This document shows positions 1 to 42,867 of a stretch of DNA of 42,867 nucleotides, piece after piece (positions within the stretch are counted from its first letter, which is position 1; each line of letters begins with the position of its first letter). Below the pieces are notes generated by a model, which saw nothing but the letters and a program-made list of their open reading frames with translations, searched no databases and was not told the origin of the DNA. The stretch is from contig CAYYQL010000021.1 of assembly GCA_964473825.1 (NCBI GenBank), positions 1 through 42,867 of the forward strand, given 5' to 3'. The position numbers were made by a program, and so were the translations under genes. The DNA comes from an uncultured archaeon (GTDB lineage: Archaea; Asgardarchaeota; Thorarchaeia; Thorarchaeales; Thorarchaeaceae).

Positions 1-1
1 C

Positions 2-94
2 GACATATGCAAACAGAAGGTACCCGAGTATCGAGAGGTGGACGACGACTATTGGGTTTTCTGCCATCGATATGAGGAACTACCAGAGTTCTAA
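2..94 (+). CDS. C-terminal fragment of an oligopeptide/dipeptide ABC transporter ATP-binding protein (gene begins before the window)
   Basis: Frame from base 2 reads DICKQKVPEYREVDDDYWVFCHRYEELPEF*, the Cys-containing tail typical of OppD/OppF; it parallels the tail of 4322..5401. Confidence 0.8.
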   Translation, partial: DICKQKVPEYREVDDDYWVFCHRYEELPEF

Positions 95-187
95 GAAGGT
101 TACAAGCGAGAACTTTGCGAGGTAAGAATATACCTTCCTCCCCAACTACTTATTACTGACTTAGCTGAATCCAGAGTGGTTTTTGAA

Positions 188-712
188 ATGGGAGAAGACT
201 TGGAAACGATTCCTCTACAAGATGCAGTCAAAGCAACACAAGGTGCGCTCTCACGAGTGGCGCTCCTCCACATCGCCTTTTCACGGGTTCTAGTTGATGA
301 GTTTGGAGAAGAGCGAGGTAAAGACATCATTGCAAAGGCCATTATCGAATATGGTCACAGAGTGGCAGACAGAGTGAAGATGGGACGTCCCGATCTCACC
401 GAGCTGGGACTCTATGATGTCAAGGGAGAAGATGAACAGGGGAAGCTCTTCTCGAAGGGGTGTGCTTTCGCCAAGGTCTTCGAGGAAGAGAACGCACTAG
501 ATGTTGGCCATATGTACTGCTACGCGGACGCTGCAAAGATAATGGCATTCGACGAAGATGCCAAAATGATACACCTGACGTGTCAGGCGGCGGGCGATGA
601 TACCTGCACCGTCGACATCGTTCCAACGACTGAGGAGGAACGAGAGGCATTCAAGAAGCGGACTGGTCTATGGCGAAAAGTAGACCCCAGGCTCTACGAA
701 TTCGGGAAGTAG
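188..712 (+). CDS. L-2-amino-thiazoline-4-carboxylic acid hydrolase (ATC hydrolase)/V4R-like family protein
   Basis: FGEERG..II..AI..YG segment plus Cys motifs GCAFAKVF, MYCYAD and TC..GDDTC; ATG at 188 preferred over GTG at 176. Confidence 0.7.
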   Translation: MGEDLETIPLQDAVKATQGALSRVALLHIAFSRVLVDEFGEERGKDIIAKAIIEYGHRVADRVKMGRPDLTELGLYDVKGEDEQGKLFSKGCAFAKVFEEENALDVGHMYCYADAAKIMAFDEDAKMIHLTCQAAGDDTCTVDIVPTTEEEREAFKKRTGLWRKVDPRLYEFGK

Positions 713-760
713 AGCGAGGGGAGCAGGTCAACTGGTTATCCACTCAGCTGTTGATTCTTC

Positions 761-1228
761 AGTCTAGTCGAGGTTCTCTCTCATCAAGTCCACACAATCG
801 AGAATCCACTCCTGAGCCTCCTCTTTTTGGTCAGGGTCGATCTTCCATATCCATCCACGAAACATATGACGGTCAACAATCACGTCATCAATGGGATCTA
901 CAAGGGACCAAAGTAGTTGCTTCGGATGTGTGATTCAAAGCGGTCATAGGCTCTCTTAGCCCATCCAAGAATAAACACCGCGACCTTCCTATCGCGGAGT
1001 TCAGCCGCATGTTCCTTGATGAAGTCTTGAACCACATCCAATGGCCCTTCGAAGTATATCGGACTGCCAATGACGATAAGGTCTGCCGCTAGACTGGTCG
1101 CACTTTCAGGTTTGGAAACCTCAACTGTGTGACCAGCAGACTGCAGAGCCTCAGCCATCCAATTCACAATAGTTTCAGTAGAACCTCTTCTTGATTCATA
1201 GACGAGCAGGATTCACAACGCGGACCAT
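761..1228 (-). pseudogene. Flavodoxin-domain (HemG-like) gene with two lesions, or two sequencing indels
   Basis: ILLVYESRRGSTETI (FMN loop) and LIVIGSPIY are in frame with ORF 898..1167. Lesion near 1213 (extra base or TGA before ILLVY). One missing base near 901-906; the shifted frame continues VDPIDDVIVDRHMFRGWIWKIDPDQKEEAQEWILDCVDLMREPRLD* to 761. Confidence 0.7.
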
Positions 1229-1752
1229 CACTTCCAAGACTCGTCCAACAAATCTCCGATGATCTCCGTGGGAGCGTCAACCGCCGCGTTCCAAGGAGCA
1301 TCATCGACCTCAAGCGACGGTGCGCCCATCATATGCCGCATCTTAGCAATCTGGCCTGCATGATAGATACCATGCTGGATAGTTCTCAGGACACACCAAG
1401 AAATCGAGGGGCCTCTTTCTGTTGTGGGAGGCACAACTCGAAGCTCTTCTTCAGAGCAGCTACGAATCATCTTAATCATCGCGTCAGACACTTCCTTCAG
1501 GTGGTCTGCCACCGCATCGAAACCTCCAGACCTGAGCGGGGGAAGGAGGTCATTGCCGTTTTTGTGGAACCAGTAGGTCTCCGAGTTGCCGATATGCCGC
1601 AAAATAGAGAGCATGTCAGGAAATCGTTCCTCATCAGCGACCTGCCGCTCTACCAGATCAGAGAATAGGTCCTGAATGACGCGATACAAGTGTGCGCGTT
1701 GCCTCTTATGCGCGTCAATCAGCCGTTCTCGAAACCAATCGTATGTGACCAT
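1228..1752 (-). CDS. DinB/YfiT family protein
   Basis: Three-His pattern ILRHIGNSE...HGIYHAGQI; GGAGG RBS before ATG at 1752. Confidence 0.8.
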   Translation of the reverse strand: MVTYDWFRERLIDAHKRQRAHLYRVIQDLFSDLVERQVADEERFPDMLSILRHIGNSETYWFHKNGNDLLPPLRSGGFDAVADHLKEVSDAMIKMIRSCSEEELRVVPPTTERGPSISWCVLRTIQHGIYHAGQIAKMRHMMGAPSLEVDDAPWNAAVDAPTEIIGDLLDESWK

Positions 1753-1768
1753 GTCAGGCGCTCCTCCT

Positions 1769-2956
1769 CTACTTCTTCTTGAAATCATCCTTGTTCAGCT
1801 GAACCAAGCTGTATTTCCTGCTTCCAAGCCCCATCTTCTCTGCGTGGGCAAACTGAATCTCAGCACGGTCTACGGGCTCGTCGACATTCGTGCTCCTTGC
1901 ACTGAGCGCGTGGGCAAACTTGCACTCTCCACATTCAAGGTCACCAACAAGAGAATCGGGATTTGCGGGAGCCTCGTTGATCTTGTCCTGAGTTGCCTGA
2001 TCCACTGCCAGGGGGTCGTGCGAACCGAGAATACCAATATCGTGAACGAGTAAGGGAGCCCCAACACCCCAACAGTCACACAGGTCACTGATATCGATAG
2101 CCAGATTGATGTGATAAAAGCGGTCTCGGCCGATGGAGTCTAGCACACCCAAGGCATTCTCCACGAATCGGAGAGGCTGGTCATCGGCATTCCTCCATGT
2201 CACAGAGATAGCCTTTGCCCCTACATTGTTGCACACCGAACGGCAATGAGCACAATTGACGCAAAGGCCATCATCTATCTGCGCTATATCTTGCATCGTG
2301 ATGCACCGTGTAGGACAGACCTTGAGACACTTGGAGCACTCAGGTCCAAGGCATTTCTCAGGGTCGATCTCAAAGTCGCCAAGGTTGTGCATAGCAGCCT
2401 TTCCCCGTTTCCCGACCAAACCAATGCCCAGATTCTTCAGCGTGCCTCCAAGGCCGCTGAGACCGTGACCCTTCGCATGGGTGAGCATGACCACTTTGTC
2501 GCAATCGAGTACTGCAGCAGCAACATCCACTCTGTCTATGAACTCGCCGTCAATCGGAACATCGAAGGTGTCAACGCCCCAGTAACCATCAGCCATGATG
2601 ATAGGGCAGCCGATTGTAGCCTCAGAGAAACCATTCTGAGCTGCCATCCCCAAGTAATCAGGAGCTGTTGTCCTACCCGAGAATACACCGGTCGTTCCAT
2701 ATCCCAGACCACAGGTTTCAGCAGCGAATGGGATTCCACCGGCTTTCTTCACCAAGTCGGCAATCTTTCTCACGTAAGCAGGACGTATATAGTTCGTATT
2801 GCCGAACTGACCAAAGTGGGTCTTTATCATAACCTTCTCGCCGGGCTTGATATCGTCCGCCAATCCTAGTCTATTGAATATGTGTTCCAGTTTATCCAGC
2901 ATACTGTATCCTGACTCTGCAGCTCTGTCTGCGAAGTAGACCACGGATTCGTTCAT
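1769..2956 (-). CDS. DUF362 domain-containing Fe-S protein with an inserted 2x[4Fe-4S] ferredoxin
   Basis: IKTHFG, HAKGH, GGTLKNLGIG and CDC motifs, D.GIL.S.DPLAVDQA, and two CxxCxxxC clusters. Confidence 0.85.
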   Translation of the reverse strand: MNESVVYFADRAAESGYSMLDKLEHIFNRLGLADDIKPGEKVMIKTHFGQFGNTNYIRPAYVRKIADLVKKAGGIPFAAETCGLGYGTTGVFSGRTTAPDYLGMAAQNGFSEATIGCPIIMADGYWGVDTFDVPIDGEFIDRVDVAAAVLDCDKVVMLTHAKGHGLSGLGGTLKNLGIGLVGKRGKAAMHNLGDFEIDPEKCLGPECSKCLKVCPTRCITMQDIAQIDDGLCVNCAHCRSVCNNVGAKAISVTWRNADDQPLRFVENALGVLDSIGRDRFYHINLAIDISDLCDCWGVGAPLLVHDIGILGSHDPLAVDQATQDKINEAPANPDSLVGDLECGECKFAHALSARSTNVDEPVDRAEIQFAHAEKMGLGSRKYSLVQLNKDDFKKK

Positions 2957-2990
2957 AGTCTCAACCTATCCTCCAAATCACTCGCAAGCG

Positions 2991-2996
2991 TATAAA
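2991..2996 (-). promoter_or_regulatory. Putative archaeal TATA box (TTTATA) for the DUF362-DinB-flavodoxin unit
   Basis: TTTATA on the minus strand ~35 nt upstream of ATG 2956. Confidence 0.5.
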
Positions 2997-3028
2997 GCGT
3001 TACGTCTAGGACAGTGGTGGTTTCACGC

Positions 3029-4222
3029 TCAGAATCTCTCATAAGATACGAAATTGTCTGGAGGGAACAGAGCATCGAGTTTGGCTGCAGTCTCTTTGGA
3101 ACAGTCGATCATTCGCAATCCCCTAAGTGTACTTGCCACGACGAGTCCTGAAACCACCCTTGAAAGCTTAAGTGCATCTACCTTGATGTCTGGAGAGTCG
3201 CATTCAATTCGATTGCATTCGAGCTTCCCGCCATCTGGTTGTAGCTCATAGCTTCCCGAGTTCCAGTCACACTGCTCATCCTTCAGAGAGAGAGTAAGCC
3301 CTTGATCAGCCTCTTCAGGAACAGCAATTGACCGACAGTATCCCTGAAAATCCACAACACGCATCATCATGGCACCAACCTCTTGCGTTACAACCGAACC
3401 ATGATGCTTCGTGAACAATCTGACAGGAGCCTGATTATCACAGGACCAGGTGAGTTGCTTTGAGTTCACGGCATATTGAGACACCAGTCTCACGATGGAG
3501 GAGAAATACTCCGAGGACTTGTAGTATGAGAGACCTGTATTCAGAGATAAATCGCCGTTCTTGCGGTCGAAAGTGAATTTCGCTGTTGCGACGGGTTGAG
3601 AGCCCTTCTCGATTACATAGAGATGGTCCTTCTTGATTGCCCGCTCAATAGTCCTCTTGAAATGAAAAACTCGAGAACCAAATCTTGACATTGTCTTCTC
3701 GACCTCGAGAACCAGCTCTGACTCATCAGGGTCCGAAAGCTCTCGTGCCTCTAACTCATCATCCATCTCGACTTTCCGAAATTCGCGGGGAGAGAATTGA
3801 TGCCGTGTACGGCTCTCCGCCACGGCGTATCCAAACTTTTCATAGAATGGAATATAGAAGGGATCTAGAATGGAGAGGACCATCCCTTCCTTCCTCATCC
3901 TTATGAAGGCGTGCTCGAGAACTTTGCGCACGAGACCAGACCGACGATGATTCGGTTCTGTTGCGACACCCCAGACACCGGCGAACCTGACAGGCATTCC
4001 TCGAATCTTATTCTGCGTACTGCCAAAGAATGAAACATTAGCCACAGGTCTACCATTGTGTAATGCGACATAGGCAAAGTCATCATTTTCCTGATTGTTC
4101 CAGTAGTCTGTCCAATTTTCCTGCCGCATCTCGTCAAGGTTTTGAGTTGGCTCGAAGGCTTTCCAAAAGATACGAATCACGTCATCTCTGAACTCAGGCC
4201 TTCCTTCAGTTACCTCATACAT
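3029..4222 (-). CDS. Eis-like GNAT acetyltransferase with C-terminal SCP2-like domain
   Basis: GVWGVATEPNHRRSGLV acetyl-CoA motif, L.PF..PFYEKFGY, MMRVVD and D..C.WN.G typical of the Eis family. Confidence 0.85.
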   Translation of the reverse strand: MYEVTEGRPEFRDDVIRIFWKAFEPTQNLDEMRQENWTDYWNNQENDDFAYVALHNGRPVANVSFFGSTQNKIRGMPVRFAGVWGVATEPNHRRSGLVRKVLEHAFIRMRKEGMVLSILDPFYIPFYEKFGYAVAESRTRHQFSPREFRKVEMDDELEARELSDPDESELVLEVEKTMSRFGSRVFHFKRTIERAIKKDHLYVIEKGSQPVATAKFTFDRKNGDLSLNTGLSYYKSSEYFSSIVRLVSQYAVNSKQLTWSCDNQAPVRLFTKHHGSVVTQEVGAMMMRVVDFQGYCRSIAVPEEADQGLTLSLKDEQCDWNSGSYELQPDGGKLECNRIECDSPDIKVDALKLSRVVSGLVVASTLRGLRMIDCSKETAAKLDALFPPDNFVSYERF

Positions 4223-4321
4223 CTTTCAGCACCAGTTCTTAACAGATTGTGCTATAGCAACTTGTGCTTGCCCGATTGATAGTCTTTTAACGTATCGTTT
4301 CGGCCTGAGAACCTGAATAAG

Positions 4322-5401
4322 ATGAACGGCGACAGACTACTCATAGTCGAGAATCTCAAGGCATACTACGCGAGTAAGAAGGGTGTCATCAAAGCAGTCG
4401 ATGGAGTCTCATTCCATATTGACACCGGGGAGTGTCTTGGGATTCTTGGAGAGAGCGGGTGTGGAAAGAGCAGTCTTGCGCTAGCGGTTATTGGACTCTT
4501 TGAACGAGTTGCCAGATTTGCCGCAGGAACATCTAATGAGCCCGGTCTGAGACAAGAGTTCGACGAATCATCTCAGTCAGACTCTGAAGACCGCCCCGGA
4601 GTTCAGGGTCGTGTTTACTTCCGCGGGCAAGACCTGACCGAAATGGAAGAAGAAGACCTCGTCAAGATGAGAGGAAAGCAGATCTCAATGATTCCACAGG
4701 GATTGACCCGCGCACTGAATCCTCAGTATAGCGTCGGCTATCAGACCGGCGAACCGATGGAGGTTCATGAGGAGAATATTCGTCTCATCGAACTCAAACG
4801 CAGGGTGTTGGAATACCTAGGCTTGGTCAGTCTGGCAGATGCAGGTATACGTTTTGTGATGGATCCCGGCACCTTCAGTGGAGGAGAGGCTCAGCGTATC
4901 CTTATCGCTATGTCACTAATCTCAGGTCCTTATCTTGTAATTGCCGACGAGCCCACATCTGCCCTAGATGTCACGATACAGAGCCAGATTCTCAATGTTC
5001 TTCAAATGGTAAGAGATGAATTTGGCGTATCACTCATGGCAATCAGCCACAACGCTGGCGTTATTGCTGAGCTGGCAGACCGTGTAGCCATCATGTATGC
5101 AGGGAAATTCATGGAAGTGGGGCCTGCAGAAAAAATATTCCTTGACCCAGACCACCCCTATACTCGAGGACTGATGGGTTCATATCCCAAGATAGCGATG
5201 ATGCGGATGAAGGCAGGTAAGGAGAGGCCTCGGCTCAGAGGTATACCGGGTTCCCCACCAGATCTGTCAAGCCTTCCCAGTGGATGTCCGTTTCATCCCA
5301 GGTGTGAATACTGCATTGATATTTGCAGAGAAAAGACACCGGAGTATCGTGAAGTTGAACCGGGGCATTCCATATACTGTCACCGATGGGGCGAAATCTA
5401 A
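4322..5401 (+). CDS. Oligopeptide/dipeptide ABC transporter ATP-binding protein (OppD/DppD-like), stand-alone
   Basis: Walker A GESGCGKS, signature FSGGEAQR, Walker B IADEPT, HPYT and GCPFHPRC tail. Confidence 0.92.
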   Translation: MNGDRLLIVENLKAYYASKKGVIKAVDGVSFHIDTGECLGILGESGCGKSSLALAVIGLFERVARFAAGTSNEPGLRQEFDESSQSDSEDRPGVQGRVYFRGQDLTEMEEEDLVKMRGKQISMIPQGLTRALNPQYSVGYQTGEPMEVHEENIRLIELKRRVLEYLGLVSLADAGIRFVMDPGTFSGGEAQRILIAMSLISGPYLVIADEPTSALDVTIQSQILNVLQMVRDEFGVSLMAISHNAGVIAELADRVAIMYAGKFMEVGPAEKIFLDPDHPYTRGLMGSYPKIAMMRMKAGKERPRLRGIPGSPPDLSSLPSGCPFHPRCEYCIDICREKTPEYREVEPGHSIYCHRWGEI

Positions 5402-5409
5402 GAATAGGG

Positions 5410-5448
5410 GTGAGCGCCCGTAGGGGCGCCCACGAAGGGGTTTTTCCT
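5410..5448 (+). terminator. GC-rich hairpin followed by a T-run downstream of the ABC ATPase gene
   Basis: GTGAGCGCCC-GTAG-GGGCGCCCAC then GAAGGGGTTTTTCCT. Confidence 0.5.
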
Positions 5449-5812
5449 GTCTGCCGCGTCAAACAGATCGCCCATTGATTCCATTCAACGGAAACTGAAC
5501 AAAACGTTCACTTTCCAGATACTCTGTTCTACCATCCACACTCCAATGGGCTTTTCATGTACTTGCTGAACAAGTCTCCCGGCTTGAACACATCGGGGAT
5601 ATGGTGAGGTGATATATACGTCTTTGCAGTAATAGCCGCCGAGACAGTCCAAGCTCAAGAGGGGCATGTGCAATGTACCGTTTGAAGTCTTGAAATCTCG
5701 CTCATGTGTTCATCCAAATGAGGCATAACAGCTTCGAGCTCTCGAGAGTTATGTGCAGATTAGGGATTGATTGAGAGGAGAGGAAGCAGGATACTGACAC
5801 ACATAATCCGCA

Positions 5813-6751
5813 TTGAACACAAAGGTCAAAGGCCAAGCCATCTCAATGGGCATAGCTAAACCAAACAACCAGTCACCTGAGAGTGGTATGTTGTTGACCA
5901 GATACAGATTTGGACTAGAAGCTCTACGGCAGTTCGAAGCAGAGAGTGGTAATCAGATTCGTCTTGACCAACAACAAGAAATTAGAATTCAGAGAACGGG
6001 AAATACCAGGCTGTCGTATGAGCAGCTTCGGCGAATTCTGCGCCAAACAAGAGACGTACCAGTTCCCGACTACATTATGCGTGAAAACAAGGTTCTTCAG
6101 CCCATTTCATTAGCACTCTTCGTTATCAATGAAAACATCTGGAAGATAATGGCGAGAAAGAAGCAACACCGTGATAGACTAAACCCGATGATTACCTTCC
6201 CCTGGTTTTACCATGGTTCTACGTCAGACGGAACAAATGAGAGCAGGTCTATTGTAAAGCACGCTACAGGAAGTGGTCTGGAGTGTGTCTCGGTTAAGGA
6301 TGACATGATGAACCTAGCTGGCCAGGGAGGCGACTTCGCAGGGGTTCTAGAGGAGCGAGTGGTCTTAGAAACGTACAGCTCACGGCCTATCTTCATTCCT
6401 CGCGGATTTGGTTCTCGTGATCTCATATCCAAATACAATCTGGAGAAAATCAGACTAGATGTAGACATGAAGCTTTGTCAAGCAAGCATCTATCCGTTGC
6501 CTGATACGAGCTTCGACTATCGTTTTTCAGAGGACCCCGAGGAATTCCACACCCATGGACTTGCCATCTCCACCACAGGTGAAGCTGTGACTCTTTTTGT
6601 CAGTGGAAAGACACCGTGCAAACTGCGAGGGTCTGTCATGATCATGATCTGCAAACCGATGGATGGACTTCACGCAACAGCGATTCCTCTTAGGTACCAT
6701 CTCTGGATGACGGCACTGCAGGAGCTAATCGAAGCGAAGAGCCGTGTCTAA
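5813..6751 (+). CDS. Hypothetical soluble protein; true start may be ATG 5846 or 5888
   Basis: Long open frame filling the gap, normal globular composition; no recognised motif. Confidence 0.65.
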   Translation: MNTKVKGQAISMGIAKPNNQSPESGMLLTRYRFGLEALRQFEAESGNQIRLDQQQEIRIQRTGNTRLSYEQLRRILRQTRDVPVPDYIMRENKVLQPISLALFVINENIWKIMARKKQHRDRLNPMITFPWFYHGSTSDGTNESRSIVKHATGSGLECVSVKDDMMNLAGQGGDFAGVLEERVVLETYSSRPIFIPRGFGSRDLISKYNLEKIRLDVDMKLCQASIYPLPDTSFDYRFSEDPEEFHTHGLAISTTGEAVTLFVSGKTPCKLRGSVMIMICKPMDGLHATAIPLRYHLWMTALQELIEAKSRV

Positions 6752-6884
6752 GAGCTCGCGAGCTCTGGTCTATTATATTCAATGGGAGATGTCAGCCAAT
6801 CTCAAATTGGCAGGCCATGCGCACTTCCACATCTCTAAAAGTCACTCTTTGATTCTGAAGAGTGAGTTCTAAGTTGGCGAAGAG

Positions 6885-7733
6885 GTGATGATAGCTACCT
6901 TTGCCCTGCTTGCAGCAGGAAGTATGGTACTCGCTGTTAGTGTACTGAGGGCTCGGAAGCTTGCCTATTTTTCGACATTGCTGTCGCGTTTCGAAGAATC
7001 GTTTGATTTGAGTCAGATTGACACCTCAGGGGGAACTGAGTATACTCGATGCTTCTCGCACAGATGGCTGTTTGACAAAATCACAATGAAAGACTCGCAT
7101 AGACTAATCGAGCTAATAAGAAACCAAGTGGATGAGAGCCCCCTGCTCGGATTTCTCTTGGTCGCTATCGTTCTCTTTTCTTCATCGCTCATACTCGTAC
7201 TGATATCACTTGGAGCTGTCAGTGTAATGGGGATTTCAGTACCAATCTTGATAGCGAGTGTGATTGTTTCTTTGGGCCCAGGTACTTTGAACACCTCTGA
7301 GTCTCTTCTACAAGCAATTGACGCACAATGGCCGGCAACCGTTGTCAAGGAGGATTATGTGTATGCCAAGATCGCGTATGAGACCATGCAGAACTGGCAG
7401 ACTATGTCATACTCTGCTGGGGTTGCGTTCTTGCTGCTTGCCCCCTTTGGAGAGAATATTGGCATAATAGTAGCGTATCTGGTCGCCCAAGTTTCGCTCT
7501 TGGTTCTCTGGAATCCTGCCTTGGTTCTCCTGGAATACTGGGCCGTCTTCTCAGTTCTCTATCTTGTTGGTGCAGTGGCATTCATCTCGCTATTAGTCAC
7601 TAGGCTTTCTCGGCTTCTCGTATCACTCTGGAACGAACGCTGCATGACACTCGGGACGCAAAAACGGCTCAATCAGTCAGAGAAGGCCTCCAAGAAGAAA
7701 GAACGCACCCGTCAGTCCGAGCAAGAAGACTGA
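6885..7733 (+). CDS. Hypothetical multi-pass membrane protein
   Basis: About six hydrophobic segments; GAGGTG RBS overlapping the start region. Confidence 0.75.
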   Translation: MMIATFALLAAGSMVLAVSVLRARKLAYFSTLLSRFEESFDLSQIDTSGGTEYTRCFSHRWLFDKITMKDSHRLIELIRNQVDESPLLGFLLVAIVLFSSSLILVLISLGAVSVMGISVPILIASVIVSLGPGTLNTSESLLQAIDAQWPATVVKEDYVYAKIAYETMQNWQTMSYSAGVAFLLLAPFGENIGIIVAYLVAQVSLLVLWNPALVLLEYWAVFSVLYLVGAVAFISLLVTRLSRLLVSLWNERCMTLGTQKRLNQSEKASKKKERTRQSEQED

Positions 7734-8015
7734 TGCAATGAGTAGCTTCTTACCGATAATAGCCCATCTCCATGAGAGTACTGGTTGGCCATCAGCATCA
7801 TAGCGGTCTTCATCACGGAGTGGCTGACGTGCCATCAAACAGCCGCCCAAAACCAAAAAAATGCCGAATTCAAGCAACATGAGATTCGACACCATATAGA
7901 AGAAACCATAGGACCCAAGCATCAAAAAAGGGATGAATACGATGGCCATTGTAGCAACAGAAACTATACTCGCCCAGCTGGCAGCCTCCCAGACCTCATT
8001 TTTGAACCTCGCCAT
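7677..8015 (-). CDS. Small membrane protein (3 TM), last gene of the opp run
   Basis: MARFKNEVWEAAS..., three hydrophobic helices; GGTGA RBS before ATG 8015. Confidence 0.65.
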   Translation of the reverse strand: MARFKNEVWEAASWASIVSVATMAIVFIPFLMLGSYGFFYMVSNLMLLEFGIFLVLGGCLMARQPLRDEDRYDADGQPVLSWRWAIIGKKLLIASVFLLGLTGAFFLLGGLL

Positions 8016-8035
8016 ATTCGGTTTCACCAACAGTA

Positions 8036-8266
8036 TCAAGATAGTAAGAATGTAAGTATCAAAGAAGATGCAACGAGGGCTAAAGCAATTACGATCAACG
8101 GGAGAAATATGGTCTGAACAGCAGCCAAGAAGAGGGCCAAGTAGTCTGTCTTGTCGAGGTGAACCCGGTTTTTGTGATAGTCCTCTCGACGAGCATACTG
8201 TCTCCAATCAGGTTCTTCCTGAGTAGTATCTTCATTGTAAGTATGCTCCTCCTTGTCTGCACTCAA
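8036..8266 (-). CDS. Small membrane protein with acidic N-terminus and hydrophobic C-terminal half
   Basis: 76 aa, LDKTDYLALFLAAVQTIFLPLIV...; co-oriented just downstream of oppF. Confidence 0.65.
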   Translation of the reverse strand: MSADKEEHTYNEDTTQEEPDWRQYARREDYHKNRVHLDKTDYLALFLAAVQTIFLPLIVIALALVASSLILTFLLS

Positions 8267-8327
8267 GACGTTTCAACCTTCTTTTCTTTATCCATAAGGG
8301 ACTCACTCAAGAGTGATTCCCTCTACC

Positions 8328-9350
8328 TCATGCACTCTGCTTTGCATCAGCGAATTCCTGTTGAGAACTCGTTCCGAAATCAAGATCGGGAGCGAAGTGA
8401 CATTTCACTAGGTGTCCGTTGCCCACATCCCTCAGCTCGGGTTCCTCTGTTCTACATATCTCCTCGGCAAAAATACACCGAGGGTGGAACCTACAGCCCG
8501 ATGGAGGACTGATTGGACTGGGAACTTCACCTTTAAGGATAGTAGCTCTTCCGGCAAATCTCGGATCAGGTATGGGTACTGCTGACACCAAGGCAAAGGA
8601 ATAGGGATGTAATGGCTCCCTGAAGATATCCCCTGGAGTTAGTTCTACTATCTGGCCCAAGTACATGACCGCTATTCTATCACTCATATGCTTCACGACG
8701 GAGAGGTCATGAGAGATGAACATGTATGTGAGATCGAACTCGTCCTGTAGGTCCTTCATCAGGTTCAACGACTGGGCCTGAACAGACACGTCAGTGCTGG
8801 ATGTGGGTTCGTCCATCACCACAAAATCAGGATTCAGAGCGAGCGCTCGGGCAATACATATTCTCTGTCGTTGGCCACCACTAAACTCATGTGGAAAGCG
8901 ATTCAGATGGTCCTCAGTCAGGCCGACCTTCTGGAGCAGATCTAGCACCATTCTGCGCATCTTAGGGCCTTTCGCAATGCCATTGACCACCAATGGCTCG
9001 CCAACAGAGTTCTTTATTGTAACTCGAGGGTCAAGCGAAGCCATAGGGTCCTGAAAGACTATCTGCATCCGATGTCGAGTTCTCCGTAAGTCGCCCCCAG
9101 TTATATGGGTGATATCTTCGCCATCAAAGATGATTCTTCCATCAGTCGGTTCGATGAGTCGAAGCATGGTCCTCCCGAGCGTCGTCTTGCCGCACCCCGA
9201 CTCTCCTACAAGACCCAATGTTTCTCCCTTTTTGATATCAAAAGTCACACCGTCAACTGCATGTACATATCCCACAACGGAACGAAACACGCCGCCAGTT
9301 AGCGGGAAGTACTTCTGAAGTTTTTCGACTTCGATCAATTTGTCAGACAC
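8328..9350 (-). CDS. oppF: Oligopeptide ABC transporter ATP-binding protein OppF/DppF
   Basis: VHAVDGV, GESGCGKT, FPHEFSGGQRQR, DEPT and GCRFHPRC. Confidence 0.93.
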   Translation of the reverse strand: MSDKLIEVEKLQKYFPLTGGVFRSVVGYVHAVDGVTFDIKKGETLGLVGESGCGKTTLGRTMLRLIEPTDGRIIFDGEDITHITGGDLRRTRHRMQIVFQDPMASLDPRVTIKNSVGEPLVVNGIAKGPKMRRMVLDLLQKVGLTEDHLNRFPHEFSGGQRQRICIARALALNPDFVVMDEPTSSTDVSVQAQSLNLMKDLQDEFDLTYMFISHDLSVVKHMSDRIAVMYLGQIVELTPGDIFREPLHPYSFALVSAVPIPDPRFAGRATILKGEVPSPISPPSGCRFHPRCIFAEEICRTEEPELRDVGNGHLVKCHFAPDLDFGTSSQQEFADAKQSA

Positions 9351-9363
9351 ATCTGTTCCTCTC

Positions 9364-10521
9364 CTACTTATTCAAGGGGTGATGACAGGCAACCCAATGC
9401 TGAGGCGATAGCTCTTCAAGAACCGGCTTTTTCTCTTTACAGACATCGGTTGCGTATTCACATCGGGGGTGAAAGCGACAGCCAGTCGGGGGTTCAATCA
9501 GGTTTGGAACACTTCCTGGAATCTGAGGGAAGCGTTCACGCTCCTCATGAAGCTTTGGAACCGCCTTCAGCAATCCCTTGGTATAAGGGTGATATGGGTT
9601 TCCAAAGAGTTCATCGGTTGCAGCGGACTCTACCGTATTACCTGCATACATGACGCTTACCCAAGTGCATGTTTCCGCAACAACTCCAAGATCATGAGTA
9701 ATGATTATGATTGACGAACCAACATCCTTCTTTAAATCGTTCAGGAGTTTGAGAACCTGAGCCTGAACTGTCACATCGAGGGCAGTAGTGGCCTCATCGC
9801 AGATTAAGACGCTGGGATTACACGACAGAGCCATGGCAATTAGTGCTCTCTGTCGCATTCCACCGGAGAGCTCGTGAGGATACTGTTGAGCCACACGTTC
9901 GGGACTCGGCATTCTCACCAATTTCAATACCTCTATAGCCTCACGTTTTGCAGCCTTCTCGAGATCTTTCTTGTCCGGCTTGGGAGGTTCATCTAGCTGC
10001 GACTGATAATGTTGAATCTTTTGCTCAATCTTGCTGCGCCGTTCATCAGATTCAGTACTCTCAAGAGACTTCTCCAAGTCCTCAATCTTCATCTCAAGCA
10101 CTTCACGAGAGAGATCCTGATGTATCTTGATGACTTCTGCAATCTGATTTCCTATGCGGAAGACAGGATTTGGAAAGGTAGCAGGATCCTGAAAGACTAT
10201 GGCAATCTTTCTGCCACGTACTTTCAGCATCTCTTCAGGTTCCAAGTCGAGAAGTGATATCTCGGTGACCTCTTCGGTTTCTTCGTCACGGTCATAAAGC
10301 ACAACTGAACCTTCCTCGATCACGCCGGGAGGTTCCACGATTCTGAGTATAGAACGAGCCGTGACAGATTTTCCGCAGCCTGTCTCTCCCACAAGCCCCA
10401 TAGTATCTCCACGTCTTAGGAAAAGGTCAACACCGTCAAGTGCAAGCACGGTGCCCTCATAGGTATAGAAGTTTGTCTTCAGACCCTGCACGTTGAGAAC
10501 CAAGTCTTCGGGTAATGTCAT
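9364..10521 (-). CDS. oppD: Oligopeptide ABC transporter ATP-binding protein OppD/DppD with a ~50-aa charged insertion
   Basis: GETGCGKS, YPHELSGGMRQR, DEATTALD and GCRFHPRC; start MTLPEDL at 10521, after GGAGG. Confidence 0.93.
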   Translation of the reverse strand: MTLPEDLVLNVQGLKTNFYTYEGTVLALDGVDLFLRRGDTMGLVGETGCGKSVTARSILRIVEPPGVIEEGSVVLYDRDEETEEVTEISLLDLEPEEMLKVRGRKIAIVFQDPATFPNPVFRIGNQIAEVIKIHQDLSREVLEMKIEDLEKSLESTESDERRSKIEQKIQHYQSQLDEPPKPDKKDLEKAAKREAIEVLKLVRMPSPERVAQQYPHELSGGMRQRALIAMALSCNPSVLICDEATTALDVTVQAQVLKLLNDLKKDVGSSIIIITHDLGVVAETCTWVSVMYAGNTVESAATDELFGNPYHPYTKGLLKAVPKLHEERERFPQIPGSVPNLIEPPTGCRFHPRCEYATDVCKEKKPVLEELSPQHWVACHHPLNK

Positions 10522-10525
10522 CTTG

Positions 10526-11854
10526 CTATCGCCTCCGTAGCTTCGGGTCAAGTATGTCACGTATACCGTCTCCCACGAGATTGAAGGCCAATGACACAAG
10601 AAGAATAGCCATGCCTGGGAAGAAGACAGGCCAAACATTGGACGTGAAGTATAACTGTCCGATTGATATCATGTATCCCCACTCAGCAACTCCAGCAGGA
10701 GGACCGAACCCGATGAATGCCAGACCCGCAGCTGTAAGTAGAACTGCACCCGTATCCATCGTGGCCTGGACAATCAGAGGTTGGATGGTATTAGGAATGA
10801 TGTGGAACAGTATTATTCTACTGTCCCGAGCCCCAACTGACCGGGCAGCCTCGACATAGAGCTTCTCTCGTTCGGATAAGACCTGCCCTCGAACAAGGCG
10901 AGCGTATGTGGGCCACCATGTGACAATAAGAGCTATAGCTATGCTATCCATGTTTCTCTGACCAACAGCCATGACAATTGCCATTGCAAGAACGAGTCCA
11001 GGGAATGCAAAGAATATGTCAGTCACTCGCATGACCAGTTCATCGAGTATTCCACCAAAATACCCTGCAATAGCCCCGATAAGCACACCCACAATCACAG
11101 CAACGGCCACAACACTGATCGAAATCCTGAGGTCTAACTGAGCCGCCCAGAGTATGCGGCTGAATATGTCGCCACCTGTATCATCCGTACCCCAGTAGTG
11201 GATAGGGGCATTTGGTAGCGTGCTGGGCGACATAGGAGGGAGATTCGAGTCGGCCCAGATTCTCTCCTCGGGGCCATAGGGTGCAAGCCAAGGAGCAGCG
11301 AATGCTAAGAAGACGAATGCTACAATGATAATCAGGCCGACAACCACCAGTGGGCTCTTCTTGACCAGATACAGACCATGACGAAGCTCCTTGATTCTGG
11401 GGGTCATATCTTCTCGGAAGCTCGGAAACCAGAATGACCTTATCTCAGGATGAAACAATAATACAATTGGAACAAGGGCAAAGATGAGAAAGGCGAGTGA
11501 CAGCGGATAGGGCAGAGTCAGATTGACAACTGTTAGAATGCTGTTGACATATAGGCACGTGGAAAAGGGCCAGAGTTCACTCTCAAGGATGTTGGTTCCA
11601 ATGCTTACCCCAATCAGCCCCAGAACGAGTGAAATAAGCCCTTGGATGAACCATGAAGAATATGTGGCACTGATTGGTATGCCGAGAAGTCCTTGAAAGA
11701 AAGCCACAATCTGAGACACAATTACGATTCCACCAAAGATTATGGCAGCTCCAGCAAAGACCAATTCAAACAGACTCAATAGCTGGATCCATCGAGTCGA
11801 GCTGGTCTGGGTGGTAGTTGCTGTCTGGTTTGTCGTTGAAGTTCCTGAGGTCAT
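10526..11854 (-). CDS. oppC: Oligopeptide ABC permease OppC/DppC with an N-terminal multi-TM extension
   Basis: HYWGTDDTGGDIFSR, EAA loop YVEAARSVGA and GDGIRDILDP; ATG 11854 follows the oppB stop. Confidence 0.92.
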   Translation of the reverse strand: MTSGTSTTNQTATTTQTSSTRWIQLLSLFELVFAGAAIIFGGIVIVSQIVAFFQGLLGIPISATYSSWFIQGLISLVLGLIGVSIGTNILESELWPFSTCLYVNSILTVVNLTLPYPLSLAFLIFALVPIVLLFHPEIRSFWFPSFREDMTPRIKELRHGLYLVKKSPLVVVGLIIIVAFVFLAFAAPWLAPYGPEERIWADSNLPPMSPSTLPNAPIHYWGTDDTGGDIFSRILWAAQLDLRISISVVAVAVIVGVLIGAIAGYFGGILDELVMRVTDIFFAFPGLVLAMAIVMAVGQRNMDSIAIALIVTWWPTYARLVRGQVLSEREKLYVEAARSVGARDSRIILFHIIPNTIQPLIVQATMDTGAVLLTAAGLAFIGFGPPAGVAEWGYMISIGQLYFTSNVWPVFFPGMAILLVSLAFNLVGDGIRDILDPKLRRR

Positions 11855-11864
11855 TTCTGATCGC

Positions 11865-12899
11865 CTATCCATATCTAATGCGTGGATCCAGAGCACCATA
11901 GACAAGGTCAACAAGGAGATTGGCTGAAACAAAGATGAGAGCAACCAGCAGTGTGAACCCTGTAATAGCAGCCATATCAGAAGTGAGAATAGCACCAACA
12001 GCCCATTTTCCCAATCCCGGCCAGCTGAATATAGTTTCTGTCAACACCGCACCTGAAATCAAGCTTCCGAAGGCGAGACCAATCACAGTGACTGTTGGAA
12101 TTAGTGCATTCCTGAGGGCATGCTTGTATATCACAACTCTTTCTGACAGACCCTTGGACCTAGCCAAAGTAATGTAATCCTCCCTCATTATCTCTAGCAT
12201 ACTCGACCGCATCATTCGCGTTATGATCGCCAAAGTGAGATAAGCAAGACAGAAGGCAGGCATTACAAGGTGAAGCAAGCCATTGATGAACAATCTGAAA
12301 TCTGCATGGAAGATGAGGGCATCAAAGAGCAAGAAGCCCGTGACATAGTCGAAATTCCTAAATGAAACAGTGTCGTATCTCTTGTCCCCTGGAAGGTGTG
12401 GGAGGCCATTTATAGCCAACTGATAGAAAAACACGTATTTTAGCATCAGGGCGAACCAGAAGATGGGCATTGACACACCCATCAAGGAGAAGACTCTCGT
12501 CACATGATCAACCGCTTCATCCTTTCGCGTTGCAGAGATGATCCCCAATGGTATGCCCAGAATAATGGCTATGACCATCGCGTATAATGCGAGCTCTATT
12601 GTGGCCGGAAACTTCTTCGAAATAACTTCGAGCACAGGATTGAAACTGGCGGAAGTACTAATGCCCCAATCACCCCGAAAGAGAGCCGACATATACAAAA
12701 AGTACTGGACGTACAGAGGCTGATCGAAGCCGTGTGTTGCTATTATTGCATCGTATGCGTCTCGCGGTGTGTTCTCATTGATATACATTGCAACGGGATT
12801 CCCTATCACGTAAGAAAGGAACCACACGATAGTAATCACGCCAAAAATAACTGGGATAGCAAGAATCACTCTTCTGATAATGAAATCTCTTAATTTCAT
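11865..12899 (-). CDS. oppB: Oligopeptide ABC permease OppB/DppB
   Basis: DYITLARSKGL, HALRNALIP, ETIFSWPGLG and LDPRIR. Confidence 0.95.
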   Translation of the reverse strand: MKLRDFIIRRVILAIPVIFGVITIVWFLSYVIGNPVAMYINENTPRDAYDAIIATHGFDQPLYVQYFLYMSALFRGDWGISTSASFNPVLEVISKKFPATIELALYAMVIAIILGIPLGIISATRKDEAVDHVTRVFSLMGVSMPIFWFALMLKYVFFYQLAINGLPHLPGDKRYDTVSFRNFDYVTGFLLFDALIFHADFRLFINGLLHLVMPAFCLAYLTLAIITRMMRSSMLEIMREDYITLARSKGLSERVVIYKHALRNALIPTVTVIGLAFGSLISGAVLTETIFSWPGLGKWAVGAILTSDMAAITGFTLLVALIFVSANLLVDLVYGALDPRIRYG

Positions 12900-13202
12900 T
12901 GTTTAGCCTCTCCAAGCAGATGGGGGTAGTACATCTCGCCAGAGCAGATTCGTCAAGTACCGGTAAATGCTAAGCCACTTCAAACTCTACTTAAACATTT
13001 GGTTCAGAGCTGGCGAATAGGTGTGTTCTATTGACAAGGGCAATCTGCAATCAGCAAACTTGACCTGAAGGCATTTGATGCATATGATGCACAAGCTATA
13101 TTAGAACCAATCATTTCTAAGCATATATCGCGACTTCAATTGTAATTGGATATTTGCCTCTCTCCGAGGCGTATCCAAGACGCGAAAGAAGGAGGTTATT
13201 CA

Positions 13203-15065
13203 ATGGAGAGAAACCAACTACTAGCTATCGTCGTCGTTGTGGTTATTGTTGGCGCAGCAGGTGCATATATCCTGTTGCAGCCTACTCCTCCGACCGAGCA
13301 GACTATTGTGTGGGAAACGATTGGGAACCCCAATTATATGGACCCACATGTCAACTACGAGTCTTTCGGTTCGTGGATCCACTACAACGTCTACGAGACG
13401 CTCTATACATACGAATGGGATAGCATGGCAACGGAACCTACCCAACCGCTGCTGGCTACAGACCTGACGATTTCAGGTGATGGAAAAACCTACACGTTCG
13501 AACTCAGAGAAGGTGTTACTTTTCACGATGGCACACCGTTCAACGCCTCGTCTGTGAAGTACAACTTCGAACGAGTGCTAGCCGTCTTTGACCCTGGTGG
13601 TCCTGCATACATGATATCTGGACCCATCAAGGGTGGTTCAGCCATCGAAGATGCAGTCTATGGTTACGGAGCTGGCAGTGACCAGCATGTCGGTAACTAC
13701 ACAGCATGGAAAGCTGCTAACGATGCAGGTACAGGTGCCATCAATGTTGTTGATGACTACACAATAGAAATCGTGCTCGAGTATCCATATGCTCCATTCT
13801 TGCCAATCATCACCTATGCAGTCGGTGCTATCATAAGCCCGACTTTCATCGAGGCGAATGGCGGGATTGAGATTGGATCTCACAACGAGGTTCTTGACGA
13901 GGAAACCTGCGGTACAGGGCCGTACATGGTCACTGAGTGGGAGATCGATGATCACATCACTCTTGAGCTGTACGACAACTACTGGAGAGAAGCTGACGCA
14001 AGAGCACAGTTCCCCTTTGCAGGGGCAGCCGAGACAATAATCATCAACACAGTTGACGATGTCAACAGCAGAATCCTGAACATCGAGGCAGGAGTCTCTG
14101 ATGGTACTTACTGGCCTACCAGCCACGCAGACCAAGTCTACGACAACGAATCAACGACACCTGCGTTCGAGAACAACGATGGTACAATCCAGAGCACTAA
14201 TCCAAACCTGAAGGTCTGGGCCAAATACCCGACATATACTCTAGCTTCGATTCACTTCCTCCTGTCCGAAACCTATGAGGTGGGAGGCAATGTCTTGAAG
14301 AATCCGTTCTATCTGAAGGATCTGAGGCAGGCAGCAAGCTATGCCTTTGATTACGACACATATATCGACAATGTCGTGAACGGACACGGAGTGAAGGGAC
14401 AAGGACCCATACCAATCGGCATGTTCGGCCATGATGACGACGCGTTCCAGTATCCCTATGACATCGACACAGCCGTAGACAAGTGGAACGATGCCATGAC
14501 TGCGGGTCTTGATGACATCCTGGAGAATTGCTCGTACACGATCGATCTCTTCTTCAACGAAGGGAACGAGGTGCGACGCAAGGGCATGCTGCTCCTGAAG
14601 GATGGTTTACACGCCATTCTCAACTCAACAGCGGCTGAATTGCCTGCTGAAGACTTGATAATCAATGTTCAGGGAGTGGAGTGGTCAAGCTACATCGGCC
14701 GTCTGGTTGCCGGCAACATGCAGTCATTCATGATCGGCTGGGCTCCGGACTATGCAGACCCATCGAACTTCATCGCACCCTATGTCCACAGTACTGGCAC
14801 CTTTTCAGGGTTCCAGCACATCTCGGAGTCACCGGGTTGGAATGCGACAGCAATGGATGCCAAGATAAAGGACGCGGCGAGGTCGACCGATGCGTCTGAG
14901 CGGATAACTCTCTACGAGGAAATCCAGGATGCTATCATTGTCCACGCAGCGTATATCTGGGTCTATCAGCCAACGGTGTTCCATGTCGAACGGGTCGAGA
15001 TGAACGGCTATCAGTTCAATCCGATGCATGATGTCTACTTCTATCATTACTGGAAGTCGGCGTAG
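13203..15065 (+). CDS. oppA: Oligopeptide ABC substrate-binding protein (SBP family 5) with N-terminal membrane anchor
   Basis: YTFELREGVTFHDGTPFNA, GTGPY and GWAPDYADP; AAGGAGGT RBS before ATG 13203. Confidence 0.93.
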   Translation: MERNQLLAIVVVVVIVGAAGAYILLQPTPPTEQTIVWETIGNPNYMDPHVNYESFGSWIHYNVYETLYTYEWDSMATEPTQPLLATDLTISGDGKTYTFELREGVTFHDGTPFNASSVKYNFERVLAVFDPGGPAYMISGPIKGGSAIEDAVYGYGAGSDQHVGNYTAWKAANDAGTGAINVVDDYTIEIVLEYPYAPFLPIITYAVGAIISPTFIEANGGIEIGSHNEVLDEETCGTGPYMVTEWEIDDHITLELYDNYWREADARAQFPFAGAAETIIINTVDDVNSRILNIEAGVSDGTYWPTSHADQVYDNESTTPAFENNDGTIQSTNPNLKVWAKYPTYTLASIHFLLSETYEVGGNVLKNPFYLKDLRQAASYAFDYDTYIDNVVNGHGVKGQGPIPIGMFGHDDDAFQYPYDIDTAVDKWNDAMTAGLDDILENCSYTIDLFFNEGNEVRRKGMLLLKDGLHAILNSTAAELPAEDLIINVQGVEWSSYIGRLVAGNMQSFMIGWAPDYADPSNFIAPYVHSTGTFSGFQHISESPGWNATAMDAKIKDAARSTDASERITLYEEIQDAIIVHAAYIWVYQPTVFHVERVEMNGYQFNPMHDVYFYHYWKSA

Positions 15066-15094
15066 TCATTCGTGATGTAGACTAGTTCAAAACC

Positions 15095-15130
15095 GCAGAG
15101 GGCGCGACCCTCTGCCCTGTTCTATTTTTC
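15095..15130 (+). terminator. Hairpin plus T-rich tract after oppA
   Basis: GCAGAGGG-CGCGA-CCCTCTGC followed by CCTGTTCTATTTTTC. Confidence 0.65.
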
Positions 15131-15266
15131 TGATTCTTCTGTCGCAGCCTTAGCATCACATGACGCATTCCAAGGTGCCCCCTTGCGCAGGTGACATTGT
15201 TTAATACCAAAACACCACAAGGACTTGCCGGGTGGTCTTCTGATGCATGCTGACAACAGGCCCCAA

Positions 15267-16103
15267 ATGGCATCCATGAACATACAGGACATGTTTGGTC
15301 TATGGTGGGATGTACCGTGGGTACGTTATCTAGTCCTGTCACTGCTGCCCATCGGGGTCATAGATGCTTATTACACCCATCTCCTTTTGGCCACATACGG
15401 CCCAGAATACGAGTATAACCCACTGGTACGATTAGCATTCATACATAATATGGGAATCGTCTGGGGTATTGTCAACATTGCATCATTTGCCCTGTTCACG
15501 ATGCTCGTCGGATCTTATTATCTGTACACACGGGGAAACATCTCGGCGAACAAAACTCAGTACCTTTCACTATTGCTCTGTGTGAGGATCGGCATCGCCA
15601 TATACAATGTGTTTGTGTTCTATTGGGTCTACGAGGCCCCATTCTTCGCAGCCACAGGAGGGACTCTCTCTTATGTCGCGATAAGTGTTCTTATGAACAG
15701 AGACAACGATGTATCAATCAAAGGGTTCAAGAGGTACTTCAGAGCGAAATATGACAGACTTCACGATAAAATCCTCACATGGGGATTAGAAGACACCTCT
15801 GTAAAGGATTTGAAACCTTTGAAGAGCAACGAAAAAGAACCGAAATCCTCAAGGTCATTGACAAGGCGCATTGCGTATATACTGATTGCAATCGGCCTGT
15901 TCGTTAGTTTCCCGTTCGTTTTGACGTACATCGCAGAGTTTACCGGAGCAGCAGCTTGGACAGAGATGTATGGGGACTTATTCTACTGGAACTACCTTTC
16001 GGCACCGACATTCATGATGGGGTTCTTTGTAGTCATTGTCGTTGTTGGTATGGTGCTTTATCTGCTGCTCAGGGCATTTGACACGAGTGAAGGCGCATGG
16101 TGA
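15267..16103 (+). CDS. Membrane protein with a DUF5658-like N-terminal domain; start uncertain (15225-15291)
   Basis: D..T...L...G..YEYNPL motif and about seven hydrophobic helices. Confidence 0.65.
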   Translation: MASMNIQDMFGLWWDVPWVRYLVLSLLPIGVIDAYYTHLLLATYGPEYEYNPLVRLAFIHNMGIVWGIVNIASFALFTMLVGSYYLYTRGNISANKTQYLSLLLCVRIGIAIYNVFVFYWVYEAPFFAATGGTLSYVAISVLMNRDNDVSIKGFKRYFRAKYDRLHDKILTWGLEDTSVKDLKPLKSNEKEPKSSRSLTRRIAYILIAIGLFVSFPFVLTYIAEFTGAAAWTEMYGDLFYWNYLSAPTFMMGFFVVIVVVGMVLYLLLRAFDTSEGAW

Positions 16104-16417
16104 TTTCATACAAGGGACAGTCTTACAGTGGAAGCGTGGTTGCACATCTAGCTCACTGTGAGCATTCCCGACGCTCTCATAATGATTTCAGTTCTCCCAT
16201 GTCTAGGCAGTTGAGAAGTGGAATACATTCGGCTGCTGTACGCCCTCATTTGGATGAATAGAAAACGAATCACTTTCATATTCCCTTCTCAGGTTTGCCT
16301 TACTGATTCTTTCCGTCAGTTATAGCGACTGTCAAATCATAGTAAGAAGCTGGTGCGAAGTGTAATGACTGATCAACTGTGCTCAGGACCAGAGGAGTTA
16401 GCAGAACTGTGATAACG

Positions 16418-17494
16418 CTAGAGAAGATCTGAAGGATCAACACCGCGGGAGAGGGCCTTCTCAGTCATCCATTCAATGAGATCGCTCGGAGGCTCCATCG
16501 CATGCCCCTCTCTGTCCACAAGTGCAAGGGCCTGTTCAGGGCATGTAATCGCACAGACTCCGCAACCAACGCATAAGTCTGGCTGTAACAGAACGGTATC
16601 ATCAGGCACTGAGAGGGCGTGAAACTGGCAGCGATCAACACAAGTCGCACATCCGATACATGAGTCAGAGTCCACTGAGATGATGTAGTCAGATTTTACA
16701 TATGCATGAGGTTGACCGGAAACTGATACACCTCGTAGCACATTACAGCAGCAAGTACAACAATTACAGATGTAGTTCTGGCCGTCAGCGATGTTCATGG
16801 TGCAATGGACGAGTCCGGCCTCTTCGGCCTCTCTCAACTTCTCAAGAGCTTCTTGCTTTGTTATTGGTTTCGTGAGATGCGAATCGTCAAAAGCATGCTC
16901 AGTCTTGGCGAATATGATACAGACCGAAGAAGGATAACTGCATTTGTTACCAAGGAGCTCCTGTTGTTTCTTGCATATGCACTCCCGTATCCCCCAAGAT
17001 TCCGCTTTTTCAATCAGATCCTCTGCAACCTGATATGGCTTTATCTCAAGCTCGGTCTGAACCGCTTGGTTTATCGGAATGATCCTGAAGATGGCAGGCT
17101 CCGTATCGAATAGTCCCTTGCCCCCACCCTTCACAAAATAGTCCTCAGCGAGCTCTGCGAATCGCTCGTCCATTCGGTCCAACTGCTCTTCATAGATGCC
17201 CACTGCAAAGGGCATGAGAGCATACCGACGACCAGTGCTTGAGTTCCAGACCCTAATCTGTCCCTTCTGGCCCATAGTCTCGAGCAGCTCCAGTAGGCGT
17301 GAGGGGTCCTCTTTGAGCCGGCCAGCCATCTCCTCAACGGTTTCTCCAACGAGCTTCATTCTACTTGCTAAGTCCGCCTCCTCTTCAGAAAAGATCCATT
17401 TCAGAAGATCCAGATGGCTCCCATCATCTACGCTTGTAAACGAATTGGGAATCGTGTCAAGCACAGCAGCGAGGCGTTCCCATGGACTACTCAT
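16418..17494 (-). CDS. 4Fe-4S binding protein (Cys-rich core plus C-terminal dicluster ferredoxin)
   Basis: CIC, ICNCCTCCC and two CxxCxxCxxxC motifs; GGTGA RBS. Confidence 0.88.
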   Translation of the reverse strand: MSSPWERLAAVLDTIPNSFTSVDDGSHLDLLKWIFSEEEADLASRMKLVGETVEEMAGRLKEDPSRLLELLETMGQKGQIRVWNSSTGRRYALMPFAVGIYEEQLDRMDERFAELAEDYFVKGGGKGLFDTEPAIFRIIPINQAVQTELEIKPYQVAEDLIEKAESWGIRECICKKQQELLGNKCSYPSSVCIIFAKTEHAFDDSHLTKPITKQEALEKLREAEEAGLVHCTMNIADGQNYICNCCTCCCNVLRGVSVSGQPHAYVKSDYIISVDSDSCIGCATCVDRCQFHALSVPDDTVLLQPDLCVGCGVCAITCPEQALALVDREGHAMEPPSDLIEWMTEKALSRGVDPSDLL

Positions 17495-17652
17495 TTGTCA
17501 CACACTCACCAATTGTATCAATGTGATCGCGTCAATTTTCCTTATAACCGCTTAGAGTCTAGGGGCCCTGTAAAATAAATCGAGTTCACATGGCTTAGAT
17601 AAAGGAAAACTTGTATGGAGCAACTCAAAACTATCAGAAGAGACCCATTTCG

Positions 17653-17680
17653 TTGTTCACAGAATTCATTTCGTGAACAA
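17653..17680. promoter_or_regulatory. Inverted repeat, possible operator in a divergent intergenic region
   Basis: TTGTTCAC-N12-GTGAACAA with perfect 8-bp arms. Confidence 0.45.
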
Positions 17681-17960
17681 TATGAGAGTTATTTTACAGA
17701 GCCGAGTCTAGCAAACGGAGAGCAATCTGTCCCAATGCCGTCGTCTGCATCCACTTCATCATCGTCTTCACTGGCGTAGAATCAGTTTAGTCGGTCTGTC
17801 TTTTCGAGTAAGCGCAGTGGAACAGCACCACGACGTAAACTCATGAAACCTCCAATGCCTATCAGCTGACGATCGCGCAAGCACTGAATGCAGTTGATCA
17901 AGAACGAAGTATCGCATATCTTAAGTAATCCAGTTACACAATCTGTGGTGGTGAAGCAAG

Positions 17961-19511
17961 ATGTGTCGGCGATTCAGTCAAATTGTGATGCTTCTGCTGC
18001 TATGTTCCCCGCTCTTCTCTTTTCTACTTCCTGCTATACCGGCTCACGGTGTGGACGAATCAGTGGAGTATGTCATAGCAGAAGAAGTGGTGTTCGTACG
18101 GGGACCAACTGTGAATATGGTGACCAATCACTCAGCGATGATATTCTGCAAGACTGACGGACCCACTAACGTCACTGTGAGATATGGTCTTGACACAGAC
18201 GTTTCGAATGAAATTGACAATACTACCCTAGATACCGTCCACAGAGTAGATTTGACAGGACTCGATATCGATTCGAAATACTACTATCAGGTCGTGGTAA
18301 ACGGTACCGCGAGCGAAAAATATCATTTCCGTACTGAACCACCCGCCGGTGCCTACTTCAAGATGATTGTACTTGGTGACAATCGACCAAGTCAGGAGAC
18401 CGCCCCGGAACAACCAGAGAACTACCAGCAAGTCTTAGACCTCTTGGTCGAAGAGGAGCCGCATATTGTCATCATGACTGGCGACTTCGTGTATCATGTA
18501 TACGAAACCCATGAGACAAATCTGAATGTCTGGCAGAAATTCAGTCAAGTGACAGACACGATCGGTCATTATGCTCCTGTCTATGCAACCATAGGTAATC
18601 ACGACACAGGCAATGGCTGGATGCGCGACTGGTACTTCCTCAGAGCCTTCGAGCAGTATGGCAATGGTTCAACATACTTCTCATTCGATTACGCTGGCGT
18701 CCATTTCACCATGATAGATACAGAGATGGAAGGAGAGGAAGGGAGGATTTTAGGAGACCAATATGAGTGGCTGGTCAATGACCTTTCAAACACCAAACAA
18801 CCGATGAAGTTTGTCTTTGGCCACCGCCCCCTTTACCCGCTGAATCATGTGGAAAACTCGTTGGACGTCAACAAGACCCATCGTAACGAGATTCAGCAGT
18901 TATTCGAAACACATAATGTCACCTTCTATGCTTGTGGTCACGACCATCTCTATAACAGAATGACGGTCAATGACCTAATTCATGTTATTTCTGGCGGTGC
19001 GGGAGCTCCATTGTACTCCACACAATGGGGCGGCGCGTATAACCACTACGCATCTGTTGATGTCACCCATGACCAGCTAAATATTTCGAGCATAGACCTT
19101 GATGGCGAATTGGTGGAGAACTACGTCTATCCATATGACGGCCCAATCGAGATCTTCCTCAGAGAAACTCCCGATGGAGGCTATGAGAGAAACGGAACAG
19201 TCCCACTCATCCTCTTTAGCGAAGTGCCTGAAGAGGTCTACTACTCATGGGATGGCGGAACCAACTCAAGTACGCTAACAGGAGTACCGTCAGTTGCAGG
19301 AGAGCATACACTCGATGTGTACGCGGTCGGGGACAATGGTCTCTGGAGCCACGAACAATATACGTTCATTGCTACACTATGGCCGCCACCCACAACCACA
19401 ACAACAACAACGACTGCACCTCTGATAGATCCACTTCTGATTGCTGGCATTGTCGGAGTGGCAGGTGTTGTAGTGGTCATAGCTGTTGTTCTTAGGTATC
19501 GTAAGAGATAA
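17961..19511 (+). CDS. Exported, membrane-anchored purple acid phosphatase-like metallophosphoesterase
   Basis: Signal peptide, FN3-like N-domain (H.V.LTGL...KYYY), motifs GD, TGD, GNHD, H and GHDH, Thr-rich linker, C-terminal TM helix and RYRKR. Confidence 0.9.
   Translation: MCRRFSQIVMLLLLCSPLFSFLLPAIPAHGVDESVEYVIAEEVVFVRGPTVNMVTNHSAMIFCKTDGPTNVTVRYGLDTDVSNEIDNTTLDTVHRVDLTGLDIDSKYYYQVVVNGTASEKYHFRTEPPAGAYFKMIVLGDNRPSQETAPEQPENYQQVLDLLVEEEPHIVIMTGDFVYHVYETHETNLNVWQKFSQVTDTIGHYAPVYATIGNHDTGNGWMRDWYFLRAFEQYGNGSTYFSFDYAGVHFTMIDTEMEGEEGRILGDQYEWLVNDLSNTKQPMKFVFGHRPLYPLNHVENSLDVNKTHRNEIQQLFETHNVTFYACGHDHLYNRMTVNDLIHVISGGAGAPLYSTQWGGAYNHYASVDVTHDQLNISSIDLDGELVENYVYPYDGPIEIFLRETPDGGYERNGTVPLILFSEVPEEVYYSWDGGTNSSTLTGVPSVAGEHTLDVYAVGDNGLWSHEQYTFIATLWPPPTTTTTTTTAPLIDPLLIAGIVGVAGVVVVIAVVLRYRKR
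19392..19415 (+). repeat. ACN codon run encoding a poly-Thr linker
   Basis: ACAACCACAACAACAACAACGACT. Confidence 0.6.
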
Positions 19512-19542
19512 GGACAGAGGAAGAAAAACGCAGATTGAAGAG

Positions 19543-20430
19543 TCACTCCTCTAGTGGAAGATTGGGTAGTGACTCTCTTCTTCTATGCCACTCCTCAGGA
19601 ATTCCATCTATCCCCGTTGACATCACCACGATTCCGCCCACCATTGCGCAGGTTGTATCCATGTCTCCTCCCCCTCTGACGGTGCCCCACAGGGCCTCTT
19701 CGTAATCTCCCATGAAGACTGCAGAACACCAAATCACAAAAGGAATAGTATCCTGCGTAGTGACTTCGTATCCAGACCCCAGCTCCCGGGCTGCTTCTTC
19801 TACCGACACGTCTGGCCCCAAGGCAAGAGCGGTAGAGATTCCCTCCCTAGTCACACTTTCAGGCACGTATTCTAGTGTATTCTCAATAAAATTATGGAAA
19901 CTGTGGTTCTTCGAAGAGAGATAGTCACTTGCCAGCGCGGTCGCTATGGCCACGGCAATGGCCCCAGCTGTAGCCTCACTGTGATGATGGGTGACCTGCG
20001 CCGACAGGGCTGCATTCTCAACGGCATCATCAGGCTTGTCAGCGAAGAATGCACCAACGGGAGCGACTCTCATGGATGCGCCATTTCCGAATGAGCCCTC
20101 ACCGCCAAACAAGGAGGCAAAAAGAGGTCGCCAAGGTTCCCCGCGTTTCACTCTCGGCAAGCAGGCATGCATACCTCGACCATATCCGCGTGCTGGGTTG
20201 TATTGATTTGCGAAACTCGCTGCGAGTGAATTCTGGTTGATTTTGCCCTCTTTCATGAGAATGGAAACTATTGAGAGCGCCATGAGGGTGTCGTCAGTGT
20301 ATGACCACGGACCGGGAGGAAGAGACTTCTCGTAAGCCATCTTACGTCGATAGAAGAACTGCTCGCCGAAAGCATCGCCTACAGAGAGACCTTCGAGGGA
20401 TAACAACATCCGCTCAACACTAGATTTCAT
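19543..20430 (-). CDS. ADP-ribosylglycohydrolase (DraG/ARH family)
   Basis: GLSVGDAFG, TDDT, GNGASMR, TH and GGDMDT motifs; start may extend to 20475. Confidence 0.92.
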   Translation of the reverse strand: MKSSVERMLLSLEGLSVGDAFGEQFFYRRKMAYEKSLPPGPWSYTDDTLMALSIVSILMKEGKINQNSLAASFANQYNPARGYGRGMHACLPRVKRGEPWRPLFASLFGGEGSFGNGASMRVAPVGAFFADKPDDAVENAALSAQVTHHHSEATAGAIAVAIATALASDYLSSKNHSFHNFIENTLEYVPESVTREGISTALALGPDVSVEEAARELGSGYEVTTQDTIPFVIWCSAVFMGDYEEALWGTVRGGGDMDTTCAMVGGIVVMSTGIDGIPEEWHRRRESLPNLPLEE

Positions 20431-20554
20431 AAGATTCTGATTGGCGGAGGACCCTTTGGAATCTTTCGGAATCACAGTTTGGAAGAAGTCAAAAGGCCTT
20501 ACCTCATAGGTCTATTGAAGCTTCGGAAGCATCTTAGATAAGGACGGAATCTTC

Positions 20555-21052
20555 TTGCGCGTATTTGCAGTTTCAGGTTACTCAGGCACAGGAAAGACAA
20601 TGCTCATTGAGCGACTTGTGCTTGCTTTGAAGAAAAGAGGATATTCTGTGGGAGTGATCAAGAGCTCTAAGGAGGACATCAGACCTCCCCAAGGCACCGA
20701 TACCTTCAGGCACCTCAAAGCATCTGCAAGCCCAGTCGTGCTTCTGGGTCCTAACACTACAACTGTTAGATATCAGAGAAGGCTGGAATCCAGTGAGCTG
20801 TTTTTCACAATTAAGGTGGACTTGATTCTACTAGAGGGATTCAAGTCAATTGCACTCCCTAGAGTACTCTGCATTGGTGACCAAGAGCTGAACAAGAGTA
20901 GAATTCCTAAGGGAACATATGCCATCATTACATGGGAAAAGACTGACTTGGAGGAACAAATCAGTCTCCCCGTAATACAGTCAGATGAAACAGAGAGAAT
21001 CGTTTCTCTCATCGAGTCAAGTGCGATGGAGTATGAGCATATCAGATTCTGA
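20555..21052 (+). CDS. mobB: Molybdopterin-guanine dinucleotide biosynthesis protein B
   Basis: GYSGTGKT P-loop, GYSVGVIK, GTDT.R and DLILLEGFK. Confidence 0.85.
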   Translation: MRVFAVSGYSGTGKTMLIERLVLALKKRGYSVGVIKSSKEDIRPPQGTDTFRHLKASASPVVLLGPNTTTVRYQRRLESSELFFTIKVDLILLEGFKSIALPRVLCIGDQELNKSRIPKGTYAIITWEKTDLEEQISLPVIQSDETERIVSLIESSAMEYEHIRF

Positions 21053-21072
21053 AGAGAGAACAGCGTGGAAAG

Positions 21073-21096
21073 GTTGAGGGAGGTCTCTCCCCCAAC
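21073..21096. terminator. Hairpin between the convergent mobB and sulfurtransferase genes
   Basis: GTTGAGGGAG-GTCT-CTCCCCCAAC, imperfect stem. Confidence 0.4.
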
Positions 21097-21118
21097 TCAC
21101 ATGCTCATTGTCTAACCA

Positions 21119-21988
21119 CTAAGGTTCCATACCCGTAGCAACAGGTCGGTCGGGGTCTTCAGTCCACTCTGTAAAGCTACCTTCATACAACTTCACATTG
21201 GGATAATCGAGTAGGTGCCTGAAGATAGTATATTCGTTTGTGGCCTCACGACCTGTTCCACAAGAACACATGATCGTCTTGTCCTTCGTTGCGCCAACCT
21301 CTCCGACCAGTTTCCTAATCTCTTCCACTGGCTTCAGCTCAGTTGCGTTCTCGGGATGCATTAGACTCTTCCAAGGAAGATTCACCGCTCCGGGTATGTG
21401 CCCATCGCGAATCCAAGGGCTTTCTTCACCCTTGTACCAGTTTGACGGTCTTGCGTCAAGCAAGATGACATCCTGCTTGTCCTTAGTCTTCTCAACCTCT
21501 TTCAGGTCAGCAAACATGTCTCTGTTGACCTTTGCCTTGAAGTTGGCAGGCTTAACATCTGGAAACTCCTGGGTGATCAGCTTGTCCTCCTTGATCCATT
21601 TGTCGAAGCCTCCGTCAAGCAGGTAGACCTCCTTGTGGCCGAACCGCAACAGAGTATAGGCAAGCATGGGTTGATCGAGTCCGTCACCCCAGCCCTGATG
21701 CAGTCCCATTCCAGTGTAGATTACAACGGGCGTTTCAGTGCTCACACCGATACGACTCATAAGAGCCTCAAACTGTTTCGGCTCGATGTACACGCCGGGA
21801 CGTCCGTGCTCAGGAACTCGCAGAAGCTTCTGTGCGAAGTAGACGGCTCCTGGAATGTGAGCCTTGATATAATCGTGGATATCAGGCTGAACGTCTATGA
21901 TCTTCATTTCATCAAGATGCTTTTCCAGCCAGTTTGTAGAGACCCATTTCAATTCTCCAAAGCCAAATGGTGTTTCATCACTCTTCAT
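21119..21988 (-). CDS. Tandem-domain rhodanese/thiosulfate sulfurtransferase
   Basis: HIPGA twice, LLDGG, active-site loop CGTGREA and LYEGSFTEW; a TATA-like box at 22007-22015 favours a leaderless start at 21988. Confidence 0.92.
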   Translation of the reverse strand: MKSDETPFGFGELKWVSTNWLEKHLDEMKIIDVQPDIHDYIKAHIPGAVYFAQKLLRVPEHGRPGVYIEPKQFEALMSRIGVSTETPVVIYTGMGLHQGWGDGLDQPMLAYTLLRFGHKEVYLLDGGFDKWIKEDKLITQEFPDVKPANFKAKVNRDMFADLKEVEKTKDKQDVILLDARPSNWYKGEESPWIRDGHIPGAVNLPWKSLMHPENATELKPVEEIRKLVGEVGATKDKTIMCSCGTGREATNEYTIFRHLLDYPNVKLYEGSFTEWTEDPDRPVATGMEP

Positions 21989-22315
21989 ATTTAACATCAG
22001 ATTAACTATAATAAAGCACCACTTTTATGTCTGACGGCAGGTAAAATACTCCGGTCAATCGGACTCTCACAGTTTGTCACCAAAGCCCACTGCTCTGAAA
22101 CCAAGGTATTAGCATAGCACTGACATATGCTCAACCTCACCTTTCTCTTGGCTCATCACTGCACTTCATCAGTTCCGTCTTATTCAAAACTTGAGCAAGA
22201 GTGCAAGCTGTACTCCGCCTAGTTCTGAATGTGATAGAGGAAAACACAATGGATAGATAAGTCGCCATTCCTCTATCTGCTAGGGAATAGGCGTCGCTAT
22301 AGACGGTGATACCGC

Positions 22316-23686
22316 ATGTCAGAACTTGTCTTTGAAAGAATCGGCGAATACATCTTCGCTCCATTCAATACATTTGTGTACCTCGATGCAGACGTGATGC
22401 TTGAAATTGGAACTTCGGAATGGCAACGTCGTTTGGTCGATTTCTTGAATGAAACAAAGACTGATGTGTGTAGGACAGGCTACAGAGTGGAGTGGGGGAC
22501 CGAGTTTTCAGCTGACTTCAAGTTATCTAAGGGTGTATTCGCTCCCCCTGGCACAGAGAATAGCTTCATCATGGCCAGATTGATTCATGAAGAGTCGGGC
22601 GACTGTTCATGCGGAATCCTTGAGGAGATTGAGGATATCTTCCCTGAAAACACGCTCTCCTTTGAGAATGTCACGCTCTATTTCGAAGACTGCGGCGTGG
22701 GAACTTGCAGCGTGCGCATCTCACTTGAGAAAGAGGGCGGCTTGAGCATACTAGAGCTGGAAAGAATATCTGAATCTGTCAACTCCATCTATAAGGAATA
22801 TTTTGAGGAAATTGCCTACGAACTGTCTCAGTGCTACGTGGCTGCAGTCCGCAGTCTAGGAGTTCCGCACTACTCCTTTAGCTTTCTGCCCGAACTCCAC
22901 GAGGTTGATAGAGCCACTCATTTCATTCCTTGGACTCACAGAGTATACCATGTCCAAGACGATCGTCTATTCGAGATGGATAATCCAGGCGAGCATTTCA
23001 GGCACTTACTCACGCCCTCTCGGCAGATGGACATTTCCGACCTCTCAATCTATGATAATCGCTGGGTGTATTTTGGCTGGGGACACTCCATCATCTTCAC
23101 ATCAAGTGTTGATGATGGCTATTCGCAGACAAGCAGGCCGGTATATGACTACGTGCGTCTCGTTGAGATTGCCCAGGCAGAGTGGCAGTTCTTGGATGTC
23201 CTGAAGGATGTAGTCAGGTATTCTATCAGCTCATTTGGCCGTCACCATGATAGTATGGATATCGGTGTGCTTCAGAATGCTATAACAGAGGTACGGAGTT
23301 TCAATAACGGAGTCAACAGACTGCTCTCCGACCACAGGGGCATCAGAATCACCTTCGACACGGAGAAGAGAGTCTTATTGTCTGAACTGCACAACAGATG
23401 GCTGACACGGAGCCTGATGGATGGCCTTCTAGAGGACCTAGAGAAAATTGAGGATCTTCTTGACCAGTTGTACCAAAGACAGAAAGAACAGCGAGAGGAG
23501 TCGCTGAACACCATTGCGCTATTGTTCACTGTGATAGGCATAGTGGAAGTGATTGCCCTAGTGCTAGATACTCTCAGCCCTGTTGTCTCGATCTCACCCT
23601 ATGTCCAGCTTTCGCTTATTGCCATTGGGACACTCAGCATGGCCGTAGTCATTTCTTTGTACCTCAGGTATACCTCAAGAGGATGA
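22316..23686 (+). CDS. Hypothetical protein with CorA/RMD1-like architecture (soluble domain, long helix, two C-terminal TMs)
   Basis: Long heptad helix LLEDLEKIEDLLDQLYQRQKEQREE followed by two hydrophobic helices; no GMN motif. Confidence 0.6.
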   Translation: MSELVFERIGEYIFAPFNTFVYLDADVMLEIGTSEWQRRLVDFLNETKTDVCRTGYRVEWGTEFSADFKLSKGVFAPPGTENSFIMARLIHEESGDCSCGILEEIEDIFPENTLSFENVTLYFEDCGVGTCSVRISLEKEGGLSILELERISESVNSIYKEYFEEIAYELSQCYVAAVRSLGVPHYSFSFLPELHEVDRATHFIPWTHRVYHVQDDRLFEMDNPGEHFRHLLTPSRQMDISDLSIYDNRWVYFGWGHSIIFTSSVDDGYSQTSRPVYDYVRLVEIAQAEWQFLDVLKDVVRYSISSFGRHHDSMDIGVLQNAITEVRSFNNGVNRLLSDHRGIRITFDTEKRVLLSELHNRWLTRSLMDGLLEDLEKIEDLLDQLYQRQKEQREESLNTIALLFTVIGIVEVIALVLDTLSPVVSISPYVQLSLIAIGTLSMAVVISLYLRYTSRG

Positions 23687-23689
23687 GGG

Positions 23690-24433
23690 TTGAAATTGGA
23701 AGAACACCAAGACAGTCAAGTCATCATTCTACAGGCGGATGGTACTATAGATGCACAACACGGCTATGGTCATCCAATATTGCTTCGCCTTCAGGAACAC
23801 GGAATGTCAGCGGAGATCGTTGATCTTCCTAGTACTGCGTTCGAACTGGATAGACTTCCTCCTAAGCCAATCATCATCTCGGGCGGGATGACGGAGGTGA
23901 CTTCAGAAGTGGGTTGGATCATAGAAGCCAAGCGGTTCTTGCAAAGACAAATCCAATCCAACCTTCGTAGTTCACCAGGCGAAAAGCGAGGGATTCTCGG
24001 TATATGCTTTGGAGCTCAATTGATAGCTGAGGCACTGCAATGCGGCAGTGTGCAATATCTTGACGACCCGGAGATTGGAACTAGTCATATTGTGCTCAGC
24101 AGGACGAATCATCCCCTCTTTCAGGGCTTTGATCAGGAGTTTGAGGCGTATTCCTTCCACTATAACCAGATTCTGCCGAAAGGAGTTTCAATCATCTCTG
24201 ACCATCACTTCAAGGGACACTACTTCGTTCAAGCCTTTGAAGTTCCAGACAGTGCAACCTATGGAGTCCAGTTTCATCCTGAATTCCGGAGGAATGAATT
24301 CAAGAGACTGCTTGTCACCTACAGCTCACTACTAGAGGATTTGGGGGTGGACGTGAAGCCTATCTTGACAAGCCTCCCAGCCCTGCGGAGAAACGAGAAA
24401 CTTCTGTTGAATTTCCTAAATATGCATCCCTAG
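23690..24433 (+). CDS. Class I glutamine amidotransferase-like protein
   Basis: IIISGG, catalytic GICFGAQ and QFHPE. Confidence 0.88.
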   Translation: MKLEEHQDSQVIILQADGTIDAQHGYGHPILLRLQEHGMSAEIVDLPSTAFELDRLPPKPIIISGGMTEVTSEVGWIIEAKRFLQRQIQSNLRSSPGEKRGILGICFGAQLIAEALQCGSVQYLDDPEIGTSHIVLSRTNHPLFQGFDQEFEAYSFHYNQILPKGVSIISDHHFKGHYFVQAFEVPDSATYGVQFHPEFRRNEFKRLLVTYSSLLEDLGVDVKPILTSLPALRRNEKLLLNFLNMHP

Positions 24434-24576
24434 TAGCCCGTGTGCTATGCCAACCAAAGAGCATCAGACCGACATTTCTTTCACAGTGAAAGGATCTGGA
24501 AATGAACAGCAAGGACAAGATAGCCACTAGTCTTTCGACAACTGAACATGAGGGAAGCCATTCACTCTAAGTCGGG

Positions 24577-25638
24577 TTAGATTCCAAAGTCCTCAGGCGG
24601 GTAGTCTTCAGCCGCAGTTCGAGCCATGGTAAGGGCCATCACAGCCTTCTGAACATGGAGCCTGTTCTCTGCAATACCGTAGACAATGGATCTCGGGCCA
24701 TCCACAACCTCGTCAGTGACTTCAGAGTTTCGGTCAACGGGACCGCAATGAATGAAGAATGCATCATCGGTCTTTTCCATCCACTCCTTGGTCGTGATCC
24801 AGTCATCATGCTTCTTAGCCTTCTCAATCTCTCGCTTCTTTGCTTCTTCAACACCATGCTTCTTTGCCAAGTCATAGTAGTTAGAAGTCATCCAGTTTCT
24901 TGAGTAGACGAAATGGGCACCATCATAGCCCTCTTCCAAATCATGCACTATCTCAAATGCGCTGTCAGAGGCCTCGGCATTCTGTTCACACGTCTTAATC
25001 ACTTCAGGGTCAAGATCATAGCCCTCGGGATGGCATAGAGTCACATCCATGCCAAGACGTGAATTGATGAGAATACTCTCCTGTACTGATGACCAAGAGC
25101 GAACCAGTGCGCCTTTACCCCAGACTTGGAGAAGCTTCTTACCCTTGAGGTCTCCAGCGTGCTGCCTCATTCCCATTACGTCAGCAAGCCCCTGGCAGGG
25201 GTGGAACTTGTCGTGAGCCATCGAAACAATAGGTATGGTAGCATGCTGTGCATACTCTCGAAGCAGTTCATCGCCCTGTCCGTACTCCTCGATGGCAGTC
25301 TCCAGTATTCTGATTCCAATCCCAACAAAATACCTACTCATCACATTTGCTGCATCTTCAATCGTTTCGCCAGCACTCTTCGCAGATTTCAGGCGCATGC
25401 TCTTCGGTTCGAGGAATTGTGCGTGTCCGCCAAGCTCTGTGGCTGCAGCCTCAAAAGACTGCCGAGTACGCACACTTGGATTATAGAAGAACATCGCAAA
25501 GGTTCGCCTATCGAGGCAGTTTCTCAAAGGATGATTATAACGATCATCTTTGAACTCGACAGCGAGCTCCAATGCCCGCTCGATGTACTCAACAGGCCAG
25601 TCTTGAGTTGTGATAAGGTCGCGTCCGTAGATAGTCAT
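24577..25638 (-). CDS. Transcarbamylase (OTCase superfamily, atypical knotted-like); substrate unknown
   Basis: SVRTR, HPCQ and AENRLH; HCGP in place of HCLP; no DxxxSMG ornithine loop. Confidence 0.88.
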   Translation of the reverse strand: MTIYGRDLITTQDWPVEYIERALELAVEFKDDRYNHPLRNCLDRRTFAMFFYNPSVRTRQSFEAAATELGGHAQFLEPKSMRLKSAKSAGETIEDAANVMSRYFVGIGIRILETAIEEYGQGDELLREYAQHATIPIVSMAHDKFHPCQGLADVMGMRQHAGDLKGKKLLQVWGKGALVRSWSSVQESILINSRLGMDVTLCHPEGYDLDPEVIKTCEQNAEASDSAFEIVHDLEEGYDGAHFVYSRNWMTSNYYDLAKKHGVEEAKKREIEKAKKHDDWITTKEWMEKTDDAFFIHCGPVDRNSEVTDEVVDGPRSIVYGIAENRLHVQKAVMALTMARTAAEDYPPEDFGI

Positions 25639-25738
25639 ACTCGATCGTCATTCACATCCATGATGCTCATCTATAACTCTATCTCAAGAGGGCAGAAGAC
25701 TGAAAGCAATCAACACAGGACGTCGGCAATAGGCTTGG

Positions 25739-26050
25739 TCAACCCAGGCTGTGATCAACCTCAAATCCGGAATATTCACTCCAGGCCGGCGAGAAGCCAT
25801 TCTCATCCTGATAGTGGATTGAGAGATCCCCCACGTGAGGACGAACGCCCAGCACTGTCCGCTCCAAGCCCTTCAATCTCTCTGCGAGTTCATCGATCTC
25901 GTTTCGAGTACCTTCACAGAAGACCTCCACTCGCCCATCACGAAGATTTCTTACGAGACCCTTTAGGCCAATCGCCCGTGCTATCTTTCTCGTAGTCGCA
26001 CGAAAACCGACGCCTTGGACTCGACCTTTGATAAGCATTCTCGCCTTCAC
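25739..26050 (-). CDS. acyP: Acylphosphatase
   Basis: GRVQGVGFR and GLVRNLRDGRVEV. Confidence 0.93.
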   Translation of the reverse strand: MKARMLIKGRVQGVGFRATTRKIARAIGLKGLVRNLRDGRVEVFCEGTRNEIDELAERLKGLERTVLGVRPHVGDLSIHYQDENGFSPAWSEYSGFEVDHSLG

Positions 26051-26139
26051 TACATTGACACCATCATGTGGGCCCCTACATTAGGGACTTCTTAAGACCC
26101 AACTTGCCGGAGAGTGTACATAATTGCTTGGAAATCGTA

Positions 26140-26173
26140 AAGAAGGTGGGGAGTGCCAGATGGACACTCTCCC
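26140..26173 (-). terminator. Hairpin plus pyrimidine tract downstream of the second transcarbamylase
   Basis: Plus strand GGGGAGTGCCA-GA-TGGACACTCTCC; CCTTCTTT follows on the minus strand. Confidence 0.45.
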
Positions 26174-26201
26174 AAGACCAATCCTTCAGGTAGTTCGAGA
26201 A

Positions 26202-27248
26202 TCATCTCATGGTGAGAGCAAGGACCGCTTTCTGACCATGCATCCGATTCTCTGCCTGATCGAACACAATCGACTGCGGGCCATCGATGACCGAATTCGA
26301 CACTTCAAAGCCTCGGTCTGCAGGGAGACAGTGCATGTAATAAGCGTCTAAGCGAGCATTCTTCATCATGTCATCGTCGCAGATCCAGTGCTTGTTCTTG
26401 TCGAAGACCTCTTGTGCCTTCTCAAGCTCAGGCTTGTCATTGAAGGGTGGAATGAACTCCTTGCAGGTCCAGGCCTTGGGATATACGACGTGAGCTCCCT
26501 CGAAGGCTTCTTCCATGTCATTCACTATCTCGAAACTTGATTCGTTCTGCTCAGCATAGACATTACACTGTTTGATGATTTCGTCATCCAGCTCCATGCC
26601 CTTTGGGTGAGCAAGCACGGTCTCCATTCCCATCTTGGTGGCACCAATGACTGCACTCTGAGGAACAGCCAGTGGCTTGTGGACTGATGGAGAGTAGGCC
26701 CAGCTCATGACGAACTTCACATCCTTGAAGGTGCCAAATTTCTCCTTGACTGTCATCACATCGGCCAGTGCCTGACAGGGGTGATACTTGTCATCCTCCA
26801 TGTTGATGACGGGAATGTCTGCCCAATGAGCGAAGTTGTTGATGATCTCATTTGCCCGACCATATTGCCAACCAACTGGATCCCCATAGCAACGGATTGC
26901 GATTCCTTGCCCCATCCTTGCCAGAACTCGTGCTACATCTGACACGCGTTCAGTAGAGTATGCTTTCTCATCACCTTCAAGTGCAGGTGCATAAATCTTG
27001 CTTGGATCCAAGAAGTGAGCGTGACCACCCAGTTGGGTCATGCCCGCCTCAAACGAATTCCGGGTACGAAGCGATTGGTTATAGAAGATCATGAACAAAG
27101 TCTTGGCATCAAGAAGCTTGTGTGGCTCCCAGAGCGCATATTTCTTTTTCAGATCTAGTGCAACATCGATGAGAGTCTCAATCTCTTCCTTACTGTAATC
27201 AAGCAGAGTGATGTAGTCTCTGCCTCTGAAGCTCTCTGTCTTTACCAT
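26202..27248 (-). CDS. Knotted transcarbamylase, YgeW/N-acylornithine carbamoyltransferase-like
   Basis: SLRTR, HPCQ, WAYSPSVHKPLAVPQS (YgeW-like knot loop), YPKAW and HCLP; ATG 27248 lies 30 nt after TTATAA. Confidence 0.9.
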   Translation of the reverse strand: MVKTESFRGRDYITLLDYSKEEIETLIDVALDLKKKYALWEPHKLLDAKTLFMIFYNQSLRTRNSFEAGMTQLGGHAHFLDPSKIYAPALEGDEKAYSTERVSDVARVLARMGQGIAIRCYGDPVGWQYGRANEIINNFAHWADIPVINMEDDKYHPCQALADVMTVKEKFGTFKDVKFVMSWAYSPSVHKPLAVPQSAVIGATKMGMETVLAHPKGMELDDEIIKQCNVYAEQNESSFEIVNDMEEAFEGAHVVYPKAWTCKEFIPPFNDKPELEKAQEVFDKNKHWICDDDMMKNARLDAYYMHCLPADRGFEVSNSVIDGPQSIVFDQAENRMHGQKAVLALTMR

Positions 27249-27277
27249 TGTACTCACAAAGAAAAAGAGGAAGCGGA

Positions 27278-27283
27278 TTATAA
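27278..27283 (-). promoter_or_regulatory. Putative TATA box of the transcarbamylase gene
   Basis: CTTATAA 30 nt upstream of ATG 27248. Confidence 0.45.
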
Positions 27284-27397
27284 GAAAAATGTTGCCTACC
27301 GGTAAGAACCGATTGAGCATCGAGTAACTATATGGCAGTTCTTATATCAAACACTGAGTGAGGATGAACAAGAACAATTGCGGAGCAGAGAAGAACT

Positions 27398-28582
27398 ATG
27401 CATAGAGAGATTGCGAAAGGTGTCTATTATGTGGGTGTAGACGACCACCATACAGAGCTATTTGAGAACCTGTGGGAAATCCCGCGGGGTGTATCCTACA
27501 ATAGCTACTTGATTGTCGACGATAAGATAGCTTTGATTGAGACCGTGAAAGAACCGTGGACGGAGGAGTGGCTCGACAACATCAGAGAGATTGTTGACCC
27601 TTCCAAGATCGATTACATCATTCTCAACCATATGGAACCAGACCACACAGGTGCCCTACCACACATTGCGAAGATTGCCAAGGATGCAACCATGGTCTAC
27701 ACTCCCAAAGCCGCCCCGATGCAGAAGTCGTTCTACGATGTTGGACTCGAGGAGAAGACTGTTGAAGACCTTGAGGAGATATCTCTTGGGTCAAAGACAC
27801 TGAAGTTTGTGCATGCGATGTTTTTACACTGGCCCGAGACCATGCTGACATATCTGGGTGAGGATAAGATTCTCTTCTCGTGTGACGCGTTCGGCGCCTA
27901 TGGAGCACTCAACGGCAATATCTTCGACGATGAGATTGACCTGAGCATGGTGGAGCAAGAGAGCAGACGCTACCTGTCCACTATCATCACGAGCTATCTC
28001 AAGTTTGTTCAGAGGGGCATAGCCAAGGTCAAAGACCTAGGTATTGAGATTGACGTGATTGCACCGAGTCATGGCCCCGTTTATCGTGAGAACCCGATGT
28101 GGATTGTCGAGAAGTATGCAGAATGGAGCAGTCCCAATCTTGAGAAAACATGTTGTATTGTCTATGGTTCGATGTACGGGTATACTCATCGGCTGGCTAT
28201 CAAGTTGAAGAAGGAACTCCTTGAACTAGGAGTTGATGTGAAAGTTCACAATGTGTCCTATGCAAGGACAGGCGACATTCTTGTCGACTCGATGCGAGCT
28301 GGTGTCCTGGTAATTGGCAGTCCGACCTACGATGCATACCCCTTCCCGAAAGTCTGGAGTTTCGTTAGCGAAATAGAGGGAAAGCGATTTGCGGAGAGAC
28401 CCGTCGGTCTATTCGGTACCTTCGGATGGGGAGGCGGTGGAGTCAGAAAACTGAACAAGTGGCTCGAGGAGCAGAAGTTTGAGATTCTGGACCCCGTAAT
28501 CCGAGTGAAAGCCAGACCGAGTGCAGGGGAAGAAGCCAAAATCAAGGAGCTTGCCAAGACCATAGCCGCTAGACTCAAGTGA
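27398..28582 (+). CDS. fprA: Flavodiiron protein (FprA/ROO/NorV family)
   Basis: GVSYNSYLI, HMEPDH, HWPE, SCDAFG, PSHG and flavodoxin YGSMYGYT. Confidence 0.95.
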   Translation: MHREIAKGVYYVGVDDHHTELFENLWEIPRGVSYNSYLIVDDKIALIETVKEPWTEEWLDNIREIVDPSKIDYIILNHMEPDHTGALPHIAKIAKDATMVYTPKAAPMQKSFYDVGLEEKTVEDLEEISLGSKTLKFVHAMFLHWPETMLTYLGEDKILFSCDAFGAYGALNGNIFDDEIDLSMVEQESRRYLSTIITSYLKFVQRGIAKVKDLGIEIDVIAPSHGPVYRENPMWIVEKYAEWSSPNLEKTCCIVYGSMYGYTHRLAIKLKKELLELGVDVKVHNVSYARTGDILVDSMRAGVLVIGSPTYDAYPFPKVWSFVSEIEGKRFAERPVGLFGTFGWGGGGVRKLNKWLEEQKFEILDPVIRVKARPSAGEEAKIKELAKTIAARLK

Positions 28583-28643
28583 ATCTATGAACCAACTCGA
28601 TCTGGGTCAAGAACTACTCTTTCAGATAGCACTAAAGGCATTC

Positions 28644-28650
28644 TTATAAA
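28644..28650 (+). promoter_or_regulatory. Putative TATA box of the rubrerythrin gene
   Basis: TTATAAA in the intergenic region, then AGAGGAG RBS before ATG 28731. Confidence 0.45.
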
Positions 28651-28730
28651 CAACGGTTTAGCAAGTCACGTAGAATATCCCATACAAGCGTCGCAACAGT
28701 GACGTAATATGAAGAGGAGAAACGACATAG

Positions 28731-29315
28731 ATGGAACTTAAAGGAACGCAGACAGAGAAGAACCTGTTAATCTCATTTGCGGGCGAGTCACAGGCCCGCA
28801 ATCGTTACACATACTGGGCCAAGATTGCCAAGAAGGAAGGGTACGTTCAGGCCATGAACGTATTCCTGGAAACCGCTGATCAGGAGAAGGAACACGCAAA
28901 ACGATTCTTCAAATTCCTCAAAGAGGGGAATGCCAATCCAACACTTACGATAGAGTATGAATTTCCAACTGGGCCCATGGGCACCACAGTCGAAAACCTT
29001 CGCGCAGCTGCTGAAGGAGAACACCATGAGTTCACCAACATGTATCCCGGTTTCGCCGATGTAGCTGAGAAAGAAGAGTTGAACAATATCGCCGTAACAT
29101 GGCGAAGAATTGCAGACGCAGAGAAGTGGCACTACGACCGTTTCAAGATACTCGCAAATAAGATTGATGATGGCAGTATCTTCAAGAGGGACAGGAGCGT
29201 CCGATGGAGATGTCAGAACTGCGGTTACATCCACGAGGGCGAACACCCTCCGGAGAAGTGTCCCGCATGTGATCATCCAAAGGGGCACTTCATGATTCAT
29301 ACTGCCGAGTTCTAG
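28731..29315 (+). CDS. rbr: Rubrerythrin
   Basis: FAGESQARNRY, EKEH, GEHHE, EKWH and C-terminal CQNCG...CPAC. Confidence 0.96.
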   Translation: MELKGTQTEKNLLISFAGESQARNRYTYWAKIAKKEGYVQAMNVFLETADQEKEHAKRFFKFLKEGNANPTLTIEYEFPTGPMGTTVENLRAAAEGEHHEFTNMYPGFADVAEKEELNNIAVTWRRIADAEKWHYDRFKILANKIDDGSIFKRDRSVRWRCQNCGYIHEGEHPPEKCPACDHPKGHFMIHTAEF

Positions 29316-29329
29316 CTCAGTAAGTAAGA

Positions 29330-29367
29330 AGCCCTCCGGACTGCATCCCGAGGGCTATTCTCTTTCT
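29330..29367 (+). terminator. Hairpin plus T-rich tract after rbr
   Basis: AGCCCTCCGGA-CTGCA-TCCCGAGGGCT then ATTCTCTTTCT. Confidence 0.6.
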
Positions 29368-29567
29368 GGGCCGATCCTGTAAATCTACGACCTCCAAACA
29401 AACAGCGAAGCGGCCCCTCAGTCGAGAAACGCTAGAAAAGAACGCCATTGCCCCGCAGTTCATCCCTCTGTCAAGGTGCGTTTCAAATCTGAGAAGAAAC
29501 ACAAAACAAACAAATACTGGTCTTCTGGGTTCTTTTTGGAGCCACTGCCGGTTTCAGGAAACCTACT

Positions 29568-32492
29568 TTGAATCAGAAAGGAACTGCTGCTGTAATAATC
29601 GTCATGATTCTAGCGGCCTCCGGTATTGCAGTCTTAGTTTTGCTGCAACAACCGGGTGCACCTAGCCCCTTGGACACCCAATCAGCTTACGCCGATGATG
29701 TGCTGATCAGTGAAATCCATTGCAACCAGACACTATCTGTGGATGAAGAGTACTTCGAGGTCTATATTCCAGAGGGTTATGCCGAGCAAAGGATTGAGGG
29801 ATGGTATGTCACAACCTTCGATGCTGAAGGTATGTTGGCGCTACCCGCTGTCTCCAATGTTGAAGGTGAGAACTACATTGCCATCTTCAGCGGTGCAGGA
29901 GAAAACGAATTAGATGCTACTGATGGATCAGCGACCATCCATCTAGGATTGACAGAAAGAATTCTTGATCCCTCTGGTGATGAGATAGGCATCTTCGACA
30001 GCAACGGCTACGTGGTAGACTACGTCCGTTACGGCGGAGGAAATGGAGACCAGACCTTCGATGAATGGCCAGAAGCAGATGATGGTCCATCAATCCTCTC
30101 GAATCACACAGGTTCCATATCTCTATTCGGCTTCGACTCAGCCAACACCAGTGACTGGATGGCGAGTCTTCCTACACCGGCGAAACCTAATGTATTCAGC
30201 TTTCTCGCTGTCGAAACGGGTTACACCCTCACAATCACAAACGGCATCAATCAGGAGTTCTCTTTCGATGGTATTGATGACACTATGCTTCATGGAAAAG
30301 GCGAAAAGGTTGACTCCTTTCCCAAAGGTGGTGTCGATAGCGATTCTCTCAAAGATATAGCTAAGCACATCGCATACAGCCTTGATTTCTACCACAAGAA
30401 AGGATTCACACGAGGGCCAGCCACGTACAAACCCGGCAAGATTAACGTAACAGTCATCCAAGGAACAAGAACAGAAACAGTTGGGTCAGCGTCAACAAAA
30501 GGTCACATCATAATCAAGGTTGGTACCATCAAGAGCGATGCGGACCTGAAGTACGTGTGCGAGCACGAACTGATGCATCTCTTCCAATTCAAGACTGAGA
30601 AGGTAGGGAATGATACGGTAGACCATGCTCCATACGCGAACAAGTTCTGGATTGAGGGGCAGGCGACCTATTGGGGAATCGAGTCAACACGTGCCAACTA
30701 CAATCTCACTCACAAAGAAATCCAGGATGAGTTCAAGCGAGTCAAGGACCACAACTGGTACACGCACTTCACAGACCTCAACCGCTCGATCTTCAAAGGT
30801 TGGGGAGGTTCCTACTCCGACTATATGGGATCCTATCTACTCAACAAGTTCATTGCGGAAGTCTTTGGAGAGGACAAGCTGAAACAGATATTCGATGCTG
30901 CTCAAGACAACTTCAACAACAACTCCAAAGATGTGAGTCCTAAAGACGCCATCGCACAGGTACTTGGGAAGTCGTGGGAACAGATTGTCGCGGAGTTTCA
31001 TGCGTGGCTCATGACAGATGCAATAACGGACAATGGCGTTCCTGAACGAAAGACCCACGTGAACATGACCTACAACAACGATACGGTGAGCGATGCTGTC
31101 AGTGTGAATGCATACTCGGCAGCTGTTCAACGAATCAAGGTGAACAGCACGCAGCCATTCAAAATCAAGTTCAATGTAAACCCTTCAAACAGTAAGTGGA
31201 AGATTACCATAATCTACGTGTATGCGGATGGAAGCCGCAAGAAGATGGTGCAGTCGCCCTTCGATCATGGACCCAGTTATCCGCATATAGCTGTGAACCC
31301 AGAAGGGCACGACAAAGAGCTCAAAGAGGTCATTGTCATAAAGAGTCATGTCGAAGACTCGACAGCCAAAATCAACATGACGGTCTCGCCAATACCCCGT
31401 CCTGGCCCAGTCCAGATCACGCCAAACGGAGGACCATATGATTTCGAGCTGCCATGGGGCCTCGGTAATACAACCAGATGGGACTATCCTTGGTGGGTCT
31501 CCTGGAATTTCACATATCTCACAGATCTCAACAACTACACCCTCAGAGTCAACTACACGACCATAACAGATGGAAGTGCCTTCAACATCACTATCGAGTC
31601 GCCTTCGGAAATGGTTTTTGAAGAACAAGGAGTTGGAGGCGGTGAACAGATTCTGGTTAATTTTGATCCCGAGTATTTCTGGGAATTTGGCGATTATCAA
31701 ATCACCATATCCCAGTACAACTGGACAGCAATGCTTAGTGGAACGTTAGAACTTCTGGAGGAAACAAGAGAGGGAGCAGTATTCGAGAACCCCATAGACA
31801 TGTTTCCCGATGAAGAACTCCTGCTCGAGTCAGACATGTGGCGAACTGACAACTGCATCTGGTATGAACTACATCTTGATCCAAACTTCGACTACACACT
31901 CTCTCTCCAAGTCGACGAAGGATTCAAGACAGAGTGTGATTGGTATATCGAAGTCTATGATCAGGCAGACTCAGTGAACCCACTGGCATCAAACGAAGGT
32001 GTGTATCCCGATGGTGAGTGGCCGCGAGAGCTTCTGCTGCCCCGTTACTTCGAAGAAAACTACCCATCCAGTGGAATCGCGCTTATCCGGGTTGTGTTTT
32101 CCACTTCAGCGCCGGGCGCCATCGGGTATATCATTGCATTCACACAGCCAATTGCCGGCTCAAGCATTGACAATCCCCTATGGTACAATGGAGAGACCGA
32201 GTACTTCGGAGTTCCACTGCCTTACTCGGTACACGATGATGGCTCACTGTACATCAATGCAACGCTAGAAGAGGGGATCGCTTACTGGACCTATTTCAAC
32301 TGCTCAGAACCAATAACAGGCTCAGTGTGGAATGGCGAAGAGTGGCTAGAGTTCAGTGCAGTAGAAGGCGATAACCTCTTCGCAGTATACTATGAGGCTA
32401 TGACAGACATTGTCTGCTTCAAATTCCAAGTCATGCCTTCGCCCGAGTCCATACTCTTCTACATTTTCACGGAGGTCTTCACTCCAGACTAG
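29568..32492 (+). CDS. Large membrane-anchored surface protein: lamin tail domain, HEXXH zinc metallopeptidase domain and C-terminal beta-rich domains
   Basis: N-terminal TM; VLISEI...EYFEVY...GDEIGIFD..G.VVDYVRYG...PTP...N (LTD-like); HELMHLFQ with downstream WIEGQATY (gluzincin-type third ligand). Confidence 0.8.
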   Translation: MNQKGTAAVIIVMILAASGIAVLVLLQQPGAPSPLDTQSAYADDVLISEIHCNQTLSVDEEYFEVYIPEGYAEQRIEGWYVTTFDAEGMLALPAVSNVEGENYIAIFSGAGENELDATDGSATIHLGLTERILDPSGDEIGIFDSNGYVVDYVRYGGGNGDQTFDEWPEADDGPSILSNHTGSISLFGFDSANTSDWMASLPTPAKPNVFSFLAVETGYTLTITNGINQEFSFDGIDDTMLHGKGEKVDSFPKGGVDSDSLKDIAKHIAYSLDFYHKKGFTRGPATYKPGKINVTVIQGTRTETVGSASTKGHIIIKVGTIKSDADLKYVCEHELMHLFQFKTEKVGNDTVDHAPYANKFWIEGQATYWGIESTRANYNLTHKEIQDEFKRVKDHNWYTHFTDLNRSIFKGWGGSYSDYMGSYLLNKFIAEVFGEDKLKQIFDAAQDNFNNNSKDVSPKDAIAQVLGKSWEQIVAEFHAWLMTDAITDNGVPERKTHVNMTYNNDTVSDAVSVNAYSAAVQRIKVNSTQPFKIKFNVNPSNSKWKITIIYVYADGSRKKMVQSPFDHGPSYPHIAVNPEGHDKELKEVIVIKSHVEDSTAKINMTVSPIPRPGPVQITPNGGPYDFELPWGLGNTTRWDYPWWVSWNFTYLTDLNNYTLRVNYTTITDGSAFNITIESPSEMVFEEQGVGGGEQILVNFDPEYFWEFGDYQITISQYNWTAMLSGTLELLEETREGAVFENPIDMFPDEELLLESDMWRTDNCIWYELHLDPNFDYTLSLQVDEGFKTECDWYIEVYDQADSVNPLASNEGVYPDGEWPRELLLPRYFEENYPSSGIALIRVVFSTSAPGAIGYIIAFTQPIAGSSIDNPLWYNGETEYFGVPLPYSVHDDGSLYINATLEEGIAYWTYFNCSEPITGSVWNGEEWLEFSAVEGDNLFAVYYEAMTDIVCFKFQVMPSPESILFYIFTEVFTPD

Positions 32493-32855
32493 TGAACTAG
32501 TCAGAAAATGGAGGTTTGGAAAAGAAAGGAGTCGGAGGCCGCCTGGGAAGGGATGTTGAGAAATCTGGGGGTGTTGTAGAAATCTACGTTCGGCCTCCGT
32601 ACGAAAGACAGAAACTACTGCGATTTCAAGGCTTGTAATACACGCTAGGGCAGCAGAGTGCCTCTTGGTGTTCAATCATGCTCTGACGAGTTCTCATCGT
32701 TTTCCCTGCTCGAAAAGATAATGATGATGAAACCAACACGAGCTATCGTAGCGTCTTGTTCAGACTGTTATTCGTTGATTTCTCCACACGGAGTCTGATT
32801 GGGATTCATTAAAATATCGGCGCCCAGTATCAAGAAACTGTACAGGTGAGGGCGG

Positions 32856-33932
32856 ATGGTACGGGTTGCTCACATCTCGGACTCGCATCTTGGCAGCGCG
32901 ATATTCCAGCTATCAGAACGTAAAGAAGATGCGAGAAAGTGCTTGAAGAAAGCAGTCGATATGGCACTACGACACTCTCCTGACATTCTTGTTCACACGG
33001 GAGACCTGTTCGACAGCCCGTTTCCCTCAAACGAGGACCTCAGCTTTGTGATGGGTCTCTTCAAAAACATAAACGACGACACCTGTAAAATCGTTGTCCA
33101 TGGAAATCACGACCTACCATATGGGAGCCACAGACAGCTCAGTCCGATACTCAGCATTGAGAATGCGGGGCTGATCCGCTCCACGGGAACAGAAGACCAC
33201 GCCTCGTTCAGTATCGACTGTGATGGAAGAGCCGTCGATATCCATCTAATCTCATGGACCAGAGAGAGGCGGATTCGTCATCTTCGGGGTCAACACACTC
33301 ATCCATCTGACAATGTCAATCTCCTCTTCGCCCATGATCTTCCTGTTGAGAAACACGAGTTGCCGATTTCCTTTGATTACATTGGCATCGGCCATTCCCA
33401 TAGTTTCTGGTTGGATGAAGAATATGGAATTGGCCGACCCGGTTCAACCGGTATCGTGGACTGGAAGAAGGAACAAGGATCGAGAAAGAAGCTCATTGTA
33501 GCAGATGTAACGAGGGAGGGAAATGAGTATTCCACCGAAACTCTCAACGATGTGCGCGAATTCAAGTTCATCACCGGCCTGAGCGTGACAGGCATGGGAC
33601 CAGAAGAAATCAGTTCATACATGAAGAAACGTATAGATGAATTGTCCATCAAGAAGCAGGACAGACCCGTCATAATTATTGAGGTTGGGGGAACAATCGA
33701 TAGCGAAACTGAACAAGCTATCAACAGGACAGAGATACTTCAATATGGCGAGAAGAGATGTGACCCCCTATTCTTTCATATAGAACCCAGATGGCATGTA
33801 TATGGGCCTCGTGCTGTTGAATTGTCAGAACCACTCAATGCGGAGAAATCCATTGTCCAGTACCTGAAACAGACCAAGGAGTATGACCCACAAGAAATGG
33901 TCAGTCTATACCATCACATCATGGGGCGATAA
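32856..33932 (+). CDS. mre11: Mre11/SbcD-family DNA repair nuclease
   Basis: HISDSHLG, TGDLFD, GNHD, AH, GHSH and PGS; adjacent to an SMC-like ATPase. Confidence 0.88.
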   Translation: MVRVAHISDSHLGSAIFQLSERKEDARKCLKKAVDMALRHSPDILVHTGDLFDSPFPSNEDLSFVMGLFKNINDDTCKIVVHGNHDLPYGSHRQLSPILSIENAGLIRSTGTEDHASFSIDCDGRAVDIHLISWTRERRIRHLRGQHTHPSDNVNLLFAHDLPVEKHELPISFDYIGIGHSHSFWLDEEYGIGRPGSTGIVDWKKEQGSRKKLIVADVTREGNEYSTETLNDVREFKFITGLSVTGMGPEEISSYMKKRIDELSIKKQDRPVIIIEVGGTIDSETEQAINRTEILQYGEKRCDPLFFHIEPRWHVYGPRAVELSEPLNAEKSIVQYLKQTKEYDPQEMVSLYHHIMGR

Positions 33933-33934
33933 TC

Positions 33935-35221
33935 GTGATAAAGGAGATCGTACTGCGCAATTTCAAGCTCTTTCGGGACCAGACATTTTCATTCGAGTCA
34001 GGGACCACCGCGGTAGTGGGGCCTAACGGCTCGGGAAAGACAACGATCCTCGAGGCCATCGAATTCGCGCTCTTTCGACGGGTCACTCGAAAGGAGAAGA
34101 GCATCCCCAAGGTTGAGGAACTCATCAGGCATGGACGCAAAAAGGCAGTCGTGGAGCTTGAATTCATTGCCCCGGTCAATGGACGAACGTATCGTGTCGT
34201 TAGAAGCATCCATCCCGGAAAGACGAACGCTGACCTCTTTGTCAAAGGAAACAGTGATCCGGTCGAGTCAGGTGCCACCAGGGTCGATGATGAGATCGAG
34301 AAGCTTCTGGGGTTGGACAGACACGCATTCGCTGCCCTCACATACGTCCGTCAAGGGGAGATTGACCGACTCTCACGGCTTCAGCCCAAGAAGAGAAAAA
34401 ACAGCCTTTATGATATGATGGGCCTAGGTATGTATGCAGATGCCCAATCAAGAATAAAGAGCAAAATGAGTAGTCTTAGAAAACAGCTGAAGATGCTCCA
34501 AACGCAAAAAGAACGGCTCCTAGAGATTCGCAAACACTTGCCAGCTGAAGAAGAACTCAAGAAAGCGATGGACTCACTGGAATCAATCAGAGCCTCTCTG
34601 CAAGACGGGACTGAATTGGAGATCGTTCAAGAATTGCTAGCCAAAGTTCAAAGCTCGATAGATGAAATAGACCGACAGATAGAGTCTGAAGAACTCACTG
34701 AGGTCCCTGCAGAGTTGAAACAGCAGAAGGCCTTGGCGGGAAACCTGGAACGTATCATCAGTACGATTCCTCAAATCGCAGAGGAGCAACTTCGACCCGC
34801 TATCAGAAACGAGGCACGGGCAATCTTCTTGAGTATTTTCGGAGACAGATATAGTGACATCACAATAACTGATGATTATGACATCCAGTTATACAACCTG
34901 ACGGGTAACCGTGTTCCGCTCATGGCAGCCTCGGGTGGAGAGGATGTGTGTGTGAATTTTGCACTCAGAGTTGCCGTCAACACTGCACTGCAGAAACAGT
35001 CGTTCAGAGAGAGGACACCGGCACTAATCATCCTTGATGAGCCAGGGGCCGGATTGGACTCACAGAGAAGAAGATGGATGCCAGAAGCGATTGCCGGTCT
35101 GAAGACCGTTGAACAAGTCTTGGTCGTCACGCATATGGAAGAGCTGAGGGAGGGGGCCGATAGAGTCTTCTCATTGATTCCCCAAGGAAAGAGCCGACAG
35201 CCGGTCGTTGAGGTAAACTAG
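33935..35221 (+). CDS. Rad50/SbcC-like SMC-family ATPase, unusually short and without a zinc hook
   Basis: LRNFK, GPNGSGKTT, Q-loop YVRQGEI, SGGE, LIILDEP and VVTH; only ~120 aa of coil between the head lobes. Confidence 0.9.
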   Translation: MIKEIVLRNFKLFRDQTFSFESGTTAVVGPNGSGKTTILEAIEFALFRRVTRKEKSIPKVEELIRHGRKKAVVELEFIAPVNGRTYRVVRSIHPGKTNADLFVKGNSDPVESGATRVDDEIEKLLGLDRHAFAALTYVRQGEIDRLSRLQPKKRKNSLYDMMGLGMYADAQSRIKSKMSSLRKQLKMLQTQKERLLEIRKHLPAEEELKKAMDSLESIRASLQDGTELEIVQELLAKVQSSIDEIDRQIESEELTEVPAELKQQKALAGNLERIISTIPQIAEEQLRPAIRNEARAIFLSIFGDRYSDITITDDYDIQLYNLTGNRVPLMAASGGEDVCVNFALRVAVNTALQKQSFRERTPALIILDEPGAGLDSQRRRWMPEAIAGLKTVEQVLVVTHMEELREGADRVFSLIPQGKSRQPVVEVN

Positions 35222-35316
35222 AGCTTTCGCCACGAACAACCTGGCTGTCCGTGAGTGTCAGACCATAAGACTTCTATCACAGCTTGCCGGCCGGCCGTGA
35301 ATAGAGGCTCCCAAGA

Positions 35317-36045
35317 ATGAAACCCAGAGCGTTTCTCTTCGACCTGCATCACACTCTTACGGGAACCAGATCATCACCTCTTGAGCTGTTGAGAGAGGTT
35401 GGGCGTGATCTCGAAGTCGATCTCCAGAGATTCAGTGATGAAGAACTCGAGCAGGCCTTTCAGAAGTCGGATAGCTGGCTCAATGCAGAGCTCGTTCGTA
35501 GTAATGTTGATGTGCACTGGGGAAACGACCCAACGGAATGGCTTCAGGCCGACCGGATCATGTTCGAAGCTCTGGGTCTTAGCAACCTCTCGGATGAAAG
35601 GATTCTGAAATTCGAGAAAAGTTGGAAAGAGGCCGTTCGGAGCCCCGAATACGAGTATTTGACAGGAGAGGCACTCGAAACTCTTGTGGCCCTTTATGAC
35701 CGAAACTATACCTTGGGCATCTGCACCAGACGATTCCACGACCCATCGAATCTTATCGAATCTTCAGGGATTGAGAAAATCATCTCTGTGGTAACTTGGA
35801 GCGGAGTACCAGGTTACGCCAAGCCAAATCCATATACTCTCCTCGATGCCGCAGAGAAGATTCACATGAATCCCAGGTGCTGCGCATATGTTGGGAATCT
35901 CGTTGAAGCTGATATCGAAGCAGCAATCAGAGCGGAGATGATTCCGATTCTAACTACTTGGTCAGACGCCACGGAGGTGGAGAAGGCCCCTGAGGGCATA
36001 ACAGTGGTCGAATCACTCCGACGGCTCCTTGAAATATTCGAATAG
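35317..36045 (+). CDS. HAD-superfamily hydrolase with a variant motif I
   Basis: FDLHHTL, ICT, KPNP and YVGN..EADI.AA. Confidence 0.85.
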   Translation: MKPRAFLFDLHHTLTGTRSSPLELLREVGRDLEVDLQRFSDEELEQAFQKSDSWLNAELVRSNVDVHWGNDPTEWLQADRIMFEALGLSNLSDERILKFEKSWKEAVRSPEYEYLTGEALETLVALYDRNYTLGICTRRFHDPSNLIESSGIEKIISVVTWSGVPGYAKPNPYTLLDAAEKIHMNPRCCAYVGNLVEADIEAAIRAEMIPILTTWSDATEVEKAPEGITVVESLRRLLEIFE

Positions 36046-36070
36046 AATTTCTACCGAGTCACAGCAGTCG

Positions 36071-37378
36071 TTACCCTCTGCGGTGGTTATCATGTTCTTC
36101 TGAACCAACAGGTTTCCGAGCCAACCAATTCTTCAGTGACCTGACCTTCTGGCCGATATACTGGACAAAGGATGTCAACAGCCGCACTGGCAGGACGAGT
36201 GTTCCAAAGACCAGCCTCAAGACTTTGTTCTTCGCTGTAGCTCTCTCAGGATATCCGATGTAGGCCAATGTATGTTCCTTCAGGATATCTTCGATGGCAA
36301 CCGCAAAAGCTTCCTTCGCAAGATCCGATAGATCTAGCCCCTCAAACAGTTTGCTAGTGGTGTAGCTCTCCCTGTCCATCACACTCTTCCACTTGAGATA
36401 CTTCGACTTCTCTATGATATCATTCAGAGCATGCTGGACCTCACCGATGAAGGGAAGCAGATGCAAGAGCAACTGAGACGGTGCTGGTTCAGAGCGAAGG
36501 TCTTCGAAAACCCTAGTTATCGCTTTGACCTGTCTTGCACAGGGAGTGAACCAGAGAAAGTGAATGAGCCCCTCAACTCGTCGTAGCAGCTGCTTGTCCC
36601 GTCGCTCCACATCGTCGGGAATCTCATCCAGCAACGCCTCACGAGCCTTTCCAAAGAGGCTTCTGTGTTTTTGCTTCCACTCTCTCTCCAAATCTATCAC
36701 TGCTTTTGCGTAATTGTAGAAGACAAAATCGAGTTGCTGTTCAATGTCCTCACTGTCAAGCACCACGATTTCTCTGAGAGTAAAAGAGCGACAACCGCTT
36801 GCTATCTTCCAGAGCCACTGTTTCAGTGAATAGAAAGATACATCCGATTCGGGAAGCTCCAAGCGTAAAGCGTGGTCGCCCGGTTGAGCAACGATGTAGC
36901 ATTTCTGAAGGGCAGTTTCCACATCCTCGAACCTAGTCAAATCCAGGGGTATGATATCCATCGCTCCATGGCCCGTTGTCGACCATGCCTCGATTGTGCC
37001 AGATTCCTTATCGAGCTCGATAATGATCCGTTCCTTGTCCCCAAGATGGTCGAACTGGTTGGTGAACCCTTTGCTGTAAGCCATGACCGCGTAGAGAATG
37101 TATCGCTCCTTTTGCGGCTCTAGCCCCGGCAATCTAAGGATGAGGGCGATTGTATCAAGCGGCTGTCCGCTAGAAAGCCATGACCCGGTTGCCTGGTCCC
37201 ATTCCCACCGATCCCCCAGCTGATAGAATACATCTCGCAAAGAACGAAGGTCGTCGGCTTCTCTGGCCTTCCGTAACGTTTCAGCTTCCCATGATTTATA
37301 GTCCTGTTTCATCTTCTCCATGCTACGGCGTTCTTTTCCAAGCCATTGAGAGTCGACCTTCATTCGGACTTTCATCAT
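36071..37378 (-). CDS. Hypothetical protein with Vps62/NPP1-like N-terminal motifs and a helical C-terminal half
   Basis: DHLGDKERIIIEL...WSTTGHG...VAQPGDHA; the ORF is clear, the family call is tentative. Confidence 0.6.
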   Translation of the reverse strand: MMKVRMKVDSQWLGKERRSMEKMKQDYKSWEAETLRKAREADDLRSLRDVFYQLGDRWEWDQATGSWLSSGQPLDTIALILRLPGLEPQKERYILYAVMAYSKGFTNQFDHLGDKERIIIELDKESGTIEAWSTTGHGAMDIIPLDLTRFEDVETALQKCYIVAQPGDHALRLELPESDVSFYSLKQWLWKIASGCRSFTLREIVVLDSEDIEQQLDFVFYNYAKAVIDLEREWKQKHRSLFGKAREALLDEIPDDVERRDKQLLRRVEGLIHFLWFTPCARQVKAITRVFEDLRSEPAPSQLLLHLLPFIGEVQHALNDIIEKSKYLKWKSVMDRESYTTSKLFEGLDLSDLAKEAFAVAIEDILKEHTLAYIGYPERATAKNKVLRLVFGTLVLPVRLLTSFVQYIGQKVRSLKNWLARKPVGSEEHDNHRRG

Positions 37379-37444
37379 GGTCCCTTAACGATGAGATGCA
37401 TTCCATCTGATTTTAAGTTAATCCTGCGTGATTTTGATGAAACA

Positions 37445-42867: not shown

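What the first reader, a model, noticed from the sequence alone, without database searches (positions are those of the whole stretch)
32856..35221. Mre11 coupled to a miniature, hook-less Rad50/SbcC ATPase
Seen in sequence: a nuclease with all five Mre11/SbcD phosphoesterase motifs is followed 2 nt later by a 428-aa ATPase with every head motif intact (Walker A, Q-loop, SGGE, DEP, His switch). It has only ~120 residues between the two head lobes and a single Cys in the whole protein, so no CxxC zinc hook. The frame is uninterrupted, and no herA or nurA is adjacent. Established: archaeal Rad50 and bacterial SbcC are typically about twice this length or more, with long coils joined by a zinc hook, and archaeal mre11-rad50 often clusters with herA-nurA. 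Inference: a distinct 'mini-MR' complex that cannot use the long-coil/hook DNA-end sensing mechanism. It may be a second, specialised nuclease for hairpins, linear foreign DNA or defence. This is the best candidate for an undescribed system here.
Basis: partly seen in the sequence, partly recalled or inferred. Interest (0 to 1): 0.78.

Follow-up and report, generated by a model that had tools for sequence, protein, structure and literature searches.

The report
Hook-less miniature Mre11-Rad50 nuclease pair
A group of Asgard archaea (Thorarchaeota-like) carries, beside its normal DNA-break repair genes, an optional second Mre11-Rad50 nuclease whose Rad50 has only a short arm and no zinc hook. 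It is a natural minimal version of a machine whose long arms and hook are usually thought indispensable.

Summary
Two bases after its stop, a GTG opens a 428-aa Rad50-type ATPase (33935-35221) with every head motif, one Cys and no CxxC.

It is not an assembly artefact. 120 relatives measure 394-446 aa and none has a CxxC. The nuclease gene sits directly upstream in every one of the 13 loci compared.

The head is Rad50 by sequence, fold and tree. It groups with an undescribed Rad50-like clade that has a membrane-type hydrophobic apex.

The same genome has a hooked 695-aa Rad50 with Mre11 and HerA, and a separate NurA-HerA pair. Both are near-universal in the family (79/81 and 81/81 genomes). 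The mini pair is in only 41/81. It is cleanly missing from the same chromosomal site in some genomes and is a decayed remnant in one. It is therefore an accessory second MR.

Most likely it is an M2R2 ATP-gated head-only clamp nuclease that cannot tether DNA or form a ring. Whether it serves repair or defence is open.

I found no description in the literature I could reach. This scan had already flagged the same family in other genomes. Verdict: new variant of a known kind, interest 0.6.

The parts
32809..32816 (+). TTAAAATA, a TATA-box-like element about 40 nt upstream of the Mre11 start. A purine-rich GGTGAGGG lies at 32845-32852. Together they are a putative archaeal promoter and ribosome-binding site for the two-gene operon.
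   Evidence: Read by eye from the sequence. Inference only; no transcript data.
32856..33932 (+). Mre11-like metallophosphoesterase, 358 aa (P0001): nuclease domain, capping domain and a C-terminal two-helix tail (residues 329-340 and 345-356) where Mre11 carries its Rad50-binding domain.
   Evidence: Pfam Metallophos E 3.4e-9. NCBIfam Mre11_Sulfo matches end to end (residues 4-348, 79.7 bits, below the cut-off). Five motifs are invariant. AlphaFold2 pLDDT 90. Foldseek top hits are M. jannaschii Mre11 5dny_A and 3av0_A, E about 1e-18 to 5e-19.
33935..35221 (+). Mini-Rad50 ATPase, 428 aa (P0002), GTG start 2 nt after the Mre11 stop.
   Evidence: Pfam AAA_23, SMC_N and SbcC_Walker_B. Both head halves match NCBIfam Rad50 models (165.5 bits). 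PDB profile search: MjRad50 E 5e-49. AlphaFold2 pLDDT 88.6. Foldseek top hits are Rad50 head constructs 5dny and 3auy, E about 1e-24.
33935..34426 (+). N-terminal head lobe (residues 1-164): Walker A at residue 29, Q-loop at 139.
34427..34840 (+). Short coiled-coil insert (residues 165-302), made of helices 165-201, 205-221, 226-249 and 252-302. Kinks lie at the invariant L202-P203 and at 250-251. The tip loop at about 222-225 is variable, and there is no Cys. The base is conserved (P279, A282, E283, P288, E293-R295).
   Evidence: DSSP of the model and conservation in alignment A1. 0 of 120 family members have a CxxC.
34841..35218 (+). C-terminal head lobe (residues 303-428): signature SGGE 333, Walker B/D-loop 367, His switch 400.

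Best explanation
This is a functional two-gene operon for a second, accessory Mre11-Rad50-type nuclease. Shown: a complete Mre11-fold phosphoesterase, and a Rad50-lineage ABC ATPase whose coiled coil is cut to at most about 55 residues per arm and ends in a variable loop with no zinc hook. Both genes are conserved where present, and they sit beside a hooked Rad50-Mre11-HerA cluster that is near-universal in the family. Inferred mechanism: the two proteins form an M2R2 head complex, as the engineered short-coil MR constructs used for crystallography do. ATP engages the two Rad50 heads, DNA is clamped on the head and between the coil stubs, and ATP hydrolysis gives the Mre11 dimer access to cut. 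Without a hook or long arms, the Rad50 protomers are joined only through the Mre11 dimer and ATP. The complex therefore cannot tether distant DNA ends or form the closed ring that canonical MR/SbcCD uses to scan DNA and recognise ends. It should act as a local processing nuclease on ends, hairpins or blocked ends. Because it lies among oxygen-detoxification genes, I favour a role in repair of stress-induced damage over defence, but only weakly.
For: ORFs, motifs and coupling. Rad50 identity of the head: NCBIfam Rad50_Sulf 165.5 bits against RecF 63.6. PDB profile search: MjRad50 5e-49 against PtuA 2.8e-9, OLD 2e-7 and RecF 7e-7. Foldseek: Rad50 heads E about 1e-24. In the head tree rooted on SMC the mini clade (support 98) is nested in Rad50 diversity. 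Mre11 identity of the partner. Purifying selection: 25 homologues have 69% mean column identity, with an invariant head and coil base and a variable coil tip. Length is 394-446 aa and there is no CxxC in 120 of 120. Pairing: the Mre11-like gene is directly upstream in all 13 loci compared (the window and 12 fetched loci), and no third gene is universally linked. Separate hooked Rad50, Mre11 and HerA, and a NurA-HerA pair, in the same genome. Distribution in 81 family genomes: mini 41, hooked core Rad50 79, orphan HerA 81. Complex prediction for P0001 + P0002: weak support only. ipSAE is 0.46 against a best control of 0.00. That mark was reached by 58 of 80 solved complexes and 2 of 110 mismatched pairs, but a passing score of 0.60 or under was seen in only 7 of those 80 and in both passing mismatches. 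The runs agree in at least 93% of contacts and the partner pLDDT is at least 76. MR complexes are solved, so the pass may reflect likeness to known structures. Neighbours: flavodiiron protein and rubrerythrin in the window; a rubredoxin-reductase-like gene convergent to the ATPase in 10 of 13 loci.
Against: There are no biochemical or expression data. The complex prediction is only weak. In yeast and human MR, coil truncation or hook loss cripples function in vivo (from my own knowledge of the literature; Lee et al. 2013, PMC3642328, report that coils are needed for ATM activation). A head-only MR might therefore be poorly active, or might do something other than cutting. The pair is dispensable: it is absent from the syntenic site in G103, G046 and G027 and decayed in G140. 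The link to oxygen-stress genes may be nothing more than inherited synteny among related genomes.
Confidence: 0.7

Rival explanations
1. It is an anti-virus or anti-plasmid defence nuclease. A head-only Rad50-like ATPase senses foreign DNA (ends, palindromes, replication intermediates) and licenses the Mre11-like nuclease, by analogy with ATPase-nuclease defence modules such as MAD3-MAD4, PARIS, Gabija and Lamassu.
For: The distribution is patchy: 41 of 81 genomes, with clean absence at the syntenic site and one pseudogene. The best PADLOC match is mad3, full length, 129 bits. MAD3 is a short SMC/Rad50-like ATPase that forms a 2:2 complex with a nuclease (PMC13662399). The sister clade (P0274) lies directly beside an MmeI/Eco57I-type restriction-modification gene.
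Against: No PADLOC system model fits the nuclease; its only hit is PDC-S10 at 21.6 bits. There are no defence genes next to the pair in 13 loci. The chromosomal position is stable, among housekeeping and oxygen-detoxification genes. Identity between genera is high (55-61%), higher than for the core Rad50 (44-54%), which is not the usual pattern of a fast-evolving defence gene. No relatives were found in viral collections. SbcCD, a repair nuclease, is also patchy in bacteria (my own knowledge).
Confidence: 0.2
2. It is a non-nucleolytic or vestigial remnant. A truncated Rad50 paralogue on its way to loss, or re-used as a DNA-binding or regulatory ATPase, with the Mre11 partner no longer acting as a nuclease.
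For: It is dispensable in half of the family and decayed in G140. The coil and hook, normally needed in vivo, are gone.
Against: Every catalytic residue of both proteins is invariant across genera and across two GTDB families. The reading frames are intact in about 40 genomes. Head conservation is very high. That is not the signature of decay.
Confidence: 0.07
3. It is an assembly or annotation artefact: an in-frame deletion, or a collapsed repeat inside a normal hooked rad50.
For: None beyond the unusual length.
Against: 120 relatives from NCBI, JGI, ENA and Logan assemblies measure 394-446 aa and have no CxxC. Only three full-length representatives at 50% identity exist, all 432-443 aa, followed by a score gap (380 to 249 bits) down to longer proteins. 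No close relative carries a hooked Rad50 at this locus.
Confidence: 0.01

Closest known systems
Archaeal Mre11-Rad50 (Methanocaldococcus jannaschii, Pyrococcus furiosus; PDB 3av0, 5dny, 3auy, 3qkt)
   Same: It has the same two-gene arrangement, the same Mre11 fold and motifs, and the same Rad50 head with all ATPase motifs. These are the best sequence and fold matches. The natural protein is about the size of the engineered short-coil Rad50 constructs that were crystallised.
   Different: There is no CxxC zinc hook. About 130 residues lie between the head lobes, against about 500-650 in canonical forms. It is not clustered with herA or nurA. It scores far below the NCBIfam equivalog cut-offs (165 against 1000 bits). 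It is an accessory second copy, not the cell's main MR.
Bacteriophage T4 gp46/gp47, the shortest-coil MR described so far (coils of about 100 A according to the review PMC7752040)
   Same: Both are compact MR-type nucleases with shortened coils.
   Different: From my own knowledge, gp46 is about 560 aa and keeps a zinc hook. Phage homologues are only 24-28% identical over the N-lobe. The protein here is shorter and has no hook.
Bacterial SbcCD
   Same: Both are non-essential, patchily distributed MR-type nucleases. This makes SbcCD a plausible functional analogue (hairpin and blocked-end processing).
   Different: SbcC is about 1000 aa with a hook and long coils. The match here is weaker (TIGR00618 109.7 bits; PDB 6s6v E 3.7e-10).
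MAD3-MAD4 of the Pseudomonas MADS defence system (PMC13662399)
   Same: Both pair a short SMC/Rad50-like ABC ATPase without long coils with a nuclease. MAD3-MAD4 forms a 2:2 complex. The PADLOC mad3 model aligns along the full length (129 bits).
   Different: MAD4 is a Toprim nuclease, not a metallophosphoesterase. MADS is an eight-gene operon with methyltransferase and kinase genes, and nothing of that kind is near this pair. The head is closer to Rad50.
Uncharacterised Rad50-like ATPases with a hydrophobic (two-TM-like) apex (P0131, P0274, P0132)
   Same: They are the sister clade in the head tree (support 96). They are also hook-less and also sit directly downstream of a ~380-aa Mre11-like gene. 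The two Mre11-like partners are 26% identical over their full length.
   Different: They are 596-679 aa, with longer coils and a ~40-residue hydrophobic stretch at the apex. One copy lies beside a restriction-modification gene. They are themselves undescribed.

Membership tests
Rad50/SbcC ATPase of the Mre11-Rad50 complex | Bipartite ABC/SMC-type head with Walker A, Q-loop, signature, Walker B, D-loop and His switch | tested here: met
   All motifs are present and invariant.
Rad50/SbcC ATPase of the Mre11-Rad50 complex | Head closer to Rad50 than to SMC, RecN, RecF, OLD or PtuA by sequence, fold and phylogeny | tested here: met
   NCBIfam Rad50 165.5 bits against RecF 63.6. PDB MjRad50 5e-49. 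Foldseek. Nested in Rad50 in the tree rooted on SMC. RecN, RecF and OLD sequences were not in the tree.
Rad50/SbcC ATPase of the Mre11-Rad50 complex | Long antiparallel coiled coil inserted between the head lobes | tested here: not met
   Only about 125-138 residues lie between the lobes, in four helices. The other Rad50s fetched here measure 596-1123 aa.
Rad50/SbcC ATPase of the Mre11-Rad50 complex | CxxC zinc hook at the coil apex | tested here: not met
   The single Cys is C339, in the head. 0 of 120 family members have a CxxC. All 15 hooked Rad50s examined have exactly one central CxxC.
Rad50/SbcC ATPase of the Mre11-Rad50 complex | Encoded with, and bound to, an Mre11/SbcD nuclease | tested here: inconclusive
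   Adjacency is met in all 13 loci compared. Binding has only weak support: ipSAE 0.46 against a best control of 0.00, and possibly from likeness to solved MR complexes.
Rad50/SbcC ATPase of the Mre11-Rad50 complex | Reaches the curated NCBIfam Rad50 equivalog cut-off | tested here: not met
   165.5 bits against a cut-off of 1000 (Rad50_Sulf); 144.3 against 700 (PRK03918).
Rad50/SbcC ATPase of the Mre11-Rad50 complex | DNA-stimulated ATPase that controls Mre11 nuclease activity | not testable with these tools
   Needs purified proteins.
Mre11/SbcD nuclease | Five calcineurin-like phosphoesterase motifs with their metal ligands | tested here: met
   D9/H11, D50, N84/H85, H160 and H180/H182 are present, and invariant or nearly so.
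Mre11/SbcD nuclease | Nuclease plus capping domain fold | tested here: met
   Model pLDDT 90. Foldseek hits to Mj, Pf, Tm and eukaryotic Mre11, E 1e-13 to 5e-19.
Mre11/SbcD nuclease | C-terminal helix-loop-helix Rad50-binding domain | tested here: inconclusive
   Two terminal helices, 329-340 and 345-356. The alignment to full-length MjMre11 5dny_A spans 385 columns. No interface was returned by the complex job.
Canonical archaeal nurA-herA-mre11-rad50 operon | mre11-rad50 adjacent to herA and nurA | tested here: not met
   The neighbours are an LTD-domain protein and a HAD hydrolase. herA and nurA lie on other contigs.
MADS defence system (MAD3-MAD4 module) | MAD3-type ATPase paired with a Toprim nuclease (MAD4) inside an eight-gene mad operon | tested here: not met
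   The mad3 HMM matches (129 bits), but the partner is a metallophosphoesterase with no mad hit, and there are no methyltransferase or kinase neighbours. Architecture of MADS from PMC13662399.

The most novel reading that the evidence does not exclude
This would be a naturally selected minimal MR machine. It would show that the zinc hook and long coiled coils are not needed for a cellular Mre11-Rad50 nuclease to be useful. Together with its sister clade (hydrophobic, possibly membrane-inserted apex), it would define a previously unrecognised branch of hook-less Rad50 paralogues with alternative apex solutions. Such a head-only complex might load on DNA without needing a free end, because there is no ring to thread. 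That would give it a substrate range (internal lesions, circular DNA) that canonical MR lacks.
Probability: 0.35. Interest if true: 0.75.

Novelty: new variant of a known kind. Interest (0 to 1): 0.6.

Why it matters
What the Rad50 coiled coils and zinc hook are for is a long-standing question in DNA repair. Proposed roles include tethering, ring-based end sensing and allosteric control of the head. So far the question has been addressed mainly with engineered truncations, which cripple the complex in vivo. Here a lineage has kept a hook-less MR with a coil of about 80 A or less under purifying selection, next to a hooked one in the same cell. That gives a ready-made comparison: the same organism, two MR machines, one with arms and one without. 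Biochemistry and structures of this pair would show which activities need only the head. The pair also shows that Asgard archaea carry up to three different MR-type systems.

Tried and rejected
1. In-frame deletion or collapsed assembly. Rejected, because the length and the absence of a hook are conserved in 120 relatives.

2. A recent duplicate of the genome's own hooked Rad50. Rejected. They share only 25-29% identity, and the core Rad50 lies on a separate long branch.

3. The mini pair as the missing MR partner of the orphan NurA-HerA. Not supported. The orphan HerA is in 81 of 81 genomes whether or not the mini pair is present.

4. A third conserved subunit. None found. Only the two genes are shared by all 13 loci. 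The frequent convergent neighbour is a rubredoxin-reductase-like oxidoreductase, and it is absent from the window.

5. Viral origin. No relative was found in IMG/VR. INPHARED gave only distant gp46-like hits.

6. A known defence system. PADLOC gives only single-protein ATPase matches (mad3, LmuB, PbeC, AriA) and nothing for the nuclease.

7. Literature. Searches for Rad50 with Asgard, and for coil truncation, found no description of this family. The ABC-ATPase classification of Krishnan et al. 2020 could not be opened, so prior mention there cannot be excluded.

8. Coil geometry.
Full report
**Observation**

P0001 (window:32856-33932, 358 aa) carries the five Mre11/SbcD phosphoesterase motifs: DSH 9, GDLF 49, GNHD 83, AHD 159 and GHSH 179.

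Its TAA stop at 33930-33932 is followed by two bases and then the GTG start of P0002 (33935-35221, 428 aa). P0002 has Walker A at residue 29, the Q-loop at 139, SGGE at 333, LDEP at 367 and the His switch at 398-401. It has a single Cys (C339), inside the invariant SGGEDVCVNF. A TATA-like TTAAAATA and a purine-rich stretch precede the first gene (by eye only).

**What the proteins are**

P0002:
- Pfam gives AAA_23, SMC_N and SbcC_Walker_B.
- Its two head halves match the NCBIfam archaeal Rad50 models best (165.5 bits). That is far below the equivalog cut-offs, because the middle of those models has no counterpart.
- A profile of 25 homologues finds M. jannaschii Rad50 in the PDB at E 5e-49. 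PtuA, OLD and RecF appear only at 1e-7 to 1e-9.
- The AlphaFold2 model (pLDDT 88.6) has a normal bipartite head and four helices between the lobes: 165-201, 205-221, 226-249 and 252-302. Its best Foldseek matches are the engineered short-coil Rad50 head constructs 5dny, 3auy and 3av0.
- In the alignment, the head and the coil base (P279, A282, E283, P288, E293-R295) are invariant. A kink motif, L202-P203, is also invariant. The tip at about 222-225 is variable and carries indels.
- I read this as an antiparallel coil of at most about 55 residues per arm, roughly 80 A, ending in a plain loop. This is an estimate from secondary structure, since I had no coordinates.
- For comparison, a review gives about 100 A for phage MR, 250-300 A for bacterial and archaeal MR, and about 600 A for eukaryotic MR (PMC7752040).

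P0001:
- It matches Mre11_Sulfo end to end.
- It folds with pLDDT 90 and ends in two helices, where Mre11 has its Rad50-binding domain.
- It resembles M. jannaschii Mre11 most closely.

A complex prediction for the two proteins gave weak support only. The ipSAE was 0.46 against a best control of 0.00. That mark was reached by 58 of 80 solved complexes and 2 of 110 mismatched pairs, but a passing score of 0.60 or under was seen in only 7 of those 80 and in both passing mismatches. The runs agree in at least 93% of contacts and the partner pLDDT is at least 76. Because MR complexes are solved, this may reflect likeness rather than evidence.

**Not an artefact: a conserved family**

- The 120 best homologues in the 5.8-billion-protein collection measure 394-446 aa (median 429). 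They are 55-94% identical and none has a CxxC.
- Sources name them 'AAA family ATPase' or 'SbcCD ATPase subunit' of Thorarchaeota, and a few of other Asgard candidate phyla.
- At 50% clustering the family has only three full-length representatives (432-443 aa). Scores then drop from 380 to 249 bits.
- The Mre11-like gene is directly upstream in every locus with enough flank. No third gene is shared by all 13 loci.

**Place among Rad50s**

I built a head-domain tree of 70 sequences rooted on the genome's two SMC proteins.
- The mini clade has support 98.
- It is sister (support 96) to P0131, P0274 and P0132. These are 596-679-aa Rad50-like proteins with no hook and a ~40-residue hydrophobic stretch at the coil apex. 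They also lie downstream of an Mre11-like gene.
- The two clades together are nested inside Rad50 diversity.
- The mini-Rad50 is not a recent copy of either hooked Rad50 type found in its family.

**The rest of the repair kit**

In the window's genome (95.7% complete):
- Contig C10 carries a 430-aa ORF, HerA (588 aa), Mre11 (437 aa), Rad50 (695 aa, Pfam zinc hook, CxxC at 343), and then 544-aa and 491-aa ORFs.
- Contig C2 carries a lone NurA-HerA pair.
- C2 and C13 also carry an SMC and an SMC-like protein.

Among 81 genomes of the same GTDB family:

| Gene | Genomes | High-quality genomes |
|---|---|---|
| Hooked 695-aa Rad50 | 79 of 81 | 23 of 23 |
| Orphan HerA | 81 of 81 | 23 of 23 |
| 934-aa Rad50 in a classical nurA-herA-mre11-rad50 operon | 7 of 81 | 5 of 23 |
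| Mini-Rad50 | 41 of 81 | 13 of 23 |

Outside this family, a sample of 201 genomes of the phylum held the mini-Rad50 in only one genome, from a second family of the same order (38% identity). The other families matched only through long, hooked Rad50s of about 700-950 aa.

The absences are real, at least in part:
- In G103 (97% complete, 679-kb contig) the flanking genes are contiguous and the pair is missing. G046 and G027 show the same.
- In G140 only a remnant of the ATPase survives, between rubrerythrin and the oxidoreductase. It covers residues 158-427, has a stop and frame breaks, and the Mre11 gene is gone.

The pair is therefore accessory. It is strongly conserved where kept, and it has been lost repeatedly.

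**Context**

- The pair keeps the same chromosomal neighbourhood across genera.
- In the window it follows a flavodiiron protein, rubrerythrin and a large LTD-domain protein. A HAD hydrolase follows it.
- In 10 of 13 loci a rubredoxin-reductase-like oxidoreductase converges on the ATPase gene.
- No defence genes, integrases or viral relatives were seen.

**Mechanism**

I commit to an M2R2 ATP-gated head-only clamp nuclease. It would have no tethering function and no ring-based end sensing, and it would act locally on ends, hairpins or blocked ends (confidence 0.7 for the kind of machine). I weakly prefer a role in repair of stress damage over defence (rival at about 0.2). The patchy distribution, the full-length match to the mad3 model (MAD3-MAD4 is a 2:2 ATPase-nuclease defence module, PMC13662399) and the restriction-modification neighbour of the sister clade keep defence alive as an explanation.

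**Novelty**

I found no paper describing this family. One relevant classification paper could not be opened. This scan had already flagged the same family on other genomes, and two follow-up reports reached the same core reading. I re-tested that reading here and add five points:
- distribution numbers for all four gene sets across the family;
- the clean absences at the syntenic site and the pseudogene in G140;
- the sister clade with a hydrophobic apex;
- the oxygen-detoxification context;
- the lack of any link to the orphan NurA-HerA.

Noticed in passing
L067:4855-7824 (JGI 3300031862 Ga0315280_10000869); proteins P0131, P0274, P0132: The sister clade of the mini-Rad50 consists of 596-679-aa Rad50-like ATPases with no CxxC. 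The coil apex instead holds a ~40-residue hydrophobic stretch that looks like two transmembrane helices. Each lies directly downstream of a ~380-aa Mre11-like gene. In L067 the pair follows a 924-aa MmeI/Eco57I-type methyltransferase-endonuclease gene. This may be a membrane-anchored MR-like nuclease. It appears undescribed.
   Followed up: partly
G000 contig C10, L013:4899-14525: The family's near-universal 'core' Rad50 (695 aa, CxxC at 343) is very divergent. Its signature reads SFGD instead of SGGE, and it sits on a branch of length 2.33 in the head tree. It scores lower against archaeal Rad50 models than the mini-Rad50 does (123 against 144-165 bits). It lies in a six-gene cluster with HerA, Mre11 and three ORFs (430, 544 and 491 aa) that have no family match.
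   Followed up: partly
G000 contig C2, L077:7367-10040: A stand-alone NurA (384 aa) and HerA (503 aa) pair, with no mre11 or rad50 beside it. The HerA is present in 81 of 81 family genomes at 60-94% identity. In this lineage the classical four-gene operon is therefore split.
   Followed up: partly
L075:3077-9743 (G128): A classical nurA-herA-mre11-rad50 operon with a 934-aa hooked Rad50 occurs in only 7 of 81 family genomes, and not in the window's genome. Some Thorarchaeota-like genomes therefore carry three different MR-type systems.
   Followed up: partly
L086:3375-4181 (G140 contig C26): A decayed remnant of the mini-Rad50 gene, covering residues 158-427 with an in-frame stop and frame breaks. 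The Mre11 gene and the N-terminal lobe are deleted. The remnant lies between rubrerythrin and the rubredoxin-reductase-like gene.
   Followed up: yes
window:27398-29315, and the convergent gene in L045:10518-11708 and 9 other loci: An oxygen-detoxification gene set surrounds the pair: a flavodiiron protein (ODP + flavodoxin), rubrerythrin and, in relatives, a rubredoxin-NAD+-reductase-like oxidoreductase. The oxidoreductase is missing from this position in the window.
   Followed up: partly
window:29568-32492: A 974-aa ORF with an N-terminal hydrophobic segment and a weak Lamin Tail Domain match (28.8 bits, below the cut-off) lies just upstream of the pair. In G197 its homologue (48% identity) sits on the other side of the pair, so it is not part of the module.
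   Followed up: no
window:36071-38464 (minus strand): Two ORFs (435 and 339 aa) have no Pfam match. The 435-aa one is conserved at 50-59% identity in relatives, whether or not the mini pair is present.
   Followed up: no
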